Assembly: GCA_038204935.1 (NCBI GenBank)
Contig: JBBRCI010000002.1
Coordinates: 24,888 to 88,887 of the forward strand
Length of the DNA stretch: 64,000 bases
Source: Sphingobacteriales bacterium
GTDB taxonomy: Bacteria > Bacteroidota > Bacteroidia > Sphingobacteriales > Sphingobacteriaceae
Reading direction: 5' to 3'
Shown here: positions 1 to 64,000 of the stretch, piece by piece
How positions within the stretch are numbered: position 1 is the stretch's first letter
How the letters are laid out: each line of letters starts with the position of its first letter
Made by a program: the position numbers and the translations under genes
Notes under the pieces: generated by a model
The model's input: the letters and a program-made list of their open reading frames with translations, nothing else
The model's database searches: none
What the model was told of the DNA's origin: nothing

Positions 1-476
1 TTAAAAGTAAAAAAGTAATTATCGCTAGTAATGCATTTACGCCGCAATTATTTCCTGAATTGGATATTACTCCCGGTCGGGGACAAGTTTTAGTAACCGA
101 AGAAATTCCGGATTTAAAAATTAAAGGAACTTTCCATTACAATAAAGGCTATTATTATTTTAGAAATATACATAACCGTATTTTAATCGGCGGGGGCCGG
201 AATATTGATTTTAAAGCTGAAGAAACTATTAAATTAGCAATCACTGAGCCTGTTCAAAATCAATTGGAGAAAATTTTAAAAGAAGTAATTCTACCGGGAC
301 AAAATTTTAAAATAGAACATCGCTGGAGCGGAATTATGGCTTTCGGCGAAAAATTAGAACCCATTATTAAAAAACTTGAACCCAATATTTTTTGCGCAGT
401 AAGATGCAATGGAATGGGCGTTGCTTTGGGAAGTTTAATGGGAGAAAAAGTTTCTGATTTGGTTTTGGAATCATAA
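1..476 (+). CDS. FAD-dependent oxidoreductase (DAO/PuuB-like), 5'-truncated by window edge
   Basis: Frame is open from nt 3 (KSKKVIIASNAFTPQLFPELDITPGRGQVLVT). Motifs GYYYFR, LIGGGR, HRWSGIMAF and CNGMGVALGS fit the C-terminal half of D-amino-acid-oxidase-family enzymes. Confidence 0.75.
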   Translation, partial: KSKKVIIASNAFTPQLFPELDITPGRGQVLVTEEIPDLKIKGTFHYNKGYYYFRNIHNRILIGGGRNIDFKAEETIKLAITEPVQNQLEKILKEVILPGQNFKIEHRWSGIMAFGEKLEPIIKKLEPNIFCAVRCNGMGVALGSLMGEKVSDLVLES

Positions 477-550
477 AATTTCATCTAAATATATTAGTAA
501 TTCTGTTACTAGTATTCATTTTTAATATATTCGTGTTAAATTTTTTAGCA

Positions 551-1918
551 ATGGACATTTCTTTTTTAATATTGATAGTCGCTTTATTTATTGGTGTGAT
601 TTTGTTTTTTGTTTTCAAAAATAATAAGCCTCAAAATTCTTATACCGATGAAGTCCTGAAAAAAGAAAATGAGGATTTAAAGATACAGTTGGCCAGAACT
701 CAAGAACGTGCCCAAAACATTGAGCTTGAAAAAGAAAATATAACCAGGCTATTAAAATCAGATCAGGAGAGATTGTTATCTGAGTTACAACAAGAACGTG
801 ACAAGGTAAATATGGCGGAAAAATCTTTAGAGAGTAGCCGCTCTTACTTTAAAGCACAGCAGGAAAAATTGGAAGAATTGCAAAAAGACCGGGATCAGAA
901 TCAGGAAAAATTCAATAAAGATTTTGAAATCATAGCTGCAAAAATACTGGATGAAAAAACGCTGAAATTTACCGAGCAAAACAGAACAAATTTGGATATT
1001 CTTCTCAATCCGTTAAAAGAAAATATTAAAGCATTTGAAGAAAAAGTGGATAAGGTTTATAAAACTGAATCTGATGAGAGGAATATTTTAAAAGGTGTAA
1101 TTACGCAACTGGTTGATTTGAATAAAACCATGAGCGCCGAGACGCAAAATTTAACAAAAGCCTTAAAAGGCGATAATAAGAAGCAAGGAAACTGGGGAGA
1201 AATGATTCTGGAACGCATTTTAGAAAGATCAGGTTTGGTAAAAGATCAGGAATATCGTGTCCAGAGTAGTTTTCAATCTGCAGATGGAAGCCGTTTTCAA
1301 CCCGATGTAATTATAGATCTGCCGGAAGACAAACATTTGGTAATTGATTCAAAAGTTTCATTAATTGCTTATTCCAGGTTAGTCGATTGCGAAGTTGAAG
1401 AAGAAAAAAATACACATATAAAAAATCATATTCAATCGATCAAAAATCATATAAATGAGCTTTCAGCTAAAAATTACAGCGATTTGCACAAAATAAATTC
1501 TCCGGATTTTGTGATGCTTTTTATCCCAATTGAATCGTGTTTTAGTATTGCTGTTCAGCAGGATGCCGAAATTTTTAATTATGCTTGGGACAAACGGGTT
1601 GTAATTGTAAGTCCATCTACCTTGCTGGCTACTTTAAGAACAATTGCAAGCATATGGAAGCAGGAACGCCAAAACAGAAATGTAATGGAAATTGCCCGAT
1701 TAAGCGGACAGATGTATGATAAATTTGTGGGCTTTTTAACAGATATGGATACGATTGGAAAAAATATTAGGCAAAGTCACGAAGCTTATGATAAAGCCTT
1801 AAATAAATTATCCCACGGAAGTGGAAACCTAACCACAACAGCCAGTAAAATCAAAAATTTAGGAGCAAAAGCAAGTAAGCAAATTGATGCTAAATTTCTG
1901 ATAGATCAGGAGAATTAG
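551..1918 (+). CDS. rmuC: DNA recombination protein RmuC
   Basis: N-terminal TM helix, long coiled coil, GNWGE, PDVIIDLP, IDSKVSL and DFVMLFIP motifs. ATG 551 preferred because the ORF-track GTG at 533 overlaps a TATATTCG -7-like box (526-533). Confidence 0.9.
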   Translation: MDISFLILIVALFIGVILFFVFKNNKPQNSYTDEVLKKENEDLKIQLARTQERAQNIELEKENITRLLKSDQERLLSELQQERDKVNMAEKSLESSRSYFKAQQEKLEELQKDRDQNQEKFNKDFEIIAAKILDEKTLKFTEQNRTNLDILLNPLKENIKAFEEKVDKVYKTESDERNILKGVITQLVDLNKTMSAETQNLTKALKGDNKKQGNWGEMILERILERSGLVKDQEYRVQSSFQSADGSRFQPDVIIDLPEDKHLVIDSKVSLIAYSRLVDCEVEEEKNTHIKNHIQSIKNHINELSAKNYSDLHKINSPDFVMLFIPIESCFSIAVQQDAEIFNYAWDKRVVIVSPSTLLATLRTIASIWKQERQNRNVMEIARLSGQMYDKFVGFLTDMDTIGKNIRQSHEAYDKALNKLSHGSGNLTTTASKIKNLGAKASKQIDAKFLIDQEN

Positions 1919-1924
1919 GAGATA

Positions 1925-2974
1925 TTATTCTTCATTAGGTTTTAAAGAATTCCAGCCCTGAGCTGTAATTGGATGAACTTTTCCTGCTTTAGAAACTAAA
2001 TGATATCCTGCGGAAGGTTCTGTAATATGCCCTATGATAGAAATATCGGGGTTATTTTTTACTTTTTCGAAATCCTTCTGATCAATAGTAAATAGTAATT
2101 CATAATCTTCTCCGCCATTTAACGCACAAACAGTTGGATCAATTCCAAAATCTCTGGCCGTATCATAAGTCATCGGATCTATTGGAATTTTTTCTTCGTA
2201 CAAGCTGCAACCTTTATCAGATTGCTTACATAAATGTATAATTTCAGAGGCCAGGCCGTCAGAAATATCTATCATGGACGTTGGCTTTACTTTCATTAAT
2301 TGAAGCGCTTCTACAATGTCTTTTCTTGCTTCAGGCTTTAACTGTCTTTCGACTATGTAATCCTTTCCTTCCAAATCTGGTTGTATTTTTGGATTCTCCA
2401 GGAAAATACTTTTTTCACGTTCCAGTAATTGCAAGCCAATATATGCTCCACCTAAATCTCCTGATACGCATAAAAGATCGCCTTCTTTAGCTCCATCGCG
2501 ATAGCAAATTTGCTTTTCATCAGCATAACCAATGCTAGTTACACTGATAACTAGACCTTGCTTAGAAGCAGAAGTATCTCCGCCAACCAAATCAACATTA
2601 TATTTTTCGCAAGCAATAATAATTCCCTGGTATAATTCTTCTACAGCTTCTAGCGGAAATTTGCTCGAAATACCAATTGAAACAGTAACCTGAGATGCTG
2701 TACCGTTCATGGCATAAATATCACTTAAATTAACCTGAATCGCTTTATAACCCAAGTGCTTTAAGGGCGTATATGCTAAATCGAAATGAATTCCTTCCAG
2801 TAAAAGATCGGTTGAAACCAACGTTTTTTTATTCGCAAAATTTAAAACTGCAGCATCATCTCCAATTCCTTTTACAGATGATTTTTGGGTTAAAGTAATA
2901 TTTTTTGTCAGGTGATTTATTAAACCAAATTCACCTAATTGTTCTATTTCCGTACGGCCTTTATTTTCAAACAT
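1925..2974 (-). CDS. thiL: Thiamine-monophosphate kinase
   Basis: GEFGLI, GIGDDAAV, NLSDIYAMNG, DISDGL and GGEDYELLFT motifs. Confidence 0.95.
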   Translation of the reverse strand: MFENKGRTEIEQLGEFGLINHLTKNITLTQKSSVKGIGDDAAVLNFANKKTLVSTDLLLEGIHFDLAYTPLKHLGYKAIQVNLSDIYAMNGTASQVTVSIGISSKFPLEAVEELYQGIIIACEKYNVDLVGGDTSASKQGLVISVTSIGYADEKQICYRDGAKEGDLLCVSGDLGGAYIGLQLLEREKSIFLENPKIQPDLEGKDYIVERQLKPEARKDIVEALQLMKVKPTSMIDISDGLASEIIHLCKQSDKGCSLYEEKIPIDPMTYDTARDFGIDPTVCALNGGEDYELLFTIDQKDFEKVKNNPDISIIGHITEPSAGYHLVSKAGKVHPITAQGWNSLKPNEE

Positions 2975-2984
2975 TTTATAATTT

Positions 2985-3977
2985 TTATAAACCTAAACTT
3001 GCTGATAATTCCAGCATTCTCTCAATAGGTTTTCTTGCCTTTTCAATCACATCCATCGGTACAGTAACCTCCGGCAATTCATTTTTAAGGCACAAATACA
3101 ATTTTTCAAGCGTGTTACGCTTCATATGCGGACAATCATTGCATGCACAGGCATTATTTGGGGGAGCAGGTATAAAAACCTTATCCGGATTTGCCTTTTC
3201 CATCTGATGAATAATTCCACTTTCTGTGGCAACTATAAATTCCTTAGCAGTATCATTGATTGTATATTTCAATAAACCTGTTGTAGAACCAATATAATCG
3301 GCCATTTTTAACACACTTTCTTCGCATTCCGGATGAGCTATAAACTTCGCTTCTGGATGCCTTTCTTTCAATTTAGTTATCCGCTGCTGCGAAAATATTT
3401 CGTGAACCATGCAGGCTCCATTCCACAATACCAGATCTCTCCCAGTCTTTTTTGCAACGTACGCACCAAGGTTTCTATCCGGACCAAAAATTATCTTTTT
3501 ATCTTTTCCAAGGCTTTCTACAATCTGGACTGCGTTGCTTGATGTACAAACAATATCACTCATAGCTTTAAGCTCGGCTGTACAATTCACATAAGTTATC
3601 ACCATGTGATCAGGATATTTCTCCTTAAATTTAGCAAACAATTTAGGCGGACAACTATCTGATAATGAACAGCCTGCTTTTAAATCAGGTAATAAAACTT
3701 TCTTTTCAGGAGATAGAATTTTGGCTGTTTCGGCCATAAAATGTACTCCTGCAAATACAATAATTTTAGCATCTGTTTTGGCAGCTTCCTGCGATAATCC
3801 CAAACTATCACCAATGTAATCAGCAATATCCTGAATATCCGGTTCCTGGTAATAGTGCGCAAGTACTACAGCATTTTTTTCTTTTTTTAATTTGTTTATT
3901 TCTTCAAACAGATCCAATGTCGGATCGATAGGCTCGTCTATAAAACCTTTAATATTTAATTCTTCGAAGGTATCCAT
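2985..3977 (-). CDS. nadA: Quinolinate synthase A
   Basis: [37 protein letters not shown] and CPHMK (Fe-S cysteines). Start is uncertain (ATG 3977 or 3989). Confidence 0.95.
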
Positions 3978-4383
3978 TATCAACGTCATCAATAAATACA
4001 ATTAAATCTTTATATAAGAATCTTATTGTTTATTAGGGTGTTAGTTATGTTAGAAAGTAGGTATACTTTTTATCGCTTAATTTGTTTTTAAATATTTATT
4101 AACAATTTGTAAACAATTATTGGTATTTACTTTATTGATTATCAGGGCTCTTTATTATTCTCTATTTTTTTTCAAATGTTATTTGTGTAATTATTCACAG
4201 ATTTGAAATGTTGATGAAGTACAATATTAAGGCTGATAACTTTTTCAAAAATAAACTAATTAAGGGTCTTGTTAAGAATTTATAACTAAGTTTTCTTTTT
4301 ATTAGATAACTACCAATACAATATTAACATCTTTGGTACGGTTGTTAACAATAGTTTAATATCAGATGTTTTAACTCCTGTTT
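3977..4383. other. Candidate replication origin (oriC) or DnaA-box cluster in the divergent nadA-nadB intergenic region
   Basis: Very AT-rich ~400 bp. Consensus-matching TTATTCACA at 4191-4199 plus related 9-mers TTATTAACA 4096, TTGTAAACA 4107, TCATCAACA(-) 4209, TTCTTAACA(-) 4270, ATATTAACA 4321, TTGTTAACA 4342. parS sites and mnmG lie ~6 kb away. Confidence 0.55.
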
Positions 4384-5970
4384 ATGAAGGATATCGATTT
4401 TTTAATTATAGGTTCAGGAATTGCCGGTTTAAGTTTAGCATTAAAAGCTGCGCAAAATGGTAAGGTTCTGATTGTTACAAAAGCAAATGAAGATGAATCT
4501 AATACAAAATATGCTCAGGGAGGTGTTGCTGTAGTTGTAGATAAAGAAGATTCATTTGCTAAGCATATTGAAGATACATTGATAGCGGGAGATGGTTTAT
4601 GCGATCCTGAAATTGTTAAAATGGTAGTTACCGAAGGTCCTGAAAGAATACAGGAGATCATAAAATACGGTACTCATTTTGATAAAGATAAGAGCGGAAC
4701 TTTTGATTTAGCAAAAGAAGGTGGCCATTCTGAGCATCGTGTATTGCATTATAAAGACATTACGGGTTATGAAATTGAAAGAGCTTTGCTTGAGCAAATT
4801 CATAAAAATCAGAATATTCAAATATTAACACATTATTTCGCTATTGAATTAATTACTCAGCATCATTTGGGTGAGTTTGTTGATAGAAGCTCTGATAATA
4901 TAGTTTGTTATGGTATTTATGCTCTAAATACAATAGATAACACTGTAGAAAAGATTTTGGCAAGGACTACAATTATGGCTTCTGGTGGTGCCGGGCATAT
5001 ATATTCTAATACTACCAATCCGGTTATTGCAACCGGCGATGGAATTGCAATGGTTTATCGTGCTAAAGGAAAAGTTAGAAATATGGAATTTATTCAATTT
5101 CATCCTACTGCTTTGTATAATCCCGGTGAATATCCATCATTTCTGATTTCTGAAGCTGTACGTGGTTTTGGAGGTGTTTTAAAAACTAAAAATGGGAAAG
5201 AGTTCATGCATATGTATGATGAACGATTATCTCTTGCTCCCCGCGATATTGTAGCTCGTGCTATTGATGCGGAAATGAAAAAATCTGGAGATGATTTTGT
5301 TTACTTAGATATCAGGCATCGCTACAAAACAGATATTTTACAACATTTTCCTAATATTTATGATAAGTGTTTAAGCATCGGTTTGGATATGACCAAAGAT
5401 ATGATTCCGGTAACGCCTGCTGCTCATTATATGTGTGGGGGAATTATGGTTGATGAATTTGGTAAGTCCTCAATTTCACGTTTATATGCTTGTGGCGAAT
5501 GTGCTTCTACCGGATTACATGGTGCCAACAGACTGGCTTCAAATTCACTTTTAGAAGCGGCTGTTTTTGCGCATCGAATTTATTTAGATTCCTCAAAATT
5601 GTTTAGTCAATATAGTATTCCTGAGAATATCCCGGAATGGGATGAAACCAATACTCAATTATCTGACGAAGATATTTTAGTAACCCATAATCTCCGTGAA
5701 ACTCAAAAAGTGATGAGTGATTATGTGGGTATAGTTCGTTCCGATTTTCGTTTGGACCGTGCAATGCGCCGTTTGGGTTTGTTGTATGAGGAAACAGAAA
5801 GTTTTTATAAACACACTAAACTATCCTTAAAACTTTGTGAGCTTCGGAATGTGATTCAAAATTCTTTTATAGTAATCAAATCTGCCATTTTACGAAAAGA
5901 AAGCAGAGGTTTGCACTTTACAACTGATTATCCAATACATGAAGAAAATCCGCATGATACGGTTTTCTAG
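4384..5970 (+). CDS. nadB: L-aspartate oxidase
   Basis: GSGIAG FAD motif, YAQGG, EGGHS, EFIQFHPT, SEAVRG, LAPRDIVARAI and GLHGANRLASNSLLE. Confidence 0.97.
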   Translation: MKDIDFLIIGSGIAGLSLALKAAQNGKVLIVTKANEDESNTKYAQGGVAVVVDKEDSFAKHIEDTLIAGDGLCDPEIVKMVVTEGPERIQEIIKYGTHFDKDKSGTFDLAKEGGHSEHRVLHYKDITGYEIERALLEQIHKNQNIQILTHYFAIELITQHHLGEFVDRSSDNIVCYGIYALNTIDNTVEKILARTTIMASGGAGHIYSNTTNPVIATGDGIAMVYRAKGKVRNMEFIQFHPTALYNPGEYPSFLISEAVRGFGGVLKTKNGKEFMHMYDERLSLAPRDIVARAIDAEMKKSGDDFVYLDIRHRYKTDILQHFPNIYDKCLSIGLDMTKDMIPVTPAAHYMCGGIMVDEFGKSSISRLYACGECASTGLHGANRLASNSLLEAAVFAHRIYLDSSKLFSQYSIPENIPEWDETNTQLSDEDILVTHNLRETQKVMSDYVGIVRSDFRLDRAMRRLGLLYEETESFYKHTKLSLKLCELRNVIQNSFIVIKSAILRKESRGLHFTTDYPIHEENPHDTVF

Positions 5971-5986
5971 TAATTATATTTATTAA

Positions 5987-6508
5987 ATGGCTCTCATATT
6001 ACCTGTTAAAGGGAAATCTCCAGTTTGGGGTTCCAATTGTTTTATTGCCGAGAATTCAACAATAGTAGGCGATGTTGTAATGGGAGATAACTGTTCCGTT
6101 TGGTTCAATGCCGTCATCCGCGGAGATGTTAACTATATTAAAATAGGAAATAATACCAATATTCAGGATGGAGTAGTAATTCATTGCACCTATCAAAAGG
6201 CAGGAACAGATATTGGAAATAACGTTTCAATTGGGCACCATGCGCTGGTTCATGGTTGTACATTAAAGGATAAGGTTTTGATAGGTATGGGTGCAATTGT
6301 GATGGATCACGCAATTGTCGAATCTTACTGTATTATAGCAGCCGGTGCTATTGTATTAGAAAATACAATTTGCGAATCCGGTTTCCTGTATGCTGGTATT
6401 CCAGCCAGAAAAATTAAGCCTCTAACCGATCTTCAAAGGCAAATGCTGGATCAATTACCAGATAATTATATCATGTACTCTAAATGGTTTACTGAGGAGG
6501 CGGAATAG
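5987..6508 (+). CDS. Gamma carbonic anhydrase family protein (hexapeptide repeat)
   Basis: IVGDV, VWFNAVIRGD, NIQDG and three His ligands (IHC, GHHALVHG). Confidence 0.9.
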   Translation: MALILPVKGKSPVWGSNCFIAENSTIVGDVVMGDNCSVWFNAVIRGDVNYIKIGNNTNIQDGVVIHCTYQKAGTDIGNNVSIGHHALVHGCTLKDKVLIGMGAIVMDHAIVESYCIIAAGAIVLENTICESGFLYAGIPARKIKPLTDLQRQMLDQLPDNYIMYSKWFTEEAE

Positions 6509-8120
6509 TCATTTTTTCTTCCAGATCCCAGTTTGGCCTTAAAGTCAATATTTTATCAAAATTCCAGATCAATTCTGGTTGTTCCCTGGTCTTAATCCTG
6601 CCGGTATCCCATTTTCCATTCTTATTAATATCATAAACTACCCGTATATGGTATTTTGCGGTTGGATATTTTAAATAATTTAATGCGGTATTTGATTTAA
6701 TTATATCAGTTTTTAAAATGACATCCTGTTCATTTAACCATTGTACAATGTATGATTTACTAGTATCAGGCACAGTTACCTGTATGGCAATATTACCGTA
6801 ATTATCTTCCGAATCGAGCGTAAATAATTTATTGTATAGCTTTGATTTATTTCCATAAATATCTGTGACGGCATTTTCTGATAGTTTAATTTCGTAAGCT
6901 TTTTCTGTCCTCCAGGGGTTTTTTATTATTAATTTTCTTGCTGATGAGGAATCTTTTATCACTTCAAAATTCCTTAATTCAATGGAATCCTGAAGTAATT
7001 TGATTTTACTTTTATCAAATTCTTTAAGCGGAGCCGTAAAGGTTAATTCCAGGTTTTTACCTGGTCTTAGTTTACCTGTCGAAACATTGTCCGTAGATGT
7101 TATGGCCCGGTTGTATGTATCTTTTTTATTCCTGTAAACTATTTGAGTATCTATGCTTTTCCCTTTTTCAGAGAATACTACATTTAATGAATCGAAAGTT
7201 ATTGTTGGAAGCCACAGTAATGCGGAATCTTTTTTTGAACTAAACTCCATTGTTTTGCTGCCATTTAATTCTTTGGTTAATGATAACTCCAGGCCAGGCT
7301 GTATCAGTGGCCTGTTAAAGGCAAATACAATTCTGCCATCATTTTCTATTTTTTTATCTGTTACTCTAAACGATTCTGGCTCCTCTAAAAAAACCTCTAC
7401 TTTAAGATCTGCTATATTTCCCTTTAATGATATGGTATCTTTTACAAAACCTATTTCTTCGGTTGGAGCATTGTAAATTCGATCCCCGTTTTGTTCCTTC
7501 AATGCGTAAAGAAAATAATTTCCTTCTCTTAAATTTTTAAATTGAAAATTTCCGGCCGAATCTGTACTTGTAAAAATATTTGCTCTTTTCTTGCTGAATA
7601 GAGAATCCTGTTTAACAGGCAAAATGAAAACTGTTGCTTCTTTTAAATTTTGTTTGCTGAGTGTGCTTATAACATTCCCTGATATTGTTAATGAATCTAT
7701 CTCATTGCCCGTAGAAAATACATAGGTGTAATTTTTTAAAATGTTATTTTCATTTACATCGCCAATAGCTTTTCCGAAATTAATTGTATAAGTAGTATTT
7801 GAATCTAAGGGCTCCTCAAATTTTATATCTAGTAAACTTTTCTTTGCTTTGAAGGATGGCATGTTATCCAAAGAAGGAGAGATACTTATTTCTGTAAATT
7901 CGCTGTTGAGTTTTACAAATTCATCAAACTGTATTTGAATTTTATTTTCTGAAAAATTCCTGGTTAAATTTTTTGGGGTTTCTTTAATAACTTTTGGCGG
8001 TGTTGTATCTTTTGGACCGCCGCTTGGTTGTTGAATGCTTGCGCAACTGTGAATTACAAAAATACCAAATAGGCAAGCAATAAAATATTGACAAAATTTA
8101 AGATTTCTATTTTTGGCCAT
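6489..8120 (-). CDS. Ig-like (Big_5) domain lipoprotein
   Basis: Lipobox HSC-ASIQQPSGGPKDTTPP, IQFDEFVKL, TTYTINFG and a C-terminal DINKNGKWDTG motif. Confidence 0.8.
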   Translation of the reverse strand: MAKNRNLKFCQYFIACLFGIFVIHSCASIQQPSGGPKDTTPPKVIKETPKNLTRNFSENKIQIQFDEFVKLNSEFTEISISPSLDNMPSFKAKKSLLDIKFEEPLDSNTTYTINFGKAIGDVNENNILKNYTYVFSTGNEIDSLTISGNVISTLSKQNLKEATVFILPVKQDSLFSKKRANIFTSTDSAGNFQFKNLREGNYFLYALKEQNGDRIYNAPTEEIGFVKDTISLKGNIADLKVEVFLEEPESFRVTDKKIENDGRIVFAFNRPLIQPGLELSLTKELNGSKTMEFSSKKDSALLWLPTITFDSLNVVFSEKGKSIDTQIVYRNKKDTYNRAITSTDNVSTGKLRPGKNLELTFTAPLKEFDKSKIKLLQDSIELRNFEVIKDSSSARKLIIKNPWRTEKAYEIKLSENAVTDIYGNKSKLYNKLFTLDSEDNYGNIAIQVTVPDTSKSYIVQWLNEQDVILKTDIIKSNTALNYLKYPTAKYHIRVVYDINKNGKWDTGRIKTREQPELIWNFDKILTLRPNWDLEEKMTIPPPQ

Positions 8121-8253
8121 TTATAAGCGTTTAGACGAATTTTAGGTGTCTGGAAATATATTATTCAAAAAAAATAAAATAGTGGCTTTAAGGTATATAA
8201 TTTAAAGTCATTATTTTACTATTATAAATAATTAATAATCAGTTAGTTATATA

Positions 8254-10116
8254 CTATTTTGACATATGAACCATTAAAACTGAGATATCTGAAGGAGATA
8301 CACCAGAAATCCTTGATGCCTGCCCTAAAGTCCTTGGTTTTATTCTCATTAATTTTTCTCGGGCTTCTTTTGATAATGAAACCATATTTGTATAATTAAA
8401 CTCTGGATTTATTTCATGGTTTTCCATTCGTTTCATCCTGCCAACTATTTCTAATTCTTTTTCAAAATAACTTTCATATTTAACTTTTATTTCAGCTTGC
8501 TCCGCAGTTACAGTATCGTACCTGTTTAATAATTCATCAAACCCGGAATCAACTTTACGTAAGTCAGAAAAAGTTACCTGTGGTCTGGTGATCAATTGAA
8601 ACATTTTTACATTCTGACTAATTGAAGAAGTTTCAAGGTCATTTAACATTTGATTAACCTGAGTTGGAATTGCCGGTTTTTGTTTTAAGTAAGATACGAT
8701 CTCATCTGTGTCTTTAACTTTCTTTTCAACTTTATCCAGCCTTTCTCTTGATATTAGTCCAAGTTCATAGCCAATCGGACTTAAGCGGATATCTGCATTA
8801 TCTTGTCTCAATAAAAGTCGGTGTTCAGCTCTTGAAGTAAACATTCTGTAAGGCTCTTCGGTCCCTTTTGTTACTAAATCATCTATTAAAACGCCAATAT
8901 AAGATTCAGATCTTTTCAGGATCAGCTCATGCTTATCAGTTATCTTCTGATGTGCATTTATACCTGCCATAAATCCCTGGCAAGCGGCCTCTTCATAACC
9001 TGTCGTACCATTTATCTGTCCAGCGAGAAATAGGTTTTTAATCTTTTTTGTTTCAAGAGTTAAATTCAGTTGAGTTGGTGGAAAAAAATCATATTCTATG
9101 GCATAACCCGGGCGAAACATTTTCACATTTTCAAATCCAGGGACGTGAGTCAAAGCTTTATACTGTACATCTTCTGGTAACGAAGTTGAAAAACCGTTTA
9201 CATATATTTCAACAGTATTCCATCCTTCAGGCTCTACAAAAATCTGATGTCTTTCTCTTTCTGCAAATCGGTTTATTTTATCTTCAATAGAAGGACAATA
9301 ACGCGGACCTAAACCTTTGATTCTTCCCGTAAACATTGGAGACTTTTCGAATCCTTCTTTTAAAGTTTCGTGAACAGCCGAGTTCGTATAGGTTATCCAG
9401 CAACATCTTTGTTTCGTTGGGAGTGGAGTGTCAGTAAAAGAAAATCTGCCCGGGTTTTCATCTCCCCATTGCTCTTCCATTTTAGAATAGTCTAAAGATC
9501 TTCCGTCTACGCGGGGAGGAGTTCCAGTTTTCATACGACCGGCTTCCATGCCTAAACTAACTAGCCTTTCTGTTAAACCAGTGGCTGCTTTTTCCCCGGT
9601 TCTTCCTCCTCCAAATTTCTTTTCACCAATATGTATAATCCCGTTTAGAAAAGTTCCATTTGTTAATACTACTGCATCGGCTTCAATTTCTACGCCTAAA
9701 GAAGTTATAACACCACAGACTTTATCGCCTTTTACTATCAGTTCGTTAACTGTGTCTTGCCAGAAATCTACATTGGGAGTTTGTTCTAGTTGCAATCTCC
9801 ATTCTTCTGCAAATCGCATTCGGTCATTTTGAGCTCTTGGGCTCCACATCGCCGGTCCCTTTGATCTGTTAAGCATTCTGAACTGGATGGTGGTTTTATC
9901 GGTAATGATTCCTGAATAACCTCCCATTGCATCAATCTCACGAACTATTTGTCCTTTCGCAACTCCGCCCATGGCCGGGTTGCAGCTCATTTGTGCTATT
10001 GTTCCCATGTTCATGGTAATCAATAATACCTTAGATCCTAAATTTGCAGCAGCCGCTGCTGCTTCGCAACCTGCGTGGCCAGCTCCAACTACTATTATGT
10101 CGTATTTTTTAAACAT
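8254..10116 (-). CDS. mnmG: tRNA uridine-5-carboxymethylaminomethyl modification enzyme MnmG (GidA)
   Basis: [51 protein letters not shown] and YRMFTSRAE. Confidence 0.98.
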
Positions 10117-10124
10117 TTTCTTTG

Positions 10125-10140
10125 TGTTCCACGTGGAACT
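10125..10140. promoter_or_regulatory. parS centromere-like site (variant)
   Basis: TGTTCCACGTGGAACT, a near-perfect parS palindrome immediately upstream of the mnmG start. Confidence 0.85.
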
Positions 10141-10150
10141 TTAATAAACA

Positions 10151-10399
10151 TTATTTTAGTGTTTCACGTGAAACACTTTTGAAAAGCGAAGCAGCCGCCA
10201 CCGTTGCCCATACACCTTCTAATATCACAAAGGGATAAAATTTAATCATGTATGACGATAATCCGCATAATCCGGCCCCCATTATGTTTAAAAGTATATA
10301 TGCTTTATCCTCTGTTTTTAATTTCTTTTTAAGATTTAAAAAGAACGCAATTAGTAACAATGTAACGCCAATAGAAGCAATAATGTCTGAAGTTTTCAT
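10151..10399 (-). CDS. Small integral membrane protein (CBU_0592-like)
   Basis: 82 aa with three hydrophobic segments, GVTLLLIAFFL, YILLNIMGAGL and PFVILEGVWA. Its start overlaps the ABC-F stop (TAATG). Confidence 0.7.
   Translation of the reverse strand: MKTSDIIASIGVTLLLIAFFLNLKKKLKTEDKAYILLNIMGAGLCGLSSYMIKFYPFVILEGVWATVAAASLFKSVSRETLK
10160..10175. promoter_or_regulatory. parS centromere-like site (perfect consensus)
   Basis: TGTTTCACGTGAAACA, extending to a perfect 20-bp palindrome at 10158-10177 inside the 3' end of the small membrane-protein CDS. Confidence 0.92.
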
Positions 10400-12255
10400 T
10401 AATTTTTATCTGATAAATCTATCCAGCGTAAGGTTTGATTCTCGATAGAGGTGTTTAAATTTTGTATAGAAGTTGCTAACTCTGAAAGTCTGGTATGATC
10501 TGTAATACCTGAATTTAATTCATCAGTCAGGGATAAAATTTGATCTTCGGATGTTTTAATGCCGCTTTCCAGATCCTGTAACTCCTTTTGTTCTTTAAAT
10601 GTTAATTTCTTTGTTTCAATATCTTTAACGGTTTTCTCTTCAACTTTAGCAATGGTTTTTTTTGCTGATTTTAAGTCTTCCTGCTCAAAGCGATAATCTG
10701 TATAATTGCCAGAATAGATACGCACCCTTCCATCTCCCTCAAAAATAAATAACTGATCGGTTAACCTGTCAATAAGATATCTATCGTGAGAAACCAACAT
10801 TAAAACACCAGGAAAGTTTAATAAGAAATCTTCAAGAACATTTAATGTATCAATATCCAGATCGTTTGTTGGCTCATCAAGAATCATGAAATTTGGGTTT
10901 TTCATTAAAACCCGCATTAGTTGTAATCTCTTCTTTTCTCCACCACTAAGTTTATTTACAAAACCAAATTGTTTGGCAGGAGGAAATAGGAAGTGAGTTA
11001 AAACCTGGCTTGCGGTAAGATTTTTTCCATCAGCCATGGTTATATATTCAGCGACATTTTTTACTACATCTATTACCCGGTCATCTTCATTAAATTCTAA
11101 TCCTCCCTGACGGTAATATCCAAATAAGGTAGTTTCACCCAGATTAATTTTTCCTGAATCAGGCTTGTAGGTTCCGGTGATTAAATTTAACAAAGTTGAC
11201 TTCCCGGTTCCGTTTTTGCCGGCAACACCTATTCTGTCCCCTTTTTTAAATGTGTAACTAAAATCCTGCATGATTGCTTTACCATCAAAACTTTTAGAAA
11301 CGTGGTCCAGTTCTAATATTTTATTACCCTGGCGGGATACATTTACACTCAATTCTAATGATGATTTTTCCTGCCTACCTTTAGTTTTCTCTTCGAGATC
11401 GTAAAAAGAGTCAATTCTTGATTTTGATTTGGTAGTTCTGGCTTTAGGCTGGCGTCTCATCCATTCTAATTCCTTCCGCAACAGATTTGTATTTTTTTCA
11501 AATGCCGCATCAGTTGCTGCATCTTGTTCGGCTTTTCTTTCCAGATAATAACTGTAATTTCCTTTATAAGAGTAAAGCTTTCCTTTGTCTAATTCAATAA
11601 TTTGACTGCTAACATTATCCAGAAAATAGCGATCGTGAGTAACTAAAATTATAGTTTTCTGACCAGTTGTTAAAAAATTTTCAAGCCACTCAATTGTTTC
11701 TATATCTAAATGATTGGTTGGTTCATCCAAAATATAAACATCCGGATCGTCAATTAGTAGTTTCGCTAATGCCAGCCTTTTGCGCTGTCCACCAGATAAA
11801 GTAGAAATTTCTTGTTCTAAATGTTGAATTCCTAATCGACCTAAAATGGTTTTAATTTCATACTCATATTCCCATGCATTTTGGTTGCTTAATTCATCCA
11901 TTAAATGGGATAACAAAGTTTCATCATGTACTGGTTTTTCAAGTTCTTCTTCATATTGGCGAATTAGCTGCTGCTGAATATTGCCAATGGAATAAATGAA
12001 ATCTGAAATGGTAGATTTATCATTAAAAGTAGGATCCTGCTCGAGGTATCCAATTTTTAAGTCTCTTTCGGTGACAACTTTACCCATAGAAGGAGCGATG
12101 CTGCCTGAAAGTATTTTTAATAGAGTTGATTTGCCGGTACCGTTTATACCAACTAGGGCTACGCGGTCTCCCTTAGAAATACCAACATATAAATCTTTAA
12201 ATAACCATGCATCATTAAATGAATGGCCTAATTGTTCTGTAGATAAAATACTCAC
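10399..12255 (-). CDS. ABC-F family ATPase (Uup-like)
   Basis: Two ABC cassettes (GINGTGKST and GKNGTGKST; LSGGQRKR and LSGGEKKR; LDEPTN), no TM domain, C-terminal coiled coil. GTG start overlaps the upstream TGA. Confidence 0.92.
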   Translation of the reverse strand: MSILSTEQLGHSFNDAWLFKDLYVGISKGDRVALVGINGTGKSTLLKILSGSIAPSMGKVVTERDLKIGYLEQDPTFNDKSTISDFIYSIGNIQQQLIRQYEEELEKPVHDETLLSHLMDELSNQNAWEYEYEIKTILGRLGIQHLEQEISTLSGGQRKRLALAKLLIDDPDVYILDEPTNHLDIETIEWLENFLTTGQKTIILVTHDRYFLDNVSSQIIELDKGKLYSYKGNYSYYLERKAEQDAATDAAFEKNTNLLRKELEWMRRQPKARTTKSKSRIDSFYDLEEKTKGRQEKSSLELSVNVSRQGNKILELDHVSKSFDGKAIMQDFSYTFKKGDRIGVAGKNGTGKSTLLNLITGTYKPDSGKINLGETTLFGYYRQGGLEFNEDDRVIDVVKNVAEYITMADGKNLTASQVLTHFLFPPAKQFGFVNKLSGGEKKRLQLMRVLMKNPNFMILDEPTNDLDIDTLNVLEDFLLNFPGVLMLVSHDRYLIDRLTDQLFIFEGDGRVRIYSGNYTDYRFEQEDLKSAKKTIAKVEEKTVKDIETKKLTFKEQKELQDLESGIKTSEDQILSLTDELNSGITDHTRLSELATSIQNLNTSIENQTLRWIDLSDKN

Positions 12256-12908
12256 ACTAATTTCTTAATTTGTTCTGAGGAATAAACAAAGGTTCCTTCC
12301 ATTTCTTTTGTTGATTGATTGTACATGGCTTTAGCAACATCTAAGGCTTTAATACTTTTATACTTTTCTAATTTACCTATCAATAAAGGGCCAATTAATT
12401 TCATCAAAGGTTCTACAACTTTCTCTGAAAGTCTGGTTTCTTTTCTATTCCCTACTAAAAAGGAGGGTTGATAAATATGTAATGAATTGATATTCAAGTT
12501 TTTAATACTTTTTTCCAACAATCCTTTTAATTTCAAATAATAAGTAGTCGAATTTTCATCAGCACCTAATGAAGAAACTATATGAAATTGTTCAACCCCA
12601 TTTTTGGTAGCTATCTGTGCAATTTGTAAAGGATAGTCATGATCAATTCTTTTGTATTCAGATTTATCAGGAGTTTTATCTTTTGTTGTTCCGAGGCAAC
12701 TGAAGATAGCATGACCATTTATTATATCATCATAACTTGATATTTCATCAAAATTTATAATTTTCTTTATTAATTTAGTATGAGTAACCGGTAAGTCGGA
12801 TCGGGATAACGTCAAAACCTCAGAATAATAAGCTCCATCTAAAAGCAACTGAAGTAAATTACTGCCAATAAGTCCACTCGCACCAATTAATATAGCTTTA
12901 CGCGACAT
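12252..12908 (-). CDS. NAD(P)-binding oxidoreductase (TIP30/YraR-like atypical SDR)
   Basis: GASGLIG, SCLGTT, VSSLGAD, YLKLKG and QPSFLVG. ATG 12908 lies downstream of a TACCTTTG -7 box at 12929-12936. Confidence 0.85.
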   Translation of the reverse strand: MSRKAILIGASGLIGSNLLQLLLDGAYYSEVLTLSRSDLPVTHTKLIKKIINFDEISSYDDIINGHAIFSCLGTTKDKTPDKSEYKRIDHDYPLQIAQIATKNGVEQFHIVSSLGADENSTTYYLKLKGLLEKSIKNLNINSLHIYQPSFLVGNRKETRLSEKVVEPLMKLIGPLLIGKLEKYKSIKALDVAKAMYNQSTKEMEGTFVYSSEQIKKLV

Positions 12909-12995
12909 ATAATTATTTAAATAGCTGCAAAGGTACACAATAAGATGTTTGGAATAAAAGTTGCGTGTTTAAACATGTAATTTAATTCGGTAATT

Positions 12996-13706
12996 ATGAA
13001 AAAGTTAATTTATAGGGCAGATGAACGAGGCATGCAAAATCATGGATGGTTAAAGGCAGCTCACTCTTTTAGTTTTGCAAACTATTATGATCCCTTAAAA
13101 AATAATTTTGGACTATTAAGAGTTCTCAATGATGATATTATTTCGCCTGGGATGGGTTTTGGAACCCATGGTCATGATAATATGGAAATTGTGACTATTC
13201 CCTTAAAAGGTTCATTGGCACATAAAGATAGTCTGGGTTCTGAAGGCCTTATCGGTCCCGGAGAAGTTCAGGTAATGTCGGCAGGTAGCGGAATTCGTCA
13301 TTCGGAGTATAATGGCTCTATAACAAATGAAGTTAATTTGCTTCAGCTTTGGGTTTTTCCCAAAAAAGAAAACATCGAACCAAGGTATGATCAAAAGAAA
13401 TTTGAGATTGAAGGAAAAGATAATCACTTTCATGTATTAGTTTCTCCGAATGGAGAAGAAAATAGCATGTGGATCAATCAGGACGCATTTTTTAGTCTGG
13501 GAAACTTTACTAAAGACTTTGCTCAAAATTACCAGATCAAACATCAGGGAAACGGAGCGTATGTATTTTTAATTGAAGGTAAGATAGAAATTGACGGCGA
13601 AACATTTAATAAAAGAGACGCTGCGGGAATTTATGAAACGGATGCATTTGATATTAAGATTTTAGAAAATTCTAAGATCTTAGTTATAGATGTACCCATG
13701 AACTAA
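12996..13706 (+). CDS. Pirin family protein (YhhW-like)
   Basis: HSFSF, GLLRVLNDD, HGHDNMEI, MSAGSGIRHSE and LLQLW. Confidence 0.92.
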   Translation: MKKLIYRADERGMQNHGWLKAAHSFSFANYYDPLKNNFGLLRVLNDDIISPGMGFGTHGHDNMEIVTIPLKGSLAHKDSLGSEGLIGPGEVQVMSAGSGIRHSEYNGSITNEVNLLQLWVFPKKENIEPRYDQKKFEIEGKDNHFHVLVSPNGEENSMWINQDAFFSLGNFTKDFAQNYQIKHQGNGAYVFLIEGKIEIDGETFNKRDAAGIYETDAFDIKILENSKILVIDVPMN

Positions 13707-14141
13707 TTAAACAAATGATCTGGAAGCAAGATATTGATCTTCCTTTAGAGTCATCAACTTTTTTGCTTTTTGGCCTTTATCAGGATATCCTAACAGATGA
13801 AGTGTGCCGTGGATAATTACACGGTGTAATTCATCTGTTTCTTTTACATTAAATTTTTCTGAGTTTTCTTTGATACGGTCTATGCTGATAAATATATCAC
13901 CAATGATTAGACCTTCTGTTTCACTGTTATCAAAAGTGACTATGTCCGTAAAGGTATCGTGATTTAAATATTGCTGATTAATATTTAAAAGATAGTGGTC
14001 GTTGCAAAAAATGAAGTTTAATTCGCCAAGTTTATAATTCTCAGATTTGATGGTATCTCTAATCCAGGACCTTAGAGCCATTTTTTGTTTTAACGTAAAC
14101 TCAATCTCCTCTATAAAAAAATGAATTGGGTATTGGGGCAT
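13707..14141 (-). CDS. ybeY: rRNA maturation RNase YbeY
   Basis: HDTFTDIVTF, GDIFIS and the HRVIIHGTLHLLGY zinc motif. Confidence 0.95.
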   Translation of the reverse strand: MPQYPIHFFIEEIEFTLKQKMALRSWIRDTIKSENYKLGELNFIFCNDHYLLNINQQYLNHDTFTDIVTFDNSETEGLIIGDIFISIDRIKENSEKFNVKETDELHRVIIHGTLHLLGYPDKGQKAKKLMTLKEDQYLASRSFV

Positions 14142-14575
14142 TAGAATTTAAAGTGCAGCTCTAATTCGTTACCTTTTGTGTTGAAAATACACTGATCAGC
14201 CAGTTTTTTTATGATAAAAACTCCTCTTCCGCTATAATTTTCTAAATTTTCAGGATCAGTTGGATCTGGCAGGTTGTTATAATCGAAGCCATCGCCTTCA
14301 TCAGCAATAGTAAAAATCATCCTTTTACCTTCAATAACTTCCAGGTTTAAGTAAATCTTTTTGGAAGCATCTTGCTTATTACCATGTACGATACTGTTAT
14401 TTACCGCTTCGCTTAAGCAGATCAATACATTTGCATAGGTCTCTTCACTTAAATCATATTTATCCCGGAGGTTTTCAATGAAGTTTTCGACCGTAAGGAT
14501 ACTGTCTATTTTAGAAGGTAACTGCAGGGTATATAAACCTGTGTTAGCTGAAAAATCAATCGAGTTAGTGCTCAT
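14141..14575 (-). CDS. Anti-sigma-factor-like ATP-binding protein (RsbW/HATPase_c_2)
   Basis: LSEAVNNSIVHGN (N box), IADEGDGFD (G1) and SGRGVFII (G2). Confidence 0.85.
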   Translation of the reverse strand: MSTNSIDFSANTGLYTLQLPSKIDSILTVENFIENLRDKYDLSEETYANVLICLSEAVNNSIVHGNKQDASKKIYLNLEVIEGKRMIFTIADEGDGFDYNNLPDPTDPENLENYSGRGVFIIKKLADQCIFNTKGNELELHFKF

Positions 14576-17500
14576 TATTACCCGAATTTAAGAATTTAAA
14601 ATAATCTCCCACTTTTATTTTGTAAAATGAATTTAAAGCAGGAGGTACCGTCTTTAATAATTCAGTCTCACGCTGCTTAATTTTTTGATATTCCTGAAGG
14701 AATATTTTATAGTCAGGAGCCATATCAATCCCCTTTTTACTCTCTCGCTTAACATCCTGCTCCCTCTCACGATCTGCTTTTTCTGCCTCGAGCAATTTAG
14801 TTAAAATTTCTTGTTGCCGAACAATAGTTTCTTGTTGAATGTTTCGGTTTACGAGATCAGTTTCAGTTTGTTCCATTTGCTTCATCAACTTATCCAGATT
14901 ACCCAGTCCGTTTTGACCATCTTTATTCATTTCACGGTTAATATCCTGCATGGCCTGTCTGATTATTTGCTGCTCACGAGCCATTTTTGCTAAAGACTGA
15001 CTCATGGAACCTTTTCCCTGGCTTTGTTTGCCTTGTCCGCCTTCTTGCTGCATTTTTTGCCTTGCCTGCTGCATGTTTTTGTTTAGCTGTTCCTGCATTT
15101 TACTTAGTTGAGATAAGCTTTGTTTTTTCTTGCCTTTACCTCCCGATTGTGCATTACGCTGCGCTTTCTGCAACTGATCCAAGGCCTCACTCAACATCAG
15201 GGCCAAATTGTTAATAGAGGTCATTGCAAATTGTTGATTTCGGTTTGCTTCCGGTATTTTCCTGTCAGACAAGTTTTCAAGCGATACTTTAACACTGTTA
15301 TTAATGGTTTGAATCTCCTTATTAACAACAGTTTCTATTTGAGGAACCTTTTTGCTTAAAGAATATAAGCTGTCTTCAACCATTTTTAAATGATCTTTAA
15401 TGTCCTTTTGCTTTTGAACATTCATAGAAAAATTAGGATTCGCCGGATTCATGTTTTTAAAAGTCTGCATGACTTTTTCCTGATCAAATGAAGTTATAAG
15501 CAGGTTATCTAATATTTCCCGGAGACTTTGAATATTTACCTCACTTTCTTCCATTTCACTTTCCTGCTGCATGCTTTCCAGCTTTTGTGCTAATTGCTGC
15601 ATTTTTTCTGCGGCATTTTTTTGATTCTGAGAAGCTTTATTGTTATTTTTTTTCTCCAGATTTTCAGAACTTTGTTTCTGTTGTTCTTCAATAGCTTGCT
15701 GTTCCTTTTCGGGATTCTGAAAATCATTCGGCTTTTCCAGAAGTTGATTTTTATCCTGAAGTTCGTCAAGATTCTTTTTGATATCCGAAAAATCGGTGTT
15801 TAAACTTTCCTGATCTTTTTTTAACTGATCTGTTGATTGTTTCTTTTGCTCTGTAGCTTCGCTCAGTTCCTGCTGTTCTTTTGATAATTCCTTAAGCTTA
15901 TCTGTAGTTAAAGCTAATTTTTGATCAAATTCAAGCTGTTTATATAATTCTAAAATTCTGTCCAGTTCTTTCTGCAAAGATTTTTGATCCACCTGCATCT
16001 TTGATAACTCATCCTGAGTGGAGTTTTTATTATTCTCCTCTAAAAGTTTTTCGATATTTTTAAGAATTTCCCTTGTTTTTTCATCCAGAACATTGTTAAA
16101 TAAATCTTCAATTTGTTTTTGTTTTTGCAGCAGCTCTTCGTTTAAATTTTGATTTTCTTTCTGCTCAAATAAATTCTGCTTATTATCTTTCTGGATATCC
16201 TTTATCAGGCTTTCTAATTCTTTTTGCTTGGATAAAAGCTCTTCTATCTGCTTTTTATCATCATAATTAAGAGTTTTCTTCTCTACCAAAGCCTGGTTTA
16301 ATCGCTTAGCTTCTTTCTCTACTTCGGCAGCTTTGCGAATGGCCTGACTCATTTTATTTTTTACAGATTCCGTATTGGCATCAATTTGTTTTTCTACCTC
16401 ATCCGTTGTTGGTGATTTAAATATTTTTATTTCTGACTTCTTTGATTTAGCGCCATTTACAGCATCATTATCCCAGATCTCAAAAAAGTATTCAACACTC
16501 TGTCCGGAAGAAACTAGTGTTTTAAAATCCTGAGCATGAAAAAAACTACTCTGTAAACCGTTTTTGTTAAATGGGATCGACTGAACTAAATGTTTTAAAA
16601 CTTTTCCATTTTCCGGATCAATAACCTTAGCATCAAAAATTAATTTACTGAAGCCATAATCGTCATTTAGCTGGCCTACAAAATAAAGCACTTTATTATT
16701 TACTGAATCTGGTTTTTCCACCAGTTGAATTGCAGGAAACAGATCTGGAATTACCTGAACATTATAAGATAATTCATCATTAACCCTGATCTCAGAATTT
16801 GCTGGTTTTAAATTATATTCAAAATTACCTAGAGCTCTTTTTTCAAATTTATAAACCCCTTTTTTTTCTGAATTGAACGCAGATTTTTTACCACTGCTTA
16901 TAAATTCTACTTTATCAGCATTTTCGGTTTTTAAAATCCATGTTAGTCGGGTTCCTTCCGGAATTATAAAATCGCCATTATTAGAGATAGTCTCATTTTT
17001 TTTACCCAGGTACGATGGATAGTTTAGTTTGACATCAAAATTTGTGATTTCTGGTCGCCGTTTTACATCAATTGTATAAGATGGCGAGGAATACTCGCCG
17101 GCAGAAAAATGGATAATTTTATCTTTTTGAAGATTTTTAAAAACATAATTGAACCGAACAATTGATTCTTTATCTAGTTTAAATGTGTTTACTCCATCTT
17201 CAAGGTAAACTTCCTGAGGGATTTCATTACCAATTAGCTTTATTTCAAGTTTAAAATCATCCCCGGAAACGGCCGTTAAATTTTTAGTAACAATTACAAA
17301 ATCAAATGGTGCCTTTTTTTCAAAGTGTTTGTTGAAATGAATGATACGATTTGTACTATCATCCAGAATACTAGGTGCTAAAAACAGGACAGAAACAATT
17401 AAGCATAAAGGAATTATGGCAAATTTTAAGTATTTCTTATTCTCGTTTAAGTTTATAGCAGAGGTAAACGGAATTGGGGTTAGTTCAATTATACGTTGAT

Positions 17501-17909
17501 TGATGCTGGCAATCATTAATTGATTGTGTTCAGTATTATTGTCGGCGAGCTTTTTAAGTTGCAGCGTATTTAATAATTTATCTTTTATTGGATAAAAATG
17601 ATTGCCGATAATAAGAGATGCTTTTTCATAATTAATAATATTGCCCAGTCTGAAATAGGAGAAAAGAGGGATCAGGATATAGTATATAAATATAATAAGG
17701 TTCAGGGTTAAAAAGCCATAGAATAAAATTCCACGAACTACCTGATTGAAATTGCCCCAGTATTCAGCAAGGCTGATTATTAAAAAAAGTGCAAAAAAAC
17801 TACTTAGAAGATAAATTCCGCCTCTTAAAACTTTATTCAAATAAAATTTCCTGACAAACTCATCCAATTTTTTTATTAAAAAATGATAGTTGTCGTTTAC
17901 ACTTTCCAT
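14565..17909 (-). CDS. DUF4175-like membrane-anchored, Ig-domain and coiled-coil protein
   Basis: 1114 aa with three N-terminal TM helices, a beta-rich middle (DDYGFSKL, YFFEIWDNDAVNGAK) and a long Q/K/E coiled coil ending RQQEILTKLLEAEKA. Confidence 0.75.
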   Translation of the reverse strand: MESVNDNYHFLIKKLDEFVRKFYLNKVLRGGIYLLSSFFALFLIISLAEYWGNFNQVVRGILFYGFLTLNLIIFIYYILIPLFSYFRLGNIINYEKASLIIGNHFYPIKDKLLNTLQLKKLADNNTEHNQLMIASINQRIIELTPIPFTSAINLNENKKYLKFAIIPLCLIVSVLFLAPSILDDSTNRIIHFNKHFEKKAPFDFVIVTKNLTAVSGDDFKLEIKLIGNEIPQEVYLEDGVNTFKLDKESIVRFNYVFKNLQKDKIIHFSAGEYSSPSYTIDVKRRPEITNFDVKLNYPSYLGKKNETISNNGDFIIPEGTRLTWILKTENADKVEFISSGKKSAFNSEKKGVYKFEKRALGNFEYNLKPANSEIRVNDELSYNVQVIPDLFPAIQLVEKPDSVNNKVLYFVGQLNDDYGFSKLIFDAKVIDPENGKVLKHLVQSIPFNKNGLQSSFFHAQDFKTLVSSGQSVEYFFEIWDNDAVNGAKSKKSEIKIFKSPTTDEVEKQIDANTESVKNKMSQAIRKAAEVEKEAKRLNQALVEKKTLNYDDKKQIEELLSKQKELESLIKDIQKDNKQNLFEQKENQNLNEELLQKQKQIEDLFNNVLDEKTREILKNIEKLLEENNKNSTQDELSKMQVDQKSLQKELDRILELYKQLEFDQKLALTTDKLKELSKEQQELSEATEQKKQSTDQLKKDQESLNTDFSDIKKNLDELQDKNQLLEKPNDFQNPEKEQQAIEEQQKQSSENLEKKNNNKASQNQKNAAEKMQQLAQKLESMQQESEMEESEVNIQSLREILDNLLITSFDQEKVMQTFKNMNPANPNFSMNVQKQKDIKDHLKMVEDSLYSLSKKVPQIETVVNKEIQTINNSVKVSLENLSDRKIPEANRNQQFAMTSINNLALMLSEALDQLQKAQRNAQSGGKGKKKQSLSQLSKMQEQLNKNMQQARQKMQQEGGQGKQSQGKGSMSQSLAKMAREQQIIRQAMQDINREMNKDGQNGLGNLDKLMKQMEQTETDLVNRNIQQETIVRQQEILTKLLEAEKADREREQDVKRESKKGIDMAPDYKIFLQEYQKIKQRETELLKTVPPALNSFYKIKVGDYFKFLNSGNNEH

Positions 17910-18022
17910 AGGTTAACCTCTTTCGAAATTTGCCATTAATTTACTAAAAATTGGTGTTTTTAATTTTTTACTTACTCTCTATACTGAAACAGAAGGTTTA
18001 TTTTTAAGAAACAATGTTGAAT

Positions 18023-18098
18023 TGTAATCAAAATATTACATAAAACATAGCTTTTTTTGCCTGAAAAGCACAAATAGCTTTTTTGGCATAAATTATGT
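18023..18098 (+). promoter_or_regulatory. Putative sigma-54 promoter with upstream enhancer palindrome
   Basis: TTGGCATAAATTATGT at 18083-18098 (GG-N10-GT). TGTAAT-N6-ATTACA at 18023-18040. Confidence 0.5.
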
Positions 18099-18161
18099 TA
18101 ATTATGACATTAATTATCTAACTTAACATATTGCAAACACCTACCTATAAAACATACTATT

Positions 18162-18623
18162 ATGAAAAAAATTCTCCTACTCTCGTTAATTGCCTTGGTT
18201 ACAGTAGCAAGCTGTAAAAAGGACAAGAAAAAAGAAATCAGCAAGCCAGTTACAGAACAACTTAAAGGCACATGGTTAACAATTTCTGAAAACTCTGTTT
18301 ATTTTGATTCTTCGAACAAGCAGGTTTTCCAAAGCAGCAATACTCCAGGATCTAAATATGTGATTGGAGATGCTATAAACCGTTTCGATTTAGCAGATAA
18401 ACATAATTTAACTTCAAGTTATGCTGTAACAAACGTAAACGGTAAAAACTATATTTCATTTACAGATGGAGGAGCAAGCCAGAGATTTGAAGTAGTTTAT
18501 GTAGACACTAAAATGATGACCTGGAAACAGGAGAAAACAAATGTGACATACAACGATAATGGAACAAAAACTGCGGCAAAAGTTGTTTATACAATAAACT
18601 TCCATTGCCCTTGCAGGGATTAA
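18162..18623 (+). CDS. Lipocalin-like lipoprotein, hypothetical
   Basis: Lipobox VASC-KKD, LKGTW lipocalin-like first strand, C-terminal FHCPCRD. Confidence 0.7.
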   Translation: MKKILLLSLIALVTVASCKKDKKKEISKPVTEQLKGTWLTISENSVYFDSSNKQVFQSSNTPGSKYVIGDAINRFDLADKHNLTSSYAVTNVNGKNYISFTDGGASQRFEVVYVDTKMMTWKQEKTNVTYNDNGTKTAAKVVYTINFHCPCRD

Positions 18624-18641
18624 AAGCTCAAATCGCATTTC

Positions 18642-18673
18642 AAAAGGCTTTGTATTTATACAAGGCTTTTTTT
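18642..18673. terminator. Imperfect bidirectional terminator between convergent genes
   Basis: AAAAGGCTTTGTAT-TT-ATACAAGGCTTTTTTT hairpin with A and T tracts. Confidence 0.55.
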
Positions 18674-20066
18674 ATGCGGGTATAATTGATAATAATTCCT
18701 TAATTTTTGAAAGAAACTCTGAAGTTGAAACCTTTAGCTGTTCGCCGCTCATCATGTTTTTGATAGTCACTAAGTTTTCTGCTATCTCATCGCTGCCTAT
18801 TAATACAACTAAAGGTATTTTTTTATCATCAGCATAAGTCATCTGTTTTTTAAGTTTAGCTGAAGAAGGATATATTTCAGAATAAATCCCTTTTTCTCTA
18901 AGTGAAAATAGCAATGGCAGGGCAAATTTTTCTGCTTTTGCATCAAAATTGCTAAATAAAACCTGAGTGGTTAAAATGGCATCAGAAGGGAAAAGATTCA
19001 ATTCTTCCAACACATCATAAATTCTATCAGCGCCAAAAGATATTCCAACACCAGTTAAATTTTTAAGACCAAACATTCCGGTGAGGTCATCATAACGGCC
19101 ACCTCCGCCAATACTTCCCATAGCTGCTTCGTTAGTTTTAACTTCGAAAATAGCTCCGGTGTAATAATTCAATCCACGGGCTAAAGTTATGTCCAGTTGG
19201 CAGTCGCCTTTAAAGTCTGAGAAAGCATTGAGATAACTAAAAATTGTTTCAATTTCCTCTATACCATTGGTTCCGGTTGCTGAACTGGCCAAAACGGATT
19301 TAAGTTTTTCTAGTTTTTCTGAATTGCTTCCTTGCAATAAAATAACCGGTTTTAAAATGTCGATATCCTGATTTGTAAAACCCCGGTCAATTAATTCTTT
19401 AGAAACCCCTTCGAGACCAATTTTATCCAATTTATCAATCGCAACGGTCATGTCGACAATTAATTCTGGTTTACCAATAATTTCGGCAATGCCGGAGAGA
19501 ATTTTCCGATTATTAATTTTAATGGTGAAGTCCTTTAATCCAAGTTTACTTAATGCTTCATTGTAAATTAGTATAAATTCTGCCTCATTCAATAAACTTT
19601 CAGAACCAACCACATCTGCATCACACTGGTAAAATTCGCGGTAGCGACCCTTTTGAGGCCGGTCTGCACGCCAAACCGGTTGAATCTGGAAACGTTTAAA
19701 AGGAAAAGTAATGTCGTTCTGGTGCATCACAACATAACGGGCAAAGGGAACAGTTAAATCATATCGCAATGCTTTTTCAGAAATTTCAGTTACAAGTCCA
19801 TTTGAGTTTTTTGCTTCAAGCTTATCTGCGGAAGCTTTTGAAAGATAATCTCCGGAGTTTAATATTTTGAAAATTAGCTTATCGCCTTCTTCGCCGTATT
19901 TTCCTGTTAAGGTTGCAAGGGTCTCCATAGTTGGAGTTTGTATTTCCTGATATCCGAATTTTTTGAAAACTCCTTTTATTGTATCGAAAATATAATTGCG
20001 CTTCACCATTTCAGTTGGTGAAAAATCCCTTGTTCCTTTGGGAATAGCCGGTTTAATGTTAGACAT
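18672..20066 (-). CDS. hisS: Histidine--tRNA ligase
   Basis: PKGTRDF, LRYDLTVPFARY, WRADRPQKGRYREFYQCD, LARGLNYYTG and GGGGRYD. Start ATG 20066. Confidence 0.98.
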   Translation of the reverse strand: MSNIKPAIPKGTRDFSPTEMVKRNYIFDTIKGVFKKFGYQEIQTPTMETLATLTGKYGEEGDKLIFKILNSGDYLSKASADKLEAKNSNGLVTEISEKALRYDLTVPFARYVVMHQNDITFPFKRFQIQPVWRADRPQKGRYREFYQCDADVVGSESLLNEAEFILIYNEALSKLGLKDFTIKINNRKILSGIAEIIGKPELIVDMTVAIDKLDKIGLEGVSKELIDRGFTNQDIDILKPVILLQGSNSEKLEKLKSVLASSATGTNGIEEIETIFSYLNAFSDFKGDCQLDITLARGLNYYTGAIFEVKTNEAAMGSIGGGGRYDDLTGMFGLKNLTGVGISFGADRIYDVLEELNLFPSDAILTTQVLFSNFDAKAEKFALPLLFSLREKGIYSEIYPSSAKLKKQMTYADDKKIPLVVLIGSDEIAENLVTIKNMMSGEQLKVSTSEFLSKIKELLSIIPA

Positions 20067-20201
20067 GCGCCAAAGGTACAAAACAAAGAGAATGTGTAAA
20101 GCTAGATTTAAAAGGAAGATGAACAGTCTACACTCATTTCAGAAACTTTTATTGATAAAAAAAATTATTCATAAATTTAATATGGAATAAATGAAAAAGC
20201 C

Positions 20202-20981
20202 ATGAAAAACCTATTTAAGTTATTGATTGTCATGTTCCTAATTAATCCTTTTTTAAACTCTCACGCTCAGGGCTTACTAAAAAAAATCAAGCAAAAAGTA
20301 GGTCAGGCCACAGATAGAGCTATTGATAAGAAAATTGATCAATCTATTGATAAAAGTGTTGGAGTCTCTCCTGCTGGGAATAATAAAAATTCAGGTCCCG
20401 GGAATAAAGGTGGTGCTGGATTAATAACAGTTCCACCAAATGTGAATGAAAACTTAAAAGATGCCGGGGCTTCCTTTACGGCAAATAATTATGGAGAAGC
20501 CCGATATTCTGTTCAGCAAGCTATGTTAGGTGTTGAAATGGAAATAGGCAAGAAAATTTTAAAGGAATTGCCTGAAACTGTTGCCGGGTTAAAAAAAATT
20601 ACCGACGATGATCAGGTTACAAGTACAGGTTGGGGATGGGCCGGACTTACCATTCAAAGAAATTATAGAGAAAATGATCGTCAGTTAGATTTGGTTATTG
20701 CGAATAATTCTGTGTGGATGGCTGCGGTAAATATGTATTTGGCAAATGGAGGGTATGCACAAACCACAAATAGTCAACAAAACTGGAAACAAACCAAATT
20801 TAAAGGTAATCGGGCGATTATAGAATTTGATCAAAGCTCAGGTTATAAATTAAGCGTTCCCTTAGGACAGACTTCATTAATTGTGTTTAACGGAATTAAT
20901 TTTGATACAGAAAGCAGCTTTATGAATGCACTTTCTGCATTTGACGTTGAGGGAATTAAAAAAACTCTGGGTGAAAAGTAA
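20202..20981 (+). CDS. Secreted hypothetical protein (paralog A of a tandem pair)
   Basis: Signal peptide ending HAQ, basic linker, then a domain alignable by eye to the next ORF. Confidence 0.75.
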   Translation: MKNLFKLLIVMFLINPFLNSHAQGLLKKIKQKVGQATDRAIDKKIDQSIDKSVGVSPAGNNKNSGPGNKGGAGLITVPPNVNENLKDAGASFTANNYGEARYSVQQAMLGVEMEIGKKILKELPETVAGLKKITDDDQVTSTGWGWAGLTIQRNYRENDRQLDLVIANNSVWMAAVNMYLANGGYAQTTNSQQNWKQTKFKGNRAIIEFDQSSGYKLSVPLGQTSLIVFNGINFDTESSFMNALSAFDVEGIKKTLGEK

Positions 20982-20994
20982 TTTAAGAACTATC

Positions 20995-21591
20995 ATGAAA
21001 AAGATATTGATTTTATTGTTCGCGGTAAGTTTAAGTTCAAACCTTTGGGCACAAGATTTTAATAAATATTTGGCAACTGCCCGTACTGCTTATAGTGCAG
21101 GAAAGCTTGAAGATAGTCGTTTTGCTATGGAGCAAATGATGCAGGAATTGGATATGACCATAGGCCGGGAAGTATTGAAATTATTGCCAGCAAAAATGGA
21201 TGCTCTGGAGCAAAATTCTGCAGCAGACAATGTAATAGGTACAGTTGGATTTTTAGGTGTAATGATTCACCGGGATTACGGCAAAAATGATAAAAAGGCA
21301 GAAATAGACATTATTACTAACTCTCCCCTGATTGCTTCTATAAACACCATTTTGGCTATACCTTTTGTGGGAAATTCAAAAGATGGAACTCAAAAAAGAG
21401 TAAAAATTGAAGGATATAAAGGTCTGCTCCAAAAGAATATAGATACTCAGACTAATAAAGTTACTTACGAACTTCAAATACCCTTTAATTCTACTCTTCT
21501 AACTTTTAAAACAACCGATGCAGATGAAAATCAGGTTATGAAAATGGCAAGCCAAATCCCGATTTCTGAGATTGCTAAAATGCTTCAATAA
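20995..21591 (+). CDS. Secreted hypothetical protein (paralog B of a tandem pair)
   Basis: ATG 20995 MKKILILLF signal peptide ending WAQ. Homologous to the upstream ORF. Confidence 0.75.
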   Translation: MKKILILLFAVSLSSNLWAQDFNKYLATARTAYSAGKLEDSRFAMEQMMQELDMTIGREVLKLLPAKMDALEQNSAADNVIGTVGFLGVMIHRDYGKNDKKAEIDIITNSPLIASINTILAIPFVGNSKDGTQKRVKIEGYKGLLQKNIDTQTNKVTYELQIPFNSTLLTFKTTDADENQVMKMASQIPISEIAKMLQ

Positions 21592-21600
21592 AATCTTTTT

Positions 21601-22398
21601 TTAATTAGAAAATATCTGGTTCAATAATCCTGCTAGTCTAACGCCGCCTTTTAACAAACGATCATTTAATACCGAAATGTTGTCAAAATTATATTGGTAA
21701 CTCAATTTATCATCCGGTTTAACTTCATTATATATTTTACGACTCGCCAAGTAAGATTCATTTACCCAGACAGAAACATCATCATTCTGCCAGTTTTTTA
21801 CCTGCTCTTTTGTTGGATGATTTAACACATTTGCGTATTCGGTAAAACTCAATTGCTGATATTCTATCAATTGTTCGTCCCAAACTCGATGTAAATTAGA
21901 AGGTTGGTTAAACCAGAAAACTTTAATTCCGTTACCACCGCTATCTTCTTTTTTGCCCAAATGCATGGGCTGATGAATATCTCCAACAAAATGGATCAGC
22001 AATCTTAAATACATCCTCTTTTTATTGGCGTCCAGGTTTTTGTTTTTAAGTTCAGAGCTGATAAACTTAATACGATTGTAAACATTTGGAGTTGTATCCT
22101 GTTCCATCTCAGTTTTCAAAGCCTGATAATCAAGCATATCTTTGAAATTTGCATAATGCCAGCTACCAAGATAATTGTAAGAAGGATCTGATTTAATAAA
22201 ATCTGCCCAAGTACTGGCCATTGCCAGAGATTCAGTTTCTAAAATTGAAGAAATCTCATTTTTAGTATGTTTTGTCAAATAACAGGAAGCAATTTTTCCC
22301 ACAATGCGATGGCCCGTCATTCCCCAGGCCATAGCTTGAACAGGAGCATAGATGAAAAGGCTTATTAAAGCCAAATTTTTTAAATAATTGAATTTCAT
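21601..22398 (-). CDS. S1/P1 nuclease
   Basis: Signal peptide followed by WGMTGHRIV, WADFIK, WHY, HFVGDIHQPMH and NLHRVWD zinc-ligand motifs. Confidence 0.93.
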   Translation of the reverse strand: MKFNYLKNLALISLFIYAPVQAMAWGMTGHRIVGKIASCYLTKHTKNEISSILETESLAMASTWADFIKSDPSYNYLGSWHYANFKDMLDYQALKTEMEQDTTPNVYNRIKFISSELKNKNLDANKKRMYLRLLIHFVGDIHQPMHLGKKEDSGGNGIKVFWFNQPSNLHRVWDEQLIEYQQLSFTEYANVLNHPTKEQVKNWQNDDVSVWVNESYLASRKIYNEVKPDDKLSYQYNFDNISVLNDRLLKGGVRLAGLLNQIFSN

Positions 22399-22403
22399 AA
22401 GTA

Positions 22404-22901
22404 CTAATTAACAGGTTTTGGTTTGCAGGAGGTTCTTTCTTTCAGAGTTAGTTTTAACGGAAAATGTTGCTGCATGCTTTCCAGATTCAAACTATCTCCA
22501 GTATGATTTTTTATGATAAAACTTTCGAGATATTGCCCGTTTCTAAAGCAACCACTTATTTTTTGCTTGAAATTTGATTTGGCAAAAGTTCCTGATAAGT
22601 AAAGAGTATCTTTTTTAATTAGATAGCCACCTTTTGCGTATTCCGTCCATTGACCGGAACTATAACACGTATCCGGATTGATATTCACCTTTGACGTAGT
22701 TTTAAAAGTTATAAAAAATGAATCGCAGTCAAATTTGATGGTGTGCCGGGTAAATTGTAATAACTGATCCGCATATTCAACTTCTTCTTCTTGCCATTCG
22801 CCCTGTACGTAATCTGTTCCTTTATTTTGCAGATTGGGATTAAATCTGCAAGATGAAAATAAGGCAGTTAAAAAAATTAAAGCAGTTAAAAATTTATTCA
22901 T
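22404..22901 (-). CDS. Hypothetical lipoprotein
   Basis: Lipobox FSSC, VQGEW strand, four additional cysteines. No recognisable catalytic motif. Confidence 0.7.
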   Translation of the reverse strand: MNKFLTALIFLTALFSSCRFNPNLQNKGTDYVQGEWQEEEVEYADQLLQFTRHTIKFDCDSFFITFKTTSKVNINPDTCYSSGQWTEYAKGGYLIKKDTLYLSGTFAKSNFKQKISGCFRNGQYLESFIIKNHTGDSLNLESMQQHFPLKLTLKERTSCKPKPVN

Positions 22902-22913
22902 ATTTATATTAAA

Positions 22914-22931
22914 ATCCCCCTTGCGGGGGAT
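22914..22931 (-). terminator. Rho-independent terminator after fumC
   Basis: ATCCCCC-TTGC-GGGGGAT hairpin followed by a T tract on the minus strand. Confidence 0.7.
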
Positions 22932-22942
22932 GAATTATCAGA

Positions 22943-24340
22943 TTATTTTAAACCACCAATCATATCCTCCGGACGAACCCACTGATCAAATTGTTCATTG
23001 GTCAGTAATCCTAAGCCCAGGGCAGCTTCCCGTAAGGAAGTATTTTCTTTTAATGCTTTCTTAGCAATTTTTGCAGCATTTTCATAACCGATATGTGGAT
23101 TCAAAGCCGTTACCAGCATTAATGAATTTTCTAAATGCTTTTTAATTCCAGCATAATTTGGTTCAATTCCTGATACACAATGATCAGTAAATGAAACGCA
23201 GGCATCGCCGATTAACCTGGCAGATTGCAGAAAATTTGCAGCCATTACCGGTTTAAAAACATTTAATTCATAATGGCCGTTAGAACCGCTAATAGAAATA
23301 CTTACATCATTACCCATAACCTGGGCGGCAACCATAGTTACAGCTTCATTCTGAGTAGGATTTACTTTTCCGGGCATAATAGAAGATCCTGGCTCGTTAT
23401 CCGGAATATGAATTTCCCCGATTCCGGAACGCGGACCAGAAGCCAGCATACGAATATCATTTGCAATTTTCATTAATGAAACCGCCAATTGCTTTAATGC
23501 TCCATGTGTTTCCACGATGGCATCATGAGCTGCTAATGCTTCAAATTTATTTTCAGCCGTTCTGAAAGGTAATCCGGTAAATTCAGCAATATAAGAAGCC
23601 ACTTTTACATCATAACCTTTAGGTGTATTAATTCCTGTTCCTACAGCGGTTCCGCCTAAAGCTAACTCTGATAAATGATCAAGGGTGTTATTTAACGCTT
23701 TTAAGCCGTGAGAAAGTTGAGAAACATATCCGGAAAATTCCTGTCCCAGTGTTAATGGTGTTGCATCCATTAGGTGCGTACGACCAATTTTAACCACATC
23801 TTTAAAAGACTCAGCTTTTGCATTTAAAGAATCACGAAGTTTTTCAACTCCCGGAATTGTAACCTCGGCAACCATTTTATAAGCTGCAATATGCATTGCA
23901 GTTGGGAAAGTATCATTTGATGATTGCGACTTGTTAACATCATCATTTGGATGAATAAAAGTTTTCCCTTCGCCAAGCTTATTTCCTTGTAAAACATGAG
24001 AACGGTTGGCTACAACTTCATTCACATTCATGTTAGATTGAGTGCCGGAGCCCGTTTGCCAGATTACCAATGGAAACTCAGAAGTTAATTTACCTTCCAG
24101 AATTTCATCACAAACAGCAGCTATCAGATCTCTTTTATCAGCACGAAGAACTCCGCAATCTGTATTTGTATAAGCAGCCGCCTTTTTTAAATAAGCAAAA
24201 GCTGCAATTATTTCTGAAGGCATTGACGCTTCAGGTCCGATTTTAAAATTATTACGCGAACGTTGTGTTTGGGCACCCCAATATTTATCGGCTGGTACCT
24301 GTACTTCGCCCATTGTATCGTGTTCAACTCTGTAAGTCAT
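22943..24340 (-). CDS. fumC: Fumarate hydratase class II
   Basis: [36 protein letters not shown] and the [13 protein letters not shown] signature. Confidence 0.98.
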
Positions 24341-24550
24341 TTTATTGAATTTTGATTTGCTGCAAATTTATATTTTTTAAGATAGAATGCACTCAGATTA
24401 AATAAATGATAAAATAATTAGTTTTTATTCTGCCGAAACTTACTTTTGCGACTGTCGTATTCTACTAAGTTGAAAACTCTTCTAGAAAGTTCAATGCAAT
24501 AATTTCTAATTTTCGCCATTCTATTGATATATCTATTTTAAAATCCAGTA

Positions 24551-25771
24551 ATGATATTTTGTTTCCGTAATACTTTTGCAGTTTTTGCTACGCTTTTTTG
24601 TCTTGCCTCTTGTAATTCTTCCACTTCCAGAAATATCAGCAACGCTGCTGAGAAAGTTGATCATAAAAAAGAAGACAGTCTTTTATTAGTTTATAATCCT
24701 AAAAAAGAGAACAAGAAGATTGATGAGTTCATGCAAAATCTTCATCGCAAATATGGATTTAATGGAAATGTTCTGGTAGCTAAAAAAGGAAAGATCATTT
24801 ATCAGAACGCAATTGGCTGGGCAGATTATTTACATCGCGATAGCCTGGAAATAAATTCTAAATTTGAACTTGCTTCTGTTACCAAACCATTTACAGCAAC
24901 CGGAATAATGATTTTAGCTGAACGTGGAAAGCTAAAATTGAATCAGGATGTAAAGGAATTCTTCCCAAATTTCCCCTACGAAGGCATTACGATTAAAATG
25001 CTTTTAACTCACCGCTCCGGCATGATGAATTACGTTTATTTTACAGATAATATCTGGAAAGATAAGCGCAAAGGCATGTCTAACACCGATGTGATGAATT
25101 TAATTGCTGAATATAAACCGGCACCATACAATAAACCGGATAAAAAATTCCATTACAACAATTCTAATTTTATGGTTTTAGGAGCCATAATTGAAAAGGT
25201 AAGTGGTAAGTCATATGCAGATTTTATGAAAGAAAATGTATTTATTCCTTGCGGGATGAAAAATACAAACGTCTATTCAAAAGTGAAATATGATAAAATT
25301 CCTGTAGATGTTGTTGGTCATGATAAAATTTGGAGACGTTCTGTAGTACAAAATTTCTTGGACGGACCGGTTGGTGATAAAGGTATTTACAGTACTGTTC
25401 AGGATCTGTTTTTATTTGATAGAGCCATGCGTCAGGGTAGAATATTGAGCAAAACTTCTATGGATTCTATGTATGCACCACATAACAATATTGAGCGGGG
25501 TCATTTTAATTATGGTTACGGCTGGAGAATGTTCGAAGACAAAAATGAAAAAGTTCTGTATCATACAGGCTGGTGGCATGGGTTCAGACATATTTACCTG
25601 CGTGATATGAAAAATGATGTAACTGTAATACTGCTTAGCAATCTAACCAACGGAAGTTTGTTAAAACTGGATGATCTCTATAAAATGGTGGGCATGCCTG
25701 TAGTTCGAAAAAGTGCATATTATGGTAACGGAGCCTCAACAGTGGCGCCGGGAGATCCTTCTGATGAATAA
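24551..25771 (+). CDS. Serine hydrolase, beta-lactamase/PBP-like lipoprotein
   Basis: Lipobox LASC, SxxK (SVTK), YxN (YNN) and HTG motifs. Confidence 0.88.
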   Translation: MIFCFRNTFAVFATLFCLASCNSSTSRNISNAAEKVDHKKEDSLLLVYNPKKENKKIDEFMQNLHRKYGFNGNVLVAKKGKIIYQNAIGWADYLHRDSLEINSKFELASVTKPFTATGIMILAERGKLKLNQDVKEFFPNFPYEGITIKMLLTHRSGMMNYVYFTDNIWKDKRKGMSNTDVMNLIAEYKPAPYNKPDKKFHYNNSNFMVLGAIIEKVSGKSYADFMKENVFIPCGMKNTNVYSKVKYDKIPVDVVGHDKIWRRSVVQNFLDGPVGDKGIYSTVQDLFLFDRAMRQGRILSKTSMDSMYAPHNNIERGHFNYGYGWRMFEDKNEKVLYHTGWWHGFRHIYLRDMKNDVTVILLSNLTNGSLLKLDDLYKMVGMPVVRKSAYYGNGASTVAPGDPSDE

Positions 25772-25967
25772 AAGACTAAAACCGCAGCTAACTTTATTTT
25801 ATAAATTATATTTTATTGTAACCTATGCATTGGTTGTAACGTAAATGTTTTGACTATTAAACTGTTTTGGGTGAATTAGAAATCTCCCATATTTACACCT
25901 AAATCTCTGTTTTTCAGATATTTTAAATGAATTAGATATCTACTTAAATTTGTGAACATAAAATAAA

Positions 25968-26348
25968 ATGAGCAAAGTTTTTATAATTGACGACGACTCA
26001 ATCCATCAGCGCATTGCGCAGATAATGATTGAGAAGCATCAGCTTTTTGATCACTATACCAGTTTTACAGAAGCAGAACGTGCTATCGCATTTATAAAAG
26101 AAAATAAGAACAATGAGCAGGCTTTACCTGATGTAATTTTATTAGATCTTAATATGCCTGTAATTGATGGATGGGATTTTCTGGATTTGTATGAAAACTT
26201 TCGTCAGGAACTTATTAAAATAATTCGGATTTTCATTGTTACATCTTCTGTAGATGAAAAGGATATTTTAAAATCTCGAACTTATTCTTCTGTAATCGGA
26301 TTTATCTCAAAACCACTTTCTCCTGATATTATCCGAAGCACTATCTAA
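25968..26348 (+). CDS. Single-domain response regulator
   Basis: IIDDD, LLDLNMPVIDGW, VTSS and SKPL; no output domain. TAAATTTG -7 box upstream. Confidence 0.9.
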   Translation: MSKVFIIDDDSIHQRIAQIMIEKHQLFDHYTSFTEAERAIAFIKENKNNEQALPDVILLDLNMPVIDGWDFLDLYENFRQELIKIIRIFIVTSSVDEKDILKSRTYSSVIGFISKPLSPDIIRSTI

Positions 26349-26395
26349 ACCTTTCTTCCTTAAGAATGTTATTTTTGAATAAAATCAAAAGTATT

Positions 26396-26701
26396 ATGTT
26401 CGATAAAATAGTTGAAGCTCAGAAAAAAGCCGAAGAAATAAAGAAGAATCTGGATAACATTTCTGTAGATTCTGAAGTAGAGGGTGGAAAAATAAAAATC
26501 CGTGCAACCGCAAATAAAGCAATTACCTCCATTGACATTAATGCCGATTTTTTAAAATCAGCAGATAAAGAAGAATTGGAAGAGCTTTTATTAACAGCCC
26601 TAAATAAAGCTTTAAGCAAAGCTGATGAGGTTAGTCAGGCAGAAATGCAAGCTGCTACCCGAGATATGATGGGTGATTTGGGAAATTTATTCGGTAAGTA
26701 A
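26396..26701 (+). CDS. YbaB/EbfC nucleoid-associated protein
   Basis: EGGKIKIRATAN, ITSIDI and ELEELLLTALNKAL. ATG 26396 follows a TATTTTTG -7 box at 26370-26377. Confidence 0.88.
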   Translation: MFDKIVEAQKKAEEIKKNLDNISVDSEVEGGKIKIRATANKAITSIDINADFLKSADKEELEELLLTALNKALSKADEVSQAEMQAATRDMMGDLGNLFGK

Positions 26702-26709
26702 GATTAAAT

Positions 26710-27387
26710 ATGAAAGCTACTTATTTAGGGCATTCCTGTGTCCAGTTAGAACTTAAATCCAAGACCCTCCTCTTTGATCCCTTTATACGTCCCAACAAAC
26801 TGGCTTCTGAAATTGATGTGGCCTCTCTAAAACCCAATTATATATTAATATCTCACGGGCATGGTGATCATATTGCGGACCTGGAAGAAATTTATAAAAA
26901 TAGCAATGCTACTGTAATTTGTATTGCTGATGTTCAGGCTTGGCTGGGTAAAAAAGGAATTGAAAACGTTCACACAATGAACATTGGCGGATCATTCAAA
27001 TTTGACTTTGGCCGTGTAAAAATGGTAAATGCAATTCATTCCAGTTCATTGCCAGACGGAACTTACGGAGGAAATCCGGCTGGGTTTGTGGTAGATGCTG
27101 ATGAGAGGAAAATTTACTTTGCCGGAGATACCTCACTGCATTCTGATATGCAATTTTTAGCGAATGAACATCTCAACTGGGCTTTTTTGCCTATCGGCGA
27201 TAATTTTACCATGGGAATTGACGATGCTATTTTAGCAGCCAGAATGATCAACTGCGATAATGTTATCGGAATTCATTACAACACTTTCCCTGTTATTGAA
27301 ATTGATATTAATGAAGCAAAGCGAAAATTTTCTGATGCGAACATTAATTTTAAAATAATGGAAATTGGAGATTCATTGATTCTTTAA
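26710..27387 (+). CDS. Metallo-beta-lactamase-fold metal-dependent hydrolase (UPF0173-like)
   Basis: YLGHS, SHGHGDH, AIHSSS, YFAGDT, LPIGDNFTMG and GIHYNTF. Confidence 0.9.
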   Translation: MKATYLGHSCVQLELKSKTLLFDPFIRPNKLASEIDVASLKPNYILISHGHGDHIADLEEIYKNSNATVICIADVQAWLGKKGIENVHTMNIGGSFKFDFGRVKMVNAIHSSSLPDGTYGGNPAGFVVDADERKIYFAGDTSLHSDMQFLANEHLNWAFLPIGDNFTMGIDDAILAARMINCDNVIGIHYNTFPVIEIDINEAKRKFSDANINFKIMEIGDSLIL

Positions 27388-27389
27388 CC

Positions 27390-27417
27390 AAAAAAAGCCC
27401 TGAAAAGGGCTCTTTTT
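27390..27417. terminator. Bidirectional rho-independent terminator
   Basis: A tract, AGCCCT-GAAA-AGGGCT, T tract, between convergent genes. Confidence 0.75.
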
Positions 27418-27435
27418 ATTGACTCAGGATTGATA

Positions 27436-28704
27436 TTAAGATATTACTTTACTGTTTTCGATAACCGCACCTTTTTTAATCACTATAATTCCATCTTTAA
27501 TGGTATAGCATTCAAAATCACCGTCTTCCATATCGGGGCTACCAATTATTCTAACATCATTACCTATATGGCAATTCTTATCAAGTATTGCGTTTTTAAT
27601 ATAACAACGATCACCGATTCCCATAATCGGGTCACTTGTTACAACAGAGCTTTTTAGTTCATCCAGTGTCTGGTAGTAATCATTACCCATCACGTAAGTA
27701 TTAACAATGGTTGTACCATTGCCAATTCTTGTTCTGATACCAATTACAGAACGCTCAATTCTACTGGCATTAATGATGCAACCATCAGAAATAACAGTTT
27801 TTTCTAAAGTTGTGCCTGATATTTTTGAAGGCGGAAGCATTCTTGCCCTTGAGAAAATTGGTTTTTTATCAAACAGATTAAACTGTGGAATATCATCTGT
27901 AAGACCAATATTTGCATCAAAAAATGAATGAATATTACCAATATCTGTCCAGTAACCTTCATACTGGTAACTCATTACTTTATGGTTTTTCAATGATTGC
28001 GGAATAATTTCTTTGCCAAAATCGGTTGATTCATTTCCTTCTAGTAAACTAAAAAGTACTCCTTTATTGAAAACATAAATTCCCATCGAAGCTAAATAAT
28101 GACGGCCTTGAGATTTCATATTTTCCCCAACATCAGAAACCCAGTCGCTCAGAAGGTCTGCAGCAGGCTTTTCAATAAATGAAGTTATGAAGTGGTTTTT
28201 ATCTGTTTTCATAATGCCGAAACTAGTTGCTTCTTTGGCATTTACGGGTATAGTGGCAATTGAAATTTCTGCCTGACTTTCTTCATGATTTTTAATCATT
28301 TGCTGAAAGTCCATTTGATACAACTGGTCTCCGGATAAGATTAACAAATAATCATATTCATGCTGAGCAAAATGATGCAGACATTGTCGCACAGCATCTG
28401 CCGTACCCTGAAACCATGTTGTGTTATGCGGAGTTTGTTCAGCAGCTAAAATATCTACAAAGGCATCACTAAAAATGCTGAAGTGATACGTGTTCTTGAT
28501 ATGTTTATTAAGTGATGCCGAATTAAACTGAGTAACAACAAAAATTCTTTCAATACCAGCGTTCATACAATTGGAGATAGGTATATCCACTAATCTGTAT
28601 TTCCCTGCAATTGGTACCGCTGGTTTAGAACGGGTTGAAGTTAGAGGGTAAAGACGTGAACCTTGTCCGCCGCCAAGCACTACGCATATTACTTTATAAT
28701 CCAT
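27436..28704 (-). CDS. glgC: Glucose-1-phosphate adenylyltransferase
   Basis: LGGGQGSRLYPLT, RSKPAVPIAGKYRLVDIPISNC, GTADAVRQ, LSGDQLY and YWTDIG. Confidence 0.97.
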   Translation of the reverse strand: MDYKVICVVLGGGQGSRLYPLTSTRSKPAVPIAGKYRLVDIPISNCMNAGIERIFVVTQFNSASLNKHIKNTYHFSIFSDAFVDILAAEQTPHNTTWFQGTADAVRQCLHHFAQHEYDYLLILSGDQLYQMDFQQMIKNHEESQAEISIATIPVNAKEATSFGIMKTDKNHFITSFIEKPAADLLSDWVSDVGENMKSQGRHYLASMGIYVFNKGVLFSLLEGNESTDFGKEIIPQSLKNHKVMSYQYEGYWTDIGNIHSFFDANIGLTDDIPQFNLFDKKPIFSRARMLPPSKISGTTLEKTVISDGCIINASRIERSVIGIRTRIGNGTTIVNTYVMGNDYYQTLDELKSSVVTSDPIMGIGDRCYIKNAILDKNCHIGNDVRIIGSPDMEDGDFECYTIKDGIIVIKKGAVIENSKVIS

Positions 28705-30127
28705 GTTTTAAGGGTATTAAACTTTGATATAACTGTATATATTCTTTTGCTGATTTGTCCCAGGAAAAATTGAGAGTCATCATTTTTTTAATCAAACCTG
28801 ATAGCTTTTCGGGTTCATTAAAAAGTTTAATGGCTCTGCCAATGGCATTCATCGCATCATTTACACTGGCTTTTTCAAATTTGATCCCATAACCATCAGG
28901 ATCTTCAAAATCAATTATGGTATCAGCCAAACCACCGGTATTATTTACAATTGGTAATGTACCATATCTTAAAGAATAAAGCTGATTTAAACCGCAAGGC
29001 TCAACCCGCGAAGGCATTATTATAAAATCTGCACCTGCATAGATTCGATGAGCAAGGTCTTCATCATAACCAATAAATAAGGCGTACTGTTTTTTGAATT
29101 TATTTCTAAGATTTGTCAGTTCTTTTTCAATCGACTTTTCTCCTGAACCCAGAATCAGAAAACTTGCTTTGTTTTTATGTTTTGTTAGCGTTTGGCTAAT
29201 TATTTCCGGAAGTAAGTCGGCCCCTTTCTCACCTACAAGTCGTCCAATAAACACAAATAAGGGAAGTTTTTCATTCAACCCAAATTCTTTGCAAAGCTGA
29301 GATTTACTTAGCTTCTTCCCATGAGAAAAAGTTTCACTGTTAAAATGATTTTCAATTCTCGGATCCGTTTCCGGATTCCAAACTTCTGTATCTATTCCGT
29401 TTATAATTCCCTGACCTTTTTGTGCTTCCATTTGGAAAAGAAGTTCTAAGCCATTAGAATTGTAAGATAATTCTTTTAGATATCCGGGAGAAACTGTAGT
29501 AAATTTCCAGCAGCTTTTAACAGCAGTTGCAAGAGAGTTTATACAGCCGCCCCAATCTAAAAATCCGGCTTTTGAAAGATCAATTTCAGGGAGATAACTT
29601 ACTTTATCCCAGCCAAACCAGCCCTGATATTCACCATTATGGATGGTGCATACCGTGGGAATATTTCGTAATGAATTATATCTCGCAGAATGCGAAACTA
29701 AAAATGGAATTAATCCGGTGTGATGATCATGACAATGAATAATATCGGGCTCAGAATTAGTTTGAACCATCCACTCCAAAAAAGCTATTTGAAAAGCAAT
29801 GAATTGTTCAATTTCATCCGGATAACAATACACTTCCTGTCGGTCAACCAATCCCGGAATTTTAATGAGATATAAAGGAAAACCAAGAATATTGGTTTTT
29901 TCTTTTAAAATGCTAAAATTGAAATCTTTATGACCCAATTTCCCACAACCTTCAAAAACAGTTTCGAATTTATTTTCACGCGTAAATTTTCGATCGTAAA
30001 AAGGCATTACAACCCAGGCATCAACATCAAGAGAATTCATATATTTTGGAAGCGCACCAACTACATCTCCTAAACCTCCAACTTTGGCTACGGGATAGCA
30101 TTCTGCACTTAGGTGAATAACATTCAT
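28694..30127 (-). CDS. glgA: Glycogen synthase
   Basis: KVGGLGDV (KxGG), HCHDHH, TIHNGEYQG, GIINGID and PSRVEPCGLNQ. Start ATG 30127 or 30136. Confidence 0.95.
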   Translation of the reverse strand: MNVIHLSAECYPVAKVGGLGDVVGALPKYMNSLDVDAWVVMPFYDRKFTRENKFETVFEGCGKLGHKDFNFSILKEKTNILGFPLYLIKIPGLVDRQEVYCYPDEIEQFIAFQIAFLEWMVQTNSEPDIIHCHDHHTGLIPFLVSHSARYNSLRNIPTVCTIHNGEYQGWFGWDKVSYLPEIDLSKAGFLDWGGCINSLATAVKSCWKFTTVSPGYLKELSYNSNGLELLFQMEAQKGQGIINGIDTEVWNPETDPRIENHFNSETFSHGKKLSKSQLCKEFGLNEKLPLFVFIGRLVGEKGADLLPEIISQTLTKHKNKASFLILGSGEKSIEKELTNLRNKFKKQYALFIGYDEDLAHRIYAGADFIIMPSRVEPCGLNQLYSLRYGTLPIVNNTGGLADTIIDFEDPDGYGIKFEKASVNDAMNAIGRAIKLFNEPEKLSGLIKKMMTLNFSWDKSAKEYIQLYQSLIPLKHGL

Positions 30128-30221
30128 AAAATACATTTGGTGTCTTAATTTAATAAATGTTACTGAATATCCCAGAAAATATCGTTTCTCTTTACAAAAT
30201 AACTAATTAAAATATTATCGA

Positions 30222-30274
30222 TTTTGCCGGATGAAGAGTAATGCGCTTCCAGCCAGTTTTATCCCTGATAAATT
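30222..30274 (+). repeat. 53-bp degenerate direct copy of the polA 3' end (partner at 30658-30710)
   Basis: TTTTGCCGGATGAAGAGTAATGCGCTTCCAGCCAGTTTTATCCCTGATAAATT versus TTTTGCCGGATGAAAATTAATGCGCTTCCAGCCAGTTTTCTCCCTGACCAATT; 48/53 identical by manual alignment. Confidence 0.92.
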
Positions 30275-30653
30275 CCCTCTGGTTTAAGAGTTCAGCGCTA
30301 GCGCTCTTAAATCTGAATATATAAATCAGGACTCCGTCCGGCACCATGATATAAAAATAATTTATTGAAATGAAATTACATTAGATTATGTCAAGCAGAT
30401 AACGTTTTTGAGATAATGGCAAACTTAGTTTTGAATCAGAAGGGGAATGCCTGCGGCTTGAAGTTATGTGGGTAAAAGGGCCGGACGGAGTCCTGGTTTT
30501 TCCCTTAAGATTTAAGTGATCCTGCGGAACACTTAAACCAGAAGGGAAGGGGAATGCCTGTGGCTTGAAGTTATGTGGTAAAAGGACCGGACGGAGTCCT
30601 GATTTTTCACTAAAGGTTTAAGTGATCCTGCGGAACACTTAAACCAGAAGGGG
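30275..30653. mobile_element. Non-autonomous REP/MITE-like element with inverted double-hairpin ends
   Basis: One inverted unit at 30275-30345 and two tandem ~107-bp units at 30439-30545 and 30546-30653. All share CCGGACGGAGTCCTG and a TTTAAG...CTTAAACCAG stem-loop. No ORF of note. Confidence 0.6.
30439..30653 (+). repeat. Tandem repeat, 2 x ~107 bp
   Basis: Units start GAAGGGGAATGCCTG at 30439 and 30546 and end GTGATCCTGCGGAACACTTAAACCAGAAGGG. Confidence 0.95.
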
Positions 30654-30673
30654 TTGTTTTTGCCGGATGAAAA

Positions 30674-33478
30674 TTAATGCGCTTCCAGCCAGTTTTCTCC
30701 CTGACCAATTTCTACTAAAATTGGTACATCTAACTTCATGGCATTTTTCATTCGGTTTTCAATAATGGCCCTCATTGGTTCTACCTCAGATCTTAATACA
30801 TCAAACACCAATTCATCATGCACCTGCATGGTCATTTTTGATTGCAGTTTCTGATCTTTGATATCCTGATGAATGCGGATCATGGCCACTTTGATCATGT
30901 CTGCCGCAGAACCCTGGATGGGTGCATTGATCGCATTTCTCTCTGCGAAACCTCTTACGGTTGCGTTTGCCGAATTAATATCACGTAAGTATCGTCGTCT
31001 GCCCATTATGGTTTCTACATATCCGTTTTCGCGGGCAAAATTCATGGTGTTATTCATGTAATTTTTAATTCCCGGATATTGGGTAAAATAATTTTCAATA
31101 ATTTCTGCTGCTTCCTTACGTGGAATAGAAAGACTTTGCGAAAGTCCGAAAGCTGATTGACCATAAATAATACCAAAATTTACAGCTTTGGCATTTCTGC
31201 GCTGTGTAGAATCCACTTCTTCTAAAGGAATGCCATATACTTTGGCAGCGGTTGCCGTGTGGATATCCAATCCCTGTGCAAAAGCTTCCAGCATATTCAT
31301 TTCCTGACTAATTTCCGCTATTAAGCGTAATTCTATCTGAGAATAATCTGCAGAAATAATAATATGATTTTCGTCACGCGGAATAAATGCTCTCCGAACT
31401 TCGCGACCACGTTCTGTGCGGATCGGAATATTTTGCAGATTGGGGTTGTTCGAACTCAGTCTTCCAGTTGAGGCTACAGCTTGATTATAAGATGTATGGA
31501 TGCGGCCTGTTTTTTTATTAATTAAAAGCGGTAAAGCATCAACATAAGTAGATTTTAATTTCTGTAACTGACGGAAATCAAGAATATCTTTTACAATGTC
31601 ACTTTTTCCAGCCAAAGCCGTCAACACATCTTCGCCGGTTTGGTACTGACCCGTTTTTGTTTTTTTAGCTTTCGGATCCAGTTCCAATTTATCAAACAGA
31701 ACTTCACCCAACTGTTTCGGTGAAGCGATATTAAATTTCACACCGGCTTTTTCATAAATGATGCGTTCCAGTTCTTGCAAATCAGTTTTTAAATGTTTAG
31801 AAAATTCTGCTAAAGCTTCCTGATCAACTTTTACGCCTTCGCGTTCCATATCAGAAAGAACATAAATTAATGGATTTTCAACTTCATTGGCTAATTTATC
31901 GGCATTTACACTTTGTAATAAAGGCACAAAAACATCTTTTAACTGAAGCGTGATATCAGCATCTTCAGCCGCATATTCTTTAATTAAATCCAGTTCAACA
32001 TCCCGCATGTTTCCCTGTTTCTTACCTTTATTCCCTATCAGAGAAGTTATGGTTACAGGAGTATAACCCAGATAATTTTCGGCTAACAGATCCATATTAT
32101 GGCGTGAATCGGGATCTAAAAGATAGTGCGCCAGCATCGTGTCAAACAGTTCGCCTTTTACTTGGATATCATACCAGTTTAAAACTAATATATCATACTT
32201 CAGATTTTGGCCCGATTTGGCTATTGCCGGATTTTCGAACAATGTTTTAAACTCATTCATTACTGAAAAGCAATCTGGCTGATCTGCTGATAAAGGAACA
32301 TACCAGGCTTCACCTGCTTTAATTGAAAACGACATTCCAACTAATTCGCAATCGTTAGCATCCAAACATGTTGTTTCTGTATCAAAACAAAAACTTCCAT
32401 TTTTTTCAAGAAGAGTAATTAACTCCTGACGTTTCTCTTTGCTATCCGCCACATGATAATGATGTGGAGTTGTGTTTATGTTTTTTAAAGGTTTTGATTC
32501 AATTTCTACCACTTCGGTTTTCTCGTGCACAGTTGTTGAAGAAGCAGAACTTCCAAACAAATCCATTTGTCCGGAAACAGATGAAGTATTGATCTCAGTT
32601 ACGTTAAATTCATCGCCAAAAACCCGTCTTCCAATGGTCCGGAATTCAAGCTCAGCAAACAACTGTTCTAATATTGGGCGGTTGGGTTCATCAATATGAA
32701 GTGAATCTACATCTAAATCTACCGGAGCATCCAATATTATAGTTGCGAGTTTTTTAGAAACTAATGCTTGTTCAGAGAACTGTTCCACATTTTCTTTAAG
32801 CTTCCCTTTGAGCTCATGGCTGTTTGCGATTATATTTTCAATTGATCCGTAAGTCTTTATCAGAGATTTGGCTGTTTTTTCGCCAACGCCGGGTATGCCG
32901 GGAATGTTATCAACCGCATCGCCCCATAATCCTAAAATATCAATAACCTGATCTACACGTTCAACATCCCATTTCTCTAAAATTTCTTTTACACCCTGAA
33001 TTTCCATTCCGTTGCCCATTCTGGCAGGTTTGTAAATGAAAATATTTTCTGAAACCAATTGTCCAAAATCCTTGTCGGGAGTCATGCAATAGACTGTAAA
33101 ACCTTCTTTTTCCGCTTTTTTAGCTAAAGTTCCAATCAAATCATCTGCCTCATATCCATCCGAAAAAATCACAGGGATATTGAAACCTTCTATAAGCCTG
33201 ACAACATATGGTATCGCGATAGCTAAATCTTCGGGCATGGCTTGCCGGTGAGCTTTGTATGCGCTAAAATCTGCATGCCTTTCGGTTGGGGCATCGGTAT
33301 CAAAAACCACAGCCATGTGCGTTGGATTTTCTTTTTTTAATACTTCTAAAAGGGTATTGGTAAATCCCATAACTGCCGAAGTATTTAAACCACCGGAAGT
33401 AAAGCGGGGATTTTTACTTAAAGCAAAATGTGCACGATAGATTAAAGCGAAAGCATCAAGAAGGAAGAGTTTTTTCAT
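30674..33478 (-). CDS. polA: DNA polymerase I
   Basis: 5'-3' exonuclease (LLDAFALIYRAHF, YEADD, GDAVDNIPG), 3'-5' exonuclease (FDTET, NLKYD, YAAED), polymerase motifs DYSQIELR, RRNAKAVNFGIIYG and QVHDEL. Confidence 0.98.
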   Translation of the reverse strand: MKKLFLLDAFALIYRAHFALSKNPRFTSGGLNTSAVMGFTNTLLEVLKKENPTHMAVVFDTDAPTERHADFSAYKAHRQAMPEDLAIAIPYVVRLIEGFNIPVIFSDGYEADDLIGTLAKKAEKEGFTVYCMTPDKDFGQLVSENIFIYKPARMGNGMEIQGVKEILEKWDVERVDQVIDILGLWGDAVDNIPGIPGVGEKTAKSLIKTYGSIENIIANSHELKGKLKENVEQFSEQALVSKKLATIILDAPVDLDVDSLHIDEPNRPILEQLFAELEFRTIGRRVFGDEFNVTEINTSSVSGQMDLFGSSASSTTVHEKTEVVEIESKPLKNINTTPHHYHVADSKEKRQELITLLEKNGSFCFDTETTCLDANDCELVGMSFSIKAGEAWYVPLSADQPDCFSVMNEFKTLFENPAIAKSGQNLKYDILVLNWYDIQVKGELFDTMLAHYLLDPDSRHNMDLLAENYLGYTPVTITSLIGNKGKKQGNMRDVELDLIKEYAAEDADITLQLKDVFVPLLQSVNADKLANEVENPLIYVLSDMEREGVKVDQEALAEFSKHLKTDLQELERIIYEKAGVKFNIASPKQLGEVLFDKLELDPKAKKTKTGQYQTGEDVLTALAGKSDIVKDILDFRQLQKLKSTYVDALPLLINKKTGRIHTSYNQAVASTGRLSSNNPNLQNIPIRTERGREVRRAFIPRDENHIIISADYSQIELRLIAEISQEMNMLEAFAQGLDIHTATAAKVYGIPLEEVDSTQRRNAKAVNFGIIYGQSAFGLSQSLSIPRKEAAEIIENYFTQYPGIKNYMNNTMNFARENGYVETIMGRRRYLRDINSANATVRGFAERNAINAPIQGSAADMIKVAMIRIHQDIKDQKLQSKMTMQVHDELVFDVLRSEVEPMRAIIENRMKNAMKLDVPILVEIGQGENWLEAH

Positions 33479-33558
33479 TATTCTGTTGGTCCGGATTTTT
33501 GACCCGGGTTTTCAAATTTAATAAGATATGAACGGTTTGCCCAATGAATTAAAAAGTA

Positions 33559-34134
33559 CTATCGGGAAATACAATCAATTATATGGTCGTTGATCATTCC
33601 GGTTGCCTGCATATGCGCATAACAAATGGTGGTTCCAAAAAATTTAAAGCCTCGTTTTTTAAGATCAGAGCTAATTTTATCAGATATTTCTGTTCGGGCA
33701 GGGGCATTTTTATGATCCTCCCAATTATTTACAATGGGTTTTTTGTTGGGAAGATAAGACCACATAAATTCGCAGAAGCTGCCAAATTCTTTCTGAATCT
33801 CAATAAATAGTTTTGCATTATTTATGGCAGCCATAATTTTTTGACGATTTCTAATAATTCCGGAATTGAGCATCAGACGTTCCACATCATTTTCAGTAAA
33901 AGCCGCTACTTTTTCTACATCAAAATCAGCGAAAGCTTCACGATAATTTTCGCGTTTACGCAAAACAGTAATCCAGCTAAGTCCGGCCTGAGCGCTTTCC
34001 AAAACTAAAAACTCAAACATCACTTTATCATCGTTTACAGTTTTTCCCCATTCTTCATCATGATATTTAACATATAGCGGATCGGTACCGCACCAGGCGC
34101 AACGTTTAGCAGAATTTTCCTGACTAATTTCCAT
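33559..34134 (-). CDS. tag: DNA-3-methyladenine glycosylase I
   Basis: RCAW, YHDEEWG, LESAQAGLSW, IIRNRQKI, FKFFGTTICYAHMQATG and NDH...C. Confidence 0.95.
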   Translation of the reverse strand: MEISQENSAKRCAWCGTDPLYVKYHDEEWGKTVNDDKVMFEFLVLESAQAGLSWITVLRKRENYREAFADFDVEKVAAFTENDVERLMLNSGIIRNRQKIMAAINNAKLFIEIQKEFGSFCEFMWSYLPNKKPIVNNWEDHKNAPARTEISDKISSDLKKRGFKFFGTTICYAHMQATGMINDHIIDCISR

Positions 34135-34139
34135 GGAAT

Positions 34140-34484
34140 TTATTGCTGATTTAACTCATCCCAGTACTCAACCGCTCTGCGGTAATGTGGAATTACAATG
34201 GAACCGCCTACTAAATTGGCGATCATAAAAATTTCATTTATTTCAGTATTATTTACACCAGATTCATGGCATTTACCTAAATGATATTTAATACAATCGT
34301 CGCAGCGTAAAACCATGGAAGCTACAAGGCCAAGCATTTCTTTGGTTTTAACATCCAGAGCACCATCTGCATAAGTTGTGGTATCAAGAGCAAAAAACCG
34401 CTTAATATTGGTATTTGCGCTCTCCATAATCCGACCGTTCATTTTTGTGCGGTAATCATTAAACTCCTCTATTAACTTGCTCAT
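34140..34484 (-). CDS. Carboxymuconolactone decarboxylase / AhpD-like protein
   Basis: GALDVKTKEMLGLVAS, RCDDCIKYH (CxxC) and VGGSIVIPH. Confidence 0.85.
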   Translation of the reverse strand: MSKLIEEFNDYRTKMNGRIMESANTNIKRFFALDTTTYADGALDVKTKEMLGLVASMVLRCDDCIKYHLGKCHESGVNNTEINEIFMIANLVGGSIVIPHYRRAVEYWDELNQQ

Positions 34485-34579
34485 TATTTTTTAAACTAAT
34501 TAAATATTTTCTGTGTTTACTTAATGTAAATCTATAAATGATTTTTTGCGTACATTCTATTAAATTTAAAAATGACGAT

Positions 34580-34930
34580 ATGAAAATAATAGCACCCAGA
34601 GTACATGGATTTATTGATTACATTTTAGTTGTATTTCTTTTATTGAGTCCTACGCTTTTTGGGATGACTGGCCTGCTGGCAAACTTAACGTATGCTTTGG
34701 GTGCAGTTCATTTATTACTAACCATTTTCACTGCGTTTTCTTTAGGACTAATTAAAATAGTTCCATTTCCAATACATGGATTGATTGAACTTGTTGTCGG
34801 AATTGCGTTAATAATTTGTGCTTTTACCTTGTTTAGAACGGAAACTTTCGGGCATTTTTATTATGCCGGTTTAGGAATTGTCATTCTACTGGTTTGGTTA
34901 TTAACCGATTATAATAATAAGGAAGTTTAA
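34580..34930 (+). CDS. SPW-repeat-like membrane protein
   Basis: HGFIDY, LLSPTLFG, PFPIHGLIE and WLLTDY; four hydrophobic helices. ATG 34580. Confidence 0.65.
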   Translation: MKIIAPRVHGFIDYILVVFLLLSPTLFGMTGLLANLTYALGAVHLLLTIFTAFSLGLIKIVPFPIHGLIELVVGIALIICAFTLFRTETFGHFYYAGLGIVILLVWLLTDYNNKEV

Positions 34931-35259
34931 AGAAGTTCAGCAGTTGGGTCCCAGAAAAGATTTTTAAAGTCGACAACTTTATCGTTCTCGACTTTAATTC
35001 CTTCATTATTTAAAAGTTGTTCCATTAGATCCGGAGAACCGAAATGAAATTTCCCGCTTAACAAACCCATTCTGTTTACTACCCTGTGTGCCGGAACCTG
35101 TGGCGAAGCGGTATGAGAATTATTCATAGCATAACCCACCATTCTGGAAGAGCCTTTAGATCCCAGATATGCGGCAATTGCTCCGTATGATGTCACCCGG
35201 CCGTAAGGAATTAGCCTAACAACTTGGTGTACCTGATCATAAAAGGAATCTTTATCCAT
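34927..35259 (-). CDS. Alkyltransferase-like (ATL/MGMT family) protein
   Basis: IPYGRVTSYGAIA and RMVGYAM. VPAHRVVN has Ala in place of the catalytic Cys of PCHR. Confidence 0.9.
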   Translation of the reverse strand: MDKDSFYDQVHQVVRLIPYGRVTSYGAIAAYLGSKGSSRMVGYAMNNSHTASPQVPAHRVVNRMGLLSGKFHFGSPDLMEQLLNNEGIKVENDKVVDFKNLFWDPTAELL

Positions 35260-35260
35260 C

Positions 35261-35908
35261 TTAAAAGCTAAACTTGAGGTAGTTTATATTTTTATCTGTT
35301 GCCAGATATTTTTTCTCATAATAAGTTTTTATAGATAAAACCTCATCGGCAAAGTCTGATTTGTATAAGTCTTCTGTTCTTACAAATAGTTGAAGTCCCA
35401 ATTCTGCTATTTTTTCATGCGTATACGCATGCAGAGTATCATTATCGGTTTTTAAATGCATTATTCCATTTGGCTTCAAAATGATTTTGTACATATCGAG
35501 AAAACGAGATGAAGTTAATCTTTTTTTCTCCCGACTAATTTGTGGTTGCGGGTCAGGAAATGTTATCCAGATTTCTGAAATTTCAGCTTCCGCAAAATAT
35601 TCTAAAATATGTTCGATCTGAATTCTTAGAAAGGCAACATTCGGTATATTTTCTTCCAGAGCCGTTTTAGCTCCCCGCCATATTCTATTGCCCTTATAAT
35701 CTATCCCAATAAAATTCTTTTCAGGAAACATTTTAGCCAGGTTTACTGTGTATTCTCCCTTGCCGCAGGCTAATTCCAAAACCAGAGGTTTTTGATTTGA
35801 AAACTGTTTTTGGCTCCAATTCCCTTTTAATGTTTTACCCTCTTCAAGTTCATGTACATTATTAAATGATGCAATCTCTGAATAGCGGCGTAATTTATCC
35901 TTGCCCAT
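35261..35908 (-). CDS. trmB: tRNA (guanine-N7)-methyltransferase
   Basis: [35 protein letters not shown] and TYYEKK. Confidence 0.95.
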
Positions 35909-35966
35909 GCTTCTTCCTTATGCCTGCAAAAATAGTTTTATATTTGCCACTCAACAAAGAAACGAA

Positions 35967-36896
35967 GTGGAAAAAAATTCAAAAATATATATTGCCGGTC
36001 ACCGTGGAATGGTAGGTTCTGCCATTTATCGTAAACTGCAAAAAGAAGGTTTTACAAATTTAATAACTCGTACATCTAAAGAACTTGATCTAAGAAATCA
36101 ACAACAAGTAATTGAATTTTTTGAAACTGAAAAACCTGAATATGTGTTTCTTGCTGCTGCGAAAGTTGGTGGAATTGTAGCCAATAATACGTATCGTGCA
36201 GATTTTTTGTATGAAAACCTTGCCATTCAAAATAACGTTATTCATAATTCATATTTGAACGGCGTTAAAAAACTGATGTTTTTAGGATCCAGTTGCATAT
36301 ATCCAAAACTGGCTTCACAACCACTAAAGGAAGAGTATCTGTTAACAGGATTATTGGAACCAACTAATGAGCCTTATGCTATCGCAAAAATTGCAGGTAT
36401 TAAAATGTGTGATGCCTATCGTGAGCAGTATAATTGCAATTTTATATCTGTAATGCCTACAAACCTTTATGGATATAATGATAATTATCATCCGCAAAAC
36501 TCGCATGTTTTACCTGCTTTGATCCGTAAATTTCATGAAGCAAAAGTTGGAGATTTAGATACTGTAACAGTTTGGGGATCAGGAACACCTAAAAGAGAAT
36601 TTTTATTTGCTGATGATTTAGCCGATGCCTGCTTTTTTTTGATGCAAACATACAATGAGCCCAACCTTATTAATATTGGAACAGGCGAAGACGTAACTAT
36701 CAAAGAACTTGCTTTAGCTATTCAAAAAGCGGTTGGCTTTGAGGGTGATTTAGTTTTTGACTCCACAAAACCTGACGGAACTCCACGTAAATTAATGGAT
36801 GTTTCAAAGCTTCATTCAAAAGGCTGGAAACATACTATTGAATTAGAAGATGGAATTAAGCTGGCTTACCAGGATTTTCTAAAAAATAATTCATAA
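35967..36896 (+). CDS. fcl: GDP-L-fucose synthase
   Basis: [33 protein letters not shown] and [12 protein letters not shown] 35967 follows a TATATTTG -7 box at 35939-35946. Confidence 0.95.
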
Positions 36897-36937
36897 AAAT
36901 GCCCCCAGTAAGTGTCTAACTTTTGGGGGGCGCTCTA
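36892..36937 (-). mobile_element. Solo IS3-family-like terminal inverted repeat remnant, also a GC hairpin
   Basis: Minus strand TAGAGCGCCCCCCAAAAGTTAGACACTTACTGGGGGCATTTTTATG. The CCCCAAAAGTTAGACA core resembles IS150-group IS3 ends as I recall them. No transposase nearby. Confidence 0.5.
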
Positions 36938-36954
36938 TTTACGGGCTTATTCTT

Positions 36955-37416
36955 TTAATAGGTTTCGCTGTCGGGCGGAATGCCGTAATCGAAATTCTTT
37001 CCTTTTTTAGCTTTGGTCTTTGCTGCAGTTCCACGGATCCAGTCAGCGGCGTTATCTATCCAATGAGAAATAACATCTTTATTAACGTTAGTGGCAGCTT
37101 TTTGGGAAACTAAAGCAACTACTGATTTAACTAAAAATCCGGCACGACCGAAAACCATTTTATTTAACAAAACGGGTAATCCAATTCTAAATGCATTTGT
37201 AACCCAATCATGTTCGGGTTCAGCACTGTTTGAATTAGATTTTTCATGATCACCAAACCAGGAACTAACTTTGTGAAGTAATAAAGAAGGAATTCTGAAC
37301 TTATCAGTTATTTTTTGAATATCCTGCTCAATAGCAGCTTCATGGTGGAATTTCTGAAGCTTCAAACGAAGTATTTCTGTACGCAAATCTTCAGTATTTT
37401 CAATCCTGCTTTTCAT
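36955..37416 (-). CDS. Conserved hypothetical protein (third gene of a YtxH/holin-like triad)
   Basis: N-terminal amphipathic helix (DLRTEILRLK), a hydrophobic C-terminal segment and a DYGIPPDSETY tail. Overlaps the upstream gene. Confidence 0.7.
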   Translation of the reverse strand: MKSRIENTEDLRTEILRLKLQKFHHEAAIEQDIQKITDKFRIPSLLLHKVSSWFGDHEKSNSNSAEPEHDWVTNAFRIGLPVLLNKMVFGRAGFLVKSVVALVSQKAATNVNKDVISHWIDNAADWIRGTAAKTKAKKGKNFDYGIPPDSETY

Positions 37417-37771
37417 ATATACTTTCGTTTCTTTCTTTTAACATTGACTTGATTATTTTATTGGCCAGTGGACGTTCGATACTATTCTTTTTAATGATCA
37501 TAACAATCACAACTAAAAGAATGTAAACTCCGGTGATTATAAAAAATCCGGCATACGTATTTCCAATCAGTTCGCCGAGGTAGAAACCAAGGCCCATGCT
37601 TCCAAAGAAGAAAATCATCAGACCCAGAAAAACCAAAATTGCCCCTGAAACAATTCCCCCAACTGCACCGGAAGCTTTATCAGCAATCATTAACATTGCC
37701 AAATCCTTGCGGATTTGTAAATACTCTTTAATTTTACCGACAAGTCCGGGTTCTTCTTCCTGTTCTTTCAT
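37400..37771 (-). CDS. Phage-holin-like (YqjE-type) two-TM membrane protein
   Basis: KIKEY, two TM helices, LGFYLGELIG and YAGFFIITGVY. Confidence 0.75.
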   Translation of the reverse strand: MKEQEEEPGLVGKIKEYLQIRKDLAMLMIADKASGAVGGIVSGAILVFLGLMIFFFGSMGLGFYLGELIGNTYAGFFIITGVYILLVVIVMIIKKNSIERPLANKIIKSMLKERNESIYEKQD

Positions 37772-37794
37772 ATAAAATTCTTACCGATTTTTAC

Positions 37795-38115
37795 TTATGC
37801 CTGATTGAATGAGTTTTCTGCGCTATCAGAAGCTTTGTTGTAAGCTGTTTTAGCTTTACTCGCAACATTGTCTGCTTCTTCTTCAGCAGAAGAAAATTTA
37901 GATTTTACGTTAGAAACTACTTTATCTTTTAAATGTGATAAGTTGCTTAATTCGTCAGATGTTCTGTCTTTAATACTATCTGCAAGATTTTTTAAAGAGT
38001 CGTTTAATTTATCTCTTGTATCAGATCCTTTTTCTGGTGCAAATAAAATTCCTACAGCTACACCAGCTGCTAATCCTGCCAAAAGTGCAGCTAAAGTTTT
38101 TGAGTTATCATTCAT
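37795..38115 (-). CDS. YtxH domain protein
   Basis: [24 protein letters not shown] signature followed by a K/D/S-rich amphipathic tail. Confidence 0.9.
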
Positions 38116-38194
38116 GGTATTATTCTTTAAATAGGTTTAAATTCATCTGTTTAATTAATATACTATACAAATCAAATCCGCAAACTGTTTTTAG

Positions 38195-39238
38195 TTATTC
38201 ATCTTCCTCTAGTTTTATCTTCTCTAAACGCTCTGAAGCAAGCTTGCTGGTTTCGTAAATCCGGATGGTTAAAATGAAATAGGAAAGTAAAATTGGTCCG
38301 AATACCAAACCCATAATTCCAAAAATTGGAATACCAATTAAAACTCCAATCACAGTGATGATCGGATGTGTATCAGATACCTTTTTAGCTATCATAAGCC
38401 TGATTACATTGTCAATATTTGTTATCACGATAAATCCAACCAATAATATGCCCCAGCCTGAAGTAGCATTTCCATTGGCAAGTTCTATAATGGCCGCTGG
38501 AACAAAAATGATTGGGGCTCCTACAACCGGAAGAAATGATAAAAAGGTTGCTATCACCCCCCAAAAAATTGGATCATTAATACCGAAAATAAAGAACATT
38601 AAACTAACCAGAGCTCCCTGCACTATAGCGATAAAACCTTGTCCCAAAACATTGGAATAAGTTGTATTTCTTAATTCAGTAGCAAATTTTAATGCATTCT
38701 GCTCTCTGAAAGGTGCATATTTCAGCAATCCTTTTTCAAAGGATTCCATCTGTACAAACATGAAATAAAGGAGAAAATACATTACAACCAAACCCAGGAA
38801 TATATTTGCCGCACCACCTAACACAGATGGGAAAAGCTCACCGGCAAAATCAGTTGCTTTTTGAATTCCTTTATCTACCAGATCCGGCTGGTTAAATCTG
38901 GATCCTACAAAATCATCTATTTGAGAAATGATGACCTTAATTTTCATCGGGTCGCGGTTAAATTCCGACACCTTTTTGATCACCATAAAACTAAGCGTCA
39001 GAAATGGGACGACAATTACTATTAATGATGAAATAATTATTAAAACAGCAGCAAGCCATTTTTTTAAATTCCAGCGATTAATCAGGTGAAGATAAACCGG
39101 GCGTAGAATAGTATATAATACAATTGTGCTTAATATAGAACCGGCAATTGTTCGCAAAGAATAAATTACAAAGCAACCCAGTAAAATTAGAATAGCAAGT
39201 ACAATGGTGTTGCGTTGCTTGTAACTATATATAGACAT
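38195..39238 (-). CDS. AI-2E family transporter
   Basis: Multi-TM protein with LYTILRP, FLPVVGAP, NIDNVIR, HPIITVIG and GLVFGP. Confidence 0.9.
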   Translation of the reverse strand: MSIYSYKQRNTIVLAILILLGCFVIYSLRTIAGSILSTIVLYTILRPVYLHLINRWNLKKWLAAVLIIISSLIVIVVPFLTLSFMVIKKVSEFNRDPMKIKVIISQIDDFVGSRFNQPDLVDKGIQKATDFAGELFPSVLGGAANIFLGLVVMYFLLYFMFVQMESFEKGLLKYAPFREQNALKFATELRNTTYSNVLGQGFIAIVQGALVSLMFFIFGINDPIFWGVIATFLSFLPVVGAPIIFVPAAIIELANGNATSGWGILLVGFIVITNIDNVIRLMIAKKVSDTHPIITVIGVLIGIPIFGIMGLVFGPILLSYFILTIRIYETSKLASERLEKIKLEEDE

Positions 39239-39290
39239 ATAAACTCATTAGGATTTGTGATTGCAGGTTTAGTTTGATGGGGAGGCCGTA

Positions 39291-39306
39291 GCTACCATCA
39301 TGCCAA
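39291..39306 (-). promoter_or_regulatory. Putative sigma-54 (-24/-12) promoter of the AI-2E gene
   Basis: Minus strand TTGGCATGATGGTAGC (GG-N10-GC), 53 nt upstream of the ATG and directly downstream of a sigma-54 activator gene. Confidence 0.65.
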
Positions 39307-39411
39307 TTTATTAAAATCCTAATGAGAATGGAAAGATTGATTGAGTTTAGTAAAATTTATTTATAAACGTTTACTAAGTAACTTTTAAAGGATTTTTATA
39401 AACAAAATATC

Positions 39412-40833
39412 TTAACCAAGATTGATAGATTTCATTTTATTATAGAGTGTTTTACGATCTATATTTAGGATTTGAGCGGCTTTTGTTTTGTTAAACTTCA
39501 CTTCTTTTAAAACACGAAGGATGGTTTCATATTCAGCTTCCATGGCAGCACTCTTTAAATGGCCTTTGCCGGTAGTTTCAAGAGTGTATTCATGTGTATT
39601 CATTACATTCTCAAAAGCTGATACTTTAGAGAATGTGCAGATTTCTAAAGGAAGCGTTTTCAATTGAATGATATCACCTTCACTCAGAAGCATTGCTCTG
39701 CGAATCACGTTCTTCATTTCACGAATATTTCCGGACCAGTTATAGGTTTTAAAACACTCAATAACTTCATCAGAAAAACCTTTAATATTTCTGTTTAGTT
39801 CAACATTTCCTTTTTCCAGGAAGCTGTAGGCAAACAACATTATATCATTATCACGTTCGCGTAAAGGGGGAAGCGTTATATTAAATTCATTAAACCGATG
39901 GTATAAATCTTCTCTGAATCGGCCGTTTTGAATTGCGTCTAAAAGATTTTCATTTGTTGCCACGATAATGCGGACATCCAGATCAATTTCTTTAGTGCTG
40001 CCAATTCTTTTTACTTTTCTTTCCTGAACGGTTCTTAATAATAAGGCTTGCAGATCGTAGGACAGATTTGCAACTTCATCCAAAAATAAAGTCCCACCGT
40101 TAGCCATTTCAAAATGACCAATTTTTGTAAACAAAGCGCCAGTAAAGGAACCTTTTTCATGACCGAAAAATTCACTTCCTGCCAGATCTTTGGTTAGAGA
40201 ACCGCAATCCATTGCAATAAAAGGCTGATTTTTCCTGGGGCTTGCTAAATGAATACTTTTGGCAACTGATTCTTTTCCTGTACCACTTTCGCCAGTTAAA
40301 ATTACGCTGTAATTTGTGGGAGCAACTAAATTTATTTGCCTGACAAGTTCTTTTGAAACACTGCTTTTGCCAACAATAAAATCATCGCCGGTAACCTTTG
40401 TAACAGCTTTCTCCGGTACTTCCTCTTTAGGTTCCGTATCTTTTTCTTTTGTTTTTTTCTTGTTTATTTTTTGTTGAGAATCAATAGCATTATGGATGGT
40501 TTTCAATATATCATCAGGATATAAGGGCTTGGTGATATAATCATAAGCTCCCATTTTAATAAGTTCAACAGCTAATTTAATATCAGAATAACCAGTAATA
40601 ATAATTACGCTGGTATCCGGATAATTATCTTTTACTTTTCGTAAAATTTCGCGTCCATCTGTATCCTCCAATCTGTAATCACACAATACAAGTGAAAAAT
40701 GTTGCTTAGATAGATGTTCAAATGCTGAGGTACCAGAGGTGGCAACCGTAACTTCAAAACCATTTCTAGATAGAAATGTGGATAAAAGTGTACCAATGTT
40801 TATTTCGTCATCAACAATTAAAATTTTATTCAT
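39412..40833 (-). CDS. Sigma-54-dependent response regulator (NtrC family; REC-AAA+-Fis HTH)
   Basis: ILIVDDE, LCDYRL, GESGTGKE, GSFTGA, LFLDE, FREDLYHRF, WSGNIRE and NKTKAAQILNIDRKTLYNK. ATG 40833. Confidence 0.95.
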   Translation of the reverse strand: MNKILIVDDEINIGTLLSTFLSRNGFEVTVATSGTSAFEHLSKQHFSLVLCDYRLEDTDGREILRKVKDNYPDTSVIIITGYSDIKLAVELIKMGAYDYITKPLYPDDILKTIHNAIDSQQKINKKKTKEKDTEPKEEVPEKAVTKVTGDDFIVGKSSVSKELVRQINLVAPTNYSVILTGESGTGKESVAKSIHLASPRKNQPFIAMDCGSLTKDLAGSEFFGHEKGSFTGALFTKIGHFEMANGGTLFLDEVANLSYDLQALLLRTVQERKVKRIGSTKEIDLDVRIIVATNENLLDAIQNGRFREDLYHRFNEFNITLPPLRERDNDIMLFAYSFLEKGNVELNRNIKGFSDEVIECFKTYNWSGNIREMKNVIRRAMLLSEGDIIQLKTLPLEICTFSKVSAFENVMNTHEYTLETTGKGHLKSAAMEAEYETILRVLKEVKFNKTKAAQILNIDRKTLYNKMKSINLG

Positions 40834-40984
40834 TCCCACAGGTTGCAAAGTTTTCAATCACTGTATAATGTGTGATAAATATCACAGGCGTTTAAATATA
40901 CAGCTTAAATTAATAGAAAATTATGTAATTTGATTTTCAGGTATTTAAAAATTAAATCTATTAAATATTTATTGTAAAAATTAA

Positions 40985-41767
40985 TTATTTTTTAGTAAAA
41001 TTTGCTTTTCTTTTATCCAGAAAAGCACTCACACCTTCTTTATAATCATCGGTACCAAAACAATTAGAAAATTCTGATATTTCCTCATCAAAACCGTTCA
41101 CACCATTAGTTAAGCTGGCATTTACTGCTCTAATTGCAGAACCTACTGCTTTTGGTGATCTGCTCATAATTTTTTGCATCAGTTCATCTGCTTTTTGCAT
41201 CAGTTCTTCTGATGGAACGCTATAATTAACCAAACCTATTCGGTAAGCTTCGTCGGCAGTGATCATATCTGCGGTTAAAATCATCTCTAAAGATTTTCCC
41301 TTTCCAACTAGTTGTGTTAATCTTTGCGTACCTCCATAGCCAGGTATTAATCCCAAGCTTACTTCTGGTAAACCCATTTTTGCATTTTCTGATGCAACAC
41401 GTAAATGACAGGCAAGTGCTAGTTCTAATCCACCTCCCAGAGCGAAACCATTAATAGCCGCGATAACAGGCTTTTCGCTGTTTTGGATTACATCAAAAAC
41501 CTTAGTCTGACCTTCGCGTGCTAAATTTCTGCCTTCATCAATTGAAAAATCAGAAAACTCGGCTATATCTGCTCCGGCAATAAATGCCTTTGGTCCGGCA
41601 CCGGTAATAATTATTCCACCAACCTCTTCATTATGAAATGAATCTGTTATGGCGAAGTGTAATTCTCCTAAGGTTTCTTTGTTAAGGGCATTTAATTTGC
41701 TTTCGCGATTTATGGTAATATAAAGTATGCCTTCTTTAATTTTTAGCAACAGGTTTTGATAGGTCAT
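40985..41767 (-). CDS. Enoyl-CoA hydratase/isomerase
   Basis: AFIAGADI, AAINGFALGGGLELALACH and PEVSLGLIPGYGGTQRL. Confidence 0.92.
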   Translation of the reverse strand: MTYQNLLLKIKEGILYITINRESKLNALNKETLGELHFAITDSFHNEEVGGIIITGAGPKAFIAGADIAEFSDFSIDEGRNLAREGQTKVFDVIQNSEKPVIAAINGFALGGGLELALACHLRVASENAKMGLPEVSLGLIPGYGGTQRLTQLVGKGKSLEMILTADMITADEAYRIGLVNYSVPSEELMQKADELMQKIMSRSPKAVGSAIRAVNASLTNGVNGFDEEISEFSNCFGTDDYKEGVSAFLDKRKANFTKK

Positions 41768-41812
41768 ATTTGAAAAATTAAATTTACTGGAATTGAATAG
41801 GGGTTTTTAATT

Positions 41813-42232
41813 TTAAAAGTTCCGGTTTTCTTTTACCCAATCGCTGATATAATTTACAATATCTGTTGTATGAGTTCCCGGAGCAAAAAGTTTCCCTACA
41901 CCCATTTTATTAAGTGTGTTCATGTCTTCATCCGGAATTATTCCTCCTCCGGTTAATAAAACATCGTTTAAACCTTTGGCTTCCATAAATTGAATAATTT
42001 TTGGAAAAACTGTCATGTGCGCTCCCGATAATATTGAAACTCCAATAGCGTCAACATCTTCCTGAAGTGCGGTATTTACAACCATTTCTGGTGTTTGTCG
42101 CAATCCGGTATAAATAACTTCCATGCCGGCATCCCGTAAGGAAGTAGCAATTATTTTTGCTCCACGGTCATGCCCGTCAAGTCCAACCTTGGCTACAAGT
42201 ACACGTATTGGGCGTTTAAAGTCTAAACTCAT
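41813..42232 (-). CDS. Cobalamin-binding subunit of a split methylmalonyl-CoA-mutase-type enzyme
   Basis: [13 protein letters not shown] (DxHxxG), [14 protein letters not shown] and FAPGT. Confidence 0.92.
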
Positions 42233-42352
42233 AAGCTGTAAAAGTAATAAGAAAAATGGATTTGGTCTTTCAGGTCAGATTCTTATTGAATTGAAATCTG
42301 CGTGACTAAATTTATTACTTTTGCAAACTGCTTTTTATTGCAGAAAGAATTT

Positions 42353-44023
42353 ATGAGCGAAGAGAAATCATTAAACTTTATTGAAGAGATAATTGAGGAG
42401 GATATTAAAGCTGGGAAACATGATGGGCGTGTTTTAACTCGTTTTCCGCCAGAGCCAAATGGTTATTTGCATATTGGACATGCTAAATCAATATGTTTAA
42501 ATTTTGGGTTGGCCCAAAAATACAACGGACTAACCAACCTTCGTTTTGACGATACCAATCCGCATACAGAAGATACAGAATATGTTGATAGTATTCGTCA
42601 TGATATACACTGGCTAGGATTTGAATGGAATAAAGAGCTATATTCTTCAGACTATTTTCCACAGCTTTATGATTTTGCGATAACTCTAATTAAAACAGGT
42701 TTGGCTTATGTTGATGATAATACCGCTGAAGAGATCGCGAAAGCCAAAGGAACTCCCACAACTCCCGGTACGCCAACAATCTACAGGAGCCGAAGCGTTG
42801 AAGAAAATCTTCAATTATTTGAAGGTATGAAAGAAGGAAAATTTCCGGATGGATCTAAAGTTTTAAGAGCAAAAATAGATCTGGAATCTTCTAATATGCA
42901 TATGCGTGATCCTATTATTTATCGAATTAAGCATGCTCATCACCATCGTACCGGAGACGAATGGTGTATTTATCCGATGTATGATTTTGCGCATGGGCAA
43001 AGTGATTCTATTGAAAAAATAACTCACTCTGTTTGTACGCTGGAGTTTATTCCTCACAGACCGCTATATGACTGGTTTATTGATCAATTAGAAATTTATC
43101 CATCAAAACAATATGAATTTGCTCGTTTAAATCTCAATTACACGGTAATGAGTAAGCGCAAATTGTTGCAATTAGTTAATGAAAAACATGTAAGTGGCTG
43201 GGATGATCCGAGAATGCCAACAATAAGTGGCTTGCGCCGCAGAGGTTTTACACCCTATTCTATTCGTAATTTTTGCGAACGAATTGGTGTTGCCAAACGC
43301 GAGAATATTATTGATTTCGGTTTGCTTGAATTTTGCCTTCGCGAAGATTTGAATAAAACTGCCTGGCGCAGAATGGCGGTTTTGGATCCAATTAAATTAA
43401 TTATAACTAATTATCCGGAAGGAAAAACGGAAGTATTAACAGGTGAAAATAATCAGGAAGCTGAAGGTGGCGATGGAAGTCGCGAAATTCCTTTTACTTC
43501 TGAATTGTGGATTGAGCGGGAAGATTTTATGGAAATTCCTCCAAAAAAATTCTTCAGGCTTGGTGTGGGTTTAAGCGTGCGTTTAAAACATGCTTACATT
43601 GTAACCTGTACAGATTTTCAGAAAGATGAACAGGGGAATATTACAGAAGTACATTGCACCTACAATTCTGATTCAAAAAGTGGTAGCGATACAAGTGGAA
43701 TCAGTGTAAAAGGAACAATTCATTGGGTTTCTGTTGAAAATGCAAAATCGGCAGAAATAAGATTATATGATCGATTATTTAAGGTAGAAAATCCGGCTTC
43801 CGAAGAAGGAGATTTTAAAGAATATATCAATCCGGAGAGCTTAAAGATTTTGCCAAAAGCATTTATTGAGCCAGATCTGGTTAATGCAGTACCAGGTAAA
43901 GCGTATCAATTTATCAGAAAAGGATATTTTACTTTAGATACTGATTCTACAACAGAACACCTAGTATTTAACCGTACGGTCACGCTAAAAGATGCATGGG
44001 CAAAAGAGTCGAAAAAGAATTGA
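42353..44023 (+). CDS. glnS: Glutamine--tRNA ligase
   Basis: TRFPPEPNGYLHIGH (HIGH), RFDDTNP, YPMYDFAH, VMSKR and WDDPRMPT. ATG 42353. Confidence 0.97.
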   Translation: MSEEKSLNFIEEIIEEDIKAGKHDGRVLTRFPPEPNGYLHIGHAKSICLNFGLAQKYNGLTNLRFDDTNPHTEDTEYVDSIRHDIHWLGFEWNKELYSSDYFPQLYDFAITLIKTGLAYVDDNTAEEIAKAKGTPTTPGTPTIYRSRSVEENLQLFEGMKEGKFPDGSKVLRAKIDLESSNMHMRDPIIYRIKHAHHHRTGDEWCIYPMYDFAHGQSDSIEKITHSVCTLEFIPHRPLYDWFIDQLEIYPSKQYEFARLNLNYTVMSKRKLLQLVNEKHVSGWDDPRMPTISGLRRRGFTPYSIRNFCERIGVAKRENIIDFGLLEFCLREDLNKTAWRRMAVLDPIKLIITNYPEGKTEVLTGENNQEAEGGDGSREIPFTSELWIEREDFMEIPPKKFFRLGVGLSVRLKHAYIVTCTDFQKDEQGNITEVHCTYNSDSKSGSDTSGISVKGTIHWVSVENAKSAEIRLYDRLFKVENPASEEGDFKEYINPESLKILPKAFIEPDLVNAVPGKAYQFIRKGYFTLDTDSTTEHLVFNRTVTLKDAWAKESKKN

Positions 44024-44062
44024 GGGAATATTGAAAAGCATGTGAAAACATGCTTTTCTGTT

Positions 44063-44869
44063 TTATAAATACTTCTGATATAGATTGTATAAAACCTGCT
44101 TATCGTATTCATTAAGCATCGGACTTAAATCATTTTGAATAAAATGAAGTTTAAAAGATTGGATGGCATAATCCATGTTTGTAACATCGTAGCCAATAAT
44201 TCGTAAAGCTTCCTTTGGATTAAAATTTCCAGGTACTGAATCTAAAATAGCATCCGGCCACAAGCCAAATCCTTTTTCTGATAATTCTTTCCAGGGAAAA
44301 TTAGAGTTTGGATCTACTTTCCTGCCCGGAGCAATATCAGAATGACCAATAAAGTTGGCGGTAGGAATACTATATTTTAGTTTTATATCTGCTAGAACTT
44401 TAATCAGACTAGCGATTTGTGGTTCTGAAAAATCGACATAACCATTATTATCGAGCTCAATTCCAATAGAAGATGAGTTAATATCTGTTGTATTTCCCCA
44501 TTTACTTACTCCTCCGTGCCATGCCCTTAAATAATCATTTAGCATGTGATATATTTTACCGTCTTTGCCTATAACATAATGAGCGCTAACCTGCGTTTTA
44601 GGCATTGTAAAAGTTTTCAAAGTTTGTTCTGTAGAATTTTGAGCCGTATGATGTATTATTACGTAATTAGGTTTTCTCAAACCAAAGTTGGTTGTTCCCG
44701 CCCAATCATTGTTATTGCTATCTAAAGGCGTTTGGCTTAAAGTTTTAGCTAAAGTCTTGCTCTGGCTTTTATACATCTTATTTGTAATTGAATAAGGGTT
44801 TGATGCACATGCTGAAAGAAGACTGCTTATAAGCGTGCTTGCCAGGAAAATATTTTTTATTAATTTCAT
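44063..44869 (-). CDS. N-acetylmuramoyl-L-alanine amidase (AmiD-like lipoprotein)
   Basis: Lipobox LSAC, IIHHT, VSAHYVI, AWHGG, IGIELDN and GHSDIAPGRKVDP. Confidence 0.92.
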   Translation of the reverse strand: MKLIKNIFLASTLISSLLSACASNPYSITNKMYKSQSKTLAKTLSQTPLDSNNNDWAGTTNFGLRKPNYVIIHHTAQNSTEQTLKTFTMPKTQVSAHYVIGKDGKIYHMLNDYLRAWHGGVSKWGNTTDINSSSIGIELDNNGYVDFSEPQIASLIKVLADIKLKYSIPTANFIGHSDIAPGRKVDPNSNFPWKELSEKGFGLWPDAILDSVPGNFNPKEALRIIGYDVTNMDYAIQSFKLHFIQNDLSPMLNEYDKQVLYNLYQKYL

Positions 44870-45095
44870 TTATTAATTCAGATTTGCTTAAACATACAAA
44901 TTTTGAAAGGTAAGTAGAATTCAAATCTCTCTCTTTTAGGCTAGTTAATTATGTAACAATTAAGTTAAAATCTTAAGTATGTAAATCTCAAATTATAACC
45001 TCTGCGTAAGTTTTTATCATTAGATATGAATTTATTAATAATCTTTCAAGAGTAATCCTTTAATATTTATTAATATTTCAAAATTATTTCAAACT

Positions 45096-46343
45096 ATGGA
45101 TAAAAGTTTACCAGGATCCCCAAGTCGTTTGCATTATCTGGACTGGCTTAGAGTACTGGCATTTACAATATTAATAATAAGTAACAGTGCCAGAGTGTTT
45201 GGAACAGATCATTGGTGGATGAAAAATTCGCAAACGTCTCCACTCATTGATCATGTGCTGCTATTTGTGGGACAATGGAGGATGCCTCTTTTGTTCTTGA
45301 TATCTGGCTCTACTATAGCGATTGTTTTAAAAAGAAAAAAACTAAATAGTTTTTTAGAAGACAGAGTTATCCGGATTTTGATTCCCCTCTTTGTAGGCAT
45401 GTTATTAGTTATTCCTGTGCAGATTTATTTTATCTGGTTGAGTGAAGGTTATAATTATAGTTTTATACAGTTTTATTCTGGATTATTAGAGTTAAAATGG
45501 TTTCCAAATGGAAATTTACACTGGTTACATCTGTGGTATCTGGCTTTTATATTTTTTTATACATTAGCTTTAATCCCATTTATATCACTCATCAGATCAG
45601 ATGATTCACAGAAATTCCTCGCTTATATAAGTAAAGGATTAGAGCATCCTGTGTTATTTTTTATGCTTGTAGTTATTTTCCAAATTCTCTTTTATATTTT
45701 TAATACCACTATGCCGGGAAGTAATTTAACGCAGCTTGCATTTAATTTTTCATTTTTTGCCTTTGGAGTTTTCTTCTTAACCCGACGAAATTTAATTTAT
45801 ACCATTCAGAAAAACAGGACATACAATTTTGTAACAGGGATTGCCTTTAGTATATTTTTATACCTCTTTTTCTGGTCAGAAAGAGGAAATGGATCTTCAT
45901 TTTTTAATTCAGGATTGCCTAGTGAGATAGATATGAAGGTTAACTTAATACTTTCTACCATTAACAGATGGCTATGGCTTTTAACCATTCTCGGTTATGC
46001 AAGTAAATATTTAAATTTTAGTCATAAAGCATTAAATTATGCTAATACGGCAGTTTATCCTTTTTACATCTTAAATCAAACAGTAATTGTTATACTGGCA
46101 TATTACGTAGTGCAGTTCGATATATCGATCTTTTTCAAGTTCCTGATCATATTATCTGGAACTTTCATATCAATTGGTATTTTCTATGAATTTGTGATAA
46201 AAAGAACCTTTTTAACAAAGCTAATTTTTGGTTTGAAAACCAATCTTGAAATCATTAATCCAATTCTTAAATCTTCGAAGGTAATCCTAGAATACAGCTT
46301 TCAAAAATTGTATTCAAAAAATAAGACCGACGATATTAATTGA
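45096..46343 (+). CDS. Acyltransferase-3 family membrane protein (OpgC/MdoC-like)
   Basis: RLHYLDWLR, WRMPLLFLISG, RVIRILIP, HLWYL and YPFYILNQ; about ten TM helices. Confidence 0.85.
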   Translation: MDKSLPGSPSRLHYLDWLRVLAFTILIISNSARVFGTDHWWMKNSQTSPLIDHVLLFVGQWRMPLLFLISGSTIAIVLKRKKLNSFLEDRVIRILIPLFVGMLLVIPVQIYFIWLSEGYNYSFIQFYSGLLELKWFPNGNLHWLHLWYLAFIFFYTLALIPFISLIRSDDSQKFLAYISKGLEHPVLFFMLVVIFQILFYIFNTTMPGSNLTQLAFNFSFFAFGVFFLTRRNLIYTIQKNRTYNFVTGIAFSIFLYLFFWSERGNGSSFFNSGLPSEIDMKVNLILSTINRWLWLLTILGYASKYLNFSHKALNYANTAVYPFYILNQTVIVILAYYVVQFDISIFFKFLIILSGTFISIGIFYEFVIKRTFLTKLIFGLKTNLEIINPILKSSKVILEYSFQKLYSKNKTDDIN

Positions 46344-46472
46344 ACTTCTGACAGAGTCTTTAAATTTATTATTCGTAAATTAATATTGTCTTAGCCGAAT
46401 TTATTTTATAAGATTCTTCACTTTCTGTTAAAGTTCTGCCGTCGGCTTAATAACTATTAAAGAGTTGGGCTT

Positions 46473-47303
46473 ATGCAAAAGTCATCAACATTAACCTGGA
46501 TAATTGTTTCGCTTGTTGGCTTTATTCTATTTTTAGCCTTTTTTTATATTCTGATAAATTACAGCAAGCAAATCACTATTAGTACACCGGTATACTTTTT
46601 TCTGGTAGTAATTATAGCTCTTATTTCCACGGCTTTTTTATCTGGCGCAATGAAATCGGTTGCTCGATATAATGCAACGTCTAAATCTAGAACCCTTTAT
46701 TTATCAGGACCTGCAGTTATTTTTTTTATTATCATTTATTTGGGATATAAATACCGGCCAGAAACAGTTAAATCTAATTCCCCTCTCAGTTTGTCAGTAC
46801 TATTTAAAGGGCCTGAAGGTTCGCAGGACTTAGTAATTGAGGGACAGGTGAACGTTCGAATTGCGGAATTTAGTGGTACCAAAAAAATTGATAATGAAAG
46901 TTCTGCCCTTTTTACTGGCATCAATCCGGAATATAAAGGCCATAAAATTGATCTTTCTGCAAAAGTTCCAGGCTATAATCTGGTAAATAATAAAGATTTT
47001 TCTTTAAGTGATTCCGGAAGTTTTACAAATCTCACCATCATCCTGGTAAAGAAATTAGATTCTATTTCGGTTAGTGGCAACGTTATTAAACTGCCAGAAA
47101 GAATAGGTGTTTCGGGAGCATTAATTCACTTTCAAGGCGTTTCTAAAGCATATCTTACAGATAGTATTGGGAACTTTTCAGCTGTTCTGCCATTTAAATC
47201 AGGCGATGAAACCCGCATCATTGTGAGTAAAGGCAACCGGGAAGTTTATAATAGTTTAAGAACCATAAGCGAAAAAGATTTTTTAAGTATTCCGGCTAAT
47301 TGA
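46473..47303 (+). CDS. Hypothetical membrane protein with C-terminal beta-sandwich (carboxypeptidase-regulatory-like) domain
   Basis: Three N-terminal TM helices, then beta-rich domains; VSGNV...GVSGA...TDSIGNF pattern. Confidence 0.7.
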   Translation: MQKSSTLTWIIVSLVGFILFLAFFYILINYSKQITISTPVYFFLVVIIALISTAFLSGAMKSVARYNATSKSRTLYLSGPAVIFFIIIYLGYKYRPETVKSNSPLSLSVLFKGPEGSQDLVIEGQVNVRIAEFSGTKKIDNESSALFTGINPEYKGHKIDLSAKVPGYNLVNNKDFSLSDSGSFTNLTIILVKKLDSISVSGNVIKLPERIGVSGALIHFQGVSKAYLTDSIGNFSAVLPFKSGDETRIIVSKGNREVYNSLRTISEKDFLSIPAN

Positions 47304-47310
47304 TATTGAA

Positions 47311-48282
47311 ATGTTTAAATATTATTTGCTGTTTCTTTTTTGTTTTCTGACTTTAAGAAGTAATAGTCAGACGACAACTTATAAATTCCGCGTCAGGTAT
47401 GCAAATTATACTGCATTAGCGAATACAAAGTTCCTGATTAACGGGCAACAGTTAGTAACCGATCCACAGGGAATTATCAGTATAAGTATTCCTAACCAAA
47501 TTACGTTCGCAAATATTGGGAGCGTAAACCCTCAGCTATATAAAATAGATTATCCTATGGAAGGTCGTGCTAATCTTCCTAAAGATAATTCTGTATTCGC
47601 TGATATTTTTGTATCCAAACCCGGACCGGATCTTGGCAAAATGGTAATCAGAGAAATAAGCCGGATGAATGCCAATTCAGATGCTTTGCTTGTTAAAAAG
47701 CTGCAGGAAGAAACGCGACGTGGGTACGATTCAATTGTTCAGTTGCTAAGCAGTAAAAATGAAATCGATGAAAAAATGCTGGCCAAAGGAAGAATGGAAT
47801 TTTACCCATTAATTTCCAGTGCTTTAAATCAATATTTAAATGAAGCTCGTGATGCAAATGATGCTTTTATTACGATCAATAAATCTTTAGATAATGGTGG
47901 CGCCTTTAGACAATTTGCGAATTCAATATTAAGTTACAATGAAATTTACGAATTGCTCAATGGCAACAAAAATGCTTATGAACAGGCCATAAACACATAT
48001 TGGAATAGCAAAGAACTGTCATTGAAATTTTCTAATCTGATGGATTTTACTCTTGAAGATATACATAAACCTTATTTTTTGGAGATAAATTATACTTTCC
48101 TCGACCGGATTTATCAGTACAATGCAGAACAAAATAAGTCCAGAAAAAAAGAGCTTGGCAAAACATTAAGCGCAGATATTTCGCAACATTCAGCATCCCT
48201 TTCCCGCCGTTTAAATATTTTGGGAGAGCGGATTGCAAGTTTTAACACACTCCTCAATAATAATGCAACAGTTGGTAACTAA
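47311..48282 (+). CDS. Secreted hypothetical protein (beta domain plus helical bundle)
   Basis: Signal-peptide-like N-terminus, VTDPQGII beta-sandwich-like segment, amphipathic helical C-terminal half. Confidence 0.7.
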   Translation: MFKYYLLFLFCFLTLRSNSQTTTYKFRVRYANYTALANTKFLINGQQLVTDPQGIISISIPNQITFANIGSVNPQLYKIDYPMEGRANLPKDNSVFADIFVSKPGPDLGKMVIREISRMNANSDALLVKKLQEETRRGYDSIVQLLSSKNEIDEKMLAKGRMEFYPLISSALNQYLNEARDANDAFITINKSLDNGGAFRQFANSILSYNEIYELLNGNKNAYEQAINTYWNSKELSLKFSNLMDFTLEDIHKPYFLEINYTFLDRIYQYNAEQNKSRKKELGKTLSADISQHSASLSRRLNILGERIASFNTLLNNNATVGN

Positions 48283-48355
48283 TTGCTAAACACCGTTCAT
48301 CTATTATTTAATTAAATACAGTTCTTAAACATTAAACAGTTATAAATTAATAATT

Positions 48356-48718
48356 ATGAAAAAGATATTTTTAGTTAAGGCATGCTTGTTATTCCTTTTA
48401 ATAAGCAGCTGCGGAACAAGTGGTGGAGGAATAGCTGATTTATTTATTCCCAATTTTTCAAATCTCTGGGCAAGTTCAAGAGGGACCAATTTTCAATTCG
48501 TTCCAAATGCCAGCAATGTTCCATCAGGAACTTTAACGGGAGATGAAGACGGTATTCCTTTTACAGGATCGTTTAATAGTTATAAAGTAGAGTTTACCTT
48601 TACTAGCGGAGCAGAGAACGGAGTAAAATATAGCGGCAAGATCATTAAAGACTCAGACCCGGTCAAAATGGAGTTAACTGGAACAAATAATGTTCAGTTA
48701 ACTCTGGTTAAAAATTAA
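48356..48718 (+). CDS. Small hypothetical lipoprotein
   Basis: Lipobox ISSC-GTSGGG, all-beta G/T/S-rich mature part. Confidence 0.7.
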   Translation: MKKIFLVKACLLFLLISSCGTSGGGIADLFIPNFSNLWASSRGTNFQFVPNASNVPSGTLTGDEDGIPFTGSFNSYKVEFTFTSGAENGVKYSGKIIKDSDPVKMELTGTNNVQLTLVKN

Positions 48719-48812
48719 ATTTATGTGATTGATTTCTGTTTTAACGAAAACAACTGTATCACCCTCTCCTGAATTTTGTACTATATTTAACGTTCTAAAA
48801 AATCAGGATAAT

Positions 48813-50489
48813 ATGAACAGTCAATTAAAAAATATTCTAATTCTGGGATTAGGTATTGGCGCAAGTAGTTTAAACTCTTGTACAACTAATACATCTCAAC
48901 AAACAATTACTGCAGGGACTGATACAACAGACTCGATGCAAAACTATGTTTCCAAACGCCTTCCTATTTATGAAAAGGTAAAACTGACTGCAGATATGCA
49001 ATCGCTCACCGAGAACGAGCGTAAAATGATCCCCTTGCTAATTCAGGCAGCTCAGGTGATGGATGAACTTTTCTGGAAGCAAGCTTATCCTCAAAAGGAT
49101 AGTTTAATGAATGCCGTAAAAGATGAAAAAACAAAGGAATTTATAACTATTAATTATGGTCCATGGGACCGGTTAAATGGAGATAAACCATTTGTAGAAG
49201 GTGTTGGTCCGAAACCGGAAGGTGCGGGTTTTTATCCTCTCGGGATGACCAAAGAGGAGCTAGAGAAATCTGATGTAAAAGATAAAAAAGGCCAGTATTC
49301 TGTAATCCGCAGAAATGCATCGGGTAAATTGGAGTCAATTCCTTATCATGTAGAATATAAAGCTGAACTTGAAAAAGCTTCCGAGTTTTTAAAACAAGCG
49401 GCAGAATTAGCAGACGATCCGGGATTGAAAAAATATTTAAACCTACGTGCCGAAGCTCTTACTACCAGTAACTATACAGCCAGTGATTATGCCTGGATGG
49501 ACATGAAAAACAATGGTATTGATATCATTATTGGCCCAATAGAAAATTATGAAGACAAGCTTTTCAGTGCACGATCGTCTTTTGAATCTTACGTTTTAGT
49601 AAAAGACAGAGAATGGAGCAAACGCCTGGCTAAATACGTGACTATGCTTCCTGAATTGCAAAAAGGACTTCCAGTTGATGCAAAATATAAAGCCGAAAAA
49701 CCGGGAACAGATTCAGATTTAAATGCCTATGATATTGTTTATTATGGCGGAGATTGCAATGCGGGATCCAAAACAATTGCCGTTAACCTTCCAAATGATG
49801 AGGAAATTCAGCAGAAAAAAGGAACACGTCGTTCTCAGCTAAAAAATGCAATGCGTGCAAAATTTGATAAAATCCTGGTACCAATTGCTAATGAATTAAT
49901 AGATAAAGATCAGCAGCAATATATAAAGTTCGATGCTTTCTTTTCAAATGTTATGTTTCATGAGGTTGCTCACGGTTTAGGGATTAAATCTACTGTGAAC
50001 GGAAAAGGATATGTGCGTGCTGCTTTGGCCGAGCAAAACTCATGGCTGGAAGAAGCAAAAGCAGATATTTTAGGATTATATATGGTTACAAGTTTGCTTA
50101 AAAAGGGCGAATTAACCGGAGATATAAAAGACTATTATACCACTTTTATGGCTGGTATATTACGTTCTGTTCGCTTTGGAGCTGCAAGTGCTCACGGAAA
50201 AGCAAACATGCAGGCATTTAATTTCTTTAAGGAAAAAGGAGCGTTTAAGCGTTCTGAAAACGGAACTTATAAAGTTGATTTCGAAAAGTTTGCTGTCGCG
50301 ATGAATGATTTAAGTAAAGTAATTTTAACTCTTCAGGGAAATGGAGATAAGGCAGCTGTTGAAAAAGCGCAGAATGAGTATGCCATTATTCCCGCTCAAT
50401 TAAAATCTGATCTTGATCGCCTGGCGCAAAAAGGAATTCCTGTTGATGTTGTTTTTGAACAGGGTGTAAATGTTTTAGGATTTAAATAA
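48813..50489 (+). CDS. Peptidase M49 (dipeptidyl peptidase III-like) zinc hydrolase lipoprotein
   Basis: Lipobox LNSC, GPIENYED, AVNLPND, MFHEVAHGLG and EEAKAD. ATG 48813. Confidence 0.85.
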   Translation: MNSQLKNILILGLGIGASSLNSCTTNTSQQTITAGTDTTDSMQNYVSKRLPIYEKVKLTADMQSLTENERKMIPLLIQAAQVMDELFWKQAYPQKDSLMNAVKDEKTKEFITINYGPWDRLNGDKPFVEGVGPKPEGAGFYPLGMTKEELEKSDVKDKKGQYSVIRRNASGKLESIPYHVEYKAELEKASEFLKQAAELADDPGLKKYLNLRAEALTTSNYTASDYAWMDMKNNGIDIIIGPIENYEDKLFSARSSFESYVLVKDREWSKRLAKYVTMLPELQKGLPVDAKYKAEKPGTDSDLNAYDIVYYGGDCNAGSKTIAVNLPNDEEIQQKKGTRRSQLKNAMRAKFDKILVPIANELIDKDQQQYIKFDAFFSNVMFHEVAHGLGIKSTVNGKGYVRAALAEQNSWLEEAKADILGLYMVTSLLKKGELTGDIKDYYTTFMAGILRSVRFGAASAHGKANMQAFNFFKEKGAFKRSENGTYKVDFEKFAVAMNDLSKVILTLQGNGDKAAVEKAQNEYAIIPAQLKSDLDRLAQKGIPVDVVFEQGVNVLGFK

Positions 50490-50509
50490 TTGTATTTTTT
50501 AAATTGAAT

Positions 50510-50542
50510 GCCTTCTCATTTAATTTATGAGAAGGCTTTTTT
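50510..50542. terminator. Rho-independent terminator
   Basis: GCCTTCTCAT-N7-ATGAGAAGGC followed by TTTTTT. Confidence 0.8.
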
Positions 50543-50567
50543 GTGAAACAGAGATTTGAAATATAGA

Positions 50568-51689
50568 TTAATTGTCCTCTCTATTGTCTTTTTTGCTTAG
50601 AACTCTTTTTTTTCGAAGACTGGGAAAACTCATGGGACTTTTATCCGGAAGATCGTCACCTAAAAGAACGCCCCATTGTTTAAACATTTCTGTTCTGTCA
50701 AAAATTATTTTCAAAACAGCAATTATTGGTAGTGCTAGAAACATACCCGAAATTCCAGCCAGTGAACCGCCAATAAAAACTCCAATGATAGCACTTAAAG
50801 CATTTATTTTAACCTGAGAACCCACTATTCGTGGCATCAGAATATTATTATCTAAAAACTGAACAAGTGCAATTGTTCCCAAAACCGTTACTATAGGCCA
50901 AAGTTCTTGTGAAGTAGACAAGGTTAGCATTACCCCGATCAGGTTTCCAAATAGTGCACCAATGTATGGGATCAGGTTTAATAGTGCAAAAATTACTCCT
51001 ATCAGCAAAGCATGTTTAATACCTATCAGCATTAGAATCCCGCCAAGGAGTACGGTGATATAAGTTATTTGAATCAATAAACCAACCAGATAATGTTTGA
51101 TCATGATTTCAGTTTCCCCTAAACTTTCTTCAACTCCTTTATGTGTGCCGGGTTCAAACCACATAAAAATAAACCGGAGCAATAGATTTTTATAGTAGAG
51201 CATTAAATAAATGTAAATGGGAAGCAAACCAAAAAATATAAAAATGCCGGTTAATGAACCAAGCGCACCCGATAATATATTTCCGGTAGAGCTCAACAAC
51301 TTATTGCTCTGCTGGTTCAAAAGTTTTACCTGCTCTGCAGTGGAATAATCAAATCGATTGTTGATCCAGGAACTTAGTGAAGTTAAATGTGCATTTATAT
51401 TTTTTTTTATTTGGGGGAAATCATGAACTAAAACACTTATTTGGGATGAAAAAAACCAGACAAGTCCTGCAACAACCAATAATAAAAGTAAAATTGGTAA
51501 TAGAATAGAAAGAGATTCAGGGAATTTTTTTCGTTTAAAGAATCGATATATCGGCAATAACATGATACTGATAAAAAAAGCCAGTAAAATAGGCATAATG
51601 ATATTGTTGCCAATTACAAATAATGCTCCGACTAAAAACAATCCTAATAATTCTATAGAACGTTTAACCGTGATAGGTAATTCTTTCAT
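50568..51689 (-). CDS. AI-2E family transporter
   Basis: PILLAFFIS, LNLIPYIG, FLDNNILMPRIVG, VKINALS and GMFLALP. Confidence 0.9.
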   Translation of the reverse strand: MKELPITVKRSIELLGLFLVGALFVIGNNIIMPILLAFFISIMLLPIYRFFKRKKFPESLSILLPILLLLLVVAGLVWFFSSQISVLVHDFPQIKKNINAHLTSLSSWINNRFDYSTAEQVKLLNQQSNKLLSSTGNILSGALGSLTGIFIFFGLLPIYIYLMLYYKNLLLRFIFMWFEPGTHKGVEESLGETEIMIKHYLVGLLIQITYITVLLGGILMLIGIKHALLIGVIFALLNLIPYIGALFGNLIGVMLTLSTSQELWPIVTVLGTIALVQFLDNNILMPRIVGSQVKINALSAIIGVFIGGSLAGISGMFLALPIIAVLKIIFDRTEMFKQWGVLLGDDLPDKSPMSFPSLRKKRVLSKKDNREDN

Positions 51690-51737
51690 CCATTTAATTT
51701 GCTGATATTTTATTAAGTATAAAACAGATAATGTGTT

Positions 51738-52529
51738 TTAAATTTTAATTAAAACTTTAGATTTAATTTTTTGATGCATATTTAATTCTTCAATTTGTTT
51801 AAAATATTTTGAAGGAAGAATCAGATACCTTAAAAATTTATCGAGAGATAAAAATTTGCTGAATTTATATACCAAAAGTATGAATTTAAGCCAGGAGTGA
51901 TTTCCATAATTCAGTTTGTGTTTGACCCCGTCTGGTAGTACCAAAATTTGAGATTCCAGTAAAATTTTGTAGCGAATAAAACCCAGATGTTTTTTGTATT
52001 GCTTAAACAGATCTATCGTAAATTCGCTTTTTTGAAGATCATTTTCCAGGTGAGAATCTCTCATTTCAATCCATGAATTAAAATTTTGAGGTAATCCGAT
52101 TAAATTCATTCCCTGACCAACTTTTAAAAATACTTCAAAAACCTCTTGTTTTTCGCTGTAGGTTAATGTTCTTGCCAGCAATTCAAAGGATCTGATGGAG
52201 TAATCAATTAGCATAAAAAGTACATCGCGATAAGCCCAATCCGGAATTTTAGAATCCCGGCTTTTTTCTAAGGCCTGATGAATGGCTGTAATTTTATCAA
52301 TGGCCGCGGTTGCATCTTTTTTGTTAGAAAATACAATTAACCTGGCGTATTCTACAGTTGAGAATAATCTGCCCAATGGATCGGCAGGAAGTTTACCGGT
52401 GTAATAAAGCCAGTCAACTGCTTTGTTTAAAGCAAATTCGGCAGAAGCACCTGCAAAAATAAAGAGAATTACATCTGCATTTCCCCAAATTTCCCGCACA
52501 ACTGAATCTTTTCTGACAAAGAGTTCCAT
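51738..52529 (-). CDS. MpaB/DUF2236 oxygenase-like protein
   Basis: VVREIWG, AAEFALNKAVDWL, DPLGRLFSTV, IHQALE and YRDVLFML. Confidence 0.7.
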   Translation of the reverse strand: MELFVRKDSVVREIWGNADVILFIFAGASAEFALNKAVDWLYYTGKLPADPLGRLFSTVEYARLIVFSNKKDATAAIDKITAIHQALEKSRDSKIPDWAYRDVLFMLIDYSIRSFELLARTLTYSEKQEVFEVFLKVGQGMNLIGLPQNFNSWIEMRDSHLENDLQKSEFTIDLFKQYKKHLGFIRYKILLESQILVLPDGVKHKLNYGNHSWLKFILLVYKFSKFLSLDKFLRYLILPSKYFKQIEELNMHQKIKSKVLIKI

Positions 52530-52636
52530 ATTGTTTAACGTACGAAAATTTGTTTGTTAATTATGAAAGAATTTTAATTGTTCAAAAGCTTAACACAGTA
52601 AGGTATTTCTATAATTTTGCGTTTAAATTTAAACGA

Positions 52637-53200
52637 ATGTCTGAATACAAACTTTTTATGATTCTAATTGGCTGTACGCCTGAAGGGCGCAATACAGAGC
52701 AGCATGATATGTTTTTTAGTATCGCCAAAAACATGACTGAATTACTTCCACAAATTGAGGCTTTCTGGCCGGAAGCAAAAGGCGAAATGCATGTAGATGC
52801 CTGGCGTGAAGTAAACAGGGTTGGTAATCTTAAGGTGAATGTAATCCCCAAAACCGAATCCTCTGCAGATAAAAATGCGAATCTATATTTTATCAACTTG
52901 GGTGGATACAAGAAAGACGAATTCGATGAATTTCATTATAAAATGATTATTGCTGCCGGTAATAAGGCTGATGCAATTAAACAGGCAAAAGAAACTGCTT
53001 TTTATAAACATGTTACTTTTGAAGGTGCAAAATCTCATATTGACGATAAATTTGGGGTTGATGTTGATGACATTCATCAAATAGGAGATATTTTGCCCAA
53101 AGAGGTTAAATCTAAATTCAGGCTTTCTTTAGAAGAAACAACAGAAGTTCTAGAAGATGAAATTCATTTAGGTTATTTTAAACTAAACAGCTTCAGATAA
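52637..53200 (+). CDS. DUF1543-like protein
   Basis: GRNTEQHD, HVDAW, FINLGGY, EFHYK and HIDDK. ATG 52637 follows a TAATTTTG -7 box. Confidence 0.75.
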   Translation: MSEYKLFMILIGCTPEGRNTEQHDMFFSIAKNMTELLPQIEAFWPEAKGEMHVDAWREVNRVGNLKVNVIPKTESSADKNANLYFINLGGYKKDEFDEFHYKMIIAAGNKADAIKQAKETAFYKHVTFEGAKSHIDDKFGVDVDDIHQIGDILPKEVKSKFRLSLEETTEVLEDEIHLGYFKLNSFR

Positions 53201-53275
53201 TTTATTAAGTAATTTTTTTTAATCTTTAAATGTAAATAAATTTGTTTTTCGATTACCGACTAATCATTTTTTGTA

Positions 53276-53291
53276 TTGGCAGGATATATGC
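53276..53291 (+). promoter_or_regulatory. Putative sigma-54 (-24/-12) promoter
   Basis: TTGGCAGGATATATGC (GG-N10-GC), 28 nt before the lipoprotein ATG. Confidence 0.6.
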
Positions 53292-53319
53292 GATACCAAT
53301 TTAAATAACTCTATTAATT

Positions 53320-53796
53320 ATGAAAAGATTAGTTTATTCAATAGCTGTATTATTTGCAGCAATGACTGTAATAACAGCATGTTCGAGTACAAAAATGGCT
53401 ACTACAGATTCTTTCAGCCGCGGAAAAATTTCCGGTAACTGGATGCTTAATAGTATTACTTATGATGGAATTGTAGAAAATGCAGTACAAACTGTATTTG
53501 ATCAGGGTCCCGTTTCTGATTTTCAGGGTAGCACATGGAGATTAACCAATAGCGGAAAAGGAACTTACTCACTAACTAACGGAGCAGTTCAACCAATTTT
53601 TTGGTCTTATAATGAAAACGGTGGAACACCGACTTTCCAATTTAAAAAATTGAATGATGGTGATAAAGCTAAAAATGTAGATGTAGGTTATAAATTAGTC
53701 GTAGCATCTGCAGACGGAGCAAATTTAACTTTAAAAGCTCCTATTAACTATGATGGCAGAACAGGCTATGTAGTTTATAACTTCGCGAAACAATAA
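53320..53796 (+). CDS. Lipocalin-like lipoprotein, hypothetical
   Basis: Lipobox ITAC-SS, ISGNW first strand, beta-rich. Confidence 0.72.
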   Translation: MKRLVYSIAVLFAAMTVITACSSTKMATTDSFSRGKISGNWMLNSITYDGIVENAVQTVFDQGPVSDFQGSTWRLTNSGKGTYSLTNGAVQPIFWSYNENGGTPTFQFKKLNDGDKAKNVDVGYKLVVASADGANLTLKAPINYDGRTGYVVYNFAKQ

Positions 53797-53820
53797 AATT
53801 TAATCAAATTTTATGTCATC

Positions 53821-53850
53821 AAAAGAGCCCGGAATTTTCCGGGCTCTTTT
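53821..53850. terminator. Bidirectional rho-independent terminator
   Basis: Perfect AAAAGAGCCCGGAA-TT-TTCCGGGCTCTTTT palindrome between convergent genes. Confidence 0.88.
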
Positions 53851-53871
53851 GGTTTAAGTTTGCCTTAATAT

Positions 53872-54477
53872 TTAAAATAATAAATTGCTGCTTATTTCTT
53901 TGTTCACCGTAATATAACCCGGATATGGAACCAATTTACTTCCAACTTCAAGCATGGGTTTAATTTTTAAAGTAACAATACCTTTTTTCTCTGGTCCGCC
54001 AATAGCTTTACTGCCCTTCACAAAATCAATCAGATCTTTCATCGTTTTTCCATTAGAAAGAATCTGGTAAATATTACCTTTCACATTTACCGGGACCTGA
54101 GTAGTTTCTCCAGGTTCAACAGTTACTTTCTGGTCTACTGTTCCATTGGCTAGCTCTTGGTCTTTTAGAAGCACTATATATTCAAACTGATTAATAGATG
54201 CAGTATTATTTCCGGGGTTTTTGATCTGTAAATTAATTTTTGCCTTAAACGGGATATCTTGGCGCATATAAGCTATGGCCAGTTCGGGCATATTGTTGAT
54301 GTCAATAGTTCGATTGGCTAGTAATTTATTTACATCTTTTCCGGCCACGAAAACACTATCTGCAGAAACGATTTCATACGTGCAATTTTGTAGTGCACTA
54401 ACCTGCTTTGCCTGGTTATTAATATTGCATGACGACAGAATTACTGCGGCACAAATTAGCGAGAGAATTTTATTCAT
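53872..54477 (-). CDS. LEA type 2 (WHy-like) lipoprotein
   Basis: Lipobox LSSC, LQIKNPG, ASINQFEY and VEPGETTQVPV. Confidence 0.7.
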   Translation of the reverse strand: MNKILSLICAAVILSSCNINNQAKQVSALQNCTYEIVSADSVFVAGKDVNKLLANRTIDINNMPELAIAYMRQDIPFKAKINLQIKNPGNNTASINQFEYIVLLKDQELANGTVDQKVTVEPGETTQVPVNVKGNIYQILSNGKTMKDLIDFVKGSKAIGGPEKKGIVTLKIKPMLEVGSKLVPYPGYITVNKEISSNLLF

Positions 54478-54598
54478 AAGGTATTAAACGTGATATTTTT
54501 AGTGATGTTTCCCGAAGGTTTAAAGATTACCATGCAATGTTTATCGTAACCATTGTGCAAAAAAAAACCCGCATATTCTGCAGGCATAGATAAACATA

Positions 54599-55069
54599 TT
54601 AGTGAAGCTGAACTCGTTCATGTTTGGAACTTTTATCAATTAGTTTAGCAACGGCAGCCGCAATTAATCCGCCAACCAAATAATATCCAACCGTCATAAT
54701 TTGGGTTTTATGAGTTTTATTGGTGGGTTTAGATTTTAATCCCAATTGTTTCGGGGCAATTACAGAACCAAATCCTCCTGTAATTCCTAAAATTAAACCT
54801 TTAGAAAGTGCCTTTTTAACGCCCCCTTTTCCGCCGGCCATACTAAAAAACATAGCGTTGCTTAGCAAATCCCCAACCAGTGAATACTTATACAAAGCTT
54901 TCTTGTCAGGAACTTTCTGATCTGTTTTTTCTAATCCGGTAGCTAACGCATCCATAGCCAAATGGTCCATTCTCGGAGCATCCGGATCATATTGTTTTAT
55001 TATTTCATGAAGCAGAGTTACCGCAATTGCACCTGCTAAACCACCTGCTAATGAGGATAAAACTTTCAT
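54599..55069 (-). CDS. Gly/Ala-rich hypothetical membrane protein
   Basis: LAGGLAGAIAVTLLHE, APRMD, GDLLSN, APKQLGL and YYLVGGL; three or four hydrophobic helices. Confidence 0.7.
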   Translation of the reverse strand: MKVLSSLAGGLAGAIAVTLLHEIIKQYDPDAPRMDHLAMDALATGLEKTDQKVPDKKALYKYSLVGDLLSNAMFFSMAGGKGGVKKALSKGLILGITGGFGSVIAPKQLGLKSKPTNKTHKTQIMTVGYYLVGGLIAAAVAKLIDKSSKHERVQLH

Positions 55070-55186
55070 AAGTAATTTTTATTTTTGAGTGAACAATTCA
55101 GCTGCATTTACAATGCAAGCGCTTTTTAGATTGATAATAAGAAATATCTCTTATTTGTTTGAATCAAAATCAAAGAAAAATACTTC

Positions 55187-56515
55187 TTAATTTTTGTTAC
55201 TTATAATGCTTTCGGGGAAAATTAAAGTAAATCTGGTAGAAACTCCGGGCTCAGAAAATGCAGAAATCTCTATCTGATGATAATCTGCTATACTTTTAAC
55301 TATTGATAAGCCAAGACCATAACCAGAAGTTTCTCCGCCGCCAACTTTTCTGAAGCGATTAAATATAGCATCGATATCTTCTTTGGCAATTCCAATTCCC
55401 GTATCCTCAACAATTAACTGATAGGGATTTCCTCTTTCTTCCCGAATGAAAATTCGGCCATTATCTTTATTATACTTTATAGCATTATTTACAAGATTGT
55501 AAATGAGTTGAAAAATTAAATCCCGGTTAATGTTTTTCCAATTTGTTGCAGCATCAATATCAATGTTAAATGTAATATTTCGCTCCTCCATTCGATGCGA
55601 TATTTCCCCTTCAACAGAATTAAAAAGATCTTTTACGTTGTAAGTTTCCGATCGTGCAAACTGAGCGTTCTCAATTCTTGAAATCAGCAAAAGCGAACGA
55701 ACAATTTTCTTTAATCTGTTTAAAGTTCGCTGCATGTCAATCAACCTTTCCTGCAACAATTCATCTAATTGAGAATCGTCCATTAAATTCTCAATCTTAT
55801 TTTGCAATATGCTAATAGGCGTCATTAATTCATGTGATGCATTTGCGGTAAATTCTCTTTCTTTTTCAAAGGCATCATGAATTTGATCCATCAATAAAAT
55901 CAATGAATTATCAAGATATTTAAAATCAGAAGTGGACGTTTTAACGGGTGGAATGTTATCCCGAAAAGGAAATTTTCGGTTTAATAATTTACTCTTAATA
56001 ATTTTACCCAGAGGCTGTAAAAGAAATCGGGTAAACACCAGATCCGTAATTAATGTTAAAATAATTAGCGTTATTAATACGTAAGATGCAATGCGTTGCA
56101 GAGGTTTATTATACTGACTAATTGTTGCGGTGCTTTTGCCTATTTCGAGTAAATATTGCTGATTATTGGTTTTAAAAGAATGCATTAACAATCTGTATTT
56201 TAAAGTATCAGCTTCAATTATACGCTGTGAATTTTCTATAGTATCAATCAGAAAATTTTCATCTATTGCCTCAAGGGCGATGTATTCCTCTTTCAAAAGG
56301 GTATAACTTCCGTAAGATTCCGCTCCTTGCAAATAATAATCAATCCCGTTTTTTTTAATTACTTCAAGTACTTTTTGCTTTTGTTGTATGAGATAATTAT
56401 TAGTGTATTCTGAAGCGATTTGTTCAACCAGAAAAGGCAAACTCAAAACAAATAATAAAACAATTATCAATTTTGAGGAAGTAATGAAAAGAGTGAGTTT
56501 GGTTAATAATTTCAC
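55187..56515 (-). CDS. Sensor histidine kinase (periplasmic sensor, HisKA, HATPase)
   Basis: Two TM helices, FTANASHELMTP (H box), NLVNNAIKY, DTGIGI and GYGLGLSIV. Confidence 0.93.
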   Translation of the reverse strand: MKLLTKLTLFITSSKLIIVLLFVLSLPFLVEQIASEYTNNYLIQQKQKVLEVIKKNGIDYYLQGAESYGSYTLLKEEYIALEAIDENFLIDTIENSQRIIEADTLKYRLLMHSFKTNNQQYLLEIGKSTATISQYNKPLQRIASYVLITLIILTLITDLVFTRFLLQPLGKIIKSKLLNRKFPFRDNIPPVKTSTSDFKYLDNSLILLMDQIHDAFEKEREFTANASHELMTPISILQNKIENLMDDSQLDELLQERLIDMQRTLNRLKKIVRSLLLISRIENAQFARSETYNVKDLFNSVEGEISHRMEERNITFNIDIDAATNWKNINRDLIFQLIYNLVNNAIKYNKDNGRIFIREERGNPYQLIVEDTGIGIAKEDIDAIFNRFRKVGGGETSGYGLGLSIVKSIADYHQIEISAFSEPGVSTRFTLIFPESIISNKN

Positions 56516-57192
56516 GATTGTTTTTTGACCTTATAACCAACACCGCGTACTGTTTCAAGCCAATCTACTGTTGCAAATTTTCCTAATTTTTTGCGGATGT
56601 TTTTAATATGCACATCAATGTAATTTGAGTCGCAATCATCATCAGAAAAGCTTCCCCAAATATGTTCACTTAATTGCATTCTGGATAAAACACGATTTTT
56701 ATGCAGCAGCATGTAACTTAAAAGATCAAATTCTTTTCGTGTTAACTCTACTTCATTATTTGCATTAGAAACTGTTCGTTTTTGCAGGTCAATTTCAAAT
56801 TCTCCTATTGGGATACTTTCGTTTTTTATGCCAAATTTACGTCGTGCAATTGCATGCATTCTCGAGTGTAATTCCGGAAGTGAAAATGGTTTAGGAAGAT
56901 AATCATCGGCACCTAAATCAAGACCTTTTATACGATCTTCAATATTTCCTCTGGCAGTTAGAATTACATATGCAGCATCCGGATTTAGCTTCTTTGCTTT
57001 TTCAAGTAAAATCAAGCCATCTGTATCGGGTAAACCCAAATCCAAAAGAATAAAATCGTAAAGATTCAAGTCAAGCATTTCTAATGCTTTTTTACCGTTG
57101 TGAGCTAAATCGCAAAGGTAAAAAGCTTTTTTAAGAAAGGCTTCCACTTCAAATGCCAGTGTTTTTTCGTCTTCAATAATCAGTACTTTCAA
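56512..57192 (-). CDS. OmpR-family response regulator
   Basis: LIIEDE, LLDLGLPD, GADDYLPKPF, LTRKEFDLL and ETVRGVGY. TTG start; stop overlaps the HK start. Confidence 0.95.
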   Translation of the reverse strand: MKVLIIEDEKTLAFEVEAFLKKAFYLCDLAHNGKKALEMLDLNLYDFILLDLGLPDTDGLILLEKAKKLNPDAAYVILTARGNIEDRIKGLDLGADDYLPKPFSLPELHSRMHAIARRKFGIKNESIPIGEFEIDLQKRTVSNANNEVELTRKEFDLLSYMLLHKNRVLSRMQLSEHIWGSFSDDDCDSNYIDVHIKNIRKKLGKFATVDWLETVRGVGYKVKKQS

Positions 57193-57201
57193 AACATTGT
57201 T

Positions 57202-58032
57202 TTAAAACATGTAATAAAAACTCAAGTTAAAAATAGAAACCGGTTTATTGCTTGCTTCTACTACATTTTTGTTGGCTAAACTAGCTTGGTAACTAGCTTC
57301 AATAGTATAATTGGAACGATTATATGCAAGAGGTAAAGTAAATGTATATGCCAGCACATCAAAACTGGTAGATACTACAGTTGTAGTAGTTGGCTCAGGC
57401 TGCTGACCCGGAAATAACGGATCTAACAATTTTTTCCTTTTCTTTTGTTCTGTAGTATAAGTTTCATAAAAATGTTGTGTTCCGGCAGAAACCGTAATTC
57501 CGGGCTCAATTGATATAAAATCTTTTTCTTTATTAATACTGCCAATGCTGATCAATTTTGAATTTGTAAAGGATAAAAATGCATCGCTTTGCGTACCAAA
57601 TGCATAATTACCACTTAAATTACTCTTAAATATATGATCAAATGTTAAATCTGCATTCAGATTATTTTCATTTGCAGTTTGTAAAAGCGGTGAATTTGCC
57701 TGGAAGAAAGATCTGGAATAACTCATACTTCCATCCAAATTTTTAGCCAGATTAAATCCATAACCTGCAGAAAGATCTACCGATGCTATACCATCTGAAC
57801 TATTCAACAATTTTAAAGCGCTTGCAGAAATATAAAAACCGCTTTTAAGTTTATAAGCTCCGTATGATAAAACATAAGGCAATTTCTCTGCGGTTGTTTG
57901 TCCGTAATAATTAACTGTGTTTCCATAAATGGCAGCTAATGTTAAAGATGCTTTAGCGCTTGAATCTTGTTGGGCAAAAACAGACGTAGAAAGTCCGCAA
58001 CATATAAGTAGTGTTGTGTAAAGTTGTTTCAT
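57202..58032 (-). CDS. Probable outer-membrane beta-barrel protein, hypothetical
   Basis: Signal peptide, alternating amphipathic strands rich in Y/F/S, C-terminal FNLSFYYMF BAM-type signal. Confidence 0.7.
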   Translation of the reverse strand: MKQLYTTLLICCGLSTSVFAQQDSSAKASLTLAAIYGNTVNYYGQTTAEKLPYVLSYGAYKLKSGFYISASALKLLNSSDGIASVDLSAGYGFNLAKNLDGSMSYSRSFFQANSPLLQTANENNLNADLTFDHIFKSNLSGNYAFGTQSDAFLSFTNSKLISIGSINKEKDFISIEPGITVSAGTQHFYETYTTEQKKRKKLLDPLFPGQQPEPTTTTVVSTSFDVLAYTFTLPLAYNRSNYTIEASYQASLANKNVVEASNKPVSIFNLSFYYMF

Positions 58033-58054
58033 ACGGGTTATACTGAAATTCGGT

Positions 58055-58393
58055 TTAGAGGGTTTTGCGAATTAAACCTATCGGACGTTTAATTATTGGT
58101 TTAATTTTTACTGGGGTTTTAATTTTAATCTTTGCACCTACGGCAACTGGTTTAACCTGACGACGGGATTTTGGAACTTCTTTTATTTCCGGTTTTTTGG
58201 GATCTTCTTTTTTGTCTTCTCTTTTTTTCTCTACATCCTTTGGCTTTTTCTGAGTAGAATCTATCGGAGTAAAAGTGGTTAAAGAAGCATATTTTTTTAG
58301 TTCAATTTTGGAATTTTTAGCTGATGCCAGAAAAGGCAAAAGTAAACTCCAAAAGGAAATAAATAAGATGCGGAAAATTGTGTTGTTGTTCAT
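58055..58393 (-). CDS. Small secreted Lys/Pro-rich protein
   Basis: Signal peptide ending ASA, low-complexity K/E region and a repeated PVKIKPII-type tail. Confidence 0.6.
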   Translation of the reverse strand: MNNNTIFRILFISFWSLLLPFLASAKNSKIELKKYASLTTFTPIDSTQKKPKDVEKKREDKKEDPKKPEIKEVPKSRRQVKPVAVGAKIKIKTPVKIKPIIKRPIGLIRKTL

Positions 58394-58412
58394 TATCAAT
58401 GCAAATTAAAGA

Positions 58413-58440
58413 AAGTTTGCCTCCTTACAGAGGCAAACTT
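58413..58440 (-). terminator. Rho-independent terminator after the 58471-59079 gene
   Basis: 11-bp stem AAGTTTGCCTC / GAGGCAAACTT with a 6-nt loop, followed by TCTTT on the minus strand. Confidence 0.75.
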
Positions 58441-58470
58441 CTAAAAAAAAACTATATATATGGAAGCCGA

Positions 58471-59079
58471 TTAATGATTGCCAAGTCCAAGGCCGGCGGA
58501 ACCGTGAACTTTTGCCCCAACTTTAGGGCGGCTAAGTTTAACATCTGCACCAGCTTTGGCGCCGGTTTTAACTTTTACAGGACGATTAGCTTTATCGGCC
58601 TTTCTGCTTGCTTTTGCACTTGCTCTGGCTTCTGCAGAAATTACTTTCCCTTCTTTATCTTTACGTTCTGCTTTCAGCTCCTCTTTTTCTTCACGAGCTT
58701 TGTCTTTAACTTCATTGATATTTTCTTTACGAACTTCAATTTCAGATTTTACTTCTGCAGAATGCTCCTCTTTGCGCATTTCAGCATCAGATTTTACTCC
58801 GTCCACAAATTCTCTTTGATCTTGTTTTCTAGCTTCACGCTCTGCTTTTGCAGCAGTTTTTAATTGTTGGCGCTCTTCTGCTGTTTTATTTTTTCTGTGT
58901 AATGATGCCTGAGATTTTGATGAAGCTGTTGCGCTTACATCAGAACCTTTAGCATGCGCTTCAGTTTGTGTTTTAGCTTTAGAACTTACTGTTGTTCCGT
59001 GTTCGTTTTTTTCGGTTGTCTGTGAAAATGCTGAGGCTGTAAATAATAATGCGGCAGCGGCTAATAGTGTAGTCTTCAT
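58471..59079 (-). CDS. Secreted low-complexity K/E/A-rich protein
   Basis: Signal peptide ending AFSQ, repeated G-x-x-(V/I)-S-x-x-A motif, charged helical core and basic tail. Confidence 0.75.
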   Translation of the reverse strand: MKTTLLAAAALLFTASAFSQTTEKNEHGTTVSSKAKTQTEAHAKGSDVSATASSKSQASLHRKNKTAEERQQLKTAAKAEREARKQDQREFVDGVKSDAEMRKEEHSAEVKSEIEVRKENINEVKDKAREEKEELKAERKDKEGKVISAEARASAKASRKADKANRPVKVKTGAKAGADVKLSRPKVGAKVHGSAGLGLGNH

Positions 59080-59124
59080 GATTCTATGTTTTAGTTTTGT
59101 TTCGTTTAATTGTTATTACTGATA

Positions 59125-59158
59125 CAAATTTGTTGGGGAAAGATGAAGACAAGATGAA
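59125..59158 (-). promoter_or_regulatory. Tandem direct-repeat operator (OmpR-type) plus weak -7 box
   Basis: Minus strand TTCATCTT-gtc-TTCATCTT (59158-59151 and 59147-59140, 11-bp period), then CAAATTTG at 59132-59125. Confidence 0.55.
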
Positions 59159-59333
59159 TTTTTGAAATTATTTTAAAATAAAATTAATTTACTTGTATTT
59201 AGCTGACTTATTTTTGGTTGAAAATTACGTAATCATCGTTTAATCATTAATATACGGAACGAAATAAACTGTATCGCTTCCATAGTAAATCCCTGTTAAA
59301 TTCATTATCTTGAAAGATTAATGGTTTGCAATT

Positions 59334-60626
59334 ATGAAGAAACTTGTTTTTTTTTCATTTCTGATCCTGTTTTTTTCGATTAATTCATATTCGCAATCTG
59401 TTGTGAGTATGAAAATTGATGGTACGATAAATCCTTTAACATCTTCCTTTATTCATGATGGTATTCAGAAAGCTGTTAATGAAAAAGCAGAATGTCTGAT
59501 CATTCATTTAAATACGCCCGGAGGATTATTAAAATCAACACGCATTATTGTGAGTGATATTTTAAGTTCTGAGGTTCCGGTTGTAGTTTATGTTTCTCCC
59601 GAAGGCGCACATGCTGGCTCTGCGGGAGTTTTTATTACACTCGCAGCAAATATTGCGGCAATGGCTCCTGGAACAAATATTGGCGCTGCTCATCCGGTTA
59701 ATCTGCAAGGTCAGTCAGATTCTGTTATGAATACCAAATCAACCAATGATGCGGCCGCATTCATTAGAAGTATCGCTCAAAAACGTAATCGTAATTTAGA
59801 ATGGGCAGAAGATGCCGTACGAAATAGTATTTCAATTACAGCCAAAGAAGCTTTGGAAAAAAACGTGGTGGATTTGATGGCAAATTCTGAAACAGATCTT
59901 CTGAACAAGATAAACGGAAAAACAGTTTCGTTAAATTCCGGCAATAAAACTCTTAATACCCGCAATGCAAAAATTGTTAATTATGAAATGACAACTTCAG
60001 AAAAAGTATTAGATATGCTTAGCGATCCAAATATTGCTTACATTTTAATGCTTATAGGTATGTACGGAATTATTTTTGAGCTTTTCAATCCAGGAGCTAT
60101 TTTTCCTGGCGTAGTGGGCGTAATCAGTATTATTGTTGCATTTTATTCTTTACACACACTTCCGGTAAATTACGCAGGCGTGTTGCTTCTTGTATTTTCA
60201 CTTGTATTATTTATTCTGGAAATCAAAATTGTAAGTCATGGCTTGCTTTCGCTCGGCGGAGTTATCTCAATGGTCCTGGGTTCACTCATGCTATTTAAAA
60301 CCAGTTCATCCCTTGAGTTTTTTCGGATATCCACCAGCTTGATAATTATATGCACCTTATTTAGTACCTTATTTTTTCTTTTCATCATTACGTTAGGATT
60401 AAAAGCACAACAAAAAAAACCGGTTACGGGTGAAGAAGGAATTATTGGTGAAACAGGAGAAAGTCTCAGTATTTTGGATCCCAATGGAAATGTAAGGGTA
60501 CATGGCGAAATCTGGAATGCAGAATCGCTTACTGGCATTATTGAAAAAGGAGAAAGAATTAAAGTGGTTGCTATCCGCGATTTAAAATTATTTGTAGATA
60601 AACTTAAAAGCTCGTCCTCAACCTGA
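59334..60626 (+). CDS. nfeD: NfeD long form (ClpP-like protease, TM and OB domains)
   Basis: [36 protein letters not shown] and VHGEIWNA. Confidence 0.92.
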
Positions 60627-60666
60627 TAAAATTTTTAATAAACATCTTAATTTAAAACTCACTATT

Positions 60667-61437
60667 ATGCAGCAAATTCCTTTCACCTTTATCATTCTGG
60701 CATTTTTAGCGATCCTATTTTTGTCGAGCGCAATTAAGATTCTTCGTGAATACGAACGTGGCGTAATTTTTAGATTAGGACGTGTTTTAGGCGGAGGCGC
60801 TAAAGGTCCGGGAATAATTTTACTAATTCCTTTTATCGATAAAATGGTAAAAGTTAGTTTAAGGACTGTGGTAATGGATGTACCACCGCAGGATGTTATT
60901 ACAAGTGATAACGTTTCTATAAAGGTAAATGCGGTTATTTATTTCAGGGTTATTCATCCCGAAAAAGCAATTATAGAAGTAGAGAATTTCCTGATGGCTA
61001 CTTCTCAATTTTCGCAAACCACATTAAGAAGCGTCTTAGGGCAGTCTGAACTGGATGATCTTTTATCTCAACGTGAAAAAATTAACCATAGGCTGCAACA
61101 AATTATTGATACCAATACTGAACCCTGGGGAATAAAGGTTTCTACAGTGGAGGTTAAACAAATTGATTTACCGCAGGAAATGCAACGGGCAATGGCCAAG
61201 CAGGCAGAAGCAGAACGGGAAAGAAGATCGAAAGTTATTTCTGCGGAAGGTGAGTTTCAGGCTTCGCAGCGATTAGCTGATGCAGCTAAAATATTAGATG
61301 AGCAGCCAAGCGCTCTTACATTAAGGTATTTACAAACATTGAGAGAAATAGCCACAGAGAACAACTCTACAACTATTTTCCCTATTCCTGTTGACCTTTT
61401 AACGCCATTCATGCAGAGTTTGAAAGAAAAGAAATAG
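60667..61437 (+). CDS. Stomatin-like SPFH (slipin) protein
   Basis: [45 protein letters not shown] and LRYLQTL. Confidence 0.93.
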
Positions 61438-61831
61438 CCTGATCTACCATCCGGCTAACCATAACTTTAGTTAAAGGTTTGCATTGTATGCTGTTTATTG
61501 ATGGATAATTGACAATTCTATTTAGGTCTGAATCATTGATTGATGAAGTAATCATAAATATTTCAAACCTGTCTTTTGTACTTTGATGAAGTTTTTCAAA
61601 TTCTTCTACAAAGCCAAATCCATTCATTATCGGCATCTGAATATCCAAAACAATTACTGTTTTATTTTCGCTTACAAGATAAGAGTGATTTTTTAACAGA
61701 TCAATTACTTTTGTGGCTTCCATAAAGGTTTGCACAGCGTAATTTCCTGTACTCTGGATTATTCTTTCGGCAATAAAACAATCTAATTTGCTGTCGTCAA
61801 TAATTATAAAACTGGGTATTGTATTTTGCAT
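61409..61831 (-). CDS. Single-domain response regulator
   Basis: [23 protein letters not shown] and CKPL; no output domain. Confidence 0.88.
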
Positions 61832-61848
61832 GTTATTTAATACGTGTT

Positions 61849-62952
61849 CTACTTGTTACGTATTTTTACCCGAAAGGTTGTGCCCTGATCTACTGCTGAG
61901 TCTACTTTTATCTCCCCGTTGAGTTTTAACAAAGCATCTTTTACATTATACAGACCAAAACCAGAACCCGGTTCCTGCGAACTTGCCCTGAAAAACATAT
62001 TAAAGATCTCCCCGATATGTTTGCCGTCTATTCCAATTCCATTATCTTTTATATCAATGCTGGCTACACCTTTTTCTACTTTAATTACCAGAGTAACCTT
62101 TTTCTCAACGTTGTTAGATCTCTGATATTTAAAAGCGTTAGAAAGAAGATTATTCAAGATAATTTTCATAGACATATTATCTCCCCTAAAAGGTTCTTCC
62201 TGATGAACTTCGGTAGCAAATTCAACGCGGTTCATTTTTGCAGTTAGCTGATAAGTAGCTATTTGTTCTTCTACAATGTCATTAAAGTTAAGTTCAGAAA
62301 TTACAAGCTCTCCGCGATTAACATTATAATAATCATGAATATTTTGAATGAAATTATCCAGATTGTGGACAGATCCTTTCATCAGTAAAAGCATATCTTT
62401 TATTTCCTGAAGGTTATCCATCTCCTGCGAAACCTCTATAGCGCCAAGAACACTCAATAAAGGGCCACGCATGTCATGAGTTACGCTATATGCAAATTTG
62501 TCTAGTTCAACATATGCTTTCTGTAATTCTTCATTTTTGATAACCATTAATTTATTGGCATCATAAAATTTGTTGGCTTGGTTTACTGCTGTAGTAATAT
62601 CAGGTTCAGACCATGGTTTTTTTATATATCTGAAAACATTACCCAGATTTATTGCATCAATAATGGCGTCAATATCTGTAAAACCGGTAATTAAGATCCG
62701 GATAGGATCGGGGAAAGTGCTGCGGATTTCATCAAAAAACTCAACCCCCGTTTTACCAGGCATCCGCTGATCACAAAATATTACCTGGATATCCGGATTT
62801 TTCTCTAAAATATCAATTGCTTCGATCGTGTCGTTTGCAATCATGACATTATAAATTAATCTGAATGACGCTTTAAATCCGGTCAGGTTATTTGGTTCAT
62901 CATCTACATAAAGAATTTTTATTTTCTCCTTTTTTTCTGCCTGATTGCTCAT
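61849..62952 (-). CDS. Hybrid REC-histidine kinase (cytoplasmic)
   Basis: LYVDDE and CDQRMP receiver; THDMRGP H box; NLLSNAFKY, DNGIGI and GSGFGL. No TM helix. Confidence 0.92.
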   Translation of the reverse strand: MSNQAEKKEKIKILYVDDEPNNLTGFKASFRLIYNVMIANDTIEAIDILEKNPDIQVIFCDQRMPGKTGVEFFDEIRSTFPDPIRILITGFTDIDAIIDAINLGNVFRYIKKPWSEPDITTAVNQANKFYDANKLMVIKNEELQKAYVELDKFAYSVTHDMRGPLLSVLGAIEVSQEMDNLQEIKDMLLLMKGSVHNLDNFIQNIHDYYNVNRGELVISELNFNDIVEEQIATYQLTAKMNRVEFATEVHQEEPFRGDNMSMKIILNNLLSNAFKYQRSNNVEKKVTLVIKVEKGVASIDIKDNGIGIDGKHIGEIFNMFFRASSQEPGSGFGLYNVKDALLKLNGEIKVDSAVDQGTTFRVKIRNK

Positions 62953-64000
62953 CTTATACTAAAAGGTAGTTCTATAATAAATTCAGTTCCGATTCCGGGC
63001 GTTGATTTGACTGTAATATCTCCATTATGTTTCTTAATGGTATTGTAAGCTATAGACATTCCCAATCCGGTGCCTTCTCCCACATCTTTAGTAGTAAAAA
63101 ACGGCTCAAAAATCTTTTTACGTGTGTTTTCGTCCATTCCGGTACCATTATCCAAAATACTAATTAACACTTTGCTGCTGTTATAGTTGCTTGTAATAAT
63201 AATGTTACCCCCATTATCTTCGCCAAATTTCTTTTTAACTGCAAATATGGCGTTGGTAATAATATTTAAAAACACCTGATTTAATTTACCCGGATAGCAT
63301 TCCAACATGGGCAAATCAGCATAATTTTTTTGTAATGAAATTTTATCGGACAGTAAATTATTGATAATGATAATTGTGGAATCCAAACCTTCGTTAAGGT
63401 TTGCTTTTTTCAAATCATCTTCGTCCAGTCGGGAAAAAATACGCAACCCTTTAACTATTTCGGCGGTTCTGTGCGCACCTTCATTAATTCCATTCAATAA
63501 TTGAGCTATCTCTAACTTCAGATAAGCAAAATCTATTTCCTCTTTATGATTATAAATTTGCTGATGCTTTTCTTCGGATGTAAGATCCTCAGAATAACAT
63601 ATTTTTTCCATCATATTTATCGCTTCAAATAGTTGGTCAACATCACGCTTTAGCGGATTAATATTAGAAGTTACAAAATTTATAGGATTATTAATCTCGT
63701 GGGCAATTCCTGCCGTTAACTGACCAAGCGATGCCATCTTTTCAGATTCGACCAAATGCGTTTCTGCATCTTTCAAATCCTGTAAAGTTTTATTCAATTC
63801 AGAATTAGATACGCTCAATTCAAGAGTGCGCTCATTTACCTTTGCCTCTAACAAAATGTTTTGTTCGCGAATAATTCTGGCATTTTCATTAGCTGATTCA
63901 AGTGCTTCAGCCTGAGATTGTTCTTTTTCCTTTTTTAACACATTAATTCGATCTGCCAAAGCAATTGATAAAAGGAAAACCTCAATTGCCGAGCCTAACT
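62949..64000 (-). CDS. Sensor histidine kinase, probably 7TM-DISM type, 5'-truncated by window edge
   Basis: Frame is open to the window end ([19 protein letters not shown], typical of the last 7TM-DISM helix). Coiled coil, [28 protein letters not shown] and [14 protein letters not shown]. Confidence 0.88.

What the first reader, a model, noticed from the sequence alone, without database searches (positions are those of the whole stretch)
30222..30710. Hairpin-ended element bracketed by a 53-bp duplication of the polA 3' end
Seen: 30222-30274 is a 48/53 direct copy of 30658-30710, which is the last ~11 codons of polA, its stop and ~16 nt beyond. In the copy the stop is lost (TAC) and an earlier TAA appears. 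The ~380 bp between the copies begin CCCTCTGGTTTAAG and end CTTAAACCAGAAGGGG, so the ends are inverted. Established: integrative elements that target gene 3' ends duplicate that end (attL/attR), whereas ordinary IS target duplications are much shorter. Inference: either a collapsed island integrated at polA, which would be an unusual att site, or a REP/HUH-type element that copied flanking host DNA. No recombinase is left in the window.
Basis: partly seen in the sequence, partly recalled or inferred. Interest (0 to 1): 0.72.

Follow-up and report, generated by a model that had tools for sequence, protein, structure and literature searches.

The report
Dead REPtron with 53-bp polA duplication
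A broken copy of a hairpin-ended transposase cassette (a REPtron) has landed in the last codons of the DNA polymerase I gene and is flanked by two copies of 53 bases of its landing site, a footprint that this kind of element is not supposed to leave but that recurs around related cassettes in other Bacteroidota-type genomes.

Summary
30222-30274 and 30658-30710 are a 48/53 direct repeat. The right copy is the true polA end and the left copy is a decayed pseudo-copy.

The 383 bp between them is not a collapsed island. It is an internally deleted REPtron: one left REP double hairpin, the leader and first ~11 codons of a RAYT gene, a ~490-bp deletion, then the RAYT 3' end with two tandem right REP units. 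It is collinear with an intact RAYT REPtron on another contig of the same genome.

The closest species has a precise empty site with one copy of the 53-mer. So this is a lineage-specific 436-bp insertion plus target duplication.

No integrase is involved: the repeat's inner borders lie 0 and 4 nt from the REP termini.

REPIN-like doublets of the family lack such repeats. However, seven other RAYT-bearing REPtrons in other genomes, among them Pedobacter and Mucilaginibacter, show the same anatomy with 38-665-bp direct repeats.

The literature I read says REPtrons do not move as units and that IS200/IS605 relatives make no such duplications. The mechanism is inferred, not shown. I favour RAYT- and replication-linked re-copying of the target.

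Earlier notes of this scan report the same footprint on other DNA.

The parts
30222..30274 (-). Left (distal) copy of the 53-bp duplication. It is a decayed pseudo-copy of the polA 3' end: stop changed to TAC, a new in-frame TAA, and 5 substitutions.
   Evidence: At all 5 sites where the copies differ, the other copy agrees with the empty site of G056.
30275..30344 (+). Left REP unit (double hairpin). It forms the outer left terminus of the REPtron and directly abuts the left repeat copy.
   Evidence: nhmmer REP model E = 5e-20. It is 94% identical to the left units of the intact C14 REPtron. Hairpin covariation is shown.
30345..30420 (+). RAYT leader and 5' remnant. The start-codon equivalent is at 30388, followed by a premature TAA at 30400. 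The remnant runs to about codon 11.
   Evidence: 79% identity to G000:C14:11638-11735, the upstream region and start of the intact RAYT.
30421..30446 (+). Junction of the internal deletion. About 490 bp of RAYT (codons ~12-175) are missing. The junction includes the tail (TTGAATCAGAAGGGG) of a truncated first right unit.
   Evidence: (family D4).
30447..30546 (+). Right unit 1: the RAYT 3'-end remnant (~32 nt) followed by a right REP double hairpin (30479-30546).
   Evidence: Sub-blocks are 74-100% identical to the C14 right units; 30471-30501 is 94% and 30507-30543 is 37/37.
30547..30653 (+). Right unit 2, a tandem copy (93% identical) of the RAYT 3' remnant plus right REP. Its end is the outer right terminus of the REPtron.
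30654..30657 (.). TTGT spacer between the REP terminus and the right repeat copy. It is either filler or the original flank.
   Evidence: It is not present at the empty site of G056.
30658..30710 (-). Right (proximal) copy of the 53-bp duplication. It is the functional polA 3' end: 11 codons, stop at 30674-30676, and 16 nt beyond.
30674..33478 (-). polA (DNA polymerase I), kept intact by the duplication.
   Evidence: NCBIfam NF004397 1128 bits, cut-off 720.
28694..30136 (-). glgA, the downstream neighbour. Its 85-nt upstream region (30137-30221) is the ancestral intergenic DNA.
   Evidence: NCBIfam TIGR02095 469 bits. Synteny with 56-112-nt gaps in relatives.

Best explanation
The stretch is a dead REPtron, that is, a REP-associated tyrosine transposase (RAYT, HUH/Y1) gene flanked by its own inverted REP double hairpins. 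It entered the G000 lineage at the 3' end of polA as one unit.

Shown:
- The insertion is 436 bp: a 383-bp element plus a second copy of 53 bp of the target.
- The polA-proximal copy keeps polA intact. The displaced copy has decayed.
- The RAYT gene later lost about 490 bp internally, so the element is now immobile.

Inferred: the 53-bp duplication arose in the same RAYT-dependent, replication-linked event as the insertion. I see two possible routes.
- A nick at or next to a REP terminus primes DNA synthesis that switches template onto the REPtron and back, re-copying a variable length of target.
- An excised circle that carried 53 nt of flank, because a pseudo-cleavage site inside polA was used, rejoined at the exact left REP terminus and re-entered the site.

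Either route explains two features. The repeat length is not fixed (38-665 bp at related REPtrons). The inner repeat borders sit at the REP termini.
For: Identity of the element:
- It is collinear with the intact REPtron at G000:C14:11504-12512.
- That RAYT scores 95.3 bits against NCBIfam NF047646 (cut-off 80), with NHVH and YLHTNP motifs.
- The REP units match one nhmmer model.
- They fold into two hairpins with 95.3% of cells paired and 37 double-sided changes; 0 of 500 shuffles reach this.

Insertion:
- G056, with 93% polA DNA identity, has glgA, the intergenic DNA, a single 53-mer and polA contiguous.
- 31 further genus loci with glgA downstream have a single copy, and most have 49-112-nt gaps.

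Self origin:
- Both copies share two G000-specific bases against G056.
- All 5 differences between the copies are changes in the left copy.

Link to the element:
- The left REP terminus abuts the left copy with 0 nt between. The right terminus is 4 nt from the right copy.
- The same anatomy holds at L105 (275 bp, 100%), L113 (95 bp, 97%, a complete chromosome), L115 (79 bp), L108 (38-39 bp), L125 (665 bp, 94%), L131 (93 bp, a different REP family, repeat unique in its genome) and L176 (159 bp).
- A second local case is G000:C78, where a 106-nt copy of the ruvC 5' end abuts a left REP terminus.
Against: - No step of the mechanism was observed.
- Only this locus has a verified empty site. Relatives of the other seven cases were too distant to tell.
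- Most RAYT loci (about 90 of 109) and all 18 other REP clusters tested in G000, G021 and G001 have no long flanking repeat. The duplication is therefore either not obligatory or is quickly lost.
- These regions are repeat-rich, and my control was not clean.
- Insertion and duplication cannot be separated in time with one outgroup. Gene conversion between the copies could mimic a recent self origin.
- G023 has a similar polA 3' duplication around an unrelated small gene with no REP and no RAYT in the genome. Some of the effect may therefore belong to the site, or to selection for an intact polA.
Confidence: 0.55

Rival explanations
1. Sequential events. The REPtron first inserted 16 nt downstream of the polA stop without any duplication, as IS200/IS605 relatives do. 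Later a local tandem duplication of flank plus REPtron arose, as seen in REPIN clusters. One REPtron copy was then lost by precise excision, or the copies were homogenised by gene conversion. The result is 53-mer, REPtron, 53-mer.
For: - In Pseudomonas, tandem REPIN clusters include flanking sequence (PMC3116915).
- This family makes tandem arrays of RAYT 3' end plus REP: window 30447-30653, C14, C57.
- An earlier scan note (e1-4558619) read an 86-bp case in this way.
Against: - It needs three rare steps that end with exact REP-terminus junctions, repeated in 8 loci of different genera.
- No locus examined shows the predicted intermediate: flank, REPtron, flank, REPtron.
Confidence: 0.2
2. A RAYT-independent accident. 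The hairpin-rich REPtron DNA was copied in by fork stalling and template switching, or by homology-facilitated illegitimate recombination after DNA uptake. Re-priming 53 nt upstream produced the repeat. Only products that kept polA intact survived.
For: - Repeat lengths vary.
- Spacers of 0-66 nt lie at the junctions.
- G023 has a polA-end duplication around a cargo without REP or RAYT.
Against: - The inner borders coincide with REP termini in several genera.
- Some duplicated segments are non-coding (L113, L108), so selection for an intact gene cannot be the general cause.
- The REPIN doublets have the same hairpins but lack long repeats.
Confidence: 0.15
3. attL/attR of an integrase-borne island that integrated at the polA 3' end and later collapsed.
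For: - Gene 3'-end duplications are typical of such elements.
- The same genome has a perfect 48-nt tRNA-half duplication elsewhere (G000:C9).
- G023 also has a duplicated polA end.
Against: - There is no integrase gene or remnant.
- The whole interior is accounted for by a REPtron whose termini reach the repeats.
- The repeat boundaries differ between G000 and G023.
- No island is present at this site in 36 genus loci.
- Both copies carry host-lineage bases.
Confidence: 0.03
4. Assembly artefact in a draft genome of 173 contigs.
For: The genome is a draft, and reads could not be inspected.
Against: - The copies differ at 5 of 53 positions, and the interior is unique in its arrangement.
- The same architecture occurs in a complete chromosome (L113) and in isolate genomes (L108, L115).
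Confidence: 0.02

Closest known systems
REPtron of the Bacteroidetes RAYT subclass 2.6 (Quentin et al. 2018, PMC6006769; Bertels Group 5)
   Same: - The intact copy encodes a ~180-aa RAYT with NH[LIV]H, WQ and YIH[QN]NP-like motifs.
- The gene is flanked by inverted, atypical REP structures without a GTAG tag.
- Copies of the REPs occur elsewhere in the genome.
- The host group fits.
   Different: - The copy here is dead and sits at a lineage-specific site with a verified empty allele.
- It is bracketed by a 53-bp target duplication.
[quoted passage not shown]
IS200/IS605 family (IS608, ISDra2)
   Same: - An HUH/Y1 enzyme.
- Subterminal hairpins at both ends.
- Single-strand chemistry is expected.
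   Different: - Those elements insert without target duplication (PMC2817692).
- The NCBIfam IS200 model scores 28 bits against a cut-off of 55 for the intact RAYT.
REPIN tandem clusters of Pseudomonas fluorescens SBW25 (Bertels and Rainey 2011, PMC3116915)
   Same: Flanking sequence is duplicated together with REP elements. The tandem right units here carry the RAYT 3' end in the same way.
   Different: Those are head-to-tail arrays of flank plus REPIN. Here one element lies between two copies of the flank, which is an insertion-type footprint.
Integration of adeno-associated virus by its HUH Rep protein (Henckaerts et al. 2009)
   Same: [quoted passage not shown] This makes it a mechanistic analogue for variable-length target re-copying.
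   Different: - It is a eukaryotic virus with a superfamily-3 helicase Rep and a different fold context.
- It is an analogy only.
- The mechanistic details are from my memory, because the paper is not held in the library.
Integrative elements that carry a replacement gene end (attL/attR)
   Same: The target gene end is duplicated and the gene stays intact.
   Different: There is no integrase, the repeat is of the host's own sequence, and the borders lie at REP termini.

Membership tests
REPtron (RAYT gene plus cognate REPs) | A RAYT (HUH/Y1) gene | tested here: met
   The intact copy at G000:C14:11703-12251 scores 95.3 bits against NF047646 (cut-off 80) and matches Pfam Y1_Tnp. The window holds only its 5' and 3' remnants: 79% identity over the 98-nt leader/5' block and 74-94% over the 3' end.
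REPtron (RAYT gene plus cognate REPs) | REPs flank the gene in inverted orientation | tested here: met
   One minus-orientation unit lies upstream and two plus-orientation units downstream in the window. The same layout is seen in C14 and in 35 of 109 RAYT loci.
REPtron (RAYT gene plus cognate REPs) | REPs are palindromic or hairpin-forming and conserved as structure | tested here: met
   Two helices, 95.3% of cells paired, 37 cells changed on both sides, 0 of 500 shuffles as high; slid controls give 19-60% paired.
REPtron (RAYT gene plus cognate REPs) | Cognate REPs are dispersed elsewhere in the genome | tested here: met
   Copies lie on contigs C14, C57 (two arrays), C78 and C51. The copy number is low: 5-6 loci.
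Canonical E. coli-type REP | A conserved GT[AG]G tetranucleotide at the REP foot | tested here: not met
   The 41-unit alignment shows no conserved GTAG. This agrees with the 'atypical' REPs of subclass 2.6 (PMC6006769).
IS200/IS605 insertion sequence | A TnpA of the IS200 type | tested here: not met
   NF033573 scores 28.1 bits, cut-off 55.
IS200/IS605 insertion sequence | Insertion without target duplication | tested here: not met
   A 53-bp duplication is present against the empty site of G056.
Integrase-type integrative element (attL/attR) | A tyrosine or serine recombinase in or next to the element, or in intact relatives at the same site | tested here: not met
   The interior is fully explained by the REPtron. 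None of 36 genus loci has an island at the polA end.
DDE-type MITE | A short target duplication of fixed length | tested here: not met
   Repeat lengths are 38-665 bp across related elements.
Mobile unit (transposes as a whole) | Filled and empty alleles with exact borders | tested here: met
   G056 has a precise empty site. Movement itself was not observed.

The most novel reading that the evidence does not exclude
RAYT REPtrons of Bacteroidota, and by the scan's earlier notes perhaps of other phyla, are occasionally mobile as whole units. They integrate by a route unknown for Y1 HUH transposases: it re-copies a variable stretch of target (tens to hundreds of bp) on both sides of the element. 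As a result they can land inside the ends of essential genes such as polA without destroying them.
Probability: 0.4. Interest if true: 0.8.

Novelty: new variant of a known kind. Interest (0 to 1): 0.63.

Why it matters
How REP sequences and their RAYT genes spread is still unsettled. The papers I read state that there is no evidence for mobility of the RAYT gene or of the REPtron as a unit, and that relatives of this enzyme family leave no target duplication.

This locus supplies a filled and empty allele pair with exact borders. It also has a long duplication of the host's own sequence. The same anatomy recurs at seven other RAYT loci in other genomes, two of them with different REP hairpins.

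If the duplication is part of the insertion reaction, it points to a replication-coupled integration route for Y1 HUH enzymes. Isolates that carry intact copies, such as Pedobacter and Mucilaginibacter, would allow a direct experimental test. It would also explain how such cassettes can sit in the ends of essential genes.

Tried and rejected
- Rfam scan of 29000-32000: only chance-level miRNA hits. No tRNA or tmRNA in the window.
- Diversity-generating retroelement (template and variable repeat): rejected, because the 5 differences are not adenine-specific and polA is not a plausible target.
- REP-mediated unequal crossing-over: rejected, because no REP lies outside the two repeat copies.
- A regular target duplication of the REP family: rejected for the small elements. 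All 18 other REP clusters tested have no long flanking repeat.
- Empty site for the intact C14 REPtron: uninformative. G056 has an ABC-transporter gene there instead.
- Empty sites for L113, L105, L108, L115 and L131: relatives are too distant or the regions are rearranged.
- The L113 repeat is itself a copy of another dispersed repeat family. The two flanking copies are 97% alike against at most 85% to the other copies within that genome.
- Exact-protein look-up of PolA and a metagenome scan for the 53-mer: nothing found.
- GC skew gives no usable replication direction.
- My control count of repeats that do not bracket RAYT was confounded by extra REPtron copies and REP arrays.
Full report
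**1. The observation**

The window has two copies of a 53-nt sequence, at 30222-30274 and 30658-30710, that match at 48 of 53 positions.
- The 53-mer occurs nowhere else in the 3.03-Mb assembly.
- Against shuffled probes the match scores z = 31 and z = 24.

The right copy is the real end of polA. The 934-aa ORF runs 30674-33478 on the minus strand and scores 1128 bits against NCBIfam DNA polymerase I. The copy covers the last 11 codons, the stop at 30674-30676 and 16 nt beyond it.

In the left copy the stop has become TAC and a GAA has become TAA.

glgA and glgC follow on the same strand.

**2. What lies between the copies**

The 383 bp at 30275-30657 consist of these pieces:
- a left unit (30275-30344);
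- a middle piece;
- two tandem units of 107 nt (30447-30546 and 30547-30653) that are 93% identical.

The same units occur on four other contigs of the genome.

On contig C14 two left units and three right units flank an intact 183-aa gene.
- It scores 95.3 bits against NCBIfam NF047646, REP-associated tyrosine transposase (cut-off 80).
- It matches Pfam Y1_Tnp.
- It falls below the IS200 cut-off.

The window element is collinear with that REPtron:
- the left REP;
- the leader and first ~11 codons of the RAYT gene (79% identity, with a premature stop);
- a deletion of ~490 bp;
- the RAYT 3' end with the right REPs.

So the interior is a dead, internally deleted REPtron. A remnant of the recombinase gene is still present.

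The REP unit folds into two hairpins. I tested this on 41 units from the window and from other genomes.
- 95.3% of cells pair.
- 37 cells keep pairing through changes on both sides.
- No shuffle out of 500 reaches these values.
- Slid controls give 19-60% pairing.

The RAYT has NHVH, WQ and YLHTNP motifs and is about 180 aa long. Its REPs lack a GTAG tag. This fits the Bacteroidetes subclass 2.6 described by Quentin et al. (PMC6006769).

**3. It is a true insertion**

Fifty-three of the 54 other species genomes of the genus gave a match to the query region.
- In the 33 fetched loci where glgA follows polA, the gap is mostly 49-112 nt.
- Longer gaps occur in G000 and five other species.
- Each locus holds one copy of the polA end, except G000 and G023.

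The closest species, G056 (93% polA DNA identity), has glgA, the intergenic DNA, one 53-mer and polA contiguous. The two flank alignments overlap by exactly the 53-mer.

G000 therefore gained 436 bp: the 383-bp element plus a second 53-mer.

Comparison of the two copies with G056 shows the following.
- At all five sites where the copies differ, the polA-proximal copy has the G056 base.
- Both copies share two bases that differ from G056.
- The duplicated DNA is thus the lineage's own sequence, and the distal copy has since decayed.
- Gene conversion between the copies cannot be excluded.

**4. Not an att site**

The left REP terminus touches the left copy, with 0 nt between them. The right terminus is 4 nt (TTGT) from the right copy.
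- Nothing remains that could be a collapsed island.
- No integrase is present.
- No island occupies this site in any of the 36 genus loci examined.

**5. Is the long repeat a property of the element?**

For the small REP elements the answer is no. All 18 other REP clusters tested in G000, G021 and G001, many of them REPIN-like inverted doublets, have no long flanking repeat.

For RAYT-bearing units the picture differs. A scan of species genomes with the RAYT protein gave 80 loci, including Pedobacter, Mucilaginibacter, Hufsiella, Saprospiraceae, Flavipsychrobacter and Cyclobacteriaceae. My REP model finds the same REPs in the same layout at 35 of 109 RAYT loci.

Seven loci show the window's anatomy: direct repeat, 0-66 nt, left REP, RAYT, right REP, 0-5 nt, direct repeat.

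| Locus | Repeat length | Identity | Note |
|---|---|---|---|
| L105 | 275 bp | 100% | holds a gene 3' end |
| L113 | 95 bp | 97% | complete chromosome |
| L115 | 79 bp | 95% | |
| L108 | 38-39 bp | 95% | |
| L125 | 665 bp | 94% | |
| L131 | 93 bp | 99% | different REP family; repeat unique in its genome |
| L176 | 159 bp | 99% | REP hairpins different in sequence |

A second local case lies on G000 contig C78. A 106-nt copy of the ruvC 5' end directly abuts a left REP terminus, 2.4 kb from its source. It sits inside a 4.1-kb region that relatives lack.

I could not verify empty sites for the other genomes. My control for background repeats was confounded.

**6. Mechanism**

The papers read make three relevant statements.
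- IS200/IS605 elements make no such duplications (PMC2817692).
- There is no evidence of tnpAREP mobility (PMC8266576).

Any model has to account for four features of the data:
- a variable repeat length;
- inner borders at REP termini;
- the host's own sequence in both copies;
- a precise empty allele.

I favour a single RAYT- and replication-linked event, by one of two routes.
- Nick-primed synthesis switches template onto the REPtron and back. [quoted passage not shown]
- An excised circle included 53 nt of flank because a pseudo-site in polA was cut, and then re-entered the site.

These steps are inferred, not shown.

The main rival is a sequence of ordinary steps: insertion, then tandem duplication of flank plus element as in REPIN clusters (PMC3116915), then loss of one element copy. 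No such intermediate was seen.

A RAYT-independent template switch is also possible. Some support comes from G023, which has a ~55-nt polA-end duplication around an unrelated small gene. That insert has no REP, and no RAYT was found in that genome.

**7. Novelty and verdict**

The element belongs to a known kind, the RAYT REPtron of the Bacteroidetes type. What I could not find described in the papers searched is the following:
- a documented filled and empty allele pair for a whole REPtron;
- the recurrent long, variable target duplication.

Earlier notes of this scan report the same footprint on other DNA: 45 bp, 38 bp, 22 bp, 21 bp in uvrB, and 86 bp. One of them reads it as later local duplication. 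These notes are unchecked leads that agree with the pattern.

However, the 5 mismatches between the copies, together with the same anatomy in a complete chromosome, make an artefact unlikely.

Noticed in passing
L006:441-495 and L006:1178-1232 (G023:C168): Another species of the genus has its own ~55-nt duplication of the polA 3' end, running from 48 nt before the stop to ~10 nt after it. It brackets a 684-bp insert that holds a 176-aa signal-peptide-like ORF and a terminator. The insert has no REP, and no RAYT was found in that genome. The pseudo-copy has also acquired a stop and a 1-nt deletion.
   Followed up: partly
L077:1013-1116 and L077:3582-3687 (G000:C78): A 106-nt direct repeat (90% identical) of the ruvC 5' end plus its -7 promoter box. 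The ectopic copy abuts a left REP terminus that carries a RAYT 5' remnant. A sulfatase-family gene (PF00884) lies between the copies. Relatives have only ~260 bp between ruvC and its neighbour here.
   Followed up: partly
G000:C9:46653-46700 and 47293-47340 (outside the window): A perfect 48-nt duplication that looks like the 3' half of a tRNA gene, bracketing 592 bp. It resembles a classic integrase att remnant.
   Followed up: no
L070:1781-2203 and L070:3427-3665 (G000:C57): Three right-type REP units, each with a ~70-nt RAYT 3' remnant at 136-nt period, and three left-type units flank a ~1-kb gene (manganese-catalase-like by eye, not tested). In G056 the three pieces lie on three different contigs.
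   Followed up: partly
L101-L125 versus L039-L067: The intact RAYT of G000 is up to 81% identical in protein to RAYTs of Sphingobacteriaceae genomes (Pedobacter, Mucilaginibacter) but at most 73% to those of its own genus. The REP sequence itself is recognisable across these families. This suggests horizontal transfer of the whole REPtron.
   Followed up: no
L114:882-1603 and L114:2406-3127 (Pedobacter xixiisoli): Two REPtron copies 97% identical over 723 nt lie 802 nt apart in direct orientation, a composite-like arrangement.
   Followed up: no
L008 (G006), polA-glgA gap of 743 nt: The same intergenic site in another species holds a different repeat, three tandem GGATCAAGTCCGGAATGACAAAA-like units and further structured DNA. 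The polA-glgA gap seems to be a recurrent landing place.
   Followed up: no
L038:1284-2369 versus G056:C75:6233-8126: Where G000 has its intact RAYT REPtron, the sister species has a ~1.75-kb ABC-transporter-like gene. This is a replacement rather than a simple insertion.
   Followed up: partly

Follow-up and report, generated by a model that had tools for sequence, protein, structure and literature searches.

A putative autoregulated two-component operon with a conserved tandem promoter box and an outer-membrane barrel in a Daejeonella bacterium

Five co-oriented genes in a 64-kb window (the whole stretch of 64,000 nucleotides that was analysed) from a Daejeonella bacterium of soil or freshwater probably form an envelope two-component operon under positive autoregulation. 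The genes, here called A to E, encode two secreted proteins, an outer-membrane β-barrel, an OmpR/PhoB-family response regulator and a membrane histidine kinase, and they lie behind a tandem repeat that is conserved across related loci. The module is well defined and testable, and it varies a signalling design common in bacteria in a way that has not been described before. A preliminary description of this DNA had called it undescribed, and our search of the literature found no published account of it.

Gene content of the locus

That description had also proposed a co-oriented five-gene set with a promoter repeat and a terminator, all of which we located on the minus strand. Gene A (58471–59079) encodes a Lys/Glu/Ala-rich secreted protein of 202 aa, with a signal peptide read in the sequence. 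Gene B (58055–58393) encodes a basic, Lys/Pro-rich secreted peptide of 112 aa; its start is the ATG that relatives also use, while the open reading frame listing extends it to a TTG at 58399. Gene C (57202–58032) encodes the barrel (276 aa, with a signal peptide), gene D (56512–57192, TTG start) the response regulator, and gene E (55187–56515, GTG start) a PorY-like kinase. Gene D starts 9 nt past the barrel stop codon, and gene E overlaps D by 4 nt.

We compared the locus with 80 related loci from Sphingobacteriaceae and Chitinophagaceae. Barrel, regulator and kinase genes are neighbours in every related locus with sequence available, and a B-like open reading frame lies immediately upstream of the barrel in all 77 loci with sequence there. 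The proposed co-conservation of all five genes holds in part: B, regulator and kinase form a constant core, but the barrel is missing from one paralogous module, in which B is kept beside the regulator and kinase, and in about half of the loci a divergent operon, itself driven by a box, stands in place of A. The module has no linked sigma factor gene.

The AlphaFold model of protein A is a single helix spanning residues 67–164 (block-mean pLDDT 70–92) with low-confidence ends. Helix length is very variable among orthologues, and versions of 113–123 aa have no helix; the family motifs are an N-terminal HGxxVSxxAKS-type motif and a C-terminal KLSRPxV/I. The mature part of B, about 86 aa, holds 27 K/R against 10 D/E, and the motif (K/E/Q)(V/L)P(K/R/Q)(A/S/P) occurs in B at 72 of 77 loci. 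The C-termini of both proteins carry conserved strand-like motifs, often ending in an aromatic or hydrophobic residue. Neither protein matches a Pfam family at E ≤ 0.1, nor do 19 members of the A family at E ≤ 1; we considered A and B as CpxP/Spy/ZraP (LTXXQ-type) proteins and rejected this for want of a match to the Pfam models of those families.

Protein C has the features of an outer-membrane β-barrel: a signal peptide, a predicted antiparallel barrel fold and a C-terminal aromatic residue. Its AlphaFold model (pLDDT 78, pTM 0.70) is all-β with about 12–14 strands, the first at residue 29, with no N-terminal extension of the mature protein ahead of it. The chain ends in FYYMF, with the terminal F276 invariant in 25 homologues. 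Foldseek returned 163 PDB matches at E ≤ 0.001; among the 50 listed almost all are outer-membrane barrels, including FapF, a COG4313 channel, KdgM/NanC and PcoB, at TM-scores of about 0.5 and 11–14% identity, and the best of those listed is FapF (TM 0.50–0.52, 14% identity). No Pfam family covers the barrel, whose own family has 691 representatives at E ≤ 0.001. Assignment to MipA/OmpV (PF06629, cut-off 24.2 bits) was rejected, as the window protein has no match to that model by Pfam; among 25 barrel homologues the model gave three sub-threshold matches (best E 0.0013), it matched nothing in the same genome at E ≤ 10, and a sample of 151 Bacteroidota genomes yielded no match to it. Distant homologues of the barrel occur without any two-component system, still downstream of a secreted protein with a basic tail, and the barrel may thus be an effector rather than a sensor.

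Regulator D comprises a receiver domain (PF00072, Response_reg, 84.6 bits, residues 3–112) and a winged helix (PF00486, Trans_reg_C, 84.6 bits, residues 146–221). The receiver has the phospho-acceptor aspartate: the acidic residues E7-D8-E9, D51 in LLDLGLPD, T79 and K101 can be read in its sequence. It falls under every NCBIfam equivalog cut-off; the best model is PmrA (NF007928), at 195.1 bits against a cut-off of 330, so D is PmrA-like only and was rejected as a PmrA/BasR orthologue. Its PDB relatives are DrrD, PrrA and BasR. Kinase E is a class I (HisKA) sensor kinase, with HisKA (PF00512, 42.6 bits) and HATPase_c (PF02518, 82.1 bits) domains and two hydrophobic transmembrane segments, near residues 3–36 and 138–169, around a periplasmic domain of about 110 aa. 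This domain is mildly acidic (15 D/E against 12 K/R), and a sequence search found no PDB relative for it. The NCBIfam PorY family (NF052314) matches E over its full length, sensor region included, at 232.4 bits, below the cut-off of 350.

Promoter box and intercistronic hairpin

Upstream of gene A, two perfect copies of a half-site form the tandem direct repeat TTCATCTT-gtc-TTCATCTT (59140–59158, minus strand), with an N3 spacer and an 11-bp period. Promoters of Bacteroides carry a −7 element with the consensus TAnnTTTG, and an element of this Bacteroidota type, CAAATTTG, can be read at 59125–59132 (minus strand), with 11 nt separating its TTTG from the box. The box covers roughly −38 to −20 and so occupies, as had been suggested, the expected −33 position, at which an activator of the PhoB/OmpR type would stand in for the −33 element; the spacer in the window holds CTTG, a 3/4 match to the −33 TTTG. 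An A/T-rich stretch upstream of the box (59159–59180, minus strand; consensus ttttaAAataaTtt.aAAAa), partly conserved in the alignment of A-type promoters, could be an UP-like element.

In the 3.03-Mb genome the exact box is unique, allowing up to one mismatch, and the degenerate form TTCATNTT-N3-TTCATNTT has a single match, where base composition predicts about 0.2. We estimate the chance of some 8-mer tandem in some promoter of the 64-kb window at the order of 0.4; an event of this kind is not improbable, and the significance of the box therefore hangs on its conservation across genomes, which is very strong. Of 73 testable loci, 69 carry TTCATnTT-N3-TTCATnTT (≤1 mismatch) no more than 300 nt ahead of the first gene; across 1.37 Mb from these loci the background is four matches. 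Exactly 11 nt past the box comes TTTG (57 boxes) or TTTA (11 boxes), together 68 of the 71 boxes. The comparison of 80 loci establishes the tandem repeat as a genuine cis element.

Three promoter classes share the box: those before A, those before B where A is lacking, and the divergent promoter of a DUF4382 lipoprotein operon. By our reading of the promoter alignment, no consistent −33 TTTG exists in the spacer or flanks across these classes, and the promoters thus look activator-dependent. A genome scan for the box had been proposed earlier. It gave a single copy of the full composite (box, TTTG and the 11 nt separating them) here and a single copy in D. oryzae, and in P. nyackensis the composite stands at three paralogous modules; a reversed-pattern control gave no matches. 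The regulon thus appears restricted to the operon itself, in line with the earlier view of the module as self-contained.

All 80 module regulators, among them a paralogue at only 55% identity, keep the recognition helix of D, SNYID(V/A)HIKNIRKKL, nearly unchanged; the genome's other six OmpR-type regulators have different helices. Box, geometry and recognition helix are co-conserved in about 70 loci and in three paralogous modules, which supports the earlier reading of the repeat as a regulatory site of this two-component system. PmrA/BasR binds tandem repeats (entries 4S04 and 8JO2). We infer that D likewise binds tandem direct repeats one helical turn apart, the box at 59140–59158 being its predicted site.

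Between A and B, a hairpin (GTTTGCCTC-loop-GAGGCAAAC; 58412–58441, minus strand) was found by a terminator scan. Its stem of 13 pairs, 5 of them G-C, is followed by the T-rich tract CTTTAATTTG, so that it has the hallmarks of an intrinsic terminator, with a stem containing G+C and then a T-rich run, just behind a stop codon; RNAfold gives about −19 kcal/mol for the intergenic stretch. The hairpin is unique in the genome, matches no Rfam family and is conserved in 28 loci, where both sides have changed with pairing kept at 5 of 11 pairs. This conservation and the compensatory changes bear out the earlier proposal of a terminator after the first gene. We interpret the element as a putative terminator or attenuator separating A from B, which probably passes just part of transcription on to B, C, D and E. 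A is the first product and presumably the most strongly expressed. No second box precedes B in A-type loci. A weak TAATTTG-like motif immediately upstream of B could be a separate promoter.

Proposed regulation and alternative readings

In the autoregulatory model that we favour, kinase E would sense a periplasmic or outer-membrane cue and phosphorylate D, which would then bind TTCATnTT-N3-TTCATnTT as a head-to-tail dimer. The box would substitute for the absent −33 element, and D bound there would recruit RNA polymerase in the manner of PhoB and PmrA at class II promoters. Gene A, whose secreted product has a long charged helix at its core, would be transcribed first; the hairpin would halt most transcripts, and a fraction would read through into B, C, D and E. 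Read-through into D and E would close a positive feedback loop. As the operon is the only convincing target in the genome, A, B and C would together make up its accessories and output. In the reading of the accessories that we prefer, though very tentatively, B and the barrel might act as periplasmic-side co-sensors or modulators of the kinase, by analogy with MipA/OmpV for ParS/CarS and in keeping with the earlier proposal that they convey or modulate the signal, and A, the abundant induced product, might be a protective or feedback factor. A metal response had been suggested for this module, but nothing in our analysis points to metals.

Several other readings deserve consideration. It is possible, if rather unlikely, that A or B acts as a CpxP-like feedback inhibitor, bound to the sensor domain of the kinase and keeping the system off until it is titrated or broken down under stress. 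The best-placed gene of an autoregulated envelope system here encodes a secreted basic helical protein, as cpxP, spy and zraP do; the acidity of the kinase periplasmic domain would suit such a partner, as would the persistence of B beside regulator and kinase even where the barrel is lost. However, neither protein matches a Pfam family, those of the CpxP/Spy type included, and the helix of A varies widely in length and can be absent altogether.

We consider it unlikely that the barrel exports A, B or both, as FapF or CsgG do for amyloid subunits, with the two-component system merely regulating this pathway. The FapF matches, the strand-like C-termini of A and B, and the distant barrels that follow a basic-tailed secreted protein without a two-component system would all fit. 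Yet the structural match is at the level of generic barrel similarity. The barrel of FapF has 12 strands, a plug helix at its N-terminus and a coiled coil for trimerisation; the window protein, whose barrel starts at residue 29, appears to lack both coiled coil and plug. Moreover, one paralogous module has B and no barrel, and about half of the loci have no A.

It is quite improbable that D binds the box as a repressor, blocking RNA polymerase until a signal removes it. An operator overlapping the −33 region could hinder polymerase, and the CTTG in the window spacer partly resembles a −33 element; against this, the three promoter classes lack a conserved −33 element in spacer or flanks, and the phasing to the −7 element is fixed. 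Such fixed phasing is what class II activators of the PhoB/PmrA type typically show.

Similarly improbable is a bolder extension, in which A, B and the barrel would form a physical outer-to-inner-membrane signalling link of an undescribed kind, and the hairpin would be the 3′ end of a CpxQ-like sRNA cut from the A transcript. A helix of about 100 residues (about 15 nm) could span much of the periplasm, with the C-terminal strand-like motif, which resembles the C-terminus of B, docking on the barrel or assembly machinery and the conserved N-terminal motif contacting the kinase. If true, the system would report outer-membrane integrity or envelope spacing.

Lastly, binding of D to the box is a prediction and the genome has six more OmpR-type regulators, but a reading of the repeat by one of these or by an alternative sigma factor is highly improbable, given a box that accompanies this two-component system in about 70 loci of two families and at three paralogues in one genome, is nearly absent elsewhere and is co-conserved with the recognition helix of the adjacent regulator, and given the lack of a linked sigma factor gene.

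Relation to known envelope systems

The autoregulatory module resembles PhoB pho-box and PmrA/BasR-box promoters, in which tandem direct repeats with an 11-bp period replace an upstream element at a fixed distance from a downstream one. Its regulator likewise joins a receiver to a winged helix, with PmrA as the best NCBIfam model and BasR among the closest structures, and the operon is likewise probably autoregulated. It differs in its half-site (TTCATnTT), in a Bacteroidota −33/−7 rather than a −35/−10 promoter, in a regulator below equivalog cut-offs and in a regulon apparently limited to its own operon.

In the Cpx system the most induced member of the regulon, cpxP, codes for a feedback inhibitor in the periplasm, and the sRNA CpxQ derives from the cpxP 3′ UTR. 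There too the best-placed target of an envelope two-component system is a gene for a secreted basic helical protein, with a hairpin unusually conserved in sequence behind that gene, here gene A. However, A is unrelated to CpxP in sequence and by family, and the predicted induced gene of the module lies upstream of regulator and kinase in the same operon.

Barrels have been proposed as co-sensors in Vibrio cholerae carRS-ompV-virK (PMC12012098) and Pseudomonas aeruginosa ParRS-mipBA (PMC10936184). In both, as here, a PmrA-like two-component system is coupled genetically to an outer-membrane barrel and a further envelope protein; the set is induced by its own system, as predicted for the module. 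The module differs in phylum, in a barrel outside the MipA/OmpV family and in its partners, a Lys/Pro-rich peptide and a long-helix protein rather than VirK or MipB; a link to polymyxin or efflux pumps is not part of the evidence for it. The PorY model relates kinase E to PorXY, which regulates type IX secretion, but PorX is an orphan, non-OmpR regulator (PMC8050853), whereas the partner of E is the adjacent OmpR-type DNA-binding regulator.

Two protein families that match nothing in Pfam come with the module: the secreted Lys/Pro-rich peptide and the secreted protein with the long helix. To our knowledge, few response-regulator binding sites have been defined for Bacteroidota, in which −33/−7 promoters depart from the textbook kind. 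The sharp box, invariant −7 phasing, matching recognition helix and apparent one-operon regulon make this module a clean model for OmpR-type activators acting on Bacteroidota RNA polymerase. It also takes the recently recognised combination of outer-membrane barrel and two-component system, seen in ParRS–MipA and CarRS–OmpV, into another phylum and with an unrelated barrel; if barrel and peptide are co-sensors, this would represent convergent evolution of outer-membrane sensing.

Gene layout and promoter of the module

The source genome, a Daejeonella of the Sphingobacteriaceae (3.03 Mb, 36.6% G+C), carries the module as five genes head to tail on the minus strand, from 59158 down to 55187. 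The first gene, A (58471–59079, minus strand), encodes a protein with a signal peptide and a Lys/Glu/Ala-rich body. Gene B (58055–58393, minus strand, from the ATG used by its relatives) encodes a signal peptide and a very basic Lys/Pro-rich body, with 27 Lys or Arg residues against 10 Asp or Glu in the mature form. The outer-membrane β-barrel, C (57202–58032, minus strand), also has a signal peptide, and its C-terminus reads FYYMF. The response regulator, D (56512–57192, minus strand), comprises the Pfam domains Response_reg and Trans_reg_C, and the histidine kinase, E (55187–56515, minus strand), comprises HisKA and HATPase_c, with two hydrophobic segments flanking a periplasmic domain of about 110 residues (approximately 31–142). 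The stop codon of C lies 9 nt from the start of D, and D and E overlap by 4 nt. Upstream of A is the box, a perfect tandem repeat, TTCATCTT-gtc-TTCATCTT (59140–59158, minus strand). Bacteroidota promoters have a −7 element with the consensus TAnnTTTG; CAAATTTG comes close to this consensus, and its TTTG follows the box after 11 nt. A hairpin of 13 bp with a T-rich tail (58412–58441, minus strand) follows on the 3′ side of A. The genes, box, promoter, terminator and spacing had all been noted in the preliminary description, and every item was correct in position.

Just downstream of the kinase, at 54599–55069 (minus strand), a 156-residue protein with hydrophobic ends matches no Pfam family. 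Its homologue occupies the same place in three related loci (L001, L002 and L006) and lies just upstream of the A promoter in two others (L010 and L011), a loose but recurrent tie to the module. Divergent from the module, at 59334–61437 (plus strand), are an NfeD-like membrane protease gene and, after it, an open reading frame that by eye looks like a stomatin/SPFH-type partner; this pair is retained at the module only in the closest relatives (L001, L002 and L007).

Conservation of the box and the regulator

A whole-genome scan for the box, as proposed in the preliminary description, found the exact sequence once in 3.03 Mb with up to one mismatch allowed, and the degenerate box once against about 0.2 expected. 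Uniqueness in a single genome is weak on its own, because scanning many promoters for any tandem 8-mer succeeds fairly often. The decisive sequence evidence for the box is the comparison across genomes. By a barrel profile search we collected 80 loci from the Sphingobacteriaceae (Daejeonella, Pedobacter, Pelobium, Albibacterium, Pararcticibacter and others) and the Chitinophagaceae (Flavihumibacter, Ginsengibacter and Hanamia). In 69 of 73 testable loci, the 300 nt preceding the unit's first gene contain a box of the form TTCATnTT-N3-TTCATnTT with at most one mismatch. The loci are phylogenetically related, so that such counts are higher than the number of truly independent observations. In the remaining four, the box has two mismatches or the ORF start was mis-called. 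Outside these positions, the same loci give a background of 4 hits in 1.37 Mb. At +12 to +15 after the box, 57 of the 71 cases have TTTG and another 11 have TTTA, while the bases between vary freely; the box and the −7 element are therefore rigidly phased. Since the flanking bases and the A and B proteins have diverged, we attribute the conservation of the box to selection and not to recent common descent. In two loci a further box, complete with a TTTG, lies some 90 nt upstream of the usual one (L004 3770–3788 and L006 360–378), so that A is preceded by tandem box promoters.

Searching five whole genomes for the composite of box, 11 nt and TTTG gave one site each in the source genome, D. oryzae and F. 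solisilvae, two in F. soli and five in Pedobacter nyackensis; the reversed pattern, used as a control, gave none in any of them. The five P. nyackensis sites fall in three paralogous modules on three contigs (L019, L082 and L083). One module comprises B, barrel, regulator and kinase with a divergent operon; another, L082, comprises B, regulator and kinase with a divergent gene and no barrel; the third comprises A, B, barrel, regulator and kinase, with a regulator only 55% identical to that of the window. All three share one box and one recognition helix, which poses the question whether paralogous regulators cross-talk at the level of DNA.

The gene order is conserved with one qualification. 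Wherever sequence suffices among the 80 loci, the barrel, regulator and kinase are adjacent, bearing out for these three the co-conservation suggested for all five genes; A is absent from many loci. The box with its phased −7 element serves three classes of promoter. In 36 loci, including the window, the box precedes A; in 37, A is absent and the box precedes B. Of the loci without A, 33 have a second, divergent box promoter about 45 nt away, from which a DUF4382 lipoprotein gene and the gene of a family-less protein of some 175 residues are transcribed. One locus stands out in its affinities: the module of Flavihumibacter soli R14 (L005), with a barrel 64% and a regulator 81% identical to those of the window, is far nearer to the Daejeonella type than are the modules of other Flavihumibacter (barrels 43–45%), which suggests horizontal transfer or a mislabelled genome.

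The predicted recognition helix of D, SNYID(V/A)HIKNIRKKL, hardly varies among the 80 module regulators, the 55%-identity paralogue included. In the six other OmpR-type regulators of the source genome this helix differs, and identity does not exceed 42%. The box and the helix predicted to read it are thus conserved jointly; short of an experiment, no stronger evidence could be had that D binds the box. The best-matching models for D are PmrA, RppA, a heavy-metal-type regulator and PhoB, all under curated cut-offs, and DrrD, PrrA and BasR are among its nearest relatives of solved structure. We considered a second regulon member in the source genome, where a one-mismatch box, TTCATCTTAACTTCATAAT, lies at about 6108 (minus strand) of contig C94, with the same 7-nt gap as at the module, here to a TATATTTA motif. 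By eye, the genes behind it look like those of thioredoxin-like and ApbE-like proteins, a small lipoprotein and an outer-membrane barrel of large size. This box is not conserved in D. oryzae, and is therefore probably a chance occurrence.

The hairpin and the envelope proteins

The hairpin between A and B is conserved in sequence as well as structure, which is unusual. Its GTTTGCCTC/GAGGCAAAC stem is retained between genera whose A proteins share only 35–57% identity, and 5 of 11 pairs show double changes that keep the pairing. The Chitinophagaceae have a different hairpin in the same place. A genome-wide repeat was ruled out, as the hairpin is unique in its own genome. A DNA operator is unlikely, because the loop is 4 to 7 nt long depending on the locus and the stem shows covariation. 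No Rfam family matched the hairpin; the only hit was sub-threshold and terminator-like. Upstream of it, at 58453–58470 (minus strand), a motif immediately behind the A stop codon, CGGCTTCCATATATATA in the window and GGCTTCCATCATATATA in most relatives, has been kept across genera in the aligned A-type loci despite being non-coding; a search for complementary targets within the operon returned only 8-mers expected by chance.

All 77 loci with sequence at this place encode protein B, with a conserved core, IKEVPKARKQxKP, followed by KP/RP repeats. Protein A has short conserved motifs at its two ends and a length-variable central part, for which the model shows a single helix about 100 residues long (67–164; block-mean pLDDT 70–92). 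Its overall pTM is low, as expected of an extended protein. In some lineages A is Gly/Arg/Thr-rich, 113–123 residues long, and retains only the C-terminal KISQPNI...F motif. A full-length search with A found only 12 unnamed relatives, and one with its N-terminal region alone found no homologues. Within a lineage the C-termini of A and B are alike, often an alternating, strand-like stretch with a hydrophobic or aromatic terminal residue, and could share a docking partner.

The barrel model is confident (pLDDT 78, pTM 0.70). Its structural matches, FapF, the COG4313 channel, KdgM/NanC and PcoB (TM about 0.5), indicate likeness to small outer-membrane barrels in general. No Pfam family was found for it or for ten distant relatives. 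A MipA homologue was ruled out at the Pfam level, with no match in the window protein or the whole genome; Pfam MipA was likewise not found among 151 sampled Bacteroidota genomes. The barrel family extends to 691 representative clusters at E ≤ 0.001; of 301 Bacteroidota genomes sampled, it was found in 18. In a metagenomic relative of intermediate distance, a B-like protein, the barrel and the regulator still follow one another in this order. Distant homologues from other families (25–30% identity) have neither a two-component system nor a box; in two of five inspected, the barrel is preceded by a secreted protein of about 216 residues with a Lys-rich tail (L085 5169–5819 and L087 4944–5597). 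A pair of basic-tailed secreted protein and barrel may be the ancestral unit.

Proposed regulation and relation to known systems

At class II promoters dependent on PhoB or PmrA, an activator dimer on a tandem repeat stands in for the upstream element. The box spans about −38 to −20, and our promoter alignment of related loci revealed no conserved −33 TTTG; as this is the PhoB/PmrA class II layout, we read the promoter as activator-dependent. By this regulatory analogy, D would activate its own promoter from the box, making the operon positively autoregulated. The A-type loci have one box only, upstream of A, with none before B, and the hairpin takes up nearly all of the A–B spacer (about 80 nt); B, C, D and E are therefore probably expressed by read-through from the A promoter. 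Read-through past the hairpin would yield much A and little of the other four.

Cpx offers a second useful analogy, with a strongly induced periplasmic inhibitor gene and then an sRNA-yielding 3′ end. Any roles ascribed to A, B and the barrel are drawn from analogy. The kinase resembles PorY along its whole length, with a score under the family threshold. A role in metal stress, raised in the preliminary description, was dropped: A, B, the barrel and the kinase sensor yielded no metal-related domain or motif, and PcoB is one generic barrel match among many.

In gene content, the nearest systems are carRS-ompV-virK of V. cholerae (PMC12012098) and ParRS with mipBA of P. aeruginosa (PMC10936184), in both of which a system-induced barrel is proposed to bind polymyxin and help to activate the kinase. 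The module has the same design, a PmrA-like two-component system accompanied by a barrel and a further envelope protein, with self-induction, here predicted; however, its protein families and phylum differ, and no demonstrated signal is shared. In the literature we found no paper on the module, on its box or on the families of A, B and the barrel. The module is a real, conserved and probably autoregulated envelope two-component system, apparently undescribed. It is a well-defined, predicted regulator box combined with three accessory proteins that match no known family, and its interest would rise should barrel, peptide and helix protein turn out to form a trans-envelope sensing device.
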